A stretch of DNA of 64,000 nucleotides from a virus. Its lineage: Duplodnaviria; Caudoviricetes. The notes under the pieces are model-generated. The model saw only the letters and a list, made by a program, of their open reading frames with translations. It ran no database searches and was not told the DNA's origin. The stretch covers positions 32,001 to 96,000 of IMG/VR virus record IMGVR_UViG_3300032038_000001; one strand, written 5' to 3'. The number at the start of each line of letters is the position of its first letter. The first letter of the stretch is position 1. This document shows positions 1 through 64,000 of this stretch, piece after piece. The position numbers and the translations under genes were made by a program.

Positions 1-29
1 CCCGAAGGTATACTCTCTCACATTAATTA

Positions 30-737
30 TTAGTGACCGCGAATCTTTCTGTTAAGTTCTTCAGCCAAATTGAAATTTTTCTTTGACTTTTTACTCTTAT
101 CAGTATATCTATAGACTGTGTAAATGAATTCTCCAGTCTCCTGTTTATTCAGCTTCTTAATCTCTACCATAAACTTCCGACCTGTATGCTCAATATCTAC
201 GAGCATATCATAAAATATTCTTACTGGGTCAAGAAGCATCAGAACGACCTTTGTATCCTTGTCTACCTGATGAATCCTAGGGACAGAAAGCGTCACCAGA
301 TTTCTTGAGCTTTCTCTTGATACCTCCTTCTGGCGGCACCAAGCGGAACTCTGGAATAATGTTCTGTCTTTTTTATCGTACTGGTATGCTTCAAGAATCT
401 TCCAATACGGTGCTGAAATATTAGCATAGTTGCCAGTATTTCGTGTGGGGTTAAACATCGGAAGTTCATCCCGATTATTCTTTCCTTTTTCCTTTGCTCT
501 CTTATCCTCGATTACGTCGAGGCTGAGAGTAATAGCCAGCGGAACAAATTTCCTACTAGCTTCTCCAGAGTCCACATGCACATCAATATTAGGTGCATCG
601 ACTCCTGATGCGCGGAGTTTCGCGCTTACTGCATCAAATTTCTTCTGAAGATATCTCTCAACATGCTCAGTAGAAATTTCGATGAACAGCCTGTTCATGT
701 CAGGTGTAAGTCCCGATCTTGTTTTAATCATAGCCAT
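30..737 (-). CDS. hypothetical protein (235 aa)
   Basis: Long ORF with GAAAGGGG RBS upstream; no recognisable motif. Confidence 0.75.
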   Translation of the reverse strand: MAMIKTRSGLTPDMNRLFIEISTEHVERYLQKKFDAVSAKLRASGVDAPNIDVHVDSGEASRKFVPLAITLSLDVIEDKRAKEKGKNNRDELPMFNPTRNTGNYANISAPYWKILEAYQYDKKDRTLFQSSAWCRQKEVSRESSRNLVTLSVPRIHQVDKDTKVVLMLLDPVRIFYDMLVDIEHTGRKFMVEIKKLNKQETGEFIYTVYRYTDKSKKSKKNFNLAEELNRKIRGH

Positions 738-923
738 ATTAACACGGCCCCTTTCTGTAAATTCGGTAAACTAGATTAACGATTACGTTTACCATAAAAA
801 TGATGTATAACTTCGCATCAAAAACAATTTTTGTTGCTTAAAGTTAAATTAAAGTTATATAAATATTAAAAAATAATTAAAAAAAAAATAAGTCGCAAGT
901 GATTTCACTTGCGACTTAAAAAC

Positions 924-1736
924 TTAATTTATGTATATGCCATTGTCATAGACAATAACATATTTAACCGGACTTTGCCAAGCCCAGTCAAATTGAGCTT
1001 CATTAGAGCCCATGAGGATTACATCCTCGGGAAGATAATCCTCATCGACGACGAATTCTATCATTCCGCCATCGGCTCCAACATAGCCATTCCCATCGAC
1101 TGTATCGCAATAGCGTTTACAGTCAGAGAGAACACATTGTAGACGCAGTCCATTTTCCAGGACCACATCCACGAACTGGCCTTTTCTGCTCGTTATCTCC
1201 TGACCGAGGGCAATACAGTACCTACCCCCGACCAATCTGATCCCTGTTGTGGGATCAGTTGAACCGTACCAAGCCTGTAACATATATTGTTCAGACTCAG
1301 TATCAGTAATTGTCCTATAATCCATATAGGACATCCTGGTACTTTGATACCCTGACGGAGCATAATAAATTTCTCCATCGAGAGCACCAACTGAAGATTC
1401 TTCGGATTCTGATGACGATGAAGATATTTCTTCTAGTATCTTTTTCATATCCTCATCATCGTTGTTATTGAAGCTTTCACTATTAGTTTGAGGTGAACAA
1501 GCTTCAATGAATTTCACCTCAACACCACCAGACCCGTTGTTATTTTCTACCTGTGATTCATGAATCACAGGTAGTTTTTTACTCTCCGAAATTCGGAGAG
1601 CTGTTATCGTAACCGACAACGTTCCACAAAATGCTACCGTTACAATCGCAGCAACTGTAGCTAGAACTCGTACAGCACCCCATCGACCAATCATCTTTCT
1701 CCACAGTTTTTCTACCATCATCATTGTTCTTCTCAT
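924..1736 (-). CDS. membrane-anchored protein with possible cell-wall-acting (3D/DPBB-like) C-terminal domain
   Basis: N-terminal hydrophobic helix, Ser/Glu linker, C-terminal GIRLVGGRYCIALG...VDVVLENG...SDCK..DT segment; AGGAGG RBS. Confidence 0.5.
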   Translation of the reverse strand: MRRTMMMVEKLWRKMIGRWGAVRVLATVAAIVTVAFCGTLSVTITALRISESKKLPVIHESQVENNNGSGGVEVKFIEACSPQTNSESFNNNDDEDMKKILEEISSSSSESEESSVGALDGEIYYAPSGYQSTRMSYMDYRTITDTESEQYMLQAWYGSTDPTTGIRLVGGRYCIALGQEITSRKGQFVDVVLENGLRLQCVLSDCKRYCDTVDGNGYVGADGGMIEFVVDEDYLPEDVILMGSNEAQFDWAWQSPVKYVIVYDNGIYIN

Positions 1737-1920
1737 TTTTTTAACCTCCTGTTTTTTATTTTTTATAATGAGAATTACATAGCACCTTTAAGTATTTATT
1801 ATTATTTAGGTGTATGCTATTATATGATATATAATCGTGATATTTAAAAAAACGCAACCATTAAAAATGAATTAAAAATACTACAATCGTTTAAATCAAA
1901 TAAAAAGGAGTATTCTCATA

Positions 1921-3105
1921 ATGAAATATAATGGATATGTTATAAGTGATATTCATATAGGTGCTAAAGATGTTGATAAACTATATGAAGAATACACTAA
2001 AATGTTCATAGATATTATTAAAAAAGATAAAGTTGATTTTATTGTGATATGCGGTGATTATTTTGATCATAAGTTATTCTTAAACGATAAAGAGTCTGCA
2101 TATGCATATGCTATGATGGTAGATTTAATTAAAGCTACCAACGAAGATACAAAAATACGTATTGTATATGGAACTGAATCTCACGAGTGTAAACAGTATG
2201 AGATAATATCAAAACTAAATAGTATTTATAATAGAGATATTAAAGTTATAAAATACGCATCAGACGAATTCTTATTTAAAGACTTGCATATTTTGTATCT
2301 TCCGGAAGAGCATATTATAGATAAACATGAGTATTATAAAGACCTCTTTGATAACGAAACACCTTACAATTATATATTTGGACATGGGGTTATCCGAGAA
2401 GCCATGAAAGAGGCTGCTGTACAATTAGAAAATGATAAGAGGAAACGAAAAAAAGTTCCAGTGTTTTCAACAAGTGAATTTAGAAAGATATGTATAGGTG
2501 AAACATACTTCGGCCATTATCATGTCAATACTGAATTTGATGGGGTTTATTATGTTGGTTCATTTACTAGATGGCAGTTTGGAGAAGAAGCGTCTAAAGG
2601 ATTCTATAAAATATCATGTGATACTAGTAAAAATAAATATAAACATAAGTTTATAGAGAATACTATGGCTCCAATTTATAAAACGATATCATTTGGTTAT
2701 GATAATAATATATTTAATTCTATAGAAGATATGGAAGAGAAACTTAAAAAAATTGATGAAATTCTGTCAAACAAAGTTTTTGATAATGTGCGATTTATAT
2801 TCAATATTCCTACAGATTATGAAGACCCTGAATTTTTGATTTTATATCTGAAAGAAAGATATAAATTTAATGATAAAGTAAAAGTAGAAATAGTAAATGG
2901 ATATATTGACGTTAAACGTAAACAACAAAAAGAAGAAGTGCAGAAAGAGAATACGAAGTATTCATTTATATTTGACAAAAATATGAGTCTTGAAGATAAG
3001 ACTTCACATTTTATAAAAATAGAATATAATCGAGATATATCATCCGAAACTATCTCAAAATATTTATATAAACCATTAACCGAAATCTTGAAAGGAAATG
3101 ATTAA
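1921..3105 (+). CDS. SbcD/Mre11-like metallophosphoesterase nuclease
   Basis: SDIHIG, GDYFD, GTESHE, GHG and FGHYH motifs. Confidence 0.85.
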   Translation: MKYNGYVISDIHIGAKDVDKLYEEYTKMFIDIIKKDKVDFIVICGDYFDHKLFLNDKESAYAYAMMVDLIKATNEDTKIRIVYGTESHECKQYEIISKLNSIYNRDIKVIKYASDEFLFKDLHILYLPEEHIIDKHEYYKDLFDNETPYNYIFGHGVIREAMKEAAVQLENDKRKRKKVPVFSTSEFRKICIGETYFGHYHVNTEFDGVYYVGSFTRWQFGEEASKGFYKISCDTSKNKYKHKFIENTMAPIYKTISFGYDNNIFNSIEDMEEKLKKIDEILSNKVFDNVRFIFNIPTDYEDPEFLILYLKERYKFNDKVKVEIVNGYIDVKRKQQKEEVQKENTKYSFIFDKNMSLEDKTSHFIKIEYNRDISSETISKYLYKPLTEILKGND

Positions 3106-3107
3106 AA

Positions 3108-3704
3108 ATGAGAAAGCCTAAGTTTATTATCGTTATTAACGGTAAAGGTGGTGCTGGAAAAGATACATTGGTTGAAATGGCTAGAAAACATTTTTCAGTA
3201 GAAAATATTTCATCAATAGACCCAATAAAAGATGCTGCCCTTTATCTAGGATGGACTGGAGATAAAAGTAATAAATCTAGAAAATTTCTTGCAGATTTGA
3301 AAAAGCTAGTAACAGATTTTAACGATTATCCAACAGTATCTCTTATAACAAAAACTATAACATTTTTAAAAAGTAATAGTGATGTATTATTTGTTCATAT
3401 ACGTGAAGGAGAAGAGATTACTAAATATATTAATAATGTATTAAAAGTTACTAAACAAGATCAAAATAATACAGTATCTCCATATGAATATAGAATAATT
3501 ACATTATTAATACGTAGGGAATCGAAAAATAATAAAGAATACGGTAATACATCGGATGATAATGTTGAAAATTATAAATATATGTATACTTTTCATAATG
3601 ATTTACCATTGGATGAAACAGAATATGTATACCTAATGTTCTTATTAGGTATATTTAACGAAATAAAAAACAAACAACCGACAATTCCATATATTGATGA
3701 TTAA
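3108..3704 (+). CDS. P-loop (deoxy)nucleotide kinase-like protein
   Basis: N-terminal NGKGGAGKDT Walker A, DPIK and HIRE motifs. Confidence 0.65.
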   Translation: MRKPKFIIVINGKGGAGKDTLVEMARKHFSVENISSIDPIKDAALYLGWTGDKSNKSRKFLADLKKLVTDFNDYPTVSLITKTITFLKSNSDVLFVHIREGEEITKYINNVLKVTKQDQNNTVSPYEYRIITLLIRRESKNNKEYGNTSDDNVENYKYMYTFHNDLPLDETEYVYLMFLLGIFNEIKNKQPTIPYIDD

Positions 3705-3750
3705 AAACGTAAAAAAAGAGTGTGTATAGATATATACACACTCTTTTTTA

Positions 3751-4524
3751 TTACCATGCAAATAAAAATACTATAATTGCTAAAAATTTTGATATTGCTT
3801 CCTTAAAGAAAAGACTTATCTTTGTACATACTTTTTCAATTAAACCAACTTTTTTAGGAATAACTTCTGCACCAAGAATATCTCTTTTAATTTCTATCTT
3901 ACTTACTTCTGCTTCTATTTCTTGTATTTTATTAATACACTTATCAATAGTTGCAAAAACTGATGAATGTCCAGTAAGTTCAGATGTAAAAAATTTTATA
4001 GCACTATTTGTACTAATAGTTATTTCTTTATCAGCTATAGCATCTAATTCATTTTCATACTTTTTTCTAGTTGATTCAAATTTAATTAAATCTTTATCAA
4101 TTTCTGCAACGGACTCATATTTAGTCTTCTGCATTTTAGTGAGTTGTTTCATTAAATCAGATGCCATACGTACATATTTTTCTTTATATTTTTCAACATC
4201 TTTACTTTTTACTGTTCGTTCTCCAGCAAGTTGTTTAGCTATCAAAGTTCTTCTTATTTCTTCAAGTTTCTTCTTTGTTGTTTTTTCTCGAATTAATGTA
4301 TTCCATTTAGTCTTAATATCAATTGCAAATTCACGCAATGATATTATAAGTTTTTTAAAAAACATAGAAACTTTATGCATAAAACTTTCATGTTCTTTTT
4401 CAGTAACATAATGATTATCGTATATAAATTCTGTATATTCGAGGATAGCTTGATCGAGTTTATTTGAATTTATTGATAAAGCAGTTTCAAATGCTAAATC
4501 ATTATTATATAAAAAATCTTTCAT
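3751..4524 (-). CDS. probable virion (internal head) protein
   Basis: Helical Lys/Glu-rich ORF with hydrophobic C-terminus; AACA-N6-TA promoter at 4556-4567. Confidence 0.5.
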   Translation of the reverse strand: MKDFLYNNDLAFETALSINSNKLDQAILEYTEFIYDNHYVTEKEHESFMHKVSMFFKKLIISLREFAIDIKTKWNTLIREKTTKKKLEEIRRTLIAKQLAGERTVKSKDVEKYKEKYVRMASDLMKQLTKMQKTKYESVAEIDKDLIKFESTRKKYENELDAIADKEITISTNSAIKFFTSELTGHSSVFATIDKCINKIQEIEAEVSKIEIKRDILGAEVIPKKVGLIEKVCTKISLFFKEAISKFLAIIVFLFAW

Positions 4525-4623
4525 TTATTTTCACCTCTATAAATATTATTATAGTTAGTACAATGTTTCGGATAGAAAATAAACTAGATTGAATATATGC
4601 TATTCAATCTAGTTTATTTCTTT

Positions 4624-4824
4624 TTATTCTAGTGATTTATAATAAAGAGTGCAGTGACAATAACCTTCAAAGTTAGAATCTTTTATTTGATCTCTGAACT
4701 CTTTACACATACACTTATTATCAGGTATCTTTTCAATTCTACAAGGGCAATATCCATCATTTTCTTTCAAACTCTTACGAACTTCGTCAACAATGGATTT
4801 ATCTTGATTTAGCTTTACTGACAT
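4624..4824 (-). CDS. ferredoxin-thioredoxin reductase catalytic chain-like protein
   Basis: GYCPCR...CMC..F....G.CHC.LY matches the CPC/CxC/CHC pattern of FTR beta. Confidence 0.8.
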   Translation of the reverse strand: MSVKLNQDKSIVDEVRKSLKENDGYCPCRIEKIPDNKCMCKEFRDQIKDSNFEGYCHCTLYYKSLE

Positions 4825-4845
4825 TAATTATATCACCCTTTCGGA

Positions 4846-5547
4846 TTACATTCCAGTAGAACCTATTCCACCGGTTCGTTTTTTATTTTGTACGCCATCA
4901 AGTATTTCTGTTGCAGTTATTCCATAAGACATAAATATACCCTGAGCAAATCCTGTACCAGCACTAACTTCAAATGGCTCTTGGTGTGTATTATTATTTT
5001 CTTTAGTTATTATTTTACCATCATTATCAAATGACATTTTAGCTGTATTATCAAATCCATCATATACTATTTTTATCATAATATGACCATAATTATTAGC
5101 ATTGTAATAATCACTATCAATTATGCCTACAGTATTTACAATTGATAATCTGTACTTAAATCCCTGACCACTCCTAGGGAATAATGCCAAAAAGCATCCT
5201 TTAGGCATTTTTGATCTAATTCCTGTAGGAATTGTTATATCGGTACCACAATTTAATTTTAAATCAAACGGTATAAAGAAATCATGCCCAGCACTATCAG
5301 AAGTTCCTCTTTCAGGAAGTTTAATATTATTAAAAATATTATGTACCATATCTTCTGGAGCATCACCATATAACTTACACCAGTCTTTATAATACTGCTC
5401 AAAGGGAACCTTTTCAAAATCTGGATTAGATTTTTTAATAGCTTTTTCAATCATTTCCTGTTGACCAAGTATTGTAGGGCCTCCTTGGAAAAATCCAGGA
5501 TCGATTTCAGAATTTGGGGTAATTAATTTTGGTGTCATAAAAAACAT
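4846..5547 (-). CDS. dut: trimeric dUTPase
   Basis: All five motifs present: SAGHD, PRSG, GIIDSDY, AQG, RTGGIGSTG. Confidence 0.9.
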   Translation of the reverse strand: MFFMTPKLITPNSEIDPGFFQGGPTILGQQEMIEKAIKKSNPDFEKVPFEQYYKDWCKLYGDAPEDMVHNIFNNIKLPERGTSDSAGHDFFIPFDLKLNCGTDITIPTGIRSKMPKGCFLALFPRSGQGFKYRLSIVNTVGIIDSDYYNANNYGHIMIKIVYDGFDNTAKMSFDNDGKIITKENNNTHQEPFEVSAGTGFAQGIFMSYGITATEILDGVQNKKRTGGIGSTGM

Positions 5548-5642
5548 CCTTTCAAATAAAAATTTATCTAAATGTGAGAAAGAAAATAAAGATGTATGGC
5601 ATATATTTCATTACCATACATCTTTATTTATATATAGGGGAG

Positions 5643-5930
5643 TTAATTATGAATGCCTATCATTTCATCGAAACTAACATCATCTGTAGCTTCAAGTAAC
5701 ATATTAATTTCTCTCTGGTCATCACTATCATCAGATGGCATCTGATTTACTATATCTTTTGCCTCTATAAGATCAACAAGAGATTCTTTTATATACTGCG
5801 ATTCAGCTTTGTCAACTCTATCAGCAATGATATCTTCATTTGCCATTTCACGTACAAATGCTACTTCGTGTAAAAACGTAGCACGCTTACGGCGAATCTT
5901 ATCAACTGCATTTTCAATCATTAGGATCAT
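5643..5930 (-). CDS. small acidic late/virion protein
   Basis: GAAAGG RBS; AACA-N6-TA at 5951-5962. Confidence 0.55.
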   Translation of the reverse strand: MILMIENAVDKIRRKRATFLHEVAFVREMANEDIIADRVDKAESQYIKESLVDLIEAKDIVNQMPSDDSDDQREINMLLEATDDVSFDEMIGIHN

Positions 5931-6016
5931 TCCTTTCTATAAAAATATATTATGGTACTGTTTTAAAATAAAAAAAAGAAGAGTGAATTTGTAACATTCA
6001 CTCTTCTTAATATAAT

Positions 6017-8104
6017 TTAATGCTTATCGCTCATTAATTTAGAATACTCTTTAAGATGATCAGTTGAAATTTCTGGTTTGAAAAATGCATCTATATATGA
6101 CGCACCAGTTCTCTTATCATATACATCATCACTTAAGAATAACTTCTTGATATTTTGGAAAGATAAACTAATCAACGGGGATTCGTTCATTTCCAATGCC
6201 TTTCTTACGGTTAATATTGAATATCTAGGCATCTTCTTCTGACTAAAATCAGGTCTTGAATATATATCTTCCTCTGAACGAATTAGTCTGTTTATTATTA
6301 TCTCTGCAGCTACATTATTTGCCGAAATACCAGACTCTATTAACAACTCCAAGAATCTCTGACTCATAGAATCAATTGTCTCATTTATACCATCACATTT
6401 ATTTTTGTTGATGAGATCCATCAAATCATACAATGGCTTTGTTAACTCCTGATTCATGATAACAACCTCAAAGAGTTTAATGTTATCATCAAGATCCTTA
6501 AATTTTATAAGACCTTTGTTTTTCTTCATGAGGTCTAATGCCTCACGAGAGACAAATATTTCTTTTTCATTGAGTGTATAGATGGGAATATCTTCTTCAG
6601 AGGAATCTTCTATATTTTTAATATAGAATTTACCATTCTCTATTACGGTGTTATATAGTGAGTCATCATCCATTTCTTCAACTTTCGATAGATCGTTTGG
6701 ATCTATATAAATCGCATAATCGTTAATATCATCAACAAACGGATTGTAATTAACTATTGGATTTATTTCACCACATACTATGGTAAAGAATTTATGAAAA
6801 TCCTCATTAAACTTAACAACCTCTGAGTTTGTTGTCAGAAGATGTTTAGTCGAAAGAATTGATTGGTTGACAACCTTAGTAACTTCCTCACTTTCAAATG
6901 CCGCAAAACCATCAGAGATATCCTGATTTATTACAGCTGTAAGTCCTACACAACGAGGGCAAACCTTATTACTATCTCTACATGCACACGTAGCAGGTGA
7001 ACGTACAAGAATCTTCTTTCCAATAAGATGCTTACACTTTGACGAATCGAGAAGTGATAAATAATCAGACTCCGTTTCTTTGAAATACTTTCCATTTAGC
7101 TTATTGAGAATTTTTTCATTCTTAACATCATAAGTAACTAAATGTGAAGTACCACAATCTGATATATCTGTTGATATCGACAATGTTCTTGCAAGAAGCA
7201 AAACCATTTTTCCGAAATAACCTGCTCGTCCCATTACTTTTTTATTAGTAACTAATGACTTTCTAGCACCAGTTGCATCCGTATATAAATCAGATGGTTT
7301 TGTCAATCCTTTATAAACGGTAGAATTCTGGATAGGCATCGGTAATGTCTCACCAGTTAATGTAGGTTTGAGACCTTCTGATATAGTAAATTCTCTGAGC
7401 TGTTTCAGTTTTATACCTGTTTTTGCAGTAAGAATTACACCTATTCCATTATTAGGTGATGACTTGAAAATATCAATAGTCCTTTTTTCAAACTCATCGA
7501 GTTTAACTTCAATATCATGCGGTGCCATGCCATCAGAGAACTGATACTCCATCATTTCCCTAAATTCAGTATTTTCTTCATACATATTGATGAATGTCTG
7601 AGCGTCAAAATTCAAACCCAGTATCAAAGAAAAATCCTGAGATATTTTTCTAAGATTATAAAGCACTTCTGATATTGAGTAGTTGACAAAAGTATTTTTA
7701 ACATGATATTCTCTTAAAATAGTTATCAGACGACTGTTGATATAATCATTTATTCGAGGAATATCATTATAACAATCTAAAATAAAACTTTTATCAAGAA
7801 CTTCAAGATCATTAAGCTCTGTGAATGGATACCACAGAATCATATTAACGTAGAAGTGTCTCAGCTCAAGTTCATGTGTTTCGTTATCATTCTTATAGAA
7901 CTTAAACTTTATGGGGAATTCTCTGCATTCCCTTATAACAAAACAGCCTTTAACTATATTTCCAAGTTTTGTTATAAATATATTATAGTCATCATGGCTG
8001 TTTAAATAATCAGAAATTATATATAATGGTTTTAACCACTCTTTTAATTCCTTTCTATTATTTATTATTGGTACGTCTTTCATTAAGTTGAACGACATAT
8101 GCAA
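6017..8104 (-). CDS. multisubunit RNA polymerase beta' C-terminal subunit
   Basis: GARKSL..K....AGY (bridge helix), DCGT, RSPATC...CPRCVG zinc site, Q.ILSTKH trigger-loop region. Confidence 0.9.
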   Translation of the reverse strand: MHMSFNLMKDVPIINNRKELKEWLKPLYIISDYLNSHDDYNIFITKLGNIVKGCFVIRECREFPIKFKFYKNDNETHELELRHFYVNMILWYPFTELNDLEVLDKSFILDCYNDIPRINDYINSRLITILREYHVKNTFVNYSISEVLYNLRKISQDFSLILGLNFDAQTFINMYEENTEFREMMEYQFSDGMAPHDIEVKLDEFEKRTIDIFKSSPNNGIGVILTAKTGIKLKQLREFTISEGLKPTLTGETLPMPIQNSTVYKGLTKPSDLYTDATGARKSLVTNKKVMGRAGYFGKMVLLLARTLSISTDISDCGTSHLVTYDVKNEKILNKLNGKYFKETESDYLSLLDSSKCKHLIGKKILVRSPATCACRDSNKVCPRCVGLTAVINQDISDGFAAFESEEVTKVVNQSILSTKHLLTTNSEVVKFNEDFHKFFTIVCGEINPIVNYNPFVDDINDYAIYIDPNDLSKVEEMDDDSLYNTVIENGKFYIKNIEDSSEEDIPIYTLNEKEIFVSREALDLMKKNKGLIKFKDLDDNIKLFEVVIMNQELTKPLYDLMDLINKNKCDGINETIDSMSQRFLELLIESGISANNVAAEIIINRLIRSEEDIYSRPDFSQKKMPRYSILTVRKALEMNESPLISLSFQNIKKLFLSDDVYDKRTGASYIDAFFKPEISTDHLKEYSKLMSDKH

Positions 8105-8195
8105 CGCCTTCCTTTCTACTTTTTTATTAAGGTGTGAATAATAAAATAAGATTCTAGTAGTAAAAACTTACTACTAGAATCTTATTATTACTATA

Positions 8196-9068
8196 TCACT
8201 TTGTCAGAGATGAGTCCATGAATTTGTTTATAACCCCTAAGTTCTTCATGAAGATAATATATAAGTCTTCATTATTAACCGCATAAGATATACTCTCTAT
8301 ATTCTTGAGAGTACTATCAATAGTGGAATATTCTCCCCATATTTTAGCTGTTTCATAAGGGTCATCAACGAACGCCTTGTGACAGAAAGGAGCTATTATT
8401 AGATGCTTGTTGCCTATTTTTGTAGCAGCCTCAAAAGTATCACTAATAAGCCTGTTAATAACTTCAAGTCCTGTCGGACGTTCAATACCATCCTTCATAT
8501 ACTTTACAGATGGTTCTGAAATAAGAAGTAGATTAATCTTAAACGGATTTTTACGTATCTTGCCTGTATTATCATCCAAAAATACAAACAGCTGAGGTAT
8601 CATCAGCACGTTAGTAAATGATGTCTTATCATCTTCATTAATCGACTTCCAATCATTTTCAATTTTATCATATACTGCTGCCAATGTTGAAGTTCTCATT
8701 AGAGTACCAACAATTGAATCATCCAGCATATTGAAAATTTCTGTTGCTGATTTTTTATTGACGATATGAACTACCGTCTGGGTGTCAGCATCAGATAACT
8801 TCGAAAGCATTTCACCCATTTTCCACATAGTTGTAAGGTTTGACGTCACGTCAACCATAAATGATGATGAACTAAGGGCTATCTTTTCATTAGTTAAGAT
8901 ACCCTCAATTCTCGAGCATACAGCGTTGTTTAAAGATTCTGAAATAAAGGGTTCGAGAGAAACCTTTTCACCTTTAACAAATTTAACTTTTCCTGACTGC
9001 AAAATTTTTATATTCTGCTGTGCAACAGAATATTCGTCCTTCTTTTTCTTCTTCTTACTCATAAACAT
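8196..9068 (-). CDS. degenerate DUF2263/TIGR02452 (bacterial PARG-like macrodomain) protein
   Basis: LMRTSTL, PQLFVFLDD, PFKINLLLISEP, GNKHLIIAPFCHKAFVDDP, SISYAV blocks in family order; GGG...QEE catalytic motif absent. Confidence 0.55.
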   Translation of the reverse strand: MFMSKKKKKKDEYSVAQQNIKILQSGKVKFVKGEKVSLEPFISESLNNAVCSRIEGILTNEKIALSSSSFMVDVTSNLTTMWKMGEMLSKLSDADTQTVVHIVNKKSATEIFNMLDDSIVGTLMRTSTLAAVYDKIENDWKSINEDDKTSFTNVLMIPQLFVFLDDNTGKIRKNPFKINLLLISEPSVKYMKDGIERPTGLEVINRLISDTFEAATKIGNKHLIIAPFCHKAFVDDPYETAKIWGEYSTIDSTLKNIESISYAVNNEDLYIIFMKNLGVINKFMDSSLTK

Positions 9069-9110
9069 TTTAAACCTCCTAGTTTATAATATTTTTTATA
9101 TATTTCATCA

Positions 9111-10424
9111 TTAAAATGAATCAATATCATTTGTTTTAAGAGAATTATCTATTTTCTCTATACACAGAGCCTGGAGATATGCTGGAGAAATCGTAAAATT
9201 ATCATCAACAGTTTCAATGTCGATAACATCTGAAATATCTAATCCATATATATTACACATTTCTTCTGCTTCCTGCTTATTAAATTCTTCCATTTCTATA
9301 TGCAAGTCAAACCTACCATATCTTTTAACAGCAGGATCTAACTTATCATAATAATTTGTAGTTGCAACTACAATGGAAATAGGATAATATACACCGTCCT
9401 TTGCTTTGTAATAATAAGTGGGAGGATTATCCAAAAATTCAAGAAGAGATGATAATACAGAATCATTTCGTATTTTATTATCATCATTCTCACGTGATGA
9501 ACAGATGCAATCTATGTCATCTATTGCAAACAGTTTAGGCTCCGCCTCTCGCCATGTTTCTATCCCGGCGTCATTATTTCTAAAGAATTGCGGTGACATA
9601 ACACAAACTTGTTTGATACCAAGGCGTTTAGCTAAAGCTTTGCAAAAAGTACTTTTACCAGTACCGGGTTTTCCGTAAATTATTATTGATAATTTACACG
9701 GTATACCTTTCTTATAATATATAGGTATTTTATCAACCCAATTATCAATATAGGAAAGTAACTCGTTTTTATCACGAATAACCATCTGATCAAATGATTT
9801 AAAGATAGTATCTTTAGGAGATTTTCTTTCATCACAGTCGTATACTATTTGTTCTGTAACTATCTCCTGTCTAATATCCTTATATTTATCAACCATCTCA
9901 AAATATTTGTTTTTATATTTTGAAAATTTTTTACCAATAAAATATAAACTCCATACTCTTATATATGGATATGGACGACCGGAGTCGTTAAGTTCGATTT
10001 TTAATAATGCATAGTTACCATTATTAAATTCAGCGACATATACACCATCATTTAATTTATATTTTTTCAGCTTATTTGCTGTTACATTATCATCAGCGTA
10101 TTTTCGATCACGAATATGATAATCGGCATTAATATCATTTTTTGATATACCACTTTTATTCTTCTTATTATGCTTACAAATAAATTTGCAGGCACATAAA
10201 AATTCTACATTGACATCAGTGCCATAAGGAGATACAGTACCACCTATTTTTATAGCAAGATGATTTTCTATCAACGCTGGAATTTTACGTATTATTTCAT
10301 TACAATCATTAAATGTATTATTGAATACGTAATCATCATACAAGTGCTGAAGTATTGAGTCACCCTTAAATGAAGAATTATCATTATCGTAAATATTTAT
10401 ATCGTTTATATTCATTCTTTTCAC
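9111..10424 (-). CDS. AAA+ ATPase
   Basis: GKPGTGKST Walker A, AIDDID Walker B, TTN sensor, LDPAVKRYGRFD. Confidence 0.9.
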   Translation of the reverse strand: MKRMNINDINIYDNDNSSFKGDSILQHLYDDYVFNNTFNDCNEIIRKIPALIENHLAIKIGGTVSPYGTDVNVEFLCACKFICKHNKKNKSGISKNDINADYHIRDRKYADDNVTANKLKKYKLNDGVYVAEFNNGNYALLKIELNDSGRPYPYIRVWSLYFIGKKFSKYKNKYFEMVDKYKDIRQEIVTEQIVYDCDERKSPKDTIFKSFDQMVIRDKNELLSYIDNWVDKIPIYYKKGIPCKLSIIIYGKPGTGKSTFCKALAKRLGIKQVCVMSPQFFRNNDAGIETWREAEPKLFAIDDIDCICSSRENDDNKIRNDSVLSSLLEFLDNPPTYYYKAKDGVYYPISIVVATTNYYDKLDPAVKRYGRFDLHIEMEEFNKQEAEEMCNIYGLDISDVIDIETVDDNFTISPAYLQALCIEKIDNSLKTNDIDSF

Positions 10425-10520
10425 TCCTCAACATTTTTTAAAAAGAAGTCAACTAAAAAATAATAAAGCATATAAAAATGAGGCTATTACTATTAATAGT
10501 AATAGCCTCATTTACTTTTT

Positions 10521-11219
10521 TTATTTCTTGTTCTTCTTTTTATCTTTCTTCTTATTCTTTTTTTTATTCTTTTTTTCTTTTTTGATTTCGTTTAACAGCT
10601 GTGAGTTAAACTTATCAGAAAAAGTATCAATGTATTCAACCGAACCATCGCTTTCTATAGTTACTATAAATCGTAACTTTTTTTCTTCTTTTTCTTCATG
10701 ATATAACATTTCAACCTGATTTGCTATTATAGTAAAAAGCGTTGATATGTCATCGGATGAAACTCTTTTTCTTTTCTTTTTCTTACCACAAGTTGATGAT
10801 AAATCAGACGAATTAAACACTATAAGTGTTTCTTCGCTATTTTCTGATTTTTTTATTATATTAATTATTTTTGATACGCCTACTCCAACGGATAACCAAA
10901 ACTTAGTAGTCATATACGGTTTATATGCATATATTTTAGCATTATATACATCACAACCGTTTGCTGAATCATCATTTGAATCTGGTTCTACTCTTTCGCT
11001 GAATTCAAACAAAACATCACCGTCCTCATTTTCAGGACTATCTTCATCTGAGTCCATCGGATCCGTTAATGATACAGTTATCATTCGTTTACATTCATAG
11101 TGTTTTATTAATGAATGTAAATTCTCATCTTGCGTCTTGAGGTGCTCAATTAAAAGACCGTCACCTCTTTCATAAAATCCAGTTTCAAGATCATGTGCAA
11201 CTCTTACTTCTTCTGCCAT
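10521..11219 (-). CDS. hypothetical protein with Lys-rich tail
   Basis: ORF with AAGGA RBS in a minus-strand operon. Confidence 0.65.
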   Translation of the reverse strand: MAEEVRVAHDLETGFYERGDGLLIEHLKTQDENLHSLIKHYECKRMITVSLTDPMDSDEDSPENEDGDVLFEFSERVEPDSNDDSANGCDVYNAKIYAYKPYMTTKFWLSVGVGVSKIINIIKKSENSEETLIVFNSSDLSSTCGKKKKRKRVSSDDISTLFTIIANQVEMLYHEEKEEKKLRFIVTIESDGSVEYIDTFSDKFNSQLLNEIKKEKKNKKKNKKKDKKKNKK

Positions 11220-11234
11220 TTTTAACCATTCCTT

Positions 11235-11750
11235 TCAATAATTTAAATGTAAACGATTGATTACATCATCAACCGTTTTGTAATTTTGTTTACTATTAAA
11301 TGTATAATCATACATATAATAAAATAACTTATATGATGATATATTACAATAGTTATTATGATTTGATATACCATGGTCTTTGTGTATCAAATTCGTTGTA
11401 ATTAAATCAGTATATTTTTGATTTAATTTGTTATCAATGGTTTGCTTTATATACCAAAGTTTAAAGTATATCTTTGAATATACTTCAGTCAAATCATTTT
11501 CTTCTTTATTTGTCCCAACTATTGAAAACTCATTTCCTTTTTCATCATTAAGAGAAATAGAAACTAGTTCATTAAGACAATTATTTTTCTGATACTCGTT
11601 ATACTCTTTTTTACTAATGTATGTCTTAGTAAAAAGAAATACTTTCATATCACGTTGCTGTTTGAAAAGTTTGCTAAGCACTTTACTGTTTGTAAAAGCG
11701 TAAAGTGTAGCAAGCTTTTCTTTTTTAAAGAAAAATTTATAGATTGTCAT
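11235..11750 (-). CDS. hypothetical protein (paralog of 34146-34691)
   Basis: Shared YA.T..K.L.K.F...R.M..F...ISK.EYN.Y pattern. Confidence 0.65.
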   Translation of the reverse strand: MTIYKFFFKKEKLATLYAFTNSKVLSKLFKQQRDMKVFLFTKTYISKKEYNEYQKNNCLNELVSISLNDEKGNEFSIVGTNKEENDLTEVYSKIYFKLWYIKQTIDNKLNQKYTDLITTNLIHKDHGISNHNNYCNISSYKLFYYMYDYTFNSKQNYKTVDDVINRLHLNY

Positions 11751-12027
11751 CGCTCAACAGACCATGCCGTCTTTCTTGCATTTCTTGATACCTTTCGGTA
11801 TCATACACTGCATCACCATTTCCAGCTCTCATATCCTTGATTGCCTTTCGAATTGTTTTGATGGCCTTTTTATACTCCTTTTCGTCTATACCATCACGAA
11901 TGATATATGCGTCAAAGAGTTCTAAATACTCTTCTAAAGAGTCAGCGTCTCTATTGAGCTCATTTTGATCATACCCTTGATCAAAATGTTTTTTATTCTT
12001 CTTATTCTTTTTTCCCATTTCAATCAC
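11737..12027 (-). CDS. hypothetical early protein
   Basis: GAGGTG RBS; TATATTAT element at 12066-12073 on the minus strand. Confidence 0.65.
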   Translation of the reverse strand: MIEMGKKNKKNKKHFDQGYDQNELNRDADSLEEYLELFDAYIIRDGIDEKEYKKAIKTIRKAIKDMRAGNGDAVYDTERYQEMQERRHGLLSDDNL

Positions 12028-12136
12028 CTCATTTTTATATAATTAAAGAATAAGTATACCATAAAATAATATATAACCGTACAAGAAATCGAAAAAACAA
12101 TGGTTTAAGAAGTCTTAAATTCAAGGGAGTGAGAAC

Positions 12137-13342
12137 ATGGCTTTACTCGTTAATGAACAAAATATGATTGACCAAAACATCTTTAAATTTGAAGATAGAT
12201 TAAAATCTCCTACAGCAAGATTTTTAGACACAAGTCCAACATTTGTTACATATTATCATATAAATGTGGATGAGACAACAGTTGATGAGGGATATAAGGA
12301 TGTTGCATCAATAATTGGTTTTAGATCACCTATTAAATATAAAAAAATAGAAAATTTTCCGATGTATGGAATGGAACAAATTGTATTATCATTACAAGAA
12401 CAAGAACAAGGACTTGATACAGAATTTACTGGTGATTCTATAATTCTACCAGGAACTATAAAACCTCTGGAAAATGATTTTTTCATGATTCCTATACTTC
12501 ATGATGTATATTTATTTAGAATTACTGAAATTGCATACGATACAGTAATGCCCGATAATTTTTATAAAGTGTCATTTCAACTTGAATATATTGATCAAGA
12601 AAAAGTTGAAGCACTTGAAAAACAAGCTAACGAGCAATATACATGTATTCTTGACAATATTGGTACAGAAAATAAATGTATAATTGAAACTGGGGTAATG
12701 CAAAAGATAAAAGATATTGAAGCAATGTATAATGATATGGCTTCAACATATCTTGCATTATTTTATGATGATAGGCATAATTGTTTACTCGGGGATTTAG
12801 GATTGGGTAAAAAAATCTATGATCCCTATCAAACTGATTTTATAAACAGACATTCGTTATTTAATCAAAAGAATAATCTCAAGACAATAATACTCACAGA
12901 TCAAGTAAATGATAAGATGTTTAAGTTGAAATATGAAAAAACAGTATACAGATTTCTTGAAAGAAGAGATTATACAAGAGTAAACAATTTTAAGTATACA
13001 TATTTCCAGGGTTCATCTTATCACGAAACTACATTTTATAGATGGGCCGATGGCAATGTACAGATATTAGATATACCATCAATCATTAGTGAAAAAGATT
13101 ATGATATATTTTCAGATGAATTTGTAATGTCTATAAAGACAAATGGATTTACACAATCTAAACATGCCGAACTTATACAGGGATTTATGAGAGATAAAGC
13201 TTTATCTATTAATTCTATTCCATTAGATTTAAATGAAGAATTATATAATCTCAATAATAGTTTGGAAGTATTCTTTATAACACCGATTATAATGTATATA
13301 ATTCAAACCGTTGTTAATGATACTATACGAAATAAAATATAA
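12137..13342 (+). CDS. conserved jumbo-phage virion structural protein
   Basis: 401-aa ORF with GGGAG RBS and AACA-N6-TA at 12096-12107; structural role is inference. Confidence 0.55.
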   Translation: MALLVNEQNMIDQNIFKFEDRLKSPTARFLDTSPTFVTYYHINVDETTVDEGYKDVASIIGFRSPIKYKKIENFPMYGMEQIVLSLQEQEQGLDTEFTGDSIILPGTIKPLENDFFMIPILHDVYLFRITEIAYDTVMPDNFYKVSFQLEYIDQEKVEALEKQANEQYTCILDNIGTENKCIIETGVMQKIKDIEAMYNDMASTYLALFYDDRHNCLLGDLGLGKKIYDPYQTDFINRHSLFNQKNNLKTIILTDQVNDKMFKLKYEKTVYRFLERRDYTRVNNFKYTYFQGSSYHETTFYRWADGNVQILDIPSIISEKDYDIFSDEFVMSIKTNGFTQSKHAELIQGFMRDKALSINSIPLDLNEELYNLNNSLEVFFITPIIMYIIQTVVNDTIRNKI

Positions 13343-13385
13343 AAAAAAGACAGATTGAAGTGTTTTCTTCAATCTGTCTTTTTTA

Positions 13386-13691
13386 TTATCTAACAAGCTT
13401 GATTAATTTAAATCTGAGACTATTCATTCTATCATAGAACTCTGTCTCAGTGTTTTCATCATCAAATCCTGCATCATAAATATATTGATAACCAAGATCC
13501 ATATTTTTTGAAATCATATTAAATAAAAACTGAATATCAAGTCTTGATTTTGGTACTTTCTTCATCTTAAAATATACTGGAAATACCGCATAGAATTCCT
13601 TGTCATAATCTAGACCATATTGTTGATATAGATGTTTAAGGTCCTCATTTATTTCCATCATTTTTGATATAGTTTTTTCAATTGGTGCCAT
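13386..13691 (-). CDS. hypothetical protein (tandem paralog of 13758-14075)
   Basis: Shared N.D....Y..Y.L..D....FP....DI...N....NM.LG..Y. Confidence 0.65.
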   Translation of the reverse strand: MAPIEKTISKMMEINEDLKHLYQQYGLDYDKEFYAVFPVYFKMKKVPKSRLDIQFLFNMISKNMDLGYQYIYDAGFDDENTETEFYDRMNSLRFKLIKLVR

Positions 13692-13757
13692 ATATAGTCA
13701 CCATTCCTTTCATTTTTATTTTTCAAAATGATAATATATAAGTATTAATAAAAATAT

Positions 13758-14075
13758 TTATGTAACTTCTACAATAACAGAAAATGGATATTGGATTTTA
13801 TTTTTTATTTCATCAAGTTCTTTATGCACATTGTTATTATCAGAATATGAAAATCCTAAATTCATATTATATAAAACAACGTTATATGCGCTGTATATAT
13901 CAAATGTATTTAATGAAATTTCATTTCTAAAAAGAAAATCTGGAAACTTTTGAACAGGAACATCAAACGATAAATTATATTTTTCATACACTTTTAATAT
14001 ATCATCGTTCATTCGTTGAAATCCTTTAAGCATCGTATGAGCGCCTATTAAATCATTGATAACTCTTAGTGCCAT
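13758..14075 (-). CDS. hypothetical protein (tandem paralog of 13386-13691)
   Basis: Same pattern; AAGGAG RBS. Confidence 0.65.
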   Translation of the reverse strand: MALRVINDLIGAHTMLKGFQRMNDDILKVYEKYNLSFDVPVQKFPDFLFRNEISLNTFDIYSAYNVVLYNMNLGFSYSDNNNVHKELDEIKNKIQYPFSVIVEVT

Positions 14076-14142
14076 ATATCAATAACTCCTTTCAGTATAC
14101 AATAAAGAAGAGATAGAATACTCTATCTCTTCTTTATTTTTT

Positions 14143-14991
14143 TTATCCCTTATGAAGTACCTTACCAATTGCGGCAAGAGGACCAGATGACGATGTTGTC
14201 AGCTTCTTATAATATACCTTCATTCTCTTAGTAGCCTCAGACTTATACTTTTTAACAAGCTTAGCTCTAAGAATCTTTCTCATTCTATTTACTTTCTTAA
14301 GTTTCCTATAATCAGGATCATTATGAGCAGATGCAGAAACATTAACAGCAAGTGCAAAAAGTTGCTTCTGCTTTGCCTCCTTATCAAGACGAACAATCAT
14401 CTTCTTATTATAGTTCTTCTTTTCAGTAAACAGACCAAGGTCTGATGCCATTTCATTTATATCTGATTCAAGAAGCAGACCTTCATTTATAGCAGCCTGT
14501 ACATCCTCGGCAGATTCTATAAACTTCTTCTGTTCTTCCTTATTCATTTCATCCTTAATCAGGACAGTAGTTGCAGCAACACCCATCATGTCATCTGCTT
14601 CCTGCTCTTCCTCAGGTGAGAGTTCTACCTCGTCATCTTCATCATCAACAAGAGCATCTGCCTCATCATCAGAAAGTTCTGCGTCAAGTTCAGCTAACTC
14701 TTCGTCGCTCATTTCATCAGGATCGAAATTATCGTCATCATCATCTTCTTCTTCAGAATCTTCTGCATCAGAAACAACTCCGATGGTATCATCATCACAG
14801 TCATCTCCATATTCATTTCCACATCCATCTCCGCATTCGTTGCCGCACAGATTACCACACTCTTCAGTGTCAGGTTCTGACTGGGCATCAATATCTTCAT
14901 CTCTCATTGTATCGTCATCTTCTGATTCTGTAAAGATATTTCCCCTCTTAGAAGGAAGGGGGCTGTTAAGTAAATCTTTAAAATTACTCAT
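14143..14991 (-). CDS. virion/scaffold-like protein with acidic N-terminus and basic C-terminus
   Basis: Long D/E tract then K/R-rich domain after LFTE; AACA-N6-TA at 15026-15037. Confidence 0.55.
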   Translation of the reverse strand: MSNFKDLLNSPLPSKRGNIFTESEDDDTMRDEDIDAQSEPDTEECGNLCGNECGDGCGNEYGDDCDDDTIGVVSDAEDSEEEDDDDDNFDPDEMSDEELAELDAELSDDEADALVDDEDDEVELSPEEEQEADDMMGVAATTVLIKDEMNKEEQKKFIESAEDVQAAINEGLLLESDINEMASDLGLFTEKKNYNKKMIVRLDKEAKQKQLFALAVNVSASAHNDPDYRKLKKVNRMRKILRAKLVKKYKSEATKRMKVYYKKLTTSSSGPLAAIGKVLHKG

Positions 14992-15150
14992 TTTTATATC
15001 ATTCCTTTCGTAAATAAAAAATATTTATAGTGTTGTTTCTCGATTTAATACATACGAAGTATTAATATAATGTCTGATTTTAAAATATTAAAAATGATTG
15101 GTTTGATGACATTTGATTAACTTTCATTTTCATTAATAAATATTGAAAGG

Positions 15151-17439
15151 ATGAATTATATGAATGCAATAAATATAAAAGAGAAAAGTGATTTCATTGA
15201 TAAATATGTAAAAAAGATGACAAAAATAATGCATAAATGTAATCCTGATTGGGATAAAGATAAAATAAAAAAAGTAATATATAAAATGATAGAAGAACAG
15301 GGGATGAGCCCTGATATAAATTTGGATAATAATTATACCGGAAATAACAAAGATACTACATTGATAAGCGTATTTGATTGGATTCTTAAGACTAACCCAC
15401 TTATAGCTGGAAATGGTACATTTTATAGAAATCAAAATGAAGCATTGAATCCAATAGCTGTCATGCTTGATGAATGGGCTGCAAACAGAAAATCATACAA
15501 GAGTCAGATGTTCTCTGTTGGTGAACTTGAAGGATTTGATAGTTATCACTATTCAGAACTTGATAGATTACAACTTAATGAAAAAATAAACATGAATTCA
15601 TGGTATGGTGGTTCAGGTGCACCATCTGCGGCATTTTATTCTAAATGGAGTGGTCCTGCAACTACATTAACTGCTCAATCGGTTATTTCTACAGCGGAAA
15701 CTACATTTGAAGCATTTCTTGCTGATAACTATGTGTTTTTAAATCTCACTGAATTAATGGAATGGATACAAATAGTACTTTCCGAAGAATGCGAGATAGA
15801 TAAATGGGTCGAACACAAATCCATTGATGATGTAATGGGAAGACTTAGTAAATCTATTTTACAGCCTGAATATAATGATGAAGATATTTTATATTCATTC
15901 TTAAGTTCTTTAAGTGATGAAGACTTAACAAGATTATATTATAAAAATAATATGATAGAATTTATTAATAATCATGAATTTATTCAAGATATTATAAAAA
16001 CAATTTTTTCATCTGTTGAAAATCTTGAACATGTTGACGAAAAAGATAGTGAGTGGTTAAATAAAATACCAGATCATTATTATAATGATTTTATTAATAA
16101 AAGTGCTCATGACTGGAATAAGTTTGTCAATAAACAATATTTCATGGATCCTAATAGCCCCCCTAAAAGTATTAAAGATATACTATCAGTTTTATCTGAC
16201 TATTTAATGAAATATTGTTATGTCAGATACTTATCTGTAGATAGAATTTATAGACTAAGAAATTTTCAAAGAAGAGTTGTAACAGTTATTGATACAGATT
16301 CAAACTTTTTATCTCTCGATACTTTAATTAATTTTATCTTTGATAAAATAGTTAAAGATGAGACATATGGAAGAGATACTGAATATAACCAGTTTATTAT
16401 TGTCAATACAATAACTTTTACTATTACTAACGTAATAAAAGATATGTTTGAATATTATGGTAAATGCGCAAATATTCCCGAAGAGTATAGACCAAGATTT
16501 GACATGAAAAATGAATTTTTCAATACACTTCTTGTAATCGGTAAAGCTAAAAAAAGATATATATCCAAACAGAGACTTCGTGAGGGAAATCTTTTAGTTC
16601 CATCAAAATCAGATATTAAAGGTTTTGATTTGAAAAAAGCATCAACATCTGAATATGCAGAAAAAATATTTATGAAATTAATTAATGATCATATTCTAAA
16701 TTCTGATACTATAGAATTAAGAGAAATGATTAAAGGTATAAAACAATTTAAGGAAGATATAAAAGATTCTATTCTTAGAGGTGAGAGAACTTTCTTACCC
16801 AATGGTAGTGCTAAAGAACTTGGTGCATATAAAGACCCAGGAACAAGTCAAAGCGTACGTGGTGCTTTAACATGGAATCTTCTTTATCCTGATAATACCA
16901 TTGATTTCCCGTCTAAAGTTAGTCTTGTTAAAATGAATATATTTAAGGAAGAAGATATAGAAGATTTAAGAGATAAAGAACCTGATATATATAATAAGAT
17001 TATCAATGGAGTATTTAATGATACAACAGGAATATTTGTTACTAAATCATGGGATAATGGCATAGACTATGTTAATCCAAAGAAAAAGAAATGGTATGAT
17101 GATATTCCAAATAAATATAAGACAAAATATAAAAAACTTGGACCACAGGCATGGAATGAATTTGTAGATAAATTCTTGGAAGAAAATAATAGTCCTGAAA
17201 AAATAAAAGGAAACTGGATATATAAGAAAAAAGGATTACAGGTTTTGGCAATACCTAGTAACGCAACAATACCCGAATGGGCATTACCATATATAGATTA
17301 CAGTACAATGATAAATAATATTATTGCACCATTTGAACCAGTCCTTGAAATCTTTGGAGCACAGTTTACGGAAGAAGGAAAGACTAAAAACGGTGTTAAT
17401 AGAAAAACTAATACAATAACAAATATTATAAAATTTTAA
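15151..17439 (+). CDS. family B DNA polymerase, split phiKZ/AR9-type subunit
   Basis: KINMNSWYG (motif B), DTDS (motif C), KKRY, KG; motif A and exonuclease motifs not seen. Confidence 0.88.
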   Translation: MNYMNAINIKEKSDFIDKYVKKMTKIMHKCNPDWDKDKIKKVIYKMIEEQGMSPDINLDNNYTGNNKDTTLISVFDWILKTNPLIAGNGTFYRNQNEALNPIAVMLDEWAANRKSYKSQMFSVGELEGFDSYHYSELDRLQLNEKINMNSWYGGSGAPSAAFYSKWSGPATTLTAQSVISTAETTFEAFLADNYVFLNLTELMEWIQIVLSEECEIDKWVEHKSIDDVMGRLSKSILQPEYNDEDILYSFLSSLSDEDLTRLYYKNNMIEFINNHEFIQDIIKTIFSSVENLEHVDEKDSEWLNKIPDHYYNDFINKSAHDWNKFVNKQYFMDPNSPPKSIKDILSVLSDYLMKYCYVRYLSVDRIYRLRNFQRRVVTVIDTDSNFLSLDTLINFIFDKIVKDETYGRDTEYNQFIIVNTITFTITNVIKDMFEYYGKCANIPEEYRPRFDMKNEFFNTLLVIGKAKKRYISKQRLREGNLLVPSKSDIKGFDLKKASTSEYAEKIFMKLINDHILNSDTIELREMIKGIKQFKEDIKDSILRGERTFLPNGSAKELGAYKDPGTSQSVRGALTWNLLYPDNTIDFPSKVSLVKMNIFKEEDIEDLRDKEPDIYNKIINGVFNDTTGIFVTKSWDNGIDYVNPKKKKWYDDIPNKYKTKYKKLGPQAWNEFVDKFLEENNSPEKIKGNWIYKKKGLQVLAIPSNATIPEWALPYIDYSTMINNIIAPFEPVLEIFGAQFTEEGKTKNGVNRKTNTITNIIKF

Positions 17440-17532
17440 AAAAAATAGGGCATGATACTTCTATATCATGCCCTATTAGATTTTATAATAAAAAATCATT
17501 TATATATAAACAAAATTATAGCAATGAATTAC

Positions 17533-17605
17533 GCGTCATTAGCTCATCTGGCAGAGCACAAAACTTTTAATTTTGGGGTACGGGGTTCGAGTCCCCGATG
17601 ACGCA
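17533..17605 (+). tRNA. tRNA-Lys(TTT)
   Basis: GCGTCAT/ATGACGC acceptor stem, CAAAA-CTTTTAA-TTTTG anticodon arm, GTTCGAG T-loop; no encoded CCA. Confidence 0.93.
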
Positions 17606-17609
17606 TTAA

Positions 17610-17695
17610 GGAGAAGTACCCAAGTGGTTGAAGGGTCTGGTCTTGAAAACCAGTAGGCTGTAACAGGTGCAAGGGTTCGAATCCCTTCTTCTCCG
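17610..17695 (+). tRNA. tRNA-Ser(TGA)
   Basis: GGAGAAG/CTTCTCC acceptor stem, CTGGT-CTTGAAA-ACCAG anticodon arm, long variable arm. Confidence 0.93.
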
Positions 17696-17747
17696 TTATT
17701 AATAATATATAAGCCGCTGTGGTGGAATAGGCAGACACAAGGGACTT

Positions 17748-18390
17748 TAAAACTAATTTATATTGGATATTTATATTTTTTTTTGAAAAGGAATGAAATA
17801 TATGAAGATAGATAATATGTATATCTATGTGAATCAGAAAGATCATAGGGTAAGAGCCTATTATAAAGATTCAAATGGTAAATTACATACTAAATCATAT
17901 CCAAGAATTTTAATGGAAAAGAAATTGGGCAGACCATTAAAGCCATATGAAGATGTTCATCATATAGATGGTAATCCTGAAAATAATTCTTTAGAAAATC
18001 TAGAGATAAAGATTCATGGCAAACATCAAAAAGAACATAATCACAAGAAATATAAACCTAAGAAACATAAATGCGATCTATGTGGTAAAAAATTCACATG
18101 GTCTGTTAATGCTCAAAGGTTTCATGCTAGGTGGTTAAGAAAAGGTATTAAAAACCTATTCTTTGTTCCAAGCATTGTATTGGTACATATGGTAAACAAG
18201 AGCAGATTAGAAGGAATTCTAATGCTGAATGACAGCTAAACGGTGAAGCCTTTCCCAATGGTAACGCCGTGCCAAATACTTTTTAAAGTATGTGCGTAGA
18301 GACTTTACGCTGTCTATCCAGAACGGATAAAGACAAAGTCCAGACCACAAACATAAGTTTTTTTATGGCAGTGAAAACTGTAGTGGTAAG
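17748..18390 (+). mobile_element. group I intron in tRNA-Leu anticodon
   Basis: Follows U and ends in G; P3 GACAGC/GCTGTC, P7 GACTTT/AAAGTC, R-like GTAGAGACT, S-like AAGACAAAGTCC. Confidence 0.9.
17793..18239 (+). CDS. intron-encoded HNH homing endonuclease, apparently frameshifted near 18150
   Basis: MEKKLGRPL...VHHIDGNPENNSLENL...H HNH motif; CDLC zinc half-site, with CSKHC in the -1 frame. Confidence 0.85.
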   Translation: MKYMKIDNMYIYVNQKDHRVRAYYKDSNGKLHTKSYPRILMEKKLGRPLKPYEDVHHIDGNPENNSLENLEIKIHGKHQKEHNHKKYKPKKHKCDLCGKKFTWSVNAQRFHARWLRKGIKNLFFVPSIVLVHMVNKSRLEGILMLNDS

Positions 18391-18487
18391 AAAATCCCTC
18401 GGTAGCAATATCGTACGAGTTCAAGTCTCGTCAGCGGCATTATCAAAATAAAAAAATATTTTTTTTATTTTGTATAAACATTATATT

Positions 18488-18858
18488 AATGGGAATAAAA
18501 AAATCCCATGAAGATAACACTGTGGGTGAGAGAGCTAATAAAGCACAATGCAGCTTATCAGAATTTAGAATTGCAGCAACGGGTGCGTGAAGCTCAACAA
18601 CAAAAATCCATCTGCAGTAGAGCCGCATACCATGCGGTAATTTATCAAATAGGCGGCAGCCGACCTTGTAGATAAGGTATACGCACTGAGTATAAAATCG
18701 ATGTACAGAGAAGTTGAAAAGGTCATATAAACAGATAACGTACGAATCGGTTGGACTCTGAGTAAATGTATGCGTTGATCTCGTGCGATAAATAACGCCG
18801 CCTTTAAAAAATAATTTATTTTATATAAATGAGTGAGTGGTTATTAACCACTCACTCA
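18488..18858 (+). ncRNA. candidate structured ncRNA A
   Basis: Lies between AACA-N6-TA (18477-18488) and terminator hairpin (18830-18858); GC-rich relative to flanks; AGGCGGC/GCCGCCT long-range stem. Confidence 0.5.
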
Positions 18859-18920
18859 ATTTCCCATTTCATAAAACAAATATATAAAAAATTTTTTATT
18901 AGAAAGGATTGATTTTTATT

Positions 18921-19277
18921 ATGAATAAGAACTATCAGGGTTCAGTAAGATTTATTGATGATGAATCGTTACTTACTGAGTCATTTGGTATGACCGGAGA
19001 TATTGTATTTGTAATAGTTCCTGGCAAAACTACGACAACCGAAAAATATGTCAAGGCATCATCTACAACATCAGGTGCTCTTAAAGTTGTAGCTAATGAT
19101 GCTGATCCTTTTGATTCTACAACACAGATCAAGATTGGTGATGTTTCATCGGATGTCGAGGGTGTTGAAGTTGGTGACTATGTAGTAAAGAAAGAAATTT
19201 CTACTACAACTCCTGCAACATCTTCAGCAGCATATGTAAAACTTGATAAGGAATGGATTGCATTCCCAACTGCTTAA
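18921..19277 (+). CDS. small late/virion protein
   Basis: GAAAGGA RBS, AACA-N6-TA at 18875-18886, Thr/Ser-rich. Confidence 0.65.
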   Translation: MNKNYQGSVRFIDDESLLTESFGMTGDIVFVIVPGKTTTTEKYVKASSTTSGALKVVANDADPFDSTTQIKIGDVSSDVEGVEVGDYVVKKEISTTTPATSSAAYVKLDKEWIAFPTA

Positions 19278-19296
19278 AAAATATACTAATAAATAA

Positions 19297-19340
19297 AAAA
19301 GATGAACTAGGAGAAATTTATTCTCCTAGTTCATCTTTTA
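19297..19340. terminator. bidirectional intrinsic terminator
   Basis: AAAAGATGAACTAGGAGAA...TTCTCCTAGTTCATCTTTT inverted repeat. Confidence 0.8.
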
Positions 19341-19451
19341 AAGTAGACAGGGTTGCATACACATTTATGGGCTTTTGAGCATATTCAACATTAATTTTAT
19401 GTTCATATAAAAAAAGTGAATTATTTTTTTATTTTACTACAACATATAATT

Positions 19452-19865
19452 AATAGAATTTCCATGTTAGAGTGTTAATAGTTAACTCTATTCACCGTTG
19501 GAGATCTAGTAAGTGCCGCATGAACCTATACAACGGTTGAGCGTGACGAACAAGTTCGGTGTACAAACCGTATCAGTTGACGCAACCTGAGCGGCGATTC
19601 CTAGACAGCGCAGCTATAGTGAATAATTCAAGTCTCAGAACATGTTGGAGATAGCATTGAGTATCAGTATACAAGTCTATGATCATATGATAGCTAGTCG
19701 TGGTATTTTCATACCTTTCGAAGGCGTCAGTGGAGGACTATGTTACTTGAGAAAGACGAAGGAGATGTGTTAAAGAGATTTTAAATGCGCTGTCTTTTGA
19801 AAATTATTTATCTTTATTATAAAAATATGTGAGAGTGAGGATTTCCTCACTCTCACATATTTTTT
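19452..19865 (+). ncRNA. candidate large structured ncRNA B
   Basis: Lies between AACA-N6-TA (19441-19452) and terminator (19825-19865); many nested and crossing helices incl. AGACAGCGCA/TGCGCTGTCT; no ORF >=60 aa. Confidence 0.65.
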
Positions 19866-19895
19866 TATTATCTATACTATTACATGTTTTGATAT

Positions 19896-21086
19896 TTACT
19901 TCTTCCTCTTTTTAAGTTCAGATATCTGAACTTTGGCTTTTTCTATTTGCTGCATACGGCTATTATTAGCATTTTGTATATTTCTTATAGTATTTCTATT
20001 TTTAAATTTATTTTTAGATAATTCTTCTACTCGTTTATTGGCACGTTCAATTTGTCGTTCTAATAACTCTATGTATGATTCTTGATCCATGATTTTACTG
20101 TCAATTCCACCATACCCATCCTTATTATATAAGTCTGGATGTTTGTCAATTGCATATAATTCTGCTCTATTACTCATATCTATTGCTTTCTTATCTTCAT
20201 CGTCTCGTCTTTTTTCATAGTTCTCATAGCTTTTATCAGCTGCATAATTAACTGCAGCCCCCGTGGCTATACCAGCGGCTATACCAGCAGCAGCTATGCC
20301 AACACCAGTTTTTATCTTTTTATTTCTGAATTTTTTATAGTCTTCATATTTCTTTTTTTCGGCTTCAGTAAGTTTTTCCTTCTTCTTTATCTTTTCTTTT
20401 ATTCTTTTTATTTCTTCTTTATATGCATTACTTGCTTCTAACAGTAATATCATCTTATCTTCAGATAACTTACCTTCATTATATTTTTCAAATATCAAAT
20501 TTGTTATTAACACACTCTCATTAACTTCATTAAATAATGATTTATTTTTATCGATAGCTTCAAGTATATTATAATATTTCTTTTGTGTTGATTTTGGAAG
20601 GATTTTTGGATTTATCTTCTTGAGTTGCATTTTTATATTATTGATTATACTCAATATATTTGCATCCACATATTTTCGTCCATTAGTTGCAGAATGAATT
20701 ATGAGACCAATAGCAGCAAAAATTAATGTAAAAAATCCAGCAGCAATTCCTAAAACTGTTAAATCTAAAAGTATGGCTCTTATTAAAACAATAGAAGATA
20801 ATATTGAACATATAATTGCTCCAATAGCCTTTGATTCTTGTAATCCTAATTCATAAGGTTCTTTTTCAAGAATCATACATATTTTGATAATATCGTCACC
20901 ATATTTATCAATAAATTTCTTACCTTGTGATGCATTGATAAGTTCAGAAGGTAAGGCATCCCGAATTTCACATATTTTATCTACAAGCCCGTCAAATGGA
21001 AAATTAAATAATTTTTCAGTATAAATATCATAATCAAAACTATCATTATTACATTCATAAATTGAATCGTCTAAAAAATTATACAT
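19896..21086 (-). CDS. probable virion protein with two hydrophobic segments (polyprotein-like)
   Basis: Late promoter 21119-21130; internal LIFEKY.EGK.SED.MILLLEA module; ATG at 21086 has the better RBS. Confidence 0.6.
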   Translation of the reverse strand: MYNFLDDSIYECNNDSFDYDIYTEKLFNFPFDGLVDKICEIRDALPSELINASQGKKFIDKYGDDIIKICMILEKEPYELGLQESKAIGAIICSILSSIVLIRAILLDLTVLGIAAGFFTLIFAAIGLIIHSATNGRKYVDANILSIINNIKMQLKKINPKILPKSTQKKYYNILEAIDKNKSLFNEVNESVLITNLIFEKYNEGKLSEDKMILLLEASNAYKEEIKRIKEKIKKKEKLTEAEKKKYEDYKKFRNKKIKTGVGIAAAGIAAGIATGAAVNYAADKSYENYEKRRDDEDKKAIDMSNRAELYAIDKHPDLYNKDGYGGIDSKIMDQESYIELLERQIERANKRVEELSKNKFKNRNTIRNIQNANNSRMQQIEKAKVQISELKKRKK

Positions 21087-21226
21087 ATTATCACACCATC
21101 TTTTCATTAAAAATATTTTATTGATTTGTTTTTTTTGATCAGTCTATCTACACTTTCCCAGTACCAAATTCTTCATGATTTATAATCTCCTTATTTTTTT
21201 CAATCCTTTCAATATATACAAAAAAT

Positions 21227-22564
21227 TTATCTAAAACCTATTTTATTTTTTTTCATACGTTGACGTTCTTGCTGTTCTCTCTCAAGTCTATGACCATCCT
21301 CTAGACCTTGTTTATAATAGTCTCTATTCAACTCTCTAGTCATACGTTTATATTTTTCAGCCATTTTATCATCATGATTTTGAAGTGCTATAGATCCTCC
21401 AATTACTGCAGCTCCTGCTAATGCTGCAGCACCAACGCCTTTTGTAATTTTCTCATTTTTATTACGTTTTGCTTTTAATAATACTCTCTTCTCAGCAGGA
21501 AAAAGTTCTTCTCCTCTTTTATATTTATTATAAACTCGATTTATTTCAGCAGCAGTTATCTCACCATATAAGTATTGGTCTTCAAGTTGTTTATTATATT
21601 TTTTATCTGCTGCAGTTTTTAATTTTTTAACTTTACAATTTTTAATAGCATTAGAATAATTCGCTTCTAGTAATAAATCATTTCTATCAATATGAGCTTC
21701 AAACGCACAAATGGTATCAATTAAATTCATAGTAGATTCATAAGTAATAATATCTCTATCATATCTTTCTACAACTGATTCAATCATATATAGATATTTA
21801 TATGAATCACTGATAATATCATCAACAGAACCTTTTATATAAATTTTTTTATCTTTTCCAATATGAAGTTTTTTACCATATTTTGATGCTCTCCATTCTC
21901 TGTTCTTTTTTAATAAATTTTTATTATATGCAGCAACTTCATCATTTATCTCTTTAGCTTCACGGTCAAATTGACGTCCTATTTGTTTAACATATTTTTT
22001 TGATATTTTTTGTTTATTATCAGTCCCTTGTCCATAATATCGTCTTACCGCTTCTTTATCACGTTCATTGTCTAGTAAGTCTACTCCGTTGTCAAGATTA
22101 ATTCCTGATTTTCTATAACTAGCAACATATTCATGTTTCCATGCAGGTAAAGATACTTTTCCGCCACCTTTTACTTTATATCTTTTAGCATTATTAGCCC
22201 TCTTTTCAACGTTGCTAACCTTAGCTTCTACTGCATTAACTTCAGAAACTGTCTTGGCATTTGATAAATCACTTTTAGCTTCTTTTAAAGAGGCGTTAAA
22301 TTTTTCTCGTAAATTTAATAAATTTTTCTCACCATCGGTATCGCCACTTTTTTTACAAAGAACAATAACTGCTGAAATACCTGCTACAACTAAGAGTGTT
22401 GCTGCAATCTTTTTAGCAACAGCTTTCTTCTTCTTAGCAAGTTCTTTTTTCTCATTATTATCATTATTATCATTCTTATCTGCTTCTAATAATAATATCA
22501 TCGTATCTTCACTAAATTTACCCTCAGCATATTTCTCAAATATTAAATCTGTTAAATCATACAT
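21227..22564 (-). CDS. probable virion protein with two hydrophobic segments (paralog of 19896-21086)
   Basis: Late promoter 22634-22645; N-terminal LIFEKYAEGKFSEDTMILLLEA and a second LLLEA. Confidence 0.6.
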   Translation of the reverse strand: MYDLTDLIFEKYAEGKFSEDTMILLLEADKNDNNDNNEKKELAKKKKAVAKKIAATLLVVAGISAVIVLCKKSGDTDGEKNLLNLREKFNASLKEAKSDLSNAKTVSEVNAVEAKVSNVEKRANNAKRYKVKGGGKVSLPAWKHEYVASYRKSGINLDNGVDLLDNERDKEAVRRYYGQGTDNKQKISKKYVKQIGRQFDREAKEINDEVAAYNKNLLKKNREWRASKYGKKLHIGKDKKIYIKGSVDDIISDSYKYLYMIESVVERYDRDIITYESTMNLIDTICAFEAHIDRNDLLLEANYSNAIKNCKVKKLKTAADKKYNKQLEDQYLYGEITAAEINRVYNKYKRGEELFPAEKRVLLKAKRNKNEKITKGVGAAALAGAAVIGGSIALQNHDDKMAEKYKRMTRELNRDYYKQGLEDGHRLEREQQERQRMKKNKIGFR

Positions 22565-22713
22565 TTCAATTCACTCCTTTACAAATATAAAAAAAACTGG
22601 TATGATGAATATTCATCATACCAGTTTCATCATTATTAAATTGTTTTTTTTTTGTATAAATATGAAAATTATCTAATACACTTCTTTAAAATTTTTTAAA
22701 TAGGTGAATAACA

Positions 22714-23763
22714 ATGACAAATAAAGAAACTAAACTTGATTTAATTCACGCCCTTGCTAATAGGGATGTATATTTTAAACAAGTAAATGATGTTGAATAT
22801 AGAACTAGATGCCCTTTTTGTGGTGATTCTGATAAAAAATGGACTGGACATCTGTATATAAGAATTAATCCAGATGATAATTTTAATCCAGTTTTTCATT
22901 GTTTTAAATGTGAAGAATCTGGTATTATTAATGCTGATAATTTATCTACATTTGATATAGATGATGTTAATCTTAAAGCAAATCTTTCAACTCTTAACAA
23001 AACATCAAAAAAAGTTGATAATAAAAATATATCAAGTGGTACTAGAAACAAATATTTTGATTATCAACTTCCAGAAATAAAAAGAGGAAAGAAAACTGAG
23101 TATATAGAAAAAAGACTTGGGCTTAAATTCAATGAAGAACAATTCAAAAAAATGAAGTTGGTAACTTCATTAAGGGATTTCTTAATTTTAAACGGAATTA
23201 AAAAACTTACATGTAAAAATCAAATAGCGTATATGTTGGAAGACCATTATGTAGGATTTTTATCTTTTGGTAATTCTCATATACTATTTAGAGATATAAC
23301 CGATAAGGAACACATAAAATGGATAAAATATCCTATAACTGAAGAAAGTAAAGACAACAGATTATTCTATTCGATGGAAGCCTCTATTGATGTTATGAGT
23401 ACCGAACAGTTAACAATAAATCTAGCTGAAGGAGTGTTGGATACACTATCTGCTTGCTATAATTTAGGATTTAATGATTCTAACACTATGAATATTTCAG
23501 TGTCTGGAAAGTATTATGATAGATTATTACTATATTTAATAGATATGGGTTTAGTTGGTAGTAATATCATAATAAATATATTTTCAGATAATGATGCTAT
23601 GTATAATAAAAAAAATAATAATCCAACAACTATAGAATACTATAGGAATCTGCTTAAGAATTATAAGCACTTGTATGGGCAAGTGAACGTGTATTATAAT
23701 TTAGCTGGAAAAGATATAGGAGTTCCAAGACAAGAAATAAGTCTAAAAAAAATAATATTATAA
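22714..23763 (+). CDS. DNA primase
   Basis: CPFCGD...CFKC zinc finger, AEG..D TOPRIM motif, SDND, KDIG. Confidence 0.85.
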   Translation: MTNKETKLDLIHALANRDVYFKQVNDVEYRTRCPFCGDSDKKWTGHLYIRINPDDNFNPVFHCFKCEESGIINADNLSTFDIDDVNLKANLSTLNKTSKKVDNKNISSGTRNKYFDYQLPEIKRGKKTEYIEKRLGLKFNEEQFKKMKLVTSLRDFLILNGIKKLTCKNQIAYMLEDHYVGFLSFGNSHILFRDITDKEHIKWIKYPITEESKDNRLFYSMEASIDVMSTEQLTINLAEGVLDTLSACYNLGFNDSNTMNISVSGKYYDRLLLYLIDMGLVGSNIIINIFSDNDAMYNKKNNNPTTIEYYRNLLKNYKHLYGQVNVYYNLAGKDIGVPRQEISLKKIIL

Positions 23764-23768
23764 AAAAA

Positions 23769-23810
23769 TAATGGTGGTGTGTAAGATTAAATCTTACACA
23801 CCACCATTTA
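23769..23810. terminator. bidirectional terminator between convergent genes
   Basis: ATGGTGGTGTGTAAGAT/ATCTTACACACCACCAT inverted repeat. Confidence 0.8.
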
Positions 23811-23835
23811 TTCAATTCAGATTTTTACATTCTTC

Positions 23836-25965
23836 TTATTGTATAAAAGTCTTCTTTATATATTCTTTATAGTCATTAACTCCAACTATTGGAATATTAT
23901 ATTTCTTAGCTTTTTCAACTTTAGAAGACTCTACACCAATGACCGGAACTACTAGAACTGATGTGTCTTTAGTAAGGCTATCTTTAACCTCCCCACCATT
24001 TTCAACAGTCCACTGCTCAAGTTCTTTATCTCTTACCTTAGTGAAAACTACTGAAAATCTTGAACCAGACTTTTTGTCTTCTAGTAATATCAGTTCATTT
24101 TCAAGAAATTCTATCAGTTTCTCATTATCTCTAACACCATCAATTATTTTTCGAGCTGTTTTATCTTTTATACCTGGTATAACAGTAAGAACCGCTACAG
24201 CTTTTTCTGGTTTATCATCAAGAGATAACTCTAACAGGTCATCAAATGAAATCATACTAAATACTTTCTCAAATGTTTTAGTAGATACTCCTTCAATACC
24301 AAGAGAACCTAACATCTGAGAATTTGGTACTTCTTTATGTGCATTGATTTCATTGATAAACAAATCAACACTCCTACTACCAAACCCATCAAGTTTTTCA
24401 ATTTTCTTTCTATGCTTTTCAAGCTTATAGATATCCTCAATTTTTTCAAGATACCCTTGTTCATAAAGGGCATCTACTGTCGCATATGATATACCATCTA
24501 TATGCATTTTATTAAAATAATTGAGAATTCTACCTTTTATTTTACAGGGGCATTTTGGATTATTGCAAAACATAATGTCTCCACTTTCAGATGTTTCAAG
24601 TGGTTCCATACACTCTGGGCAACACCACGGTAACTCTATTGGTTCATTTCCTGATTTTTTACACTTAGGGTCATTCGGGTCAAATACAATATATGGAATT
24701 ATATCATATAATACTTTTACCTTATCACCCTTAGCAAGACTAAGATCTTTAAATCTTCCCATAGAACCAAGAGATACGTTTTCTATTGTGTTACCTTTAA
24801 GCTTAATAGGTTTAATTTCAGCAACAGGATTTATTCTACCAAATAGCCCAGCTGTAAATTTTATATTCTTTATCTTTGAATATCCAACTTCTTCAGTAAA
24901 CTTATAAGCAACTTCAAATTTTTGTTTATTATCAGACCTACCAAGTATCTTCTGAATTTCAGGATTAATGATATATATTACCATACCATCACATCTTAGA
25001 CCATTGGTATATTTGTGATCAAATGCAAACTTTCGCATAGCTTCTCTATCAGAAAGTCTGCATCTTAAATATGGAGTATTAAATGCTCCAGGAGCTAACT
25101 CTTGTAACGATTCAACTTTACCATATTTTTCATCAGGTACAAGCTTGGAATATCTGAGTTGCATTATCTGTAAATAATTAACTCGATCATCAACTTCATC
25201 AGAATTTAGTATACTCGATACTATCGACCGTGACTGTTTATAGTCAGTATGATATTCTTTATTATATCTTTCAAAGTCTTCATCTGACATCATTATCTCT
25301 GTTTTAATGCCATATTCAGTATCCATTTCAGGACCTTTGTCAACCCAATTAAATATATGCGTTATATCTTGAGCTTCATTTGTCTCAGTGAATCCTCTTG
25401 TTAATACTCTCTGGAGATAACCGTCCTTTGAATATTCAAATATAGCAGACACACCATCAAACTTAGGAAAACAGTAAATTTCTTCATCTGAAAGATTTAC
25501 CTGTTCACCAGTTTTCGAGAATATCTTTGCTTCAGATGATTTAATCCAGTCATCAAGAGTTCTTCTACTTTTATTCTCAAGATTATCTTCATCAGTCAAC
25601 GCATATACCTTATCAAGTGTACCTCTAAGAGATGGATACTTATGATATCCAACTTTTCCATTTGTAACAATGGGAACAGTTATACCAAGAGTATCATCAA
25701 CCTGTGATAACATTTCATAAATCTTGTCATACTCCGAATCTGTCATACCTGTTTCTTCGCCTGAATAATTGTAAATCGTCTGAGCGCAGTCAACCAGTAC
25801 CTTCACATTGCTTACGTCTTCATGAGGTATTTCATCAAATTCAAGTGTTTTTTCAATCTCTTCACGTACCTCAGTTGATTTCATTAAATCAATAAGGTCA
25901 CTTAATTTTTCTGGATGACTCGAAACCTCACTTTCAAGTTTCTGCAGTTTGTCAAAAATATACAT
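23836..25965 (-). CDS. ligA: NAD-dependent DNA ligase
   Basis: PKFDG, TRG, DGMV, AYKF, OB fold, CPEC..C..C zinc finger, HhH repeats, BRCT; start MYIFDK after AAGGAG. Confidence 0.93.
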   Translation of the reverse strand: MYIFDKLQKLESEVSSHPEKLSDLIDLMKSTEVREEIEKTLEFDEIPHEDVSNVKVLVDCAQTIYNYSGEETGMTDSEYDKIYEMLSQVDDTLGITVPIVTNGKVGYHKYPSLRGTLDKVYALTDEDNLENKSRRTLDDWIKSSEAKIFSKTGEQVNLSDEEIYCFPKFDGVSAIFEYSKDGYLQRVLTRGFTETNEAQDITHIFNWVDKGPEMDTEYGIKTEIMMSDEDFERYNKEYHTDYKQSRSIVSSILNSDEVDDRVNYLQIMQLRYSKLVPDEKYGKVESLQELAPGAFNTPYLRCRLSDREAMRKFAFDHKYTNGLRCDGMVIYIINPEIQKILGRSDNKQKFEVAYKFTEEVGYSKIKNIKFTAGLFGRINPVAEIKPIKLKGNTIENVSLGSMGRFKDLSLAKGDKVKVLYDIIPYIVFDPNDPKCKKSGNEPIELPWCCPECMEPLETSESGDIMFCNNPKCPCKIKGRILNYFNKMHIDGISYATVDALYEQGYLEKIEDIYKLEKHRKKIEKLDGFGSRSVDLFINEINAHKEVPNSQMLGSLGIEGVSTKTFEKVFSMISFDDLLELSLDDKPEKAVAVLTVIPGIKDKTARKIIDGVRDNEKLIEFLENELILLEDKKSGSRFSVVFTKVRDKELEQWTVENGGEVKDSLTKDTSVLVVPVIGVESSKVEKAKKYNIPIVGVNDYKEYIKKTFIQ

Positions 25966-26078
25966 ACTAATACTCCTTTCAAAAAATTTTTTTATAAGTA
26001 TGATTATATGAAAAATAATATATAATAGTAAAAAAGAAGCTGGCACTGTTATATCTCAACAGTGCCAGCTTAAAAGAA

Positions 26079-28412
26079 TTACATAAATTTGCCAGTAAAC
26101 TCATCCAGCATAAATGGTGTTAATATCTTTTTATCAGTAGGATATTTATCCGGCTGATCGGTACAGATGAGATCAGCTTCTTCAGCTGTATCTACAATAA
26201 TTCCACGTGCGGGAGTATTGTACCTAATGATATCTGCCATGCTAGTACGATTTCTCATCAGCACTGATCTTACAGCATTTCGGATAGTACTGTGAGTTGA
26301 ATTTATATTTCTGGTTGCGCCCTGAACATCTGCAGTCATATCAACCCAGTATACTTCTCTATCAACCAGGTCTATGACAACTGGTATAACCGAAGTCGAT
26401 TCTGAGTTTATGTCCATGTTCATTTCAACCTTCTCAGGAATGAAAATAGATTTCTGATCAACTATATCGTTGTCAGTCATTTCCATATACCCTGCTCTTG
26501 AGTTGAATTTCTCAAATGGCATTGACGTAAATGAGTGTACTGTTATAATACAGTATCGGTAACCTGCTGTTACAGCCTTGTTGATATTAACATCAACAAA
26601 CTCCGTTGAACCAAGACCGTCCTCTGGTCCACCATTCACAATGTCACCACTGTGGATACATATATAATTATTGTCACTATCTCTTAGCCTCATATTAGTA
26701 TAGTTTACATACTCAATCACTTTTGGCTTGTCGAGACTATCAATGAAGATTGCAGATAAATCTTCATCAACTCTTATCTCACAGCCAGTATCATCATTAT
26801 AGTTCGTCCACCAACAGAACGACCTTAAAATGTTTGTGTCTGGTTTGAGTTTCCATTTGCTTCCTCTAGTACAAGGTCGCATGCTATCGCTAGCAGATCT
26901 CTGGCTGAAGGGTACAATATACCCTTCGAAACTGGGATCTATATAGATACCACCTATATAAGGTTTTCCCATATTTCTCATTTTAAGAACCAATGAATTA
27001 ATTCTAATTATGTCCTTACATATACTAGAATCAATTGGTGTCATTGTATTCTCTATTGAAAATACCTTTGAGATATCTCCTTTTATGATAAAATCTCGCA
27101 TGGGTTTATTTTCCATACGATCTTTAAAATGATCTGTTATCTGGTATAGCATCAGGCTAGGTAAGTCTTCAATTATATCTCGATAAATTGATAACACTTC
27201 TCTTTTTTCTTCGATAGAAGAATTCGAGAGCTTTGAAAGAAGTCTGTCTAAAGACCTTCCAAGCATGCCAGGTCTGGTCTTGAGTTCATTAGCAGCAGCA
27301 ATAATCTGACCATTATTGATGAGTTTTTCAACTTGAGAATTGAAGCTTTCAGGTCTCTTACCATTTCTAATTGATGAGAAAGCCCTTACCGCACCCGTGT
27401 AGATATTGATATATTTACCTGGGTGAATTTTTTCACCAACACGTTTCCAGATTTCTGGGTAACGCCACATATCATCTATGACGTTATAGATATTCTTTTG
27501 GCACAGATTATTCAACGCGTTCATTAAAAATCGATATTCTCGATTTTTGAGGTTTACAAACCTCGTCTTCTTACTAAGACTTACATCTCCTCCAGAAAGT
27601 GCAACGTAAAAACGAAGAATATCTGTTGCAGTTTTGAGATTTTTCTCAACCTCAACAAAATTAATTTTATTATTTTTGCTGAGTTGACCAAGAACGAACA
27701 TTGCATTTTCTTTAAAAGGCATCTCTGGTAACACCATTGGAACATACAAATGTTCAATATAAAAGGCGATGAACCTCTTATCGTCATCAGACAATGAAAC
27801 TGGCGACGTTGATATGTTTATAAACATATCGTCGATCTCTGTCAGAGATTTTACCAATGAAATTCTCTTAAGAGAATTGAGTGAATTTTTAATAATGGTT
27901 TCAAAATCTGATGAGCGTTTTTCTTTTTCAGCTACAAGATAGCTGAGTCTTTCAGCATCTCTAGGCTGAAAGATTCCATCTGTCATATAATGAATTACGG
28001 CATTAAACAGTAATTCATCGTCAGACATTTCCATGACTTCGTACGGAAATCCTGGATACATCGGGATGTAAACTTTATCATCCCCGGTTATTTTTCGAAC
28101 CGTTTCTACAATGGATTTTAAAGCTCTACCTATGTCAGCAAGTGTCTTTTCACTTGCTCCATTATATTCATTGATGATAAAGTTATTATCATCAGGAGTT
28201 ATAATGTACCCCATTCGCATTAATTCAGCATTAGCGGTTGCCAGAACTGCTTCAATAGTAGAATTTCTGGCTTCTATGTTTTCCGACTTCTCGGGAATGA
28301 TAGGCCAGAAAACCGAACATCTTCTTTTCATAAGATGTTCATTTAATCTGTCCATAATAAATGGACTGTTAAAGTTAACATTAGTTCTTGTGTTTGTACT
28401 TGTTTTCATCAT
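26079..28412 (-). CDS. large helical protein with C-terminal TerD-like domain (Ter-associated, possibly Ro/TROVE-related)
   Basis: TATDILR, ..HPG, RPGMLGRSLDRLL in the helical part; DLSA, HSGDI.NG, EFVD in the TerD-like part. Confidence 0.65.
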   Translation of the reverse strand: MMKTSTNTRTNVNFNSPFIMDRLNEHLMKRRCSVFWPIIPEKSENIEARNSTIEAVLATANAELMRMGYIITPDDNNFIINEYNGASEKTLADIGRALKSIVETVRKITGDDKVYIPMYPGFPYEVMEMSDDELLFNAVIHYMTDGIFQPRDAERLSYLVAEKEKRSSDFETIIKNSLNSLKRISLVKSLTEIDDMFINISTSPVSLSDDDKRFIAFYIEHLYVPMVLPEMPFKENAMFVLGQLSKNNKINFVEVEKNLKTATDILRFYVALSGGDVSLSKKTRFVNLKNREYRFLMNALNNLCQKNIYNVIDDMWRYPEIWKRVGEKIHPGKYINIYTGAVRAFSSIRNGKRPESFNSQVEKLINNGQIIAAANELKTRPGMLGRSLDRLLSKLSNSSIEEKREVLSIYRDIIEDLPSLMLYQITDHFKDRMENKPMRDFIIKGDISKVFSIENTMTPIDSSICKDIIRINSLVLKMRNMGKPYIGGIYIDPSFEGYIVPFSQRSASDSMRPCTRGSKWKLKPDTNILRSFCWWTNYNDDTGCEIRVDEDLSAIFIDSLDKPKVIEYVNYTNMRLRDSDNNYICIHSGDIVNGGPEDGLGSTEFVDVNINKAVTAGYRYCIITVHSFTSMPFEKFNSRAGYMEMTDNDIVDQKSIFIPEKVEMNMDINSESTSVIPVVIDLVDREVYWVDMTADVQGATRNINSTHSTIRNAVRSVLMRNRTSMADIIRYNTPARGIIVDTAEEADLICTDQPDKYPTDKKILTPFMLDEFTGKFM

Positions 28413-28489
28413 TTTTTCATCCTTTCAAATTAGCTTACTGACTGTACACAATTTTTTAAGTCAGTAAATAGTTTGGCGTTTAAATAAAA

Positions 28490-28529
28490 AATAAACTGGA
28501 GAACCTGTGCACGGATTCTCCAGTTTATT
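28490..28529 (-). terminator. intrinsic terminator in the leader of the TerD-like gene
   Basis: ATAAACTGGAGAA/TTCTCCAGTTTAT stem followed by a U-tract on the minus strand. Confidence 0.75.
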
Positions 28530-28537
28530 GATAGTTT

Positions 28538-28730
28538 AAACTCATGTTTCATATTTTGTATCTTAAGCATTGAAACTAGTATATTCTTTTCATTTTTTTT
28601 TTAATTAGAAGGAAGTTTCAATATATTGATATTATGAATCATGAGTTAAACTTTTTGTAACCCACTTAAGCAAAAACAGTAGAATACAAATATAATTCTT
28701 TTTAGAAGGAACTGTTTTCATAGTGTGGGA
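28538..28730 (-). ncRNA. two tandem copies of a structured RNA element (stem-UCCUUCUAA...CU-stem-GCUUAAG)
   Basis: Copies at about 28538-28648 and 28661-28730; stems differ in sequence but stay paired, flanking motifs identical. Confidence 0.65.
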
Positions 28731-28843
28731 GGATTTATGAAAGAATATTTTCTTTCACTATTACCATAATATATTATATAATTAAAAGTAAAAAAGTGTT
28801 TTTCACTTTTTTGATTAATTTAATGTATATTTGTAAATAAAAA

Positions 28844-30076
28844 TTAATAATTAAATTCTTCTTCAGGAACTTCCATTTCTTCAGGTCTTATAGCTGAGAG
28901 TCTAGATTCAAGAACTGGTATAATATTAGAATAAAGAATATTATACAATTCTCTATTATCTTTAAAATCTTGATGCATCCCCTTAAGAGTGAATTTATTA
29001 TCTTTATTATCAGCAAAATAATAACCGTTTCTATTACCACCAAGAATACCTATTTCTTTTGCATAATTTACCGATGACCTCAATGAATCTATTCCTCGTA
29101 CTTTATCATATATAAGAGGTACAGTTTGTCCGGCTTGGTTAGTTCTAGATTTTATTATTTCGAGCCTTACACCAAAACCATCAAATCCATCATCTTCAAG
29201 TGTATATTTTTCACTACCTACTGCTACAAACTTAATTAAGATATGAGCCAAAAACTGCGGTGTTTTTCCTCCTGGTAAAGCCTCGTCTTGTTTTAAATAA
29301 AGCATTTCAGACGGTGTTTTAGTAATACCCATTCCAGGATTTGTTTTTATCTGATTAATGGCTATGAGTGTAATATTTGCAGTTCTTATATATGGAAGAA
29401 TTTCATTAAAAAATCTTCCTATCTCACCAGTAAGTCTCATTCTATCAGTCTGAGTTCCTATTTCTTCAAGTTTGGCTAATTCTTTTTTATCATTTTCATT
29501 GAGACTCATAGTAATGGTCGCTATGGAATCAAGTATAATAACGGTTGGTTCATATAGTGTTATCTCTTCACCAAACTCATTAAGTTTACCTGTTTTATAC
29601 TTATATTTATCAGGATTACTTGTTTTCTCCATATATACATCCATTATTGTTTTTTTCATATCTTCAAGTGTTGTTTTTTCCTGCCTAAGAATATATTTAC
29701 CCTGAGCCATCTCAGACATGTTAAATCTTGTAAGAGCTTGAATACGTGTATAATTTAATGCCTGTTCAAGGTCAAAATGAATAACTATACCATTATCAAA
29801 ACCTCTTACTATATTAGCTGCTATCTGAATAGCAGTTGTTGTCTTAGAAGTTGACGGCTTACCGATAAATTCGATATAAGATCCTGCTGTAATACCTATT
29901 GATGGATATGTGTCAATCAACGAATTATCATCATTAAAAACATTCACTTTATATCCAAGGTAATAATCAAGGACTGGAAATCCTGTCTTATACGAAATTA
30001 CAGACGCGTTACAGTCAAAATAATTTGTTTTCTTCCCAGTACTTCTAAGTGCTTCAACTAAAAAATTTTTTCCCAT
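28844..30076 (-). CDS. RecA/UvsX-like recombinase
   Basis: GKPSTSKTT Walker A variant, DLEQA, IILDSIA, INQI, PGG, KSR. Confidence 0.85.
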   Translation of the reverse strand: MGKNFLVEALRSTGKKTNYFDCNASVISYKTGFPVLDYYLGYKVNVFNDDNSLIDTYPSIGITAGSYIEFIGKPSTSKTTTAIQIAANIVRGFDNGIVIHFDLEQALNYTRIQALTRFNMSEMAQGKYILRQEKTTLEDMKKTIMDVYMEKTSNPDKYKYKTGKLNEFGEEITLYEPTVIILDSIATITMSLNENDKKELAKLEEIGTQTDRMRLTGEIGRFFNEILPYIRTANITLIAINQIKTNPGMGITKTPSEMLYLKQDEALPGGKTPQFLAHILIKFVAVGSEKYTLEDDGFDGFGVRLEIIKSRTNQAGQTVPLIYDKVRGIDSLRSSVNYAKEIGILGGNRNGYYFADNKDNKFTLKGMHQDFKDNRELYNILYSNIIPVLESRLSAIRPEEMEVPEEEFNY

Positions 30077-30093
30077 TTTTAATTACTCCTTTT

Positions 30094-30429
30094 TTATATT
30101 ATATAAAATAAAATTATGCACAGTGCTATCGTTACTATATTTAGAAAGAATGATAAAAACTGAAAGTATTTGATTTTAGTAATAGTATCAACAAGCTCGT
30201 CCAAATCATGTGATAAACACTCAATCATTTCACCCTGTTCTTTACATAATAACGCAGTTTCATGTATGAAAGAAAAATTTTGATCTATTGATTTTTTTAA
30301 TTCATCATGAACACCTTTATGTATATCCATATTTTCATCAATACGTTTACTAATTTTATCAAGTGAACACAGCATCTCTGCTTCAGTCGTACGAATACTT
30401 GTATGTTCATTTTTTATATTTCTACCCAT
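30094..30429 (-). CDS. coiled-coil protein with C-terminal transmembrane helix
   Basis: AAGGAG RBS; hydrophobic C-terminus. Confidence 0.6.
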   Translation of the reverse strand: MGRNIKNEHTSIRTTEAEMLCSLDKISKRIDENMDIHKGVHDELKKSIDQNFSFIHETALLCKEQGEMIECLSHDLDELVDTITKIKYFQFLSFFLNIVTIALCIILFYII

Positions 30430-30531
30430 TCTTATCTCTCCTTTATATTTTAAAGTTATGTGAAAGTTCTATTCAATATATTAAAGTAAATTTAAAGTAT
30501 TATTATCGACAGAAAACAATGAACTAACGAG

Positions 30532-30936
30532 GTGATTATTATGATTACTAGGTTAAGTACTGATGTTAATATTGATTCTAATATGATAGGTATTGTCATG
30601 AGTGATATTCCAGTATCAAATATAAATCAAGGTATACCATTATATATACCTCTTTTTATGTGTAATATAGAAAATAGCAACCCATCTATATCTATTGCAA
30701 AAACATACGGGAATAGTATTTTTAAAAATGCACAATCATGTAAACCTCATATTTCTACAATATTGAAACAACAGAATTATTTGACTGCCAAACTTAATTT
30801 AAATAGTGATATTAACCATATTATTTCAATTGATGAAAAGGGTAATCGATATATTAAAAAAGGTACTAAAGTACAGTCTGAATTTATTCATTCTAAAATA
30901 TCCGATTTAAGATTTAATACAAATATAAATTTTTGA
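30532..30936 (+). CDS. late hypothetical protein (baseplate-associated?)
   Basis: AACA-N6-TA at 30515-30526; GAGGTG RBS, ATG probably 30541. Confidence 0.55.
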   Translation: MIIMITRLSTDVNIDSNMIGIVMSDIPVSNINQGIPLYIPLFMCNIENSNPSISIAKTYGNSIFKNAQSCKPHISTILKQQNYLTAKLNLNSDINHIISIDEKGNRYIKKGTKVQSEFIHSKISDLRFNTNINF

Positions 30937-30957
30937 AATAAGGAGGATTAATCATCT

Positions 30958-31353
30958 ATGTCTATACCTGTTACTATAACCGAGCAGATTAATAATGCTG
31001 AAAAATGGGAGATATCTTACAGAACACTACACCCCTCTGCAATACTAAAAGATGAATTTAGCTCTAGGAACATAGAAATTCCGTTTTCATCATTAACTAA
31101 TAAATACAGACATTTTTTAAGCAAAATCGTCAGAACTACAACATTGGATGATAAATTACAGGCTAGATATAAACAGAGACCAAAATTAGTTTCATACGAT
31201 TTATATGGAACTACAGAATTATGGAATGATATACTTATATTAAATAATTGCTTTTCTACTATTGAATTTAATCCAGTTGTTATAAAAGCATATAACCCTG
31301 ATAAATTGAAAGAATATATCAACGAGATTTTGATTCTGGAAAAATTGATATAA
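30958..31353 (+). CDS. baseplate wedge protein (T4 gp53/LysM-like)
   Basis: RPKLVSYDLYGTTELWNDILILNN signature. Confidence 0.7.
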   Translation: MSIPVTITEQINNAEKWEISYRTLHPSAILKDEFSSRNIEIPFSSLTNKYRHFLSKIVRTTTLDDKLQARYKQRPKLVSYDLYGTTELWNDILILNNCFSTIEFNPVVIKAYNPDKLKEYINEILILEKLI

Positions 31354-31373
31354 ATTAAATTTTATTTTTCTAT

Positions 31374-31580
31374 AACATTCTATTAAGGGGGAACCCCTAC
31401 CGGCTGGGGGAGCGAAAAGCGAGCCCACAAATGGGGGATAAAAAAATAAAAAAAAGAGAAGAAAAATAAAAAAAGAGAAAGATAAAAGAAAATAAATAGA
31501 ATAAGAAAGAGAAGGAAAACCCTGAATAACTTAAAAAATATGAAGATAGAAGGAGATTCGTACTCCTTCTATCTTTTTTA
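31374..31580 (+). other. candidate transcription-primed replication origin
   Basis: Promoter, three G5 runs, about 80-nt near-pure purine tract, terminator; near the strand-bias switch. Confidence 0.45.
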
Positions 31581-31680
31581 TCCAGTTTTTCTTAATAATA
31601 AATATATATATACGTTTTGGTTTTTATGTTTATTTTGACAATATGATATACAAAATAATTTATTTATGAGGTGATATTCA

Positions 31681-32871
31681 ATGGGTATTGATTTAAATAA
31701 TCAACAAATTGATTGTACTTATAAAATGGAACAATGGTGGAAGAATGGCACTAAACAGAGATTTGAAATAACCTCAAAAGCTGGTTGTGGTAAAACAACA
31801 GTAGCTAAGTATTTAATAGATAGAATAGGGTTAAAACAAGATGAAGTATTAGCTATGGCATTTATGGGTAAAGCTGCTTTACAATTATCAAAACAAGGAT
31901 TAAAAGCTAGAACTATTCATTCTGCTATTTATGACTATGAAAAAGTTTTAGCCAGAGATGAAAATAAAAAAATTATATTTAATTCAAATGGTAAACCAAA
32001 AATGATATCAAAATTCTTTTTAAAAGACCATCTACCTAAAAAGGTAAAACTCATTTTAATAGACGAAGGTTCTATGGTAGATGAAAAAATAGCTAAGGAT
32101 ATTGAAAGTTTTGGTTTACCAATTATTGTTTTAGGTGACTTAAATCAGTTACCACCTGTGTACGGTAATCCATATTTTTTACAAAATCCTGATTATGAAT
32201 TAACACAAATAATGAGACAAGCAGAAGATGACCCCATAGTAAGACTTGCTGATGATATTTTGAACGGTAAAGAACTACATCCTGGTATATATGGAAATTC
32301 AGCAGTAATAAACAGAAGCGATATTAATATTAATTATTTTACTAAATCTGATATAATTCTTTGTGGTACTAATAAAACAAGATTTAATATTAATAATTTT
32401 TGTCGTTCTGATATAAAAAAAATAATCAAATTGGAATACCCTCACATTGGTGAAAAAGTTATTTGCAGAAAGAATAATTGGGATAAATGTATTGATGACA
32501 CATTATATATGACCAATGGTACAACAGGGTATGTTGAGAATATATATAGGGATAGTTTTAATGGTAAAACTATGTGTATGGATTTCCGTCCAGACTTTTC
32601 TAAAAAGTGTTTTAAAAATGTTACATTTAGCTATAAGCATATGTATGAAATTCCAGGAACACAAAATGATGAAGACTCATTTATTGATAAATTTAATGAT
32701 AAAATGGAGTACGCATATGCTATTACTGTTCATAGCTCCCAAGGTAGTCAATGGGATAAAGTTTTATATTTTATGGAAAATATGATGAGAACAGAACTTG
32801 ATAGAAGACGACTAAATTATACAGCTATAACAAGAGCTGCTAAACAGATAGTAATTGTGTTGAACAGGTAA
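31681..32871 (+). CDS. Dda/RecD-like SF1B helicase
   Basis: AGCGKTT, TIHS, DEGSM, GDLNQLPPV, RQ, YAITVHSSQGS, YTAITRA. Confidence 0.92.
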   Translation: MGIDLNNQQIDCTYKMEQWWKNGTKQRFEITSKAGCGKTTVAKYLIDRIGLKQDEVLAMAFMGKAALQLSKQGLKARTIHSAIYDYEKVLARDENKKIIFNSNGKPKMISKFFLKDHLPKKVKLILIDEGSMVDEKIAKDIESFGLPIIVLGDLNQLPPVYGNPYFLQNPDYELTQIMRQAEDDPIVRLADDILNGKELHPGIYGNSAVINRSDININYFTKSDIILCGTNKTRFNINNFCRSDIKKIIKLEYPHIGEKVICRKNNWDKCIDDTLYMTNGTTGYVENIYRDSFNGKTMCMDFRPDFSKKCFKNVTFSYKHMYEIPGTQNDEDSFIDKFNDKMEYAYAITVHSSQGSQWDKVLYFMENMMRTELDRRRLNYTAITRAAKQIVIVLNR

Positions 32872-32898
32872 ATATTTATATATTATTTTTGTAAAGGA

Positions 32899-33240
32899 GT
32901 GATAAATATGGCATCATCAAGGAATGTCTACCAGCAGAAAACAGTTGTTTCAGTACCTAAACAAGAACTGATGGAAAATGTAGTTCTTAATACAAATTTA
33001 GGTAAGAAAGAACTAAGAATCGTCTTGTTTCTTCTTACGGAACTAGATGGTTGGTCAGAACCAATAAACGGTGGTTCTGACCCAAAAAACTTTAAAGTCA
33101 TAGATTTCAAGAGGATTGCAAAAACTCTTGATATGGACACAAAAGATGTTAAAAAATCTATAAAGAGTCTGGTACGTGAATGGATTATCGAACAAGGTAA
33201 CAGTAATTCTGGTACTGATGGTTATAGATTTAGATTTTAA
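32899..33240 (+). CDS. winged HTH DNA-binding protein
   Basis: IAKTLDMDTKDVKKSIKSLV...I pattern; TATATTAT at 32879-32886. Confidence 0.6.
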   Translation: MINMASSRNVYQQKTVVSVPKQELMENVVLNTNLGKKELRIVLFLLTELDGWSEPINGGSDPKNFKVIDFKRIAKTLDMDTKDVKKSIKSLVREWIIEQGNSNSGTDGYRFRF

Positions 33241-33248
33241 AAAAAGGA

Positions 33249-33701
33249 GTGATTAAAAAAATGAATGAGCCGCCATCTAAAAAAATTATGCTTTTTGGTT
33301 CAAGAAGTATAAACTTCTTAACAGACGAAGTAAAAGCAATTTTATTCGCACATATGTATCGTGGAGATCACATATTAATAGGTGACTGTATTGGTGCTGA
33401 TTACAGTGTTCAAAAGTTTTTGTTTGAACGTAATTACCCTTTCGTCACGGTATATACCAGCGGTCATATGCCTAGACATATAGCTAACGAGCATTGGTCT
33501 GTGAAGGCTGCCAAAGTCAAGCTTGAGGATTATGAGTCCGAGAGCGAATACTACAAAGTAAAAGATATGTTAATGGTATCAGATTGCGATGAAGCAATTG
33601 CAATATGGAACGGGGAATCCCGCGCTAGTAAAAATAATATAGATACATTAATTGCTTTGAATAAAAGTAACATTGTATTTATATATCCACAGTTGGTTTA
33701 A
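33249..33701 (+). CDS. SLOG (YspA/DprA-like) protein
   Basis: GSRS, GDCIGAD, KD..M...CD..IAIWNGESR. Confidence 0.7.
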   Translation: MIKKMNEPPSKKIMLFGSRSINFLTDEVKAILFAHMYRGDHILIGDCIGADYSVQKFLFERNYPFVTVYTSGHMPRHIANEHWSVKAAKVKLEDYESESEYYKVKDMLMVSDCDEAIAIWNGESRASKNNIDTLIALNKSNIVFIYPQLV

Positions 33702-33726
33702 TAATTAAACAGAAAGGAAAATAGAT

Positions 33727-34139
33727 ATGTATAAAACTTTTAATTTTAAAAATGAAACAGAAGAGAAGAAGCTCTCGTTCATGTTGTAGATAATACAGTA
33801 CGAACTGTATTTTATGATAAAAACAATAAACCATATAATGTGGGAATAATCATCCCTCATGAAGAGTTTTTTAATGCAGAGATGACTTTTGCTTATGAAC
33901 AGCAGCCTGAACTGGACTTTATTATCGGGCTTGGTCCGAGAAAAAGAACAATCTCATTGAGGACTTCTAAACCCGATGTGAATGTTGGGATTATAGCAAA
34001 AGAAACATTTGGTGGGGGTGGTCATGCTGCTGCTGCAGGTGGACGGCCTGGTCATCCGTTATTCGTTAAACTAATAACTGAATATTATGACGGAATGGAT
34101 GGTAAAGTCATTCCTCCAATATATTCATCAGTTGAGTAA
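33727..34139 (+). pseudogene. stand-alone DHHA1-domain protein, frameshifted near 33765
   Basis: SLRT...VG.IAK..FGGGGHAAAAG; RBS-linked ATG at 33727 is in a different frame from 33840-34139. Confidence 0.65.
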
Positions 34140-34145
34140 AAAAAA

Positions 34146-34691
34146 ATGAAAATATATTTGTTTTATAAAATAGGAGACGATGTAGGCATATATAACAAAC
34201 CAGTTATATATGCCTACACATCTCATAAAGAACTAGCCAAAAAATTTTGCCAAATGAGAAATATGGATTTATTCCTTGAAAAAATTGAGAATATATCCAA
34301 AAATGAGTATAACGCCTATACTCAAAGTTTACACAGTCGTGGTAAAGAACTGATAGAAACAACTCTTATTACTAACGGTGATTCTTATAATGATATAAGA
34401 AGAATTCCGATGGTTATCACACAACACGAAGAAGAGGTTGTTTGTTTAAGAACAGATGATGTGTATGCTGAGATAGGTAAACATACTAATTTTTGGTCAG
34501 GGTATTTTAATGATGAATTAAAGGATGCCCTCGATAAATTATACTATTTCGATTTAATGGCATTTTCATCTTCAATGGAACTATCGCTTGTTTCATTTTA
34601 TGATGAAAACAAACCGTTAAAACCATGTATCGAAATTGATCAATTGCAATATTTCATTTTTCATTTCGGTAATACAATGAAAGTTAAGTAA
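34146..34691 (+). CDS. hypothetical protein (paralog of 11235-11750)
   Basis: Shared N-terminal pattern. Confidence 0.65.
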   Translation: MKIYLFYKIGDDVGIYNKPVIYAYTSHKELAKKFCQMRNMDLFLEKIENISKNEYNAYTQSLHSRGKELIETTLITNGDSYNDIRRIPMVITQHEEEVVCLRTDDVYAEIGKHTNFWSGYFNDELKDALDKLYYFDLMAFSSSMELSLVSFYDENKPLKPCIEIDQLQYFIFHFGNTMKVK

Positions 34692-34754
34692 TTTTAATTT
34701 GAGGGGTGATTATAGATTTTCACCCCTCTTTTTTATTGAAAGGATGATAAATAA

Positions 34755-35246
34755 ATGGGAAATATATTATCTAAAATTAATTCATCGGATGTAATTAACC
34801 CCTTTTCAAAAAATAATGAAAAAAATGCAGCAAAAGTTATAAATAGTGATCCAATTGCACAATCTAATATTATTAATGAAACTGGAACAGCAAGTAAACT
34901 ATTAAAGACTGTTGCGGATGGTCAGGTAATTAAATCGGCAATAAATGCTGGGCTATCTAATCCAGATATTCCTGTTGTAAAGGAATATGGAATACATGAA
35001 AATAGTGAATGTAAAGAAGATGATGCTATATTTATAGATTCACGAGATGACAACAATTTATATCATATAATTGCTGATAATAGTGCAGAAATATGGAAAT
35101 ACGATCCTCTTAAAACACATGGAAATATACGTGATGATGATGAATTCGTGAAATGCTGCGTAGAATATCTAAAAGAATTGAATACAGATGAACAGGAACG
35201 TATACTACGTAGAATACAACAAGAATTAGATAGAGATAACAAATGA
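34755..35246 (+). CDS. hypothetical protein
   Basis: GAAAGGA RBS, 163 aa. Confidence 0.65.
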   Translation: MGNILSKINSSDVINPFSKNNEKNAAKVINSDPIAQSNIINETGTASKLLKTVADGQVIKSAINAGLSNPDIPVVKEYGIHENSECKEDDAIFIDSRDDNNLYHIIADNSAEIWKYDPLKTHGNIRDDDEFVKCCVEYLKELNTDEQERILRRIQQELDRDNK

Positions 35247-35288
35247 TAATATCTATATCAATATACGTATATTAAAAAGATAAATATA

Positions 35289-35432
35289 TATATTATTTTT
35301 AATGTAATATATAGGTGAGTAAAAACATCTATATGTTATAAAGAAAACATATACGGTTCTTTACCACATGTCAAGTGGATTTCATTACCCGTAGTCAAAA
35401 GAAATGAAAAAAGTACATAGGAGGTACTTAAA
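35289..35432 (+). promoter_or_regulatory. early-type promoter and structured leader
   Basis: TATATTAT at 35289-35296; hairpin plus TTTCATT-AC-loop-GT-CAAAAGA-AATGAAA stem before AGGAGG. Confidence 0.55.
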
Positions 35433-36368
35433 ATGGAAGTAAAAGTAACAAAAATAGTAAGAGGGTCAATTTTCACAGTCGATGACCACAACCCGACCGG
35501 CGATATCCCATCACACAATTATATCGTCATAAACATGGGTGCTGACAGCATACCATGTGCTAAAGTAATGTGTATGGGGATAACCTCATGCCGGAACGCA
35601 TCACCGACAAATATTTTTCATGACATGATGCCTATAGTCATGAGTAATGGCTATAAATGTTATGTCGATACAACGAAAGTTTACTTCTTTAGACCCCAGG
35701 AGGTAAACTTAAATAGATTTAAGGGCAGTATTGATCTATTGATAGTAGAAAAGCTGTTAAAAGTTTTTCTAATACGGGTGGGTCTACTGCCTTTAGAGGA
35801 GTATTCAGTATTAAAGAAGGAACTGGGGTTGATAGATATATCGACCCCACAGAAGAACAAGTCTCCTCTAACTTCTGTAGATGAGGAAGACACGGTTTCT
35901 GTAACTTCTTCCTCATCTACAGAATCTTCTAAGATTTCTTCATCTGATAAAGATGAAAAGAAAGTCAAAGAAGAAAGTAAAAAGGATGAAATAGCAACAC
36001 CATGGTACCCACGGTTGATAGCTGAGTATACAGACGAGCAGCTCGAAAGAGCTCTTGTCATACTGAAATCTGGCGACGCCGAATGGTGTGCCAGAGAGAT
36101 GCGTTGCAACAGTCACAGCGCAGTAAAACATAAATTAAAGAGGATTACTGAGGAGATTAATCTAAGAACTCCTCAAAAATTCTCTGAAAAATTCCAGAAA
36201 TTCGGCTCAAAACCGGAATTCTGGGAAAAAAGTGACTTAGAGCGCTTCTCTAAGCTCTTTACAAGTGACAGAGAACAACTCGAAGTCGAAAGTGGTCAAA
36301 AGACCACACAGTTGTTCAAAATATTTGATACAGTCAAAAAGGAATTGAAAAGGAGGGGAATAAGATAA
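35433..36368 (+). CDS. MazF/PemK-like domain fused to two helical repeats
   Basis: RGSIFTV...HNYIVIN...VMCMGITS...YVDTTKV...FKGSI...VGL follows PemK order. Confidence 0.5.
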   Translation: MEVKVTKIVRGSIFTVDDHNPTGDIPSHNYIVINMGADSIPCAKVMCMGITSCRNASPTNIFHDMMPIVMSNGYKCYVDTTKVYFFRPQEVNLNRFKGSIDLLIVEKLLKVFLIRVGLLPLEEYSVLKKELGLIDISTPQKNKSPLTSVDEEDTVSVTSSSSTESSKISSSDKDEKKVKEESKKDEIATPWYPRLIAEYTDEQLERALVILKSGDAEWCAREMRCNSHSAVKHKLKRITEEINLRTPQKFSEKFQKFGSKPEFWEKSDLERFSKLFTSDREQLEVESGQKTTQLFKIFDTVKKELKRRGIR

Positions 36369-36510
36369 TATAAAAATAAAAGATGGATGATTTATAAATC
36401 ATCCATCTTTTATTTTTTTATATTTTTTACCACACATCAATAAAATGTTGATTTGGTTATATATTATTTTTTTGCATAAATTGATTAAACATGAAAGGAA
36501 GATAAAAATT

Positions 36511-39500
36511 ATGCCAGAAGTACAAAAGTATTCATTAACAGACGAATTACAGAAAGCAAACGAAAAGTATCAGGGATCTGCGGCATTACTTGGTATGTCG
36601 GTTTTAACAACTCCCGGATATATAAATTCGATGCGTTCAGTAATGTTTACTGCTCACCTTAAGCAGTTCTTGAATCTTCAGAATCCTGAGTTTCCTTTTG
36701 TTTTCACCAATGCTGAAAATGTTGTAGGAAGACATAGTTCTGGATATAAGAAAGCAAAAAATAAGTTGAAAGTGTACAGAAAGGTAGCCAAATACGATGA
36801 GATATTGGATACACCCAATATCTATAAGCTGTTTGTATTCGATACTGAAAAGAAGTGTTATGATGTTATTACACGTAAATCTGTTGAAGATTTAACAGAA
36901 CATTTCGGTTTTGAATACAACAACGATGTTATTGACTCGTTTGACGAGGGTGATACAATTAATAAAGGCACAGTACTTTATAAGTCAACATCGTATGATG
37001 AAGACATGAACTATGCATATGGTAAGAATGTTACTATGATGTATACTCTTGACCCTTACACATCAGAAGATGCTGCTGTTGTAAGTAGAAGTCTTGCTGA
37101 ATCAATGACATCTATTGAAACAGAAGTAATCAGTATCGGTCTTAATGATAATGATTACTTTGTTAATTTACAAGGAGAAAAATATTCTCTTATTCCCGGA
37201 AAGAAAGGAAAGTATAAACCTCTTCCTGATATAGGAGAAGTTGTTAGTGGTCATCTTGCCGCAATAAGACGTCAGTTTAATAATCAGCTGTTATTCGATT
37301 TTAATGCTGACAGTCTTAATCAGATTCATGAGGGTGACCTTGTTTATTATATTGGTAATGGTAATGAAGTAATTGACTATACAATATATAATAACAATGA
37401 GAATATTGTTGATAATGCTTTTACAGAGCAGATTAATAAATATCTCAACGGACAGAATAAGTATTATCAGGAAATTCTTGAAGCATGTGAAGAGATAATA
37501 AAATCGGGATTTGAATATAGTCGTGAAATAGATTATCTCTATAAACGTGCAAAAGATATGCTTGATAGTAAGAAAAAGTGGCGAGAAGGCGAGAATGCGT
37601 TTTCTAACATGGTAATCGAAATACAAGTTAAGAAAGTTGTTCCTCTTGCTAAAGGGCAGAAAATAACCGGTCGTTATGGAAACAAATCAGTTATTTCGGA
37701 AATACGAGAAGATGAAGATATGCCGTTTACTGAAGATGGTAGACGAGTTGATTTACTTCTCAATTTGTTAGCGTTGATAAATCGTACAACATCATTTCCA
37801 ATGTACGAAATCATATCAACATCTATTGCATACAAGGTACGTAATAGAATGAAGGAGTTAACCACTTATAATGAAAAAGAAGAACTTCTTTTTGATTTCA
37901 TCAAACAGTACAATGAAGTTGAATATGAAAGGATGTGGAAACTTTATTGTGATATGAGTGCTGATGAAAAGAAAGATTTTATAGATGATGCTATAGAAAC
38001 TGGAATTTATCTTCATCAGCCACCTCTGTGGGAAACAAAACCTATTTTCCATAGAATACAAGGTATACTTCAAAAGTATGATTGGCTTAAACCAGATAAT
38101 GTCTATATCAATAAATGGGGTCGTAAGATGAAGATTCTTAATAATTATTGGATAGGCGATATGTATGTTCTTAAACTCAAGCAGACTGATAGAAAAGGAT
38201 TTATAGTACGAAGCACTGGTGCAATAGATACCAAAGGTCTTCCTACTAAAAGTTATAAGTCAAGATCACACCTTGAGCAGTATTCCGGTAACGCGATCCG
38301 CTTTAACTACACCAGAGCGGAAATACTAGTAATAGTATTTAGTAAAACTCTTTTAATTGCTGGGAAATCTCTCTGAGACAATCAGCAGCGAAGTTAAAAT
38401 ACTCTAAAAACTCTTTTATTATTTAAATAATATAACAGAATTATAAAAATATAATAATGGAGTTGATTATATATGACGGATATTAATTTAGATGAAAATC
38501 GAAATTATAATGAAGAGATATGGCACAAAATAATATATGATGATTTAAAAGGGAACTATTCAGTTAGTAATATGGGTAGAGTTAGAAATGACACTACTGA
38601 AAAGGTTTTAAAACCATGGGTTACTAATAAAGGATATTTAGCTATATACTTACCAGCAAAGAAAAACACTGGAAAAAAAGTATGTAGATTTACTATTCAT
38701 TGGTTGGTCTTAGCTATGTTTACTGATGAACATGAAAAAATATACGATTCTAGATGGATAGTAAATCATAAAGATGGTATTAAACACCATAGCTATTTAT
38801 CAAATTTAGAATGGGTCACTTATAGTGGAAATTATAATCATGCAATTGAAAACGGACTATGTAATAATTATGGAGATGAAACAAAAAATTCATCACATAC
38901 TTCAGAAGAAGTAAGAAAAATTGCAGAATTATTAGTTCTTGATAAATCATACCAAGAAATTATTGAAATTATGGGATATGAAAATAATTTTAATACACGA
39001 AATTTTCTCAGTAGTATTGGAACAAGAACTAAGTGGAAGAATATAACAAAAGATTATAATTTTAAAACACATACGAAATCAACTATATATAAATATTCCG
39101 AAAAAACTATTCATAAAATATGCAAATGTATAGAAGACGGTTATAGGAATTATGAAATAATTAATGAGCTTCATATAACAGATAAAAAAGAAGCTAAAAA
39201 ATATTTATCTCTCATTTATAGAATTAAAAAGCATACAGCTTTTAAAGAAATATCTAAAAAATATAATATGTGAGTATTTTAAAACGTTCAACGACTATCG
39301 AAAGGGTAGTTATAAGAGAAATCTTATAATGAGTAACTGAGTAGAGTAGTGCCTTTATAGGTTAGTATTATAGTGAGATTAGCTGTAAGTAAATCTATTA
39401 AAACGAAACGGAGAGCTCCTGTATTATGGTAACAATAATATGGGATGATGATATAGTCTAATCTTTATAGCGATATAAAGTAGTAGTAAAAAATGTGGTG

Positions 39501-39952
39501 AATTTGAGACTCTTAACTTCACAATAGGAATACTTCCTGATGATATAGCGTTATTCAATGCTATGTATAGAACATCAATTAAGGGAAGAAAAGACCTTGT
39601 GAAGTTACTATTCCAGCCATCTGATGGAGATTCTATACAGAAAATTGATTCATCATATACATCTCGTGTTGCTGAGATATTTAATGTATATCTTAAGTCT
39701 CTCTCTATTGATTTAGAGTTTGTAGATGAAGATAATGTTATTTATTCATATGATGATACAACTCTGACTAATCATGAACTTAATGGAGTTGAGTATTTTT
39801 GTACAGATTATCAGTTCCTTCTTATTAAAAGAAGAGCTGAAATACGTGAAGAAATTCTTTCAGAGAATGCCATGTTGGCTGAAGAAGAATTGGAAAGAAT
39901 GATTGACGAGGAACTTAAGAGACGGAACTATCTTACTGGTTCTGTAGATTAA
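36511..39952 (+). CDS. multisubunit RNA polymerase beta C-terminal subunit (exons 36511-38303 and 39496-39952, 749 aa spliced)
   Basis: SEDA, GQKITGRYGNKSVIS, NR, YVLKLKQ; splicing restores IRF-GEFE (RFGEME equivalent) with 2250 nt in frame. Confidence 0.92.
38304..39495 (+). mobile_element. group I intron (IA-like) in RNAP beta-C gene
   Basis: P1 CCGCTTT/AGAGCGG with U.G at 38303, P10 CACCA/TGGTG, AATTGCTGGGAA, AATCAGCAG, TTCAACGACTA, GATATAGTCT, terminal G39495. Confidence 0.92.
38473..39273 (+). CDS. intron-encoded NUMOD4-HNH homing endonuclease
   Basis: EIW...YSVSNMGRVRN (NUMOD4), HWLV..F, VNHKDG.K.....NLEWVT...N..HA; own AACA-N6-TA at 38434-38445. Confidence 0.9.
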   Translation: MTDINLDENRNYNEEIWHKIIYDDLKGNYSVSNMGRVRNDTTEKVLKPWVTNKGYLAIYLPAKKNTGKKVCRFTIHWLVLAMFTDEHEKIYDSRWIVNHKDGIKHHSYLSNLEWVTYSGNYNHAIENGLCNNYGDETKNSSHTSEEVRKIAELLVLDKSYQEIIEIMGYENNFNTRNFLSSIGTRTKWKNITKDYNFKTHTKSTIYKYSEKTIHKICKCIEDGYRNYEIINELHITDKKEAKKYLSLIYRIKKHTAFKEISKKYNM

Positions 39953-40028
39953 AATAATAATACACATGAGTGATAAATTAAAAAATCACTCATGTGTATT
40001 TTATTAATATTTACTTGGAGGTAAAAAA

Positions 40029-40685
40029 ATGACTAATAGTGAATTATATACAAAAATAAAAGAAAAAACTAATACTCCTTTACTGTTTGCCGAGATGGAA
40101 ATGTTGAGTAATGTTATAAGACGTGAGAGTGTGGACACTCTCATAAAAATCTTTAAAAATTCCCCATATTATTTTGATAGTATTGAAAGTCTATGCGATA
40201 TAATAATTTTCAAAAAAGAATGGACTGAATTATACGAAAAGATATTAAACTTAAAAAAAATTGATGATAATTCAGACGATATAAACAGACTGACTAATGA
40301 GTTGTATGACTTAGAGAAAAAATATACTCCTTTACACTCAGCATTAATATCGGCTATAAGTAATGTTAACGAATATGTAGATAAGATTGACGAAAATCTT
40401 TTATCTAGTATATTATATTCCATTTGCTTTGAATATGCTATTTCGGGTAATTATACACATTTTCTTTCCTGTAATATTCATCACTACAAGGATAATACGT
40501 ATATCAGTACTAGATTTAAATGTAATCTTGTAAATGAATTTGATCATTTACACATGATTAAACTTATTAAAAAAGTAAATAAATTTTTAGGTAATGAATA
40601 TGAATTTGATAATAAGTATATTAAATATACTATTATTGACGGTTATTTTAGATTAACAATAAGAATACCGGATTCAGTCGGTTAA
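40029..40685 (+). CDS. hypothetical protein
   Basis: GGAGG RBS, 218 aa. Confidence 0.65.
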   Translation: MTNSELYTKIKEKTNTPLLFAEMEMLSNVIRRESVDTLIKIFKNSPYYFDSIESLCDIIIFKKEWTELYEKILNLKKIDDNSDDINRLTNELYDLEKKYTPLHSALISAISNVNEYVDKIDENLLSSILYSICFEYAISGNYTHFLSCNIHHYKDNTYISTRFKCNLVNEFDHLHMIKLIKKVNKFLGNEYEFDNKYIKYTIIDGYFRLTIRIPDSVG

Positions 40686-40761
40686 GAGAGTTTTCCTTTT
40701 CAAATATAGGGAACATAGAAAAGAAGAGAGTGATGATATATCATCACTCTCTTCTTTTTTT

Positions 40762-41253
40762 TTATATTTTTCTTATTGTTGGTTTAAGACCTTGACCAGC
40801 ATAGAGCTTTTTAAATCCAATTGCATCAGATTCAGAAAGGAATGTCTGTCCGAGTATATCTTTTCCATCATATTCATAACTTACATTTAGAGCTCTAAGC
40901 CTATTTGTTATCTTAGCTAACTGAAGAGGTGACGCATTTACTGCAAATACCAGCTGATACCTTTCAGTTTTATGTGTAATAGTTCTACTATTATGAGCTC
41001 TTTTAGATACAGGCTTCTTGGTTTCTGAAATAGATGGAGATGAAACAGTATTTTCAATAACTGGTTCTTCCTTATTGTTGTTATCCATTACAGTCTGTAC
41101 CTGATAATCAGATTCTTCATTAACTGATAAAGGAACATTTTCAAATGAAATTTCATTAGTTTCAGTCACATCATTTACAACTTCATTATCAATGATATTA
41201 TCTGGAGCTTTATATAAATTTTGTGACTTATTATTTCTATTTTTCTTAGCCAT
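40762..41253 (-). CDS. hypothetical protein, possible C-terminal SPOR-like domain
   Basis: AGGAGG RBS; disordered N-terminus; G.F.S.SDA...K.....GLKPTI. Confidence 0.5.
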   Translation of the reverse strand: MAKKNRNNKSQNLYKAPDNIIDNEVVNDVTETNEISFENVPLSVNEESDYQVQTVMDNNNKEEPVIENTVSSPSISETKKPVSKRAHNSRTITHKTERYQLVFAVNASPLQLAKITNRLRALNVSYEYDGKDILGQTFLSESDAIGFKKLYAGQGLKPTIRKI

Positions 41254-41377
41254 AAGAAATCCTCCTTTTATAAAATGTTTATTATATTGTGGGTATTTTT
41301 TATATTTATTACATCATATTCTCATTTTTTATAATGACAAATATTTAAGTATTTTTTTTTTGAAAGATGGTGAGTAT

Positions 41378-41815
41378 ATGAGAGAATTTGCACGTTCTGA
41401 ACATATGAGAGAAAAATGTCATTATTGTGGTTGTAAGAATAAACTTTATACTGATATTATTGATAAACAAACTGGTAAAATTGCTGGTCACACGCTTAGA
41501 TGCTGTGCCTGCGGAAGAATAGTAACGTTCATTGACCCTAATTATTATGGTATAACAGAAAAATCTAATATTCCAATAATTGACTTTATGAATGGTAAGT
41601 TTATTGCTGGAAAGCAGAAATGTATATTTGAACAATATTGTCCCCATAAAAACTGCGGACTTTACGGTTCAAGACCTCCTCATAAAACAAATCCTGATTC
41701 TGATAAACATACTAAATGCGATTGTAATTGTGAGTGTTGTGAGAACACTGGCTGTGAATTTCAATATCTTAATAAACTACATATTAAAGCTTCAAATGGA
41801 CCACGTTTTAAGTGA
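41378..41815 (+). CDS. Cys-rich zinc-binding protein
   Basis: CHYC, CCAC, C...CPHKNC, CDCNCECC; start at MREF. Confidence 0.65.
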   Translation: MREFARSEHMREKCHYCGCKNKLYTDIIDKQTGKIAGHTLRCCACGRIVTFIDPNYYGITEKSNIPIIDFMNGKFIAGKQKCIFEQYCPHKNCGLYGSRPPHKTNPDSDKHTKCDCNCECCENTGCEFQYLNKLHIKASNGPRFK

Positions 41816-41852
41816 TTAAAAAAATATTTAAGAAAGGTAAGTGTGATCCATA

Positions 41853-42656
41853 ATGTTAAATGATGAGTATTCGTATGAGCCAACTGATATTGACGACGAG
41901 CTCTTTCTGTCTGAGGTACCTCTTAATCTACTACAAAAATCTATTGAAACACAATTTCAAGACCCACTCGAAAATAGAAAGAGAGATTATATCCAGACGT
42001 ATATAACAAAATATGATTTTTCAAAACAAAATCTTGAAGGTGATGAGGCTGAAGAACTAGAGCAAATGAATGCTAGGTTCTTATCATTCATAACAAAAAT
42101 ATTTGATGTTTATTTAGGAATAGGATTTCCAGAATTAGAAGATATGGATGACGAAGAAGCACATGAACTTATTCTACAAACATATCGTTTCTTCATAAAA
42201 AATATAAAGAAGAATTTTGTTTATCTCATTTTTAATTACATTGATCAAAACTTGGAAGAGCTGGTTAATGATGATGAAATTTGTCCTAAGAAGAGAGATG
42301 TCACAACTCTCAATTTTAAAGGTGAAATTGAAAATGAGAATGATATTACAATCATATCTAATCTAGGTTCGGTTGTTTCTTATATTTTAAATCAAGACTT
42401 CTCCGTTGATGATTTCTTCGATTTAATAAAGTCTAACAGTAATTGTCTTGAAACAGAATATGTGGAAGAAAAGTTTGATGAATTTTTAATAACTGGAAAT
42501 TTTGTAAATAATTATATCAATATGGTTGATTCTAGTTTTAGAATTGAACTAGAATCAAAGATAAGAAATAAAATACTGAAAAAGTATCCTAAAAGAACAA
42601 GAAAAGAAATTGAAGACGAAATTGAAAATACGGAAATTGTTGATAACGAAGATTAA
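41853..42656 (+). CDS. acidic conserved hypothetical protein
   Basis: 267-aa ORF with RBS. Confidence 0.7.
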   Translation: MLNDEYSYEPTDIDDELFLSEVPLNLLQKSIETQFQDPLENRKRDYIQTYITKYDFSKQNLEGDEAEELEQMNARFLSFITKIFDVYLGIGFPELEDMDDEEAHELILQTYRFFIKNIKKNFVYLIFNYIDQNLEELVNDDEICPKKRDVTTLNFKGEIENENDITIISNLGSVVSYILNQDFSVDDFFDLIKSNSNCLETEYVEEKFDEFLITGNFVNNYINMVDSSFRIELESKIRNKILKKYPKRTRKEIEDEIENTEIVDNED

Positions 42657-42767
42657 TGCTTAATGTGGTGGTTCATTAAGAAACTATTAATCAATTATAT
42701 AATATTTATTTGTATAAACACTAAGGTTTATATATAATCTTTTTAAAATCTGAAAGGAGTAATATCT

Positions 42768-43460
42768 ATGTTTTTTGGAAAAAACAATAATAACGGAGGA
42801 GTAAATGTTAACACATCATTTTATACCTCGTATAGTAATGAGTCATTACTTACTGTGGGTGGATGGAACCGAAATCTGTCAATAAAGCTTGCACCCTCAA
42901 CAGGTAAAGATGCAAATGGTCTAACACAGTATACTCAGGACCAGAATCAAATAATTAACACGAGTATACGGGAAGAAAATGCAATAGCTCTTCTTGAAGG
43001 CTATAAAGAAGTAATTCTTCCAGCTATTAAAGATAAGAAAGATGCTAAGATCACTATTTCAATAGGAAGTGGTGATACTAAAAAAGCACTTTCTATTATG
43101 TATAAGGATGGTAATGCAATCCTTGAACTGGCTACAAATATCAACGAGTCAGGTGTAACTGACGAAAGTCATGTTTATAAGCATACTTTTAATAAGAAGG
43201 GATATGCTGTTGATTATAAATGGGAAGATGGAACAGCGGAAGTAGTAGATACTGAAGCAGACCTTATTAACTTCATGAAGAAGATAGAGAAGATGCAGGA
43301 TTTAGTACCTACAACTGCTCATAGTATCAAGTATTCAGAAGCAAATAAGGCAGCATATAAAAATAATAATCAGAATAACAGTGATTATCAATCAAACTAT
43401 TCAGCACCGTCAAATACATTTAACGGTTCTGATATGGGCGATTTCCTGCCTTATTCGTAA
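42768..43460 (+). CDS. probable single-stranded DNA-binding protein
   Basis: Beta-rich core, N/Q/S linker, SSB-like acidic-hydrophobic tail DMGDFLPYS. Confidence 0.5.
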   Translation: MFFGKNNNNGGVNVNTSFYTSYSNESLLTVGGWNRNLSIKLAPSTGKDANGLTQYTQDQNQIINTSIREENAIALLEGYKEVILPAIKDKKDAKITISIGSGDTKKALSIMYKDGNAILELATNINESGVTDESHVYKHTFNKKGYAVDYKWEDGTAEVVDTEADLINFMKKIEKMQDLVPTTAHSIKYSEANKAAYKNNNQNNSDYQSNYSAPSNTFNGSDMGDFLPYS

Positions 43461-43534
43461 ATAAAAACCAAACGAGTGAAATTTAATATTAAATTTCACT
43501 CGTTTTTTTTGTAATAGAAAGGGGTTGATTAGTT

Positions 43535-44242
43535 ATGTCTGAACGTCATATATATGTCACATCTGATACCATATTCACAAATTCTCAATGTCTGTTTGTT
43601 GAATATAATGACGTTATTAAAATGCCAATGTTTGTACTCTTGTTAATTTTAAAAAATAATGAGAGTATGAAAAATATATTTGATATGAGAGAAATTGACT
43701 ATCTTTCACTTCCTGAGTTATATGAATGGTATACCACACGAAAACATATAAATTTTTTAGAAGATTTACCATTAAAGGTAAGTAATCTACCTGATAATTT
43801 TTTTGATGAGACATTGAATGATTTAATGCTTAAATCAAAAGATTTATATAATAACATTGGTGAATTAAGCTTTGCTGATGTAATACGTATGGTGATTGCT
43901 CAAGAAAAATTAGTTAAACGAATAGTAATTTATAATAAGGAAAATAATGATTTTATTCGTAATGATGTGCATGAAATGTACGGCGATCATGTTGAATTTA
44001 TATATGGAGATTTTCGAGAGGTTATTGAAAATATCCCTAATGATTCGACATATGTATTTTCAGATATAAATAAAATTAATATATTAGCAGAAATGGAAAG
44101 ATTAAATTTCGCATCTATTCTGATACCACATGGATATAGATATAATTCAATTGATAGTGAAACTTATAAAGTAAATTTTGAAGAATTACTTTCAAAGTTT
44201 ACATTTAAATATGAGTTTTTTAATCCAATTGCTATCAATTGA
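43535..44242 (+). CDS. conserved hypothetical protein
   Basis: 235-aa ORF with RBS. Confidence 0.65.
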   Translation: MSERHIYVTSDTIFTNSQCLFVEYNDVIKMPMFVLLLILKNNESMKNIFDMREIDYLSLPELYEWYTTRKHINFLEDLPLKVSNLPDNFFDETLNDLMLKSKDLYNNIGELSFADVIRMVIAQEKLVKRIVIYNKENNDFIRNDVHEMYGDHVEFIYGDFREVIENIPNDSTYVFSDINKINILAEMERLNFASILIPHGYRYNSIDSETYKVNFEELLSKFTFKYEFFNPIAIN

Positions 44243-44302
44243 TTTATAATAATCTAGAATACAATTTTTATAACAAGTTTTTTTGAGAGGAGTAGATTAA
44301 AT

Positions 44303-46396
44303 ATGAATAACTACGAAATTGATAAAAATATCAAGGAAGCTACTGTTGGAGTTGATATGAGCTCTGACGACGGTAGACGCTTTAAAAAAGAACCTAGGAT
44401 AAATGTAATATCAAAAGAAGAATTTGAAGAAAGAACTCAACAGGTATTTCATCTCCTGTGGAAGCATCTTTCAAAGTCGTTTGGTCCATATGGTGCTCCG
44501 ACTTTAATAAATAATTATCCTTATAGACACGTAACAAAAGATGGATATACAATAATGAAGCATCTTTCTATGGATTGCTCAGAAACTCTGGTTGACCAGG
44601 CTATTGCTGATATGGCGGCAGATATATGTGGTAGACTTAACTATTCAGTTGGTGATGGTACCACATCTGCAGTTATTGCAACAAATAGTATTTTCCAGAA
44701 TTATTGTAATTCTAAAAAGTGGTTTAAGGATAACTATATTCTTCCTCGTGACATACTTCAAAAGTATGCCATTATTAAAGAAGAACTTATTAAGCGTCTT
44801 CATGAAAAATCAAGACCAGTAACTAAAGAGAATTTATATCAGATAATTCATGATGTTGTCTATATATCAAGTAATGGTGATGAACAGATAACTGATTATA
44901 TATCTGATTTATATAGAGAACTTGGTTGCCCTGCTATTTCTTGTGCACTTTCTCCTGATGGTGTGACAAGAAAAACTTTGATAAGCGGCTATAAGTTCGA
45001 AGCAACGCTTACTGATAAGCTTTATATTAATTCAGATGATAATACATTAAAGTTAAATGAAGCAGATATTGTCATCTTTGAAACAAAGATAACACGTGAA
45101 ACTTATGAAACGATTCTCATGCCTCTCAATAATAATTGCAGAGCTAGAGGAAGACATCTTATAGTTATGGCACCTTATTATGATGAGATTGCTCTTAAAC
45201 AGGTTATTGCTCGTGATTTAAATAATGAGTATTCCAAGAATAAGGATATTAATATGATTCTTATGACATATCGTGCAACATCGGCACATGCTAAGAGAAT
45301 TATAAATGATTTTGCAGTTCTTGCAAATACACTTATAATTGATAGAGCTATAGAAAGGTCTATTAAGGACGATATTGCAGGTGGTAGACAAGTATTTGAG
45401 ATATTTAATATTGATAATAGAGATATACCGTCTATAAATAATATAGCGTTCCCCATTGATAATTCTACTGGTGATGTCCATGTTGTATATGACAATCCCA
45501 TTATTTTTACAGGTATAAATGAAGTTCCTGAAGGATTTTCTATTCCTAATCTTATAGATAATCCAATAAGGCTAGGATATGCAGGAGATATTTCTCTTGG
45601 TCTCGATTCTTCTGTATTCGGTAAGTTCTTCTATGATGAACATCGTTTTGATACAATATATCATGATGCAAAGGATATACTCGAAGCGACTGAGAAGAAG
45701 TATCAAAAGCTTGGAACATTCAATTACGAAGTTTCTCAGGCACAGGAAAGATTCTATTCATTGAATCTTAAGATGGGACTCATTGAAGTTGGTGCGGATA
45801 GTGAACTTTCACAGAAGCTGTTAAAAGATGCTGTGGATGATGCTATTAAGGCAGCAGCAAGTGCTTTTAATTTTGGAGTAATTAATGGATGCAATGTTGA
45901 CCTTATCTCGTGTATTGAAGAATCATTGCAGAGTAAACTTCATGAGAATACTGTTGATACTACTGACATAGTATTATACAAGATTCTCAGAGGTGGATTT
46001 AGAGATGTGTATAAGACAATACTCGATAGTGCTATAGGAAATTTTGAGATCGAAATCAATAAGTGCCCTAATGGTTTTCCTAAGGAACTTCATATTGGTA
46101 TGATTAAAAATATATTCCCTGATTATGATAAATTAAATGAACTTATCATGTCATTACTTAGTAAGGAAGATTCGTCTACAGATGAAGAAGTACACATCAA
46201 AACTTCTTTAATTGATCTTATTATAGACTATTCTGTTAAGTATGGTCTCGTGTTTGATGTAGCATCTAAGACTTTTACTAATAGAGTAATTAATTCTTGT
46301 AGAACTGATGAAGAAATCCTTAAGGCAACGATTGATTTGATTTCGCTGTTAATTACTGGAAATCAGATGGTTGTAACACAGAAACATAATTTCTAA
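44303..46396 (+). CDS. GroEL-like phage chaperonin
   Basis: SFGPYG, VTKDGYTI, VGDGTTSA, ISSNGD, DAVDDAIKA, GVINGC. Confidence 0.9.
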   Translation: MNNYEIDKNIKEATVGVDMSSDDGRRFKKEPRINVISKEEFEERTQQVFHLLWKHLSKSFGPYGAPTLINNYPYRHVTKDGYTIMKHLSMDCSETLVDQAIADMAADICGRLNYSVGDGTTSAVIATNSIFQNYCNSKKWFKDNYILPRDILQKYAIIKEELIKRLHEKSRPVTKENLYQIIHDVVYISSNGDEQITDYISDLYRELGCPAISCALSPDGVTRKTLISGYKFEATLTDKLYINSDDNTLKLNEADIVIFETKITRETYETILMPLNNNCRARGRHLIVMAPYYDEIALKQVIARDLNNEYSKNKDINMILMTYRATSAHAKRIINDFAVLANTLIIDRAIERSIKDDIAGGRQVFEIFNIDNRDIPSINNIAFPIDNSTGDVHVVYDNPIIFTGINEVPEGFSIPNLIDNPIRLGYAGDISLGLDSSVFGKFFYDEHRFDTIYHDAKDILEATEKKYQKLGTFNYEVSQAQERFYSLNLKMGLIEVGADSELSQKLLKDAVDDAIKAAASAFNFGVINGCNVDLISCIEESLQSKLHENTVDTTDIVLYKILRGGFRDVYKTILDSAIGNFEIEINKCPNGFPKELHIGMIKNIFPDYDKLNELIMSLLSKEDSSTDEEVHIKTSLIDLIIDYSVKYGLVFDVASKTFTNRVINSCRTDEEILKATIDLISLLITGNQMVVTQKHNF

Positions 46397-46422
46397 GAGA
46401 TTGAGAGGGGATTTTTTAAATA

Positions 46423-47235
46423 ATGGCAAAATCCAAATATCAATCCATTGGCGAATTTATGTATTCCCCTTTTGGTCTTAATTCGTCAATGGAAAAAAAT
46501 AATAAATACGAAAGCTTGTATAATACATTTGTTAAAGCAAACAAGATATACATTGCTGGATATACTAATATTGAGGACTCATATTACGTTCACGTTAAAA
46601 TTCCGTCAGAATCCCAAAAAGATGGAAAATATGAGTATGATGTTGTAATAAGATTTTTCACAGATAAACCTGAACTTAAACGTGCTAATAGTTTAAGAGC
46701 ATATTATATGCAATTTTTCAGTAATAGTCCTAGTTTTATATATAAATACGCCGCTTTATATAAAAAAGAAGACTATTTAATCAAAGTTTTATATGATAAA
46801 CTTGATCCTGAATATAGCAATGTGATGCCCACTAAAACTAATGCAGATATGGAATTATCATATGATAAATCTATTTATTTTGCTTGTAAATTTTTATCAG
46901 ACGGGCGATTCAGATATTTAAATAAAGTTGGTCTTTTGCTTCAAAAAAAGAAGACACCTGCTAAGTTTTTCTCAGATATCTCCGATTTTCAGTCAATTAA
47001 ATTTGACCGCGAATTAATGGATGTTGAGAAAAAACTCAAGAGAGATATTCAAAATAAACGAACACCTGAGGAACATAAAGATCGGAAAAAACTTAATGAT
47101 TTAAAAAAAATACAGGCAGGTTCATCAACATTGAAAGACAAGACTCATACCTCTATATCTCGTAAACCTAAAATTACGGGCAATTCACATAAAAAAACAA
47201 AAATAGTTGCAAGAAAAACTACTAAAAAGAATTAG
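46423..47235 (+). CDS. conserved hypothetical protein with basic tail
   Basis: HVKIPSES...YDVVIRF...FSNSPSF.Y block. Confidence 0.7.
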   Translation: MAKSKYQSIGEFMYSPFGLNSSMEKNNKYESLYNTFVKANKIYIAGYTNIEDSYYVHVKIPSESQKDGKYEYDVVIRFFTDKPELKRANSLRAYYMQFFSNSPSFIYKYAALYKKEDYLIKVLYDKLDPEYSNVMPTKTNADMELSYDKSIYFACKFLSDGRFRYLNKVGLLLQKKKTPAKFFSDISDFQSIKFDRELMDVEKKLKRDIQNKRTPEEHKDRKKLNDLKKIQAGSSTLKDKTHTSISRKPKITGNSHKKTKIVARKTTKKN

Positions 47236-47287
47236 TTATATATTATTTTTTTTGCAATTAATTATGTTTAGAGAGGGGCATATTCAC

Positions 47288-49030
47288 ATGGCAAAAAAGA
47301 AAAAAAATAGTGACGGAATCAATGGCTGGAAACCAACAAAAGAAAGTCAGATGATAGTCACTCAGGATGGTAAACTTTTTGTTTGCAACTTTGACAAAGT
47401 CTTCGGTTATCCAAACTTGGAAGTTTATAATCGATTTATTATAAACAGACAGGCGTATAAAAATCAGTTGCCGGTAATCATCAATTATATCAATTATTTT
47501 ATTAATTTTTACGACACTGATCATGAGCTTGTACTCGGATATTTGAAGGTTAAGTATGCACTGGACAAAAATAAGGAATTCAATCAGGACAATATGAAAG
47601 CATATATAGCTTTTTTATATGAAGTTATATTAACGCCGACTATTGTTGATAAGATAATTAGACTCACCGAGGATAATTATCATGAAGACATTGAAGCTGA
47701 AAGTGACGATAAAAAGAAATATCAGAAAAACAAGAAAAAATACCTTGAAAGTCTGGAATTCACTAATCAGCATGTTAAGATATTACTTTCAATATCATTA
47801 GCAATGAGAATTCTTTGTCCGGTGATTTTTCATTATTTCAGTATTAATAATATTAATGCTGGTAAAGATGATAACGAGTTATTTGATTTTTATCTTGGAT
47901 TATTTAAGCTATTCGGTTACGGTACAACTTTTGAGCTATATGATTCTGATAATAATCTTTTGAAATCTGACATTGACAGAAGTGTAATAGATGAAGCTCT
48001 TAAAAACGGTGAAATCTATTTCGATTCAACACTTAATAATCGTGAAGGATATAGAATAAAGGACAGTAATAACTATTATGCTCTTACACGAATCGATATG
48101 TATAATAAACTTTTCGTATATGTAAAAGCTAAAGTTCTTGAAAGCTACAGTAATAACTCGATAATTTTTGATCAGAGAGAAATAATGGGAAAAGATATAT
48201 ATTGGGTTATTAATAACTTCACGAAAAATATGTTAGTAAGTTCTATCATAGTCAAATATAAATTTGGTAGTAAAGAAGAAAAAACAAATATAATCGGTCT
48301 CAATAAGACTGTTTTAAAATATCAACTCAATTACTATCTCAAGGAACAGTATAAGAAAACAATGATTGAGGTTACTGATACAAAGAATTCTGATGAATTA
48401 TCTGGTGCGGATAAGATGCTTATGAATCTTACTAAACTTGATGAAGGAATTATGGTCTATGCTGATATAAATATTGACTCTACAGTCAATATGATAAAGA
48501 AGTTAATAGACATTCCGATATCTGATGAAGAAGTAAACTATTATATGAAACATCACGTGCCCTCTAAAATACAGATACAGTTGGTGTATTCATATTATAC
48601 AAAATATTTTCACTCGTATAGAGATTTAAACCTTTTAACACGACGTGATTATATAACTTTACTGTTATTATTGAAGAAAAAGTTACTTATTGAGTTAGGA
48701 TATGAGGAAGAAGATGGCACAATTCATCAAGCTGCATTACCTTATATTCTCACAGGTAATCTGGAGGATAAGTTAAACACTAGGATTATACGGAATAATA
48801 AGTTTATTTCTAAAGTGGAAGAATCCTATCTCTATAAGAACTTGGTTGAAACTAAGTTTTTCTTATTACAACAGATAAAACCTGATTATGTTTTATCTCT
48901 TCTGAGCAGTATTATCAATTCTAAATTCACATACATTGTATATGAAAGACCTGATTTATTAGGTCATGAGATAAACTATTCTGAAGATAAAATAAGTGAT
49001 GAACTTTTATTCTTCTTAAACAGTATATAA
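47288..49030 (+). CDS. probable non-virion RNAP promoter-specificity subunit (AR9 gp226/phiKZ gp68-like)
   Basis: Helical 580-aa ORF two genes after the chaperonin, with TATATTAT at 47239-47246; assignment rests on recalled synteny. Confidence 0.45.
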   Translation: MAKKKKNSDGINGWKPTKESQMIVTQDGKLFVCNFDKVFGYPNLEVYNRFIINRQAYKNQLPVIINYINYFINFYDTDHELVLGYLKVKYALDKNKEFNQDNMKAYIAFLYEVILTPTIVDKIIRLTEDNYHEDIEAESDDKKKYQKNKKKYLESLEFTNQHVKILLSISLAMRILCPVIFHYFSINNINAGKDDNELFDFYLGLFKLFGYGTTFELYDSDNNLLKSDIDRSVIDEALKNGEIYFDSTLNNREGYRIKDSNNYYALTRIDMYNKLFVYVKAKVLESYSNNSIIFDQREIMGKDIYWVINNFTKNMLVSSIIVKYKFGSKEEKTNIIGLNKTVLKYQLNYYLKEQYKKTMIEVTDTKNSDELSGADKMLMNLTKLDEGIMVYADINIDSTVNMIKKLIDIPISDEEVNYYMKHHVPSKIQIQLVYSYYTKYFHSYRDLNLLTRRDYITLLLLLKKKLLIELGYEEEDGTIHQAALPYILTGNLEDKLNTRIIRNNKFISKVEESYLYKNLVETKFFLLQQIKPDYVLSLLSSIINSKFTYIVYERPDLLGHEINYSEDKISDELLFFLNSI

Positions 49031-49132
49031 ATATATAAAGAGTGTATAGAAAAATTTCTATGCACTCTTTATTTTTTATATTATTAATTACATCATCATA
49101 ACTTTATATACACAAGGAGGAAATATACAAAA

Positions 49133-49651
49133 ATGTCAGTAGAAAAACGAAATGAGTACATAAGTTGGCATGAATATTTTATGCTATTAGCTCAAGTGTC
49201 AGCTTTAAGAAGCAAAGACCCTAGATGTCAGGTCGGATGCTGTATCGTAGACCCAAATAATAATAAAGTTATTTCTCTTGGATATAATGGTTTCCCAAGA
49301 GGAATTAACGACGATACATTCCCATGGTCTAAATCATCAAATAAATATAGTGAACAAAAATTTGCATATGTAGTTCATGCTGAACTTAATGCAATATTGA
49401 ATGCTGGTAGAGCACTTAATGGTACACATATGTATGTAACCCACTTTCCATGTAACGAGTGTTGTAAAGCAATCATTCAGGCAGGGATAACCGACATATT
49501 TTATCTAAATGATTATGATGGAGGAAGTGAGTCTACAACTGCATCAATCAATATGATGAATGCAGTTAAAATAAATATACATCGGATTAAAAAATCCGAT
49601 TTTGATTTAGTTGATTATATGGATAAATATAGTAAAGATAGAAATAATTAA
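49133..49651 (+). CDS. dCMP deaminase
   Basis: RSKDP..QVG, GYNG, HAELNAI, PCNECCKAIIQAGI. Confidence 0.92.
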   Translation: MSVEKRNEYISWHEYFMLLAQVSALRSKDPRCQVGCCIVDPNNNKVISLGYNGFPRGINDDTFPWSKSSNKYSEQKFAYVVHAELNAILNAGRALNGTHMYVTHFPCNECCKAIIQAGITDIFYLNDYDGGSESTTASINMMNAVKINIHRIKKSDFDLVDYMDKYSKDRNN

Positions 49652-49830
49652 TCTATATTATTCATATAAAAATAATTGGTACTTTAAACCAACATAATAC
49701 TTGATGCAATGATATGCATCAAGTATTATTTTTTTATTTGTTCTTTAATTAAGAATTTCTTTTTATAAAATTAAATAAAAAATGGAGAATTACATTTATT
49801 TAATTCATTTCAGAAAGGAAGAATTAAAAT

Positions 49831-50061
49831 ATGACAATTACTGTTTATAGTACTGGCTGTCCTAAATGTAAAGTACTTGAAACAAAATTAAAGCAAAAAA
49901 ATATTAAATATACGATAAATAATGATATTGAAGTAATGAAATCACTTGGATTTTCAACAGTACCGATGATGGTTGTTGAATACGTTGACCGAGATACCGA
50001 AACATTTGATTTTAAAGGAGCCATTGAATGGGCTAATTCTATGGATTATCAAGTTGAATAA
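49831..50061 (+). CDS. glutaredoxin/NrdH-like redoxin
   Basis: CPKC and TVP motifs; directly upstream of nrdD. Confidence 0.8.
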   Translation: MTITVYSTGCPKCKVLETKLKQKNIKYTINNDIEVMKSLGFSTVPMMVVEYVDRDTETFDFKGAIEWANSMDYQVE

Positions 50062-50089
50062 ATTTTTTTAGAAAGGATTTGAATATATC

Positions 50090-52024
50090 ATGGATATTCG
50101 GTTAAATACTGGTAGAGATTTTGATTTTGCTATTGATAATTTACGAAGAAAGTATGGAGAGAGTTTTGAATATCTTAATGGACTTCATCCGACACAATTA
50201 AATTTTTCCAACTTTATTGATGCTTTTATTGATAAAAACGTTGCTGATGTTACTATAGACGGAAATGCGAATGCACATCATAAAGATGTTGTTTCATTGG
50301 AAGCTGAAAAAGATAAGTCTATAGATAAGCTTTTTGCAGCGAACAAAATTTTTTATGAAATGGAAAAGAAGTATGGACAACAAACTGCTAGAGAATGGCT
50401 TGAAACCGAATGGACTGGTGGATTTTATTTACATGATTTCCCATCAGCAACATTAAAGCCATATTGCTATGCATATGATTTAGACAGACTTGCAAGAGAA
50501 GGTCTATTCTTTATTGAAAATTATAATTATAAACCCGCGCAGCATTTAACTACATGGTTTGATGATGTGATAGAATATATTTCATACATGTCAAATAGAA
50601 CTTCTGGTGCTGTAGGGTTGCCTAATGTACTAGTATGGGCATTTTATTTCTGGAAAAAAGATACTGAAACTGGATACTGTATTAAGAATCCTGAATATCA
50701 TATAAGACAAAATTTCCAGAAATTTATTCATAGACTGAATCAGCCGTTTATGCGTGTTGACCAAAGTGCGTTTACGAATGTATCAATTTTTGATAGATAT
50801 TACTTGGAAGAATTATTTGGCGGACTTGAGTTTCCCGATGGTTCTCTGGCTATTGATTATATTGATGAGATACTTAACCTTGAAAAAATTTACATGGAAG
50901 TAACATCTGAAGTTCGTAATGAAAATATGTTCACATTTCCTGTATTAACTTATTCTCTTTTATATGATTACGAAAATGAGAAATTTGTTGATGAAGAATT
51001 TGCAAGGTGGTGTTCTGATCATAATTGTCAGTGGAATGATAGTAACTTCTTCATTTCGGATAATGTTGGTGTACTGAGTAATTGCTGTAGACTTCTCAGT
51101 GATACATCTAAACTGGATGCATTTATTAATTCTATTGGTGGTACAGCATTGTCAATAGGTAGTGTTAAGGTTAACACTATTAATCTTATGCATATATTCT
51201 ATGAACTTGGTGATAATATTGATAAGGCAGCTTATCTTAAAATACTTAAGGACCGAGTTATTCTTTGCTGTAAAACACTTGATAGAGTACGACACATAAT
51301 TAAAAGAAACCATGAAAAGGGCATATTACCCAACTATGTTGAAGGCGGAATTGAGATGAGCAAGCAGTATTGCACTGTTGGTATGCTTGGTCTTTATGAA
51401 GTAATTAAATCTTTTGGTTTTACATCTGAAGATGAGTTTGGAAACATTTCATATACTGATGAGGGAATACAGTTTGCTGAAGAGATTTTTAGTGTTATAA
51501 ACACTACAAAGGATAACTTTACCGATGAATATTCGTTTAACCTTGAGTCAGTACCTGCTGAAAGAGCAGCTGTTATTCTTTGTGCAAAAGATAACTTACT
51601 GTTTAATAGGGACAGTGATACATTTATATACTCTAATCAATGGATTCCTCTTACTGCTAAGTGTACAATTCAAGAGAAGATAAGGTTATCGTCAATTCTT
51701 GATAAAAAATGTGGTGGTGGCGCAATCGCTCACATTAATATAGAAAATAATTTTCCCAATACGGATATGGCTTGGGATATGCTTAATGAAATTGCAAGAA
51801 AAGGCGTTATGTACTTTGCATTCAACACAAGAATAAATGTGTGTGAAAATCACCATGGCTTTGTTGGAACAAATATATGTCCAACCTGCGGAAAACCTGT
51901 ATATGATACGTATCAGCGTATAGTTGGATTCCTTGTTCCGTCAAAAGCATATTCTAAAGAAAGGTTTAAAGAGTTTAATGCGAGACAATGGTACTCATTT
52001 GCACAACTCAGGAATGAAGGATGA
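50090..52024 (+). CDS. nrdD: anaerobic (class III) ribonucleotide reductase, no ATP cone
   Basis: YLHD, PYC, FTFPV, SNCCRL, ESVPAE, GGG, zinc ribbon, RIVGFL glycyl-radical motif. Confidence 0.93.
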   Translation: MDIRLNTGRDFDFAIDNLRRKYGESFEYLNGLHPTQLNFSNFIDAFIDKNVADVTIDGNANAHHKDVVSLEAEKDKSIDKLFAANKIFYEMEKKYGQQTAREWLETEWTGGFYLHDFPSATLKPYCYAYDLDRLAREGLFFIENYNYKPAQHLTTWFDDVIEYISYMSNRTSGAVGLPNVLVWAFYFWKKDTETGYCIKNPEYHIRQNFQKFIHRLNQPFMRVDQSAFTNVSIFDRYYLEELFGGLEFPDGSLAIDYIDEILNLEKIYMEVTSEVRNENMFTFPVLTYSLLYDYENEKFVDEEFARWCSDHNCQWNDSNFFISDNVGVLSNCCRLLSDTSKLDAFINSIGGTALSIGSVKVNTINLMHIFYELGDNIDKAAYLKILKDRVILCCKTLDRVRHIIKRNHEKGILPNYVEGGIEMSKQYCTVGMLGLYEVIKSFGFTSEDEFGNISYTDEGIQFAEEIFSVINTTKDNFTDEYSFNLESVPAERAAVILCAKDNLLFNRDSDTFIYSNQWIPLTAKCTIQEKIRLSSILDKKCGGGAIAHINIENNFPNTDMAWDMLNEIARKGVMYFAFNTRINVCENHHGFVGTNICPTCGKPVYDTYQRIVGFLVPSKAYSKERFKEFNARQWYSFAQLRNEG

Positions 52025-52509
52025 GAATTAGATATATTCGTGATGAAGATTTTTCAAATTATAAAAAAATCTCCATGTTGATAGGAATGGGAGTATGTGA
52101 TTGGAAATGTTGCGAAGAAGCTAATATACCTGTATCTGTATGTCAAAATTCGGAACTTGCTAGAGTTCCTGAATTAGATTATCCTATTGAGGAAATTTTT
52201 AAACGTTATATAAATAATCATATAACAAAATCAATTGTACTTGGTGGACTTGAACCATTACTTAGAAAAGATGATGTACTCGAATTAATTAAATATTTTA
52301 GAGATAATCAATGTGAAGATGATATAGTTATATACACAGGTTACTATCAATCAGAGGTGGAGAAATTCATTACAGATTTACTGAATTTGCATGTAAAAAA
52401 TGTTTATATTAAATTTGGTAGATATGTACCAGAACTCCCATCTCATAAAGATGATGTACTAGGTGTTCAATTGATAAGTAGTAACCAGTATGGAATTCAA
52501 ATATGTTAG
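52021..52509 (+). CDS. nrdG: class III RNR activating enzyme (radical SAM)
   Basis: CDWKC.....CQN, GGLEP, IYTGY, KFGRY, SSNQ. Confidence 0.88.
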   Translation: MRIRYIRDEDFSNYKKISMLIGMGVCDWKCCEEANIPVSVCQNSELARVPELDYPIEEIFKRYINNHITKSIVLGGLEPLLRKDDVLELIKYFRDNQCEDDIVIYTGYYQSEVEKFITDLLNLHVKNVYIKFGRYVPELPSHKDDVLGVQLISSNQYGIQIC

Positions 52510-52690
52510 TATAAACAATACATTATTATAACTATTCCTTTCATTTTTTTTATTACTCCTATTATATATATATGACGAAGAGACTGTGTGCGAAGGTCTC
52601 TTCGTCATTACCCCTTTATATATCTTTAAAAAAACAATCCATTAAATAATGATATTATTACAAATATAATATGGAAAGGAATGATTTATA

Positions 52691-55600
52691 ATGGCTATGG
52701 CTAAAGGATATGTTAGTACTACATACCAAATCACAAGTACAACACAACTCTCACCATCTATTGGCTATGATGGTGATATAGCATTTTTAGTTGATGATAG
52801 AAATAAGAGAGCAATTGCTCAATTTTTTAAAAGAGATGGAACATGGCAGCGGGTTAATAATAACGCAACTGCTAAAGAAATAGATGCCACTGAACTATAT
52901 GAAATGATTCTGGAAAATGGTCAACGTATAACTGATTTAAATCGTGGTATGCAAAATTATGAAGAAACAACTGATGGTACTTTAAACAATCATGCCGCAA
53001 CATTAGTTAATCATACAACATCAATAAATGAACATGAAAATGAAATTACAGAAATACAGGAAATCATTGAACATTTAGATCCTAGTGGTGGTGGCGTTGG
53101 TAAAAGCACTACTGGTGTGGAGTATGATGTTGATGGGACTTCTTATACTGGAGATGTTGGTGCTGAAGTTTTTAATAATTATGAAGATAATAAAGGTATT
53201 GGAAAATATTCACATACTGAAGGTAAAGGTAATATAAGTATTGGGCTTGCCGCTCATACAGAGGGCTATCAAACAAAAACTTCTAATACTGGCGCACATG
53301 CTGAAGGAATAATGGGTAAAGCCACTGGTATAGGTGCTCATGTTGAGGGTGCATCAACTACAATTACTGTTGATGATGAACCCGTTGAAGTGGGGTCTGA
53401 GGCATCAGGTAAAGGCTCTCATGTTGAAGGTATTTATAATATTACAGCAGCTGATGCATCTCATGCTGAAGGTAGTAGTAACCGGATTATTAGTAATGCT
53501 TCTCATGGATATAATGGATTTGCAGCACATATAGAAGGTGATAATAACGTTATTACTAATTCGGATAGTGCACATGCTGAAGGAACTCATAATGTCATAA
53601 CCGATGCCGCATATTCTCATGCTGAAGGCAATCTCACTACAGTTACTGGTTTAGGTTCTCATGCTGAAGGATATAAATCTACCGCAAGTGGTGAGTATTC
53701 ACATTCTGAAGGAAACTATACTACAGCTAGTGGAGCGGCATCTCACGCTGAAGGAAGTGGAACTAGTTCAAAAGGTATTCAATCTCATGCCGAAGGTAGT
53801 GGTTGCCAATCTATTTCTCCTTATTCTCATGCCGAAGGTGCTGGAACTACAGCAGGATCAGTTTCACAAACAACCGGTAATCCCGTAGGTGCAGGTCAGC
53901 ATGCCGAAGGCGGTGGTTGTAAGGCAATCGGAAGTTATTCACATGCAGAAGGTAGTGGTTCAACTGCAAATAGTGATTACTCACATGCAGAAGGTAACGC
54001 TAGTACAGCTAGTGGTTTAGGTTCTCATACTGAAGGATATAAATCTGCTGCAAGTGGTGAGTATTCACATTCTGAAGGAAGCAGTACTACTGCTAGTGGA
54101 GCTGCATCACACTCCGAAGGAAGTGGAACTAGTGCAAAAGGTACTCAGTCTCATGCCGAAGGAGGCGGAACAACTGCTAGTGGAGGTCAGTCTCATGCCG
54201 AAGGAGCTGGTTGTCAAGCTATCTCTCCTCAATCTCATGCTGAAGGTCTTGGAACTGTAGCGGGATCAGTTTCACAAACAACTGGTAACCCTGAAGGTTC
54301 CTGTCAGCACGCTGAAGGTGGTGGTTGTAAGGCAATCGGAAGTTATTCACATGCAGAAGGTAACGGTTCAACTGCGAACGGTGCTCAATCTCATGCCGAA
54401 GGTAACATTAGTACAGCTACTGGTATGGGTTCTCATGCTGAAGGAAGCGGAACACATGCAAATGGTGCTCAATCTCATGCTGAAGGAAATGGTTCAACCG
54501 CGAATGGCGATCAATCTCATGCCGAAGGTGGTGGAACGACTGCCACTGGTATGGGTTCGCACGCTGAAGGTGGTGGATGTCAGGCTATTTCTCCTCAATC
54601 TCATGCCGAAGGTGGTGGAAGTATAGCAGGATCAATTTCACAAACAACTGGCAAGCCCATAGGTTCCTGTCAGCATGCTGAAGGCGGTGGTTGTAAGGCA
54701 ATCGGAAGTAATTCTCATGCTGAAGGATTCGGTTCAACTGCGAATGGAGATTATTCACATGCTGAAGGTTACATCAGTACAACTACTGGTGTAGGCTCAC
54801 ATGCTGAAGGCGGTGCTTGTCAGGCAAATGGAAATTATTCTCATGCCGAAGGTAACGGTAGTACAGCTACCGGTATGGGTTCTCACGCCGAAGGATCAGC
54901 AACAAATGTAAACGGTGACTGTTCACACGTTGAAGGTTCTGGAATAACTGCAAATGGTAACTTTATTCATGCTGAAGGTGCAGGTTATACAGTTACTGGC
55001 GGTTCGTCTCATATCGAAGGTACACTACATACTGAATTAACTGCAAACATATCTCATATCGAGGGTACTGCGCATACAGGTAACATGCATATATCTCATG
55101 TTGAAGGCGCAAATAATACAGTGAATAACGAATATAATCATGTTGAAGGAACCGAAAATATAGCATATTCAAAATCAGATCGTGTTCATATTGAAGGTGA
55201 TCGAAACCATAATAATGGTGACAGAATACACATCGAAGGTATGTATAATGTTGTTAACGACAATGATGTATGTGATCATGTAGAAGGGTATAATAATGAA
55301 ATTAAGGGTATAGTAACAACCACAACTGTAGAACGTGATGAAGTACGAAAAAAAACACCATCATATTGTCATGTTGAAGGTAGTAGAAATATAATAAAAA
55401 CTAATCAATATGGTGATGATTCATCATTAGCAAGTCATCGTTATAGTCATATAGAAGGCTACCAAAATATAATTGAGGGTGGTCATGGAAGCCATGTTGG
55501 AGGAGCACAGAATATATCAGCATCTAGATGGCAGACAGTAATCGGTGTTGGTAACTTACCTGATACAAATAATGAATTTGCATTTATTATAGGTAATGGT

Positions 55601-55888
55601 TCTGCTCCTGATCCAGTAACAGGTGAACTAACTAACCAAGAAGAAATATCAGATACTTCGCCAGCTGCAGGTGAATCAGATACTATTGATTATATAATAC
55701 AAAATAAACGTAGTAATGCGTTTACTGTTAGTTGGGATGGTACTGTTAATATTGCTACCGCATTATATGTAAATGGCCAGCAAATCACACCTGGTGGCGG
55801 CGGTGGCGGTGGAATGGACGATGCTGTTATTGCCGATAATATAACTAACAGTGAAGTTGACGACATGATAAATGAAATTTGGGCATAA
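52691..55888 (+). CDS. tail fibre/adhesin with YadA-head-like HAEG repeats
   Basis: Dozens of about 14-aa SHAEG/HxEG repeats, IIGNG...RSNAFTVSWDG motif; late promoter 52633-52644. Confidence 0.85.
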   Translation: MAMAKGYVSTTYQITSTTQLSPSIGYDGDIAFLVDDRNKRAIAQFFKRDGTWQRVNNNATAKEIDATELYEMILENGQRITDLNRGMQNYEETTDGTLNNHAATLVNHTTSINEHENEITEIQEIIEHLDPSGGGVGKSTTGVEYDVDGTSYTGDVGAEVFNNYEDNKGIGKYSHTEGKGNISIGLAAHTEGYQTKTSNTGAHAEGIMGKATGIGAHVEGASTTITVDDEPVEVGSEASGKGSHVEGIYNITAADASHAEGSSNRIISNASHGYNGFAAHIEGDNNVITNSDSAHAEGTHNVITDAAYSHAEGNLTTVTGLGSHAEGYKSTASGEYSHSEGNYTTASGAASHAEGSGTSSKGIQSHAEGSGCQSISPYSHAEGAGTTAGSVSQTTGNPVGAGQHAEGGGCKAIGSYSHAEGSGSTANSDYSHAEGNASTASGLGSHTEGYKSAASGEYSHSEGSSTTASGAASHSEGSGTSAKGTQSHAEGGGTTASGGQSHAEGAGCQAISPQSHAEGLGTVAGSVSQTTGNPEGSCQHAEGGGCKAIGSYSHAEGNGSTANGAQSHAEGNISTATGMGSHAEGSGTHANGAQSHAEGNGSTANGDQSHAEGGGTTATGMGSHAEGGGCQAISPQSHAEGGGSIAGSISQTTGKPIGSCQHAEGGGCKAIGSNSHAEGFGSTANGDYSHAEGYISTTTGVGSHAEGGACQANGNYSHAEGNGSTATGMGSHAEGSATNVNGDCSHVEGSGITANGNFIHAEGAGYTVTGGSSHIEGTLHTELTANISHIEGTAHTGNMHISHVEGANNTVNNEYNHVEGTENIAYSKSDRVHIEGDRNHNNGDRIHIEGMYNVVNDNDVCDHVEGYNNEIKGIVTTTTVERDEVRKKTPSYCHVEGSRNIIKTNQYGDDSSLASHRYSHIEGYQNIIEGGHGSHVGGAQNISASRWQTVIGVGNLPDTNNEFAFIIGNGSAPDPVTGELTNQEEISDTSPAAGESDTIDYIIQNKRSNAFTVSWDGTVNIATALYVNGQQITPGGGGGGGMDDAVIADNITNSEVDDMINEIWA
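53200..55500 (+). repeat. coding tandem repeat (about 42-bp unit, TCTCATGCnGAAGG) with a larger triplicated block
   Basis: GGATCA(G/A)TTTCACAAACAAC...TGTAAGGCAATCGGAAGT recurs at about 53855, 54263 and 54629. Confidence 0.85.
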
Positions 55889-55904
55889 AGGATGGTGAAT
55901 ATTA

Positions 55905-56651
55905 ATGTCTATGATAAAAGATTCAGAACTCAGTTGGTCTTGTAATGAAGATTATTATGTAAATACAGCAGGTACTGTACTATCTGCTCATGGAACGGGT
56001 GGTACCCAATTAACAAAAACAAATAACGGTGGTGCTATTGGTGTTGAGATTAAAATGAAAAATTCATCTAATCAACTATGGTATGGACCAATGATAATTT
56101 CTACAATAGAAGCATATGCTAGATATACTCCTTCAGATTCCAATCCTTTGAAACGTTGTGCAATTAACGGTGTAACATGGTACGTTTCCACAGCAAGTTA
56201 TTGGAATTCCGATGAAGATCCTAATCATTTATTACCGTATTTAGATTTAAACGAAGCGGGTGTTCCACAGGAATACATAGATGATTTAAGTTCAGATTCA
56301 GCAGTGGAATATATTGCTAGGCTAATAATACAAGCTGCTGAGTTGACTATATTACATAAACTTCCTAGTGCGGGATATCTAAATAAATTTGTTAAGCGTG
56401 CTCTTATTAAAAATAATGAGCGTATTGTCTCATTAATTCCTAATTTAACTTATGATCAAGCACCAACTGAAGATTCTAATAACTTAGTTCGTTCTGGTGG
56501 TATATACGATTTTGTCGAACAAGAATTTACTAACAGAATAGGTAATATAAACATCGTTAAATGCACTCAGGCAGCATATGATGCTATGACCTCTCATGAC
56601 TCCAATACATTATATATAGTATTGCCAAATTCGGAGGCGAGTGGTGGATGA
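55905..56651 (+). CDS. tail-fibre-associated protein
   Basis: DQAPTEDSNNLVRSGGIY and TQAAYDAM...D.NTLYIV motifs typical of phage tail proteins. Confidence 0.7.
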   Translation: MSMIKDSELSWSCNEDYYVNTAGTVLSAHGTGGTQLTKTNNGGAIGVEIKMKNSSNQLWYGPMIISTIEAYARYTPSDSNPLKRCAINGVTWYVSTASYWNSDEDPNHLLPYLDLNEAGVPQEYIDDLSSDSAVEYIARLIIQAAELTILHKLPSAGYLNKFVKRALIKNNERIVSLIPNLTYDQAPTEDSNNLVRSGGIYDFVEQEFTNRIGNINIVKCTQAAYDAMTSHDSNTLYIVLPNSEASGG

Positions 56652-57303
56652 GTGTTTTAATTGGTGACACAAAAGCAAAACTTTATCTTGGAGATATATT
56701 ATTAAATGATGACACACCTGTTACTAGACTTCCAGATTTTAAAGGGTATGTTAATTCAGATAATGGAGTACCTATAGCAAAAACAGATACAGATTTTGAT
56801 ACATCAAAAGCTTTGATATAATTTTCTGTTTTTGGTATGGTAGTAATCCAACTGAAACATCTGGAGCTGCTATAGGAACATATGACCTGAATAGCTATTA
56901 TAAATACCCATCTATAGAAATACGTCTTGATACTGGAATATGGTATGGTGTTAGTGCGGATGGAAATTATAGCTGGGATTTAATAACAAAATCAGTAGGA
57001 CTTAGTTTCGTACAAAATTCATATAATTATATGAAAATATCACAAGATACATCTGATGAAAATCATAAGCTAATAAATGTATATCATAGTACAGATGGAA
57101 ACACGTGGTCTCTAATTGATTCTACAGATATAGGGTCGTCTACAGTATTTAATACATCAAGCGTTAAAATGTGTTTTGGTGGAAATGCACTTGCTAGTAG
57201 ATTAACCTTTCCTTCTGAAGAAGATTTTCATATGGTGATAGAGCGCTGTAAAGTGATTTCTGAAGGAATAACTATATTTGGTTATGATGATACTGCTACA
57301 TGA
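56648..57303 (+). pseudogene. tail-associated beta-rich protein, frameshifted near 56812
   Basis: ATG 56648 overlaps the upstream stop; frame ends at 56821 but the -1 frame is open through to 57303. Confidence 0.65.
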
Positions 57304-57513
57304 ACTAGTTTCCTTAAGAAGCTTGGCTATAAGGAAAATGGTATAGCAGATAAGAATTTCAATAATAAACTTTATGATGGTATAAAGTAAAAAAAAGAAC
57401 GCTGTGTAAGATTAAATCTTACACAGCGTTATTTTTTGCCAACAGATGGAACATAGATAAAAAAAGAAGCACCGCATATAATGCGGCTGAAACCCATGCG
57501 GTGCTTCTTATTC

Positions 57514-57885
57514 TTAGCGTCTGGGGAAACCTAACAGGCTAATATCCCAACCGAATATTTCCTGATAGATATGACGTTTTCTCTCGAAAGGTACGTCGTT
57601 AAACGTACCCTTCTTAGCATAGCAATATATAGTGTCTGTAAGACTATCTATAATATCATTGAGCTGGTCATTTGCCCAAACTCCAGTTGACTCAAGGTAT
57701 GCTAGCTGATAGACGTTAGGAAGTAATGCCGTTTTGAACAGCGGCATTAACTTATCTTCATTGTTGTCGATATACAGCAAAGATACCGATGATGTGCATT
57801 TCGCAAAAAGTTCGGTATATGTTGTAGCATCTTCATCAACGAGAGAGTTAATAGCTGTGAGAATGTTCTTTACTACGGTATTCAT
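57514..57885 (-). CDS. early hypothetical protein
   Basis: AGGAGG RBS, conserved structured leader, own terminator. Confidence 0.7.
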   Translation of the reverse strand: MNTVVKNILTAINSLVDEDATTYTELFAKCTSSVSLLYIDNNEDKLMPLFKTALLPNVYQLAYLESTGVWANDQLNDIIDSLTDTIYCYAKKGTFNDVPFERKRHIYQEIFGWDISLLGFPRR

Positions 57886-58086
57886 ATCATTAGTCCTCCT
57901 TTAGAACTATACTTTGTTTTCTTGACAAGAGTAAACAAAGGAACATATAAAATGTTCGAAAAACTCTTTTAATAATTTTTATGTAATCTTCGTTAATAAT
58001 TAACTCGACGCCTTCGCTATGAAGTTGAGGTAATTATTTATTGATTACACCGATATAGTATATAATTATAATATTTGATTTTACGG
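57886..58086 (-). promoter_or_regulatory. early promoter and conserved structured leader (copy 1)
   Basis: Shares CCTTCGCTATGAAGTT and TTGAC-N4-GTAAACA blocks with 59322-59526. Confidence 0.7.
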
Positions 58087-58151
58087 AAAAATAAAGAGAG
58101 TGATAGATTAACTTCTATCACTCTCTTTATTCTTTTTGTATCTTGTATATA

Positions 58152-58715
58152 TCACTTTTTTTGAGCAATTATATCATAAAAATGCCATTTTTTATTATTT
58201 GATTCTCTGATATATTCGATTTCATCTAATTTTATTATTTTATATTTTTGTAGATATTTTTTTACCTCCTCTATAGTGAAAGTATTGATTGACTGATTAT
58301 TTTTCCAATCATCTCTATCTCCAAATAGTTGCCCTACAAAATATCCATTATTATTTATAGAATTATAAATTTTATTCCATAAATTATCAAAATATTTTGG
58401 ATTACAAAAAGGAATACTAAAAAACGCTGTAATCGCATCAGTTTTAGGTAGTTTAATATTTTCAAATTCATGTTCTAAAAATGTTACATTTTCTTTTATA
58501 CTTTCATCAGCTCTAGATAATATATACTGTTTATTTAATTGTCTATCTACAGCCAAAACCTTAATACCATGATTTAGCATATATATAGTTTCATTTCCAC
58601 TACCACACCCTAAATCAATAGCATCTTTTATTTTATAATTATTTAAAAAATATATTAATAATTTGCTTACATCGTTATTATATGTTCTTTTTTGGTAATT
58701 TCTCCAATCTTTCAA
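58152..58715 (-). CDS. class I SAM-dependent methyltransferase (TehB-like)
   Basis: AIDLGCGSG, VLAVD, GYFVGQLFG; TTG start after AAGGAG. Confidence 0.85.
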   Translation of the reverse strand: MKDWRNYQKRTYNNDVSKLLIYFLNNYKIKDAIDLGCGSGNETIYMLNHGIKVLAVDRQLNKQYILSRADESIKENVTFLEHEFENIKLPKTDAITAFFSIPFCNPKYFDNLWNKIYNSINNNGYFVGQLFGDRDDWKNNQSINTFTIEEVKKYLQKYKIIKLDEIEYIRESNNKKWHFYDIIAQKK

Positions 58716-58931
58716 ATATTTTCAACTCCTTTCTCATTGATTAGACCGTTAAGTGATGTAAGAATGTTCTTCATTAACAATTAGCTCGACACAGTTATTA
58801 TAATATTTGTTACTGAGATAGAATATAATTATAATAATTGATTTTATGGAAACACAATTATATAAAAAAAAGAGCGAGTGTTGCAATTCGCAACACTCGC
58901 TCTTATATAGCCTTATCGTAGCTGCATTATA

Positions 58932-59321
58932 TTATATGACAGTCTTAAGTGCAGATATGATAGCTTCTGCGTTGTCGAGGATGATATCCTCAATATCATG
59001 AGTAGTACTAACATCAGGACCCCCAAACCCGTCGTTGAGGTCATTGACTTTAACTCGGATTATCATGGATCCTGTTGCGGACCCCTCCTTATTTGTGGTT
59101 GTTATTTCACAATCTCCAAAACTATCCAAGTGGGTGCTGTTGGGAACTACAGTATGAAGACGGATTAAACAGTTATTGGTCATAAGAATTTTCTTATTTC
59201 TCCATCCAATAATTTGGTTTTCTCCGTCATAGATTTCTGTACTGGTCTGAAATTCAGTTTCTGCTATGAGCGATATTAACGCTCCAACTGCAACTGCAGA
59301 AATCTTGTTGAAAGTATACAT
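58932..59321 (-). CDS. early hypothetical protein
   Basis: AAGGAGG RBS, conserved structured leader. Confidence 0.7.
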   Translation of the reverse strand: MYTFNKISAVAVGALISLIAETEFQTSTEIYDGENQIIGWRNKKILMTNNCLIRLHTVVPNSTHLDSFGDCEITTTNKEGSATGSMIIRVKVNDLNDGFGGPDVSTTHDIEDIILDNAEAIISALKTVI

Positions 59322-59526
59322 ATGATTACCTCCTTGTAATCATACTCTGTTTTATTGACTGTGGTAAACAGAAGGAACATAGAAGTTCCGAGAAACCACA
59401 TTGTTGTTTTTATGTAATAAGTTATATATATAACTTAACCTGATACCTTCGCTATGAAGTTAGGGTAAGATATTATATATTTTATTACCTAGAGATAATA
59501 TATACATAAAATTATTAGGTTTACGG
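59322..59526 (-). promoter_or_regulatory. early promoter and conserved structured leader (copy 2)
   Basis: TATATTAT at 59495-59502; same blocks as 57886-58086 with compensatory stem changes. Confidence 0.7.
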
Positions 59527-59583
59527 TTTTATAATAAAAAATCATATATATATAAACAAAACTATAGTAATAAAAAATCATAC

Positions 59584-59654
59584 TGGGGTATCGCCAAGAG
59601 GTAAGGCAACGGACTTTGACTCCGTCATCATCAGTTCGAATCTGGTTACCCCAA
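59584..59654 (+). tRNA. tRNA-Gln(TTG)
   Basis: TGGGGTA/TACCCCA acceptor stem, ACGGA-CTTTGAC-TCCGT anticodon arm, TTCGAAT T-loop; AACA-N6-TA at 59555-59566. Confidence 0.92.
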
Positions 59655-59789
59655 TAAAAATAGGAAGTATAAATATTATACTTCCTATTTTTCATTTATC
59701 ATAAATGGTTATATATTATTTTTTTGGTATTGTAAAAATTGTTTTGCATTATCATAAAAACTTATCATTAATAAAATTTTAAAGGAGTA

Positions 59790-60506
59790 GTGATTTTTAT
59801 GTCAGAAAAAACTATGAAGTATTTGGAGTATTACAAGTTGAATGCTTCAGAAAACGAGGATGATATACGTATCATCTGTGAAACAGCTAACAAGAGGCTG
59901 TCGACTTTTAATACAAAGTTTTCAGACTGGAAACTTCTCGGAGCGTTTTTCTGTAAAACCTTCGAATCAATCCTGATGAGTCTTAAGAAACTTGAAAAGG
60001 AATGGTCGAGTTTCGAGATAAATTTCTGTGATCGCTTTGTTGTCGGATACTCCACGTCTGATAACGAAGACGATGAAAAGAACGGAAATTTTGTGCCTTA
60101 TATTAGACACATAAGCGCAGAAAAGAAAGAATATAATTATGATAGCGAATCAACTGCAAATAGTAAGTTCGCGTCATGGGTAATGGACAATCTGAATTCG
60201 CAGGTCGATTTAATAAATAAGATTGCTGGTGAAGCAATACCGAATTTAAAGGAAATTGGTATTGCTTTAACATCATCAGATGCCGTAATAGTAATATTCA
60301 CGGTTATATATGAAACTATTGTTTCGTATCTCAAAGCTAAGAGAGCAAATGAGGGAGAATTTGAATACGAAATCAATTTCCTAAACTGCTTCTATATTGG
60401 AGTACAGGAAAGTGAAGATGGTGCTGGCGACGTATACATCAGACCTAACATCGCGAACAAGCTTTTCATAAAAGATGATACTGTAGCATCATCTAAATAC
60501 GAATAA
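59790..60506 (+). CDS. conserved hypothetical protein
   Basis: AAGGAG RBS; TATATTAT at 59712-59719; two internal FEINF repeats. Confidence 0.7.
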   Translation: MIFMSEKTMKYLEYYKLNASENEDDIRIICETANKRLSTFNTKFSDWKLLGAFFCKTFESILMSLKKLEKEWSSFEINFCDRFVVGYSTSDNEDDEKNGNFVPYIRHISAEKKEYNYDSESTANSKFASWVMDNLNSQVDLINKIAGEAIPNLKEIGIALTSSDAVIVIFTVIYETIVSYLKAKRANEGEFEYEINFLNCFYIGVQESEDGAGDVYIRPNIANKLFIKDDTVASSKYE

Positions 60507-60583
60507 TATCACAAAAGTCGGACGAGATTATATCAACTCCGACTTTATTTTTTAATACAATTCATAATTTATGATATGAAAGG

Positions 60584-62386
60584 ATGGAGATTAATGTGAA
60601 AAAGTCACTTAAACACTATGTATCACATTTTGAAGACGAATTGAATCTCCCACTACTTAATAAATCTAATGACAGACCCCTTGTAGATTATATTATTGAT
60701 GCATGGAAATCTCTGGAGGTTGTCGATTCTATTAAGTGTGTTGATTTTATATACACCGACAAAGAATCTGATATAGATATTAATAAGCATATCTATAAAA
60801 GAGATAAAACAAAGAAGAAGAAAGATCGATATGACTACAAGTTCATTAGCGATAATCGTTGTGGTAAACTTACAGTTAAATTAGAGATTTCTATACCAGA
60901 AGTAAATCCTGATACTGGTGAAAAATATATTCATACTCATAAGATGACCAAGTCAATGCTTATTCCTCTGCAGGATGAAGATGGATATTATTTTATTAAG
61001 GGTAAGAAATACTATATAATTTATCAGATGCTCGAGAAGTCAACATATACTTCAGCATCTACACTTACTCTTAAAAGCTTAATGCCAGTAGCAGTTAAGC
61101 GTAATGTTATAGAAGTTTCTGAATCCACCAGAAACAATATAACTGATGAGAAGCTTAAACAAAGTGGTTTTAAAGCTACTGATACCGAGGGTAAAACTTA
61201 TATGTTACCTGTATATTATGTTTTCATGTTTAAGAAAGAAGTTCCGATAATTCTTTTCTATCTTTCTCATGGACTTTCATATACGTTAACATTTTTAGAA
61301 GTTCATAATGTTATGAGTTTCATTCCCGAGATTCCTTCAGTACTTGATCCAGATATGATTTATTTTCAGTTGAGCAGTAAATGCTATATTGAAGTAAATC
61401 GCAAGCTTTTCAATAAATATCCGTATATTCAGTCTATCGTTGGTGGTTTTCTCACAGTTTGTACGAACCGAGTAACAATTGACCAACTTGATGACCCAGA
61501 AATATGGATTAGAAAAATATCTAATCCCAATAACTATGAAAAAGGTTTGGGAATATTGAAGTTCTTCAATCGTTTGATTGATGAGACTACAAAATCAACA
61601 GTTCTTATTCATCCATATCATAAAGATAATATCTACACAATGCTTCGTTGGATGATGCAGGAATTTAATGAATTGAGATTAAAAGATAATCTTGATTTAA
61701 AAAATAAGCGATTAAGATGTAATGAATATATCGCATCATTGCTTACTGTTGAATTTAGTAAAAGACTCAACAGGATATTATCAAAAAGGGATAAAGCAAC
61801 TTATGAATCGTATAAAGAATTATTTAAATTCCCTGGTGATATTCTGATACAGAAATGCCATTCATCTGGAATATTAAGATTTGATGACTCTGTAAATGAT
61901 ATGAATTTCTTTTCAAAGACCAAGTACACAACTAAAGGTCCACATTCATTGGGAAATAAAAACTCTAATAATGTCGGTATTAAGTATCGTTCACTTCATC
62001 CATCATTTTTAGGTTATATTGATATTCTTGTATGCGGTAATAGTGACCCTGGAACAAGTGGTGTATTAAGCCCATTCACGGATATGAAAAGTTTATATTT
62101 TGACGATTCAAATGAACCAGACGATTTTGCATATCGTCTAAGTAAAGACCTTGAAGAAATATTTTCAAAGAAAGGAATTGAGTATATTAAATTTGATTTC
62201 GAAAATGAAAAGGATTTTTATGATACTCTCCTTGCTATGAAGAAATATATTTCTGATAATGTATCTGTTTCAGGAACATCAAGAGAAGGACACTATGAAA
62301 TAGTTGTCGATGAAAATATTGATACACTTGATGAAACAGATAACGAGTTCGAATCTAATGAGGAGACTACTCCTTCAGAAGAATAA
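60584..62386 (+). CDS. multisubunit RNA polymerase beta N-terminal subunit
   Basis: IP....GYYFIKGKKY..IYQ, NLDLKNKRLR..E, RSLHPSFLGYID....SDPGTSG. Confidence 0.88.
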   Translation: MEINVKKSLKHYVSHFEDELNLPLLNKSNDRPLVDYIIDAWKSLEVVDSIKCVDFIYTDKESDIDINKHIYKRDKTKKKKDRYDYKFISDNRCGKLTVKLEISIPEVNPDTGEKYIHTHKMTKSMLIPLQDEDGYYFIKGKKYYIIYQMLEKSTYTSASTLTLKSLMPVAVKRNVIEVSESTRNNITDEKLKQSGFKATDTEGKTYMLPVYYVFMFKKEVPIILFYLSHGLSYTLTFLEVHNVMSFIPEIPSVLDPDMIYFQLSSKCYIEVNRKLFNKYPYIQSIVGGFLTVCTNRVTIDQLDDPEIWIRKISNPNNYEKGLGILKFFNRLIDETTKSTVLIHPYHKDNIYTMLRWMMQEFNELRLKDNLDLKNKRLRCNEYIASLLTVEFSKRLNRILSKRDKATYESYKELFKFPGDILIQKCHSSGILRFDDSVNDMNFFSKTKYTTKGPHSLGNKNSNNVGIKYRSLHPSFLGYIDILVCGNSDPGTSGVLSPFTDMKSLYFDDSNEPDDFAYRLSKDLEEIFSKKGIEYIKFDFENEKDFYDTLLAMKKYISDNVSVSGTSREGHYEIVVDENIDTLDETDNEFESNEETTPSEE

Positions 62387-62457
62387 AAAACAGAATGAAG
62401 ACAGGAGGTATGATATCTTCTGTCTTCATTATTATTTAAATAATAAGGAGAATTATA

Positions 62458-62756
62458 ATGATGGATAAAATTTCTACATTGATATATACAGGTATAAGTG
62501 CTAATGATGGTAGTAGTATATATATATGTATTTTCAATACTGTAAAAAATCTGGATCTGGTATTGGATTATTATTTGATTATAATATGAATATAAAAGCT
62601 AGAGTTACTTTTGATGATGTTGAAGATGAAAAAGAATTTGAAAACTTTATTAAATCAAATATGATAACATTATATAACGCTAAGCAAATTTCATTTAATG
62701 ATTTCGTTTTAGCACTTAATGCAGCATCAATGAAAGTCTCACCCATTAAATGTTAG
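62458..62756 (+). pseudogene. hypothetical protein, frameshifted in a (TA)n run near 62520
   Basis: AAGGAG-linked ATG at 62458 is out of frame with 62526-62756; removing one AT unit fuses them. Confidence 0.55.
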
Positions 62757-63020
62757 TAATATTTATATAATATTACTTTATATGTAAAAATGTTTTTATA
62801 TTATGAAAGGACGAATAATGCGTGAAAAAGATATTTGAAATAATAACTAATATATCTGTAATATTAATTATTATACTAGGTTGTATAATAATTGGATTAG
62901 TTATAAAATTTTTAGTAGTTATAGGAGACGTTTTATTATACGGTCTCGCTGGAATATGTTTATTAATTATTATTCTACTATGTATTTCTCGATAAAATAA
63001 TAAAAAAGAGGTGAAAAAAA

Positions 63021-63515
63021 ATGGATGTTGTAATATATTCAGATGGTGCTGCAAGAGGTAATCCGGGACGCGGCGGATATGGAACGATAATACTATATGA
63101 AGATAGTGAAGGTAATAAGTTTCAGAAGGAACTAACTGCTGGTTATATAAAAACCACAAATAACCGAATGGAACTAATTGGTGCCATCAGAGGTCTTCAA
63201 GCATTAAACACACCATGCAAAGTATCGCTTTATTCAGATAGCCAGTACCTATGTAATGCATTCAATAAGGGATGGATATGGAGCTGGCTTAAAAAGAAAT
63301 GGAAGAAAGCTGATGGCCAGTCAGTAAAAAATGTAGACCTTTGGAAAGATCTTTTAAAACTCATAAAAATACATGAGGTTAAATTTATATGGATCAAAGG
63401 TCATGATGGAAATGAATTCAATGAGCGGTGTGATAAGTTAGCTACAGATTCTGCTGATAACAATGCTACTCTTGAAGATAAAAATTATTCGGACGAGGGT
63501 GAGGCGGATGTATAA
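63021..63515 (+). CDS. rnhA: ribonuclease HI
   Basis: SDGAARGNPGRGG, TTNNRMEL, SDSQY, VKNVDLW, WIKGH, NERCDKLA. Confidence 0.95.
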   Translation: MDVVIYSDGAARGNPGRGGYGTIILYEDSEGNKFQKELTAGYIKTTNNRMELIGAIRGLQALNTPCKVSLYSDSQYLCNAFNKGWIWSWLKKKWKKADGQSVKNVDLWKDLLKLIKIHEVKFIWIKGHDGNEFNERCDKLATDSADNNATLEDKNYSDEGEADV

Positions 63516-64000
63516 AGCATCTATGGAACTTGGTAGAATTAATAAAGTTATAAAATTAAAATTTGAACTTATTATTCAGTCCGATGATGAGAAAAAAAAT
63601 TATCAAAAGTTGATCAATAAGTTTAATTTTAATGGTAATAATTATCTTAAATTAAATCCAAGACCATTTGTTGTGGTAGACATATCTTCAAAAATTGATG
63701 AAGCATGGTCGACAAATCAGTCGTTTTCATTAACTAAACCATATATGTTTATGTTTATAAGTGCACTATCATCAATGATTTCTGAGTATAGAACGATAAA
63801 AGATTTATTTTACTATAATACCAATAATGATTTGGTGTATAATAATAGATATACTGAATTGGTAAGTAAAAATATATCTGTTTCATCAGGTAAACATGTG
63901 CGATTAGAACCATGTGTTATTAGAAATGATGAAGTACAAGATAAAGCATATGAAGGTTGTATCATGTATATTAATACAAGAGATAACTTTGCATATATGA
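63508..64000 (+). CDS. hypothetical protein, runs off the window end
   Basis: ATG 63508 overlaps the rnhA end; frame stays open to the window edge. Confidence 0.65.
   Translation, partial: MYKASMELGRINKVIKLKFELIIQSDDEKKNYQKLINKFNFNGNNYLKLNPRPFVVVDISSKIDEAWSTNQSFSLTKPYMFMFISALSSMISEYRTIKDLFYYNTNNDLVYNNRYTELVSKNISVSSGKHVRLEPCVIRNDEVQDKAYEGCIMYINTRDNFAYM

Follow-up and report, generated by a model that had tools for sequence, protein, structure and literature searches.

Organization of the cassettes

The analysed stretch (64,000 nucleotides, hereafter the window) is part of the 250-kb genome of an uncultured AR9/PBS1-like jumbo phage. The phage encodes split RNA polymerase (RNAP) beta/beta' genes, and its closest cultured relatives, AR9/PBS1, share 33% identity with it in RNAP beta. 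On the minus strand, two expression cassettes, referred to as A and B, lie on either side of a methyltransferase cassette (Table 1). Each of the two is made up of an AR9-type early promoter, a CCGTAAA element at -38, a leader of 160-175 nt, one small orphan ORF preceded by a strong ribosome site (AGGAGG), and an intrinsic terminator. The cargo ORF differs behind each copy of the leader and is followed by its own terminator, the units being monocistronic; tandem cassettes have separate promoters, with a terminator directly upstream of each. On the basis of Pfam and PHROG, the cargo genes are unrelated orphans without a metabolic theme, and the 129-aa product of cassette B in particular matched neither database. 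Exact look-ups of both cargo proteins returned another assembly of the same phage and nothing else. One of the leader copies stands in front of a gene encoding a toxin-like RNase homologue.

Table 1. Features of the cassettes and of the third leader class (positions refer to the window).
Feature	Positions	Strand	Description
Cassette A promoter	58048-58086	-	CCGTAAA 58080-58086; core TATATACTAT 58055-58064; N6 ATCGGT; predicted +1 G 58048
Cassette A module 1, hairpin flush with +1	57981-58048	-	Apex CUC-AA-CUUC-AUAGC-GAAG-GCGUC-GAG; from folding
Cassette A module 3, divergent-class pseudoknot	57912-57968	-	S1 AAGAG with CUCUU; pyrimidine strand UUUUUC; inserted hairpin GAAC/GUUC; S2 CUUUGUUU with AAACAAAG; L3 GUCAAGA
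Cassette A module 4, hairpin	57892-57908	-	AGUUC-UAAAGGA-GGACU; SD in loop; start codon 57883-57885
Cassette A cargo, orphan ORF	57514-57885	-	123 aa; homologues in related metagenomic phages only
Cassette A terminator region	57398-57487	-	Two terminator-like hairpins
Methyltransferase cassette	58716-58849	-	CCATAAA 58843-58849; core TATATTCTAT 58818-58827; predicted +1 58811
Methyltransferase ORF	58152-58715	-	187 aa, TTG start; Methyltransf_25 and related Pfam matches for the identical gene
Cassette B upstream element	59520-59526	-	CCGTAAA, -38 to -32 from predicted start
Cassette B early-promoter core	59488-59504	-	TATATATTAT, N6 (CTCTAG), predicted +1 G at 59488; matches AR9 consensus
Cassette B module 1, long imperfect hairpin flush with +1	59412-59488	-	Apex CCU-AA-CUUC-AUAGC-GAAG-GUAUC-AGG; from folding
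Cassette B module 3, H-type pseudoknot	59345-59400	-	Whole element
Cassette B pseudoknot S1	59396-59400 with 59360-59364	-	
Cassette B pyrimidine strand	59390-59395	-	UUUCUC
Cassette B inserted hairpin	59374-59389	-	
Cassette B pseudoknot S2	59366-59373 with 59345-59352	-	Stem UUCUGUUU/AAACAGAG
Cassette B pseudoknot L3	59353-59359	-	GUCAAUA
Cassette B module 4, hairpin	59322-59343	-	AUGAUUAC-AAGGAG-GUAAUCAU; SD in loop; start codon 59319-59321
Cassette B cargo, orphan ORF	58932-59321	-	129 aa; hydrophobic N-terminus
Cassette B intrinsic terminator	58870-58904	-	16-bp stem, then T run
Third leader class	35304-35435	+	Precedes 311-aa ORF; different 5' flush hairpin
Third-class pseudoknot	35352-35409	+	S1 UACGG with CCGUA; pyrimidine strand UUCUUU; inserted hairpin CCAC/GUGG; S2 UUUCAUU with AAUGAAA
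Third-class SD-loop hairpin	35412-35428	+	

The early promoters of AR9 have been mapped experimentally, with the consensus AAATATATATTAT-N6-G (PMC5312081). Both cassettes carry an AT-rich core like AAATATATATTAT, followed after 6 nt by a +1 G, and the same core is found upstream of the RNAP subunit genes of this phage. The likeness to AR9 concerns the core and its spacing to the +1 G, whereas the AR9 consensus has no CCGTAAA at -38. This element, which a first-pass annotation had described as common to both promoters, is indeed present in both and occupies the same position (-38 to -32) in the relative G003 (79% RNAP-beta identity). The bipartite promoter, CCGTAAA at -38 and TATATAnnAT-N6-G(+1), might be recognised, like those of AR9, by a virion RNA polymerase; the early class and the predicted +1 are both taken from similarity to AR9, at an RNAP-beta identity of only 33%. 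Long 5' UTRs are found on AR9 early genes too, and have been reported to share an unexplained motif (PMC5312081). A sigma-70 promoter was rejected, the -35 hexamer matching TTGACA at 2-3 of six positions and a promoter scan calling no site there.

The related element that had been pointed out at the methyltransferase promoter is found there as CCATAAA, and a weaker copy of the leader precedes the gene: it is 96 nt long and degenerate, retaining the 3' arm of module 1 alone, without any pseudoknot. Degenerate leaders lacking the knot lie behind early promoters of the same subclass also at genome position 139412 and at one G003 promoter. Since these promoters work with knotless leaders, the knot appears to be dispensable for expression as such.

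Fold and conservation of the leader

The full leader can be divided into four modules, i.e., a hairpin flush with the 5' end, an A-rich single-stranded linker on its 3' side, an H-type pseudoknot, and a hairpin presenting the SD in its loop. The leaders of cassettes A and B align island for island, and the shared motifs that had been quoted for them, including AACUUCAUAGCGAAGG, CUUUGUUU/AAACAAAG, and UUCUGUUU/AAACAGAG, were all located by coordinate. Compensatory changes, previously claimed for two stem domains, were confirmed in both and extend, as covariation, to every helix. The two-domain anatomy itself holds only in part: its stems are real, but it missed the pseudoknot and the covarying SD-loop hairpin. 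In the structural alignment, 87.8% of the cells are paired and double changes occur in 19 of 25 pairs, a result reached by none of 500 shuffles. Each of the two full leaders (A and B) is also more stable than all of its 200 shuffles (z = -2.97 and -3.85, respectively). The copies are closely related and the covariation consequently amounts to a handful of independent events, in four or five classes.

Module 1 is an A-U rich hairpin of roughly 22-26 bp with internal loops and at most 15 continuous base pairs; in its alignment 91.8% of the positions are paired, with a compensatory change in seven pairs. Its length and continuity vary strongly, and the hairpins of the third class and of G003 reach just 7-11 bp. 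Applying the AR9 spacing, the predicted +1 coincides with the first paired base of module 1 in 16/16 full copies; the third class and G003 have 5' hairpins unrelated to module 1, and there, too, +1 is a paired base. The sequence of the internal loop seems to fit neither the kink-turn nor the loop-E consensus, and both motifs were discarded.

In module 3, the loop of S2 pairs with a segment lying upstream of the inserted GAAC hairpin, which gives the order S1a-L1-S2a-S1b-L3-S2b of an H-type pseudoknot. Double changes affect four of the five S1 pairs and four of the eight S2 pairs, with six S1 and five S2 sequence variants across the classes; the covariation in S1 (4/5 pairs) was obtained although this helix had been left out of the alignment model. 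The UCUU/AAGA pairing formerly drawn inside the S2 loop was abandoned, as just one class can form it and covariation is seen with the pseudoknot partner instead. Between orthologous cassettes the pseudoknot is the most conserved segment (91-98%, versus 66-86% for the coding sequence) and its conservation also exceeds that of the linker. Among unpaired nucleotides, those of the apex AACUUCAUAGCGAAGG and of the L3 motif GUCAA are strictly conserved and recur in all the classes, including the minimal knots of G003; in L239, an 11-nt loop replaces the apex loop AUAGC. A leader peptide was rejected: by inspection, the GAAC hairpin contains an ATG, but one without a ribosome site and in a frame that is not kept among the copies.

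The pyrimidine-rich loop 1 of the pseudoknot probably lies in the major groove of S2, forming a U.A-U / C+.G-C triplex. Five of six isosteric triples are obtained in 3/3 classes with a single register, parallel and flush with the helix end, and the third-strand C tracks a G-C pair at three positions, in a comparison that comprises just three independent classes. The minimal knots of G003 have neither the third strand nor the inserted hairpin. In module 4, pairing is kept across at least eight different stem sequences, with predicted stabilities from -3 to -8 kcal/mol.

H-type pseudoknots with a major-groove triplex are known from telomerase RNA and from the SAM-II and preQ1-II riboswitches. 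The leader resembles them in the S1-L1-S2-L3 order, in the pyrimidine L1 that probably runs parallel to the purine strand of S2, and in the A-rich L3, and its inserted hairpin recalls P4 of preQ1-II. In preQ1-II, however, the P2 loop pairs with the 3' SD tail, whereas in the leader the S2 loop pairs with a 5' segment and the SD is exposed in a separate hairpin. The leader matches none of these RNAs in sequence or model. It occurs, moreover, ten times per genome, before unrelated phage orphan genes, and has minimal variants devoid of the putative triplex. The stacked U.A-U triples of the ENE triple helices (MALAT1, MEN-beta, KSHV PAN) are presumed to protect against decay, as might be the case here. 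In ENEs, U-rich internal loops clamp a 3' A-tract or poly(A), whereas in the leader the third strand would be supplied by loop 1 of a pseudoknot in the 5' UTR, and the purine strand has an internal position and a mixed A/G composition; no internal loop rich in U that clamps an A-rich tract at a 3' end was found.

Occurrence and mobility of the cassettes

Besides the two full leaders at the locus, the window contains the third-class variant, and ten copies exist genome-wide. A genome search with a profile of the copies retrieved nine full ones (E = 1e-35 to 5e-55), whereas the covariance model and a structural descriptor returned ten each; the final descriptor had 0 matches on five shuffles of the genome. 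Judging from sequence and predicted fold, the leader is a new structured RNA, in agreement with its original description as undescribed: a search of the whole window against Rfam 15 gave no leader family at gathering score, the three tRNAs being the only elements found, and nothing relevant emerged for the minimal leader variants. The preQ1-II family (RF01054) matched cassette A over its full length with 23.7 bits, compared with a gathering score of 47, and was absent from cassette B and from the third class at E <= 10.

No match was obtained with blastn of the region against cultured phages, and the covariance model gave nothing convincing in AR9, Listeria phage LPJP1, Staphylococcus phage S6, the 62%-identity relative G002, or the T7 A1-A3 leader region. 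Exact-pattern scans of IMG/VR yielded mostly chance matches, with a copy in one relative only, and a metagenome pattern scan returned 117 stretches, five of which were true relatives. An IMG/VR search for loci related to the 311-aa ORF found none; the pseudoknot core of the third class is identical in every related contig fetched (protein matches 75-99% identical).

The earlier proposal that different genes are swapped behind the leader finds support, as the cargo differs and units are gained or lost whole between close relatives. L166 harbors a whole cassette where the genome has, at 49476-49481, the flank and the terminator only, and in another relative (L147/L237) the methyltransferase cassette is missing between the two orthologous cassettes. 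Identity reaches 99% among paralogous leaders, versus 88% among orthologous ones, the flanks of the latter being 95.7% identical. The cassettes are thus gained, lost, and homogenised between relatives, much like the PeSL (promoter-early stem-loop) cassettes of T4-type phages, repeats that flank orphan genes (PMC2839356, PMC4122927). In both systems, repeats of a terminator and an early promoter bound orphan genes that are inserted, deleted, or, in T4, also replaced, and intragenome recombination is known for PeSLs. The PeSLs belong to another phage family, are of different sequence, and contain a sigma-70 promoter instead of one of the virion-RNAP type; at the cassette promoters neither a sequence relationship with PeSLs nor a sigma-70-like site was detected. 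Furthermore, PeSLs lack a long structured 5' leader, whereas here the repeat includes 160-175 nt of covarying RNA. As DNA, the cassette repeats would recombine with each other, by which leaders would be homogenised and whole cassettes moved, duplicated, or deleted. DNA-level and RNA-level roles can coexist.

Possible roles of the leader

From the fold and from its position we infer, with a probability of about 0.5, that the leader is a cis-acting stabiliser and translation insulator, which probably makes messages stable and readable whatever gene follows. It would act in cis and constitutively. The flush 5' hairpin would deny entry to RNases that depend on the 5' end; the very stable knot upstream of the ribosome site would block 5'-to-3' decay and shield the site from interference by upstream RNA; and the SD hairpin would hold the ribosome site in a single defined local fold. 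Together, the modules might ensure strong and predictable expression, early in infection, of any cargo gene placed behind the leader. Firmicute mRNAs are stabilised by a 5'-terminal stem-loop combined with a strong ribosome site, as in the aprE and ermC leaders. These, and the STAB-SD of cryIIIA, share with the phage leader the stem-loop at the extreme 5' end, the strong ribosome site, and the association with long-lived mRNA; unlike it, they are short and simple, have no pseudoknot, and are not repeated as portable modules. Two features speak against such a stabiliser: the invariant unpaired AUAGC, GyrUC, and GUCAA may point to tertiary contacts or to some binding partner, and translation could be reduced by a stem that encloses the SD with up to 8 bp.

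The same invariant nucleotides fit the main rival of the stabiliser and insulator, namely a shared operator, in which a trans-acting phage factor would recognise the knot or the apex of module 1. The candidates are a translational repressor or activator, an endoribonuclease, or a small RNA, and about ten early messages would be switched together. There are precedents in T4, where RegA and RegB act on early mRNAs and gp32 nucleates at the pseudoknot of its own leader. The presence of the same element on ten unrelated genes is the signature of a regulon, the strictly conserved unpaired AACUUCAUAGCGAAGG apex and L3 GUCAA and a knot conserved beyond the coding sequence would suit a binding site, and a protein bound to the knot could occlude the adjoining SD, exposed in its loop. 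Yet, since L239 carries an 11-nt loop in its place, the AUAGC loop, at least, is no invariant recognition site, and GUCAA can be explained by minor-groove contacts inside the knot; we regard the operator as a real, though minor, possibility. Processing by RNase III at module 1, with the knot then protecting the new 5' monophosphate end, appears quite improbable. RNase III cuts the early mRNAs of SP82/SPO1 and T7, the latter at its R sites, and the SP82 sites are cut by the Bacillus enzyme. A long, imperfect, A-U rich hairpin, conserved in structure through compensatory changes and followed by an A-rich linker, would make a plausible substrate; the hairpins of 7-11 bp in the third class and in G003 are, however, too short, and the flush 5' position favours protection of the end over its removal.

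It is very unlikely that the knot is a sensor (a small-molecule riboswitch of the triplex-pseudoknot type, an RNA thermometer, or a pH sensor) that would adjust early-gene translation to the host's condition. SAM-II, preQ1-II, and guanidine-III do adopt folds of this type, and an H-type pseudoknot whose loop 1 occupies the major groove would belong to the same fold class; there is also the weak preQ1-II match (23.7 bits). In addition, C+.G-C triples would render folding dependent on pH, and by inspection a pyrimidine tract where the inserted hairpin meets S2 can pair with part of the SD in some copies. Nevertheless, such a potential anti-SD helix is not conserved, the knot does not include the SD, and the cargo has no metabolic theme; the preQ1-II score is half of the gathering score, concerns one copy only, and implies another pseudoknot partner, and the G003 minimal knots dispense with both the third strand and the inserted hairpin. 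As to an action on the polymerase, resulting in resistance to terminators like that conferred by HK022 put RNA or the lambda nut sites, folded RNA placed directly downstream of a strong early promoter might point to it. The antiterminator role envisaged in the first-pass annotation is unlikely, because each cassette ends in its own terminator right after a single ORF: the units are monocistronic, terminators are not read through toward downstream genes, and every tandem cassette has its own promoter. The knot adjoins the ribosome site rather than the promoter and the T7 A1-A3 leader region gave no match, and we consider this kind of action extremely improbable. We would give equally little credence to the idea that the repeat matters as DNA only, as a recombination substrate or a promoter cassette like the T4 PeSLs, the RNA fold being incidental. 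Gain, loss, and homogenisation of the cassettes, with the PeSL precedent (PMC2839356, PMC4122927), would be accounted for in this way. However, compensatory changes keep four helices and the pseudoknot, with 0/500 shuffles matching, and the knot is conserved beyond both coding sequence and linker, whereas a recombination substrate requires identity and not pairing.

A more specific role, which we consider doubtful, would make the knot a mark on the early messages of jumbo phages. It might either block a 5'-to-3' exonuclease of Firmicutes, as a bacterial counterpart of the exoribonuclease-resistant viral RNAs, or serve as a self-tag, which would allow a phage factor (e.g., the toxin-like RNase homologue or a ribosome-modifying protein) to spare phage mRNAs, or to favour them, during the shut-off of host mRNAs. 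If true, either version would represent a new mechanism of phage takeover. To our knowledge, the structured 5' leaders of phage early genes are nearly unexplored beyond T4, T7, and lambda, and we know of nothing on post-transcriptional control in AR9-like jumbo phages. The leader adds to the mRNAs of bacterial viruses a compact RNA fold in which the sequences point to a triplex, and it represents a natural plug-and-play cassette for many cargo genes, which may be of interest for the design of expression systems in Firmicutes. Lastly, its cassettes show how jumbo phages gain, duplicate, and discard orphan early genes.

Copies of the leader and their predicted early promoters

The virus record (250,395 bp, 31% G+C), of which the window covers 32001-96000, contains, among its large ORFs, several fragments of split RNA-polymerase (RNAP) beta/beta' subunits, a family-B DNA polymerase, an NAD ligase, NrdD and a GroEL-like protein. 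By RNAP beta, its nearest cultured phages are AR9 and PBS1 of Bacillus (about 33% identity); Listeria phage LPJP1 and Staphylococcus jumbo phages come next. This ORF content and the affinity of RNAP beta point to a distant, uncultured AR9-like jumbo phage, probably with a low-G+C Gram-positive host.

The first-pass annotation had described a structured leader shared by two unrelated ORFs (cassettes A and B) and was right in substance: the two full leaders can be aligned as described, the methyltransferase gene between them has a weaker third copy, and both full folds beat every shuffled version. What it overlooked were a pseudoknot and a hairpin presenting the SD. With up to two mismatches allowed, the genome has nine occurrences of the island CTTCATAGCGAAGG, each flanked on one side by a conserved promoter-like stretch and on the other by AGGAGG-ATG. 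A profile search of the genome retrieved nine full copies (E = 1e-35 to 5e-55) and no other match; a covariance model restricted to the 3' half of the leader and a structural descriptor each retrieved the same ten, the tenth being a divergent leader (third class). On five mononucleotide shuffles of the genome, the final descriptor gave no matches (0-3 with the first, looser one).

Behind each copy lies a different ORF of 46-311 aa, followed at once by a strong intrinsic terminator. None of the ten cargo proteins matched Pfam or PHROGs; by inspection, about half of them have a hydrophobic helix at the start or end. Three share an N-terminal membrane anchor joined to C-terminal parts that are unrelated and in one case very acidic, and look like a membrane-anchored early-protein family diversifying via cassette duplication.

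Every leader is preceded by TATATAnnAT, six bases and a G, matching the experimentally mapped early-promoter consensus of AR9, AAATATATATTAT-N6-G(+1), which is read by the virion RNA polymerase (PMC5312081). No sigma-70-like site was called at the cassette promoter positions. The same core precedes RNAP subunit genes of the phage, as expected for early genes; the cassette genes are presumably early as well, and their putative transcription start site was placed by the AR9 spacing. About 20-30 further TATATATTAT-N6-G matches lie upstream of ORFs genome-wide, including RNAP subunit genes, most of them with short leaders. A further feature of the leader-bearing promoters is CCGTAAA, at -38 to -32. 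Since its spacing is kept in a relative with 79% identical RNAP beta (G003), even before an otherwise different leader, CCGTAAA is a real promoter element, and it sets the leader-bearing promoters apart as a subclass.

Folded architecture of the leader

The predicted transcript begins with GUAAU, which forms the first strand of module 1, a hairpin that is long and imperfect. The first base is paired in 16/16 full copies, and likewise in the third class and in G003, whose 5' hairpins are shorter and unrelated. Over 15 distinct copies of module 1, 91.8% of the cells are paired and seven pairs show compensatory changes (e.g., CCU/AGG, CUC/GAG and UCU/AGA below the apex); no shuffle matched the observed covariation score. 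The apex, AA-CUUC-AUAGC-GAAG-GyrUC, is almost invariant. One relative (L239), however, has a variant cassette-A-type leader with an 11-nt loop in place of AUAGC; this leader belongs to a cassette in a different genomic neighbourhood, adjoining a DNA polymerase gene.

The 3' foot of module 1 is an invariant UUACAUAAA in all full leaders and includes UACAU, the motif at which MazF of Bacillus and Staphylococcus cleaves. A toxin-like ORF sits behind the sole leader class without UACAU; this association may be a coincidence, because AUUAC merely complements the conserved +1 GUAAU.

Downstream of an A-rich linker, the second hairpin pairs through its loop with the segment immediately 5' of a pyrimidine run (GUGG/CCAC, AUGG/CCAU, AAGAG/CUCUU and UACGG/CCGUA; UAGGU/ACCUA and UGGGU/ACCUA in G003). 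With its strand order S1a-L1-S2a-S1b-L3-S2b, the fold is a classical H-type pseudoknot; six pyrimidines and an inserted hairpin make up L1, and L3 contains GUCAA in every class. Four of the five pairs of the pseudoknot helix show double changes in an alignment fitted to nested helices only. Over the whole structure, 87.8% of the cells are paired and 19 of 25 pairs covary; the five observed structure measures were reached by 0-9 of 500 shuffles and fell sharply in slid controls.

The six L1 pyrimidines mirror the purine strand of S2 (UUUCUC over ACAGAG in the main class, UUUUUC over ACAAAG in the cassette A class, UUCUUU over AUGAAA in the third). Of all registers, parallel and antiparallel, a single one, parallel and flush with the helix end, gives 5/6 isosteric triples in all three classes; the single non-isosteric position always faces the pyrimidine interrupting the purine strand, and at three positions whole triples are exchanged between classes (C.G-C for U.A-U or the reverse). 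The geometry is compatible, the pyrimidine strand stopping where the inserted hairpin re-enters S2. These three classes provide good sequence evidence for a putative major-groove triplex. The two leaders of G003 form minimal knots with an L1 of 1-2 nt and neither third strand nor inserted hairpin; the knot is therefore the conserved core and the putative triplex an elaboration.

The last module is a hairpin of 5-8 bp (-3 to -8 kcal/mol) with AAGGAG in its loop and a 3' arm that forms the spacer to AUG; its pairing is kept by at least eight stem sequences (AAGUAC, GAUUAC, UGUAC, AGUUC, GCUC, GUGC, GCCC, AAUAC). Selection acts on the knot: in orthologous cassettes with coding sequences 66-86% identical, it is 91-98% identical, the linker 50-79% and the SD hairpin 62-81%. 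The third-class knot is identical in all related contigs fetched, whose downstream proteins were among matches 75-99% identical to that of the present phage.

Turnover of the cassettes

The cassettes are gained and lost as units. A relative (L166; flanks 95-98% identical) has a complete promoter-leader-ORF unit, flanked by a tRNA gene and a terminator, where the present genome has an empty site. As this cassette, besides cassette B, adjoins a tRNA gene, cassettes tend to lie beside tRNA genes. The empty site itself adjoins tRNA-Lys, and the cassette B promoter has a divergent tRNA-Gln (UUG) upstream at a distance of 58 bp. In the relative L147/L237, no methyltransferase cassette separates the orthologues of cassettes B and A, which lie side by side, and there is one additional cassette upstream.

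The leader of the methyltransferase gene is a decayed one of the cassette A type, and a second decayed leader occurs elsewhere in the genome; both have a cassette-A-type early promoter and retain either part of module 1 or the 5' hairpin with +1 GUAA. The knot is dispensable for some early genes, since these two promoters drive leaders without it. Two leaders 30 kb apart in the genome are 99% identical, whereas identity to the orthologous leader of L011/L096 is only 88%, within flanks 95.7% identical, a pattern that indicates gene conversion or recent copying. This turnover parallels that of the PeSL cassettes of T4-like phages (PMC2839356, PMC4122927), with the difference that the jumbo-phage repeat also contains a long functional-looking RNA.

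Coordinates of the features discussed (window positions unless marked)
Feature	Position	Strand	Remarks
Module 1 3' foot, examples	57981-57985; 59412-59416	-	
Third-class leader	35304-35435	+	
Toxin-like ORF	35433-36368		
Variant cassette-A-type leader	L239:9765-10001		11-nt loop AUAUGAAUUAG instead of AUAGC; 3' bulge longer; knot unchanged
Further TATATATTAT-N6-G matches, examples	59726; 36474; 8247	+; +; -	
Anchor-bearing cargo proteins (three)	genome 11816-13322 and 130677-131612		outside window; also share motif RKLAKQAFDA
L166 cassette	L166 1978-2326		ORF is a 45-aa membrane peptide
Empty cassette site	17476-17481 (genome 49476-49481)		compared with L166, only conserved upstream flank TTTTTTATTATAAAA and terminator
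tRNA-Lys	17533-17605		
tRNA-Gln (UUG)	59584-59654	+	
Methyltransferase promoter and leader	58716-58849	-	promoter and module 1 3' arm kept; no knot
Second decayed leader	genome 139330-139412 (L213:1501-1583)	-	no pseudoknot

Relation to known RNAs and possible function

No Rfam family reached its gathering score. The best sub-threshold match, preQ1-II (23.7 bits against 47, cassette A only), aligns two hairpins and the SD of cassette A; however, the pseudoknot partner is the 3' SD tail in preQ1-II and a 5' segment in the cassette leader. The minimal leader variants had no relevant Rfam match. The 3'-half covariance model found nothing convincing in AR9, LPJP1, S6 or the T7 A1-A3 leader region, and a literature search returned no description of the family; the AR9 study (PMC5312081) refers to a motif of early 5' UTRs that it does not explain. 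The leaders form a real RNA family that is undescribed and unusually elaborate, and that is carried by mobile early-gene cassettes. The analysis establishes the repeat and its organisation as a cassette, the helices and the pseudoknot, selection on the knot and cassette turnover; the early class, the start site, the triplex and the function are inferred.

As to its role, the main rival reading is an operator common to the cassettes and recognized by a phage regulator, which the invariant unpaired bases support; it is considerably less probable than a constitutive cis-acting module, which is favoured by the portability of the leader and by the retention of the same three functional positions in all three classes despite their different sequences. 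Processing of module 1 by RNase III is unlikely, a role as a sensor slightly more so, and both antitermination and a role of the repeat as DNA only are very improbable. A constitutive cis-acting module is given a probability of about 0.5. In such a module, the flush 5' hairpin would protect the transcript end, the knot would act as a roadblock to decay and as a folding insulator, and the SD would be kept in a fixed local fold; the outcome would be strong expression of any cargo gene.
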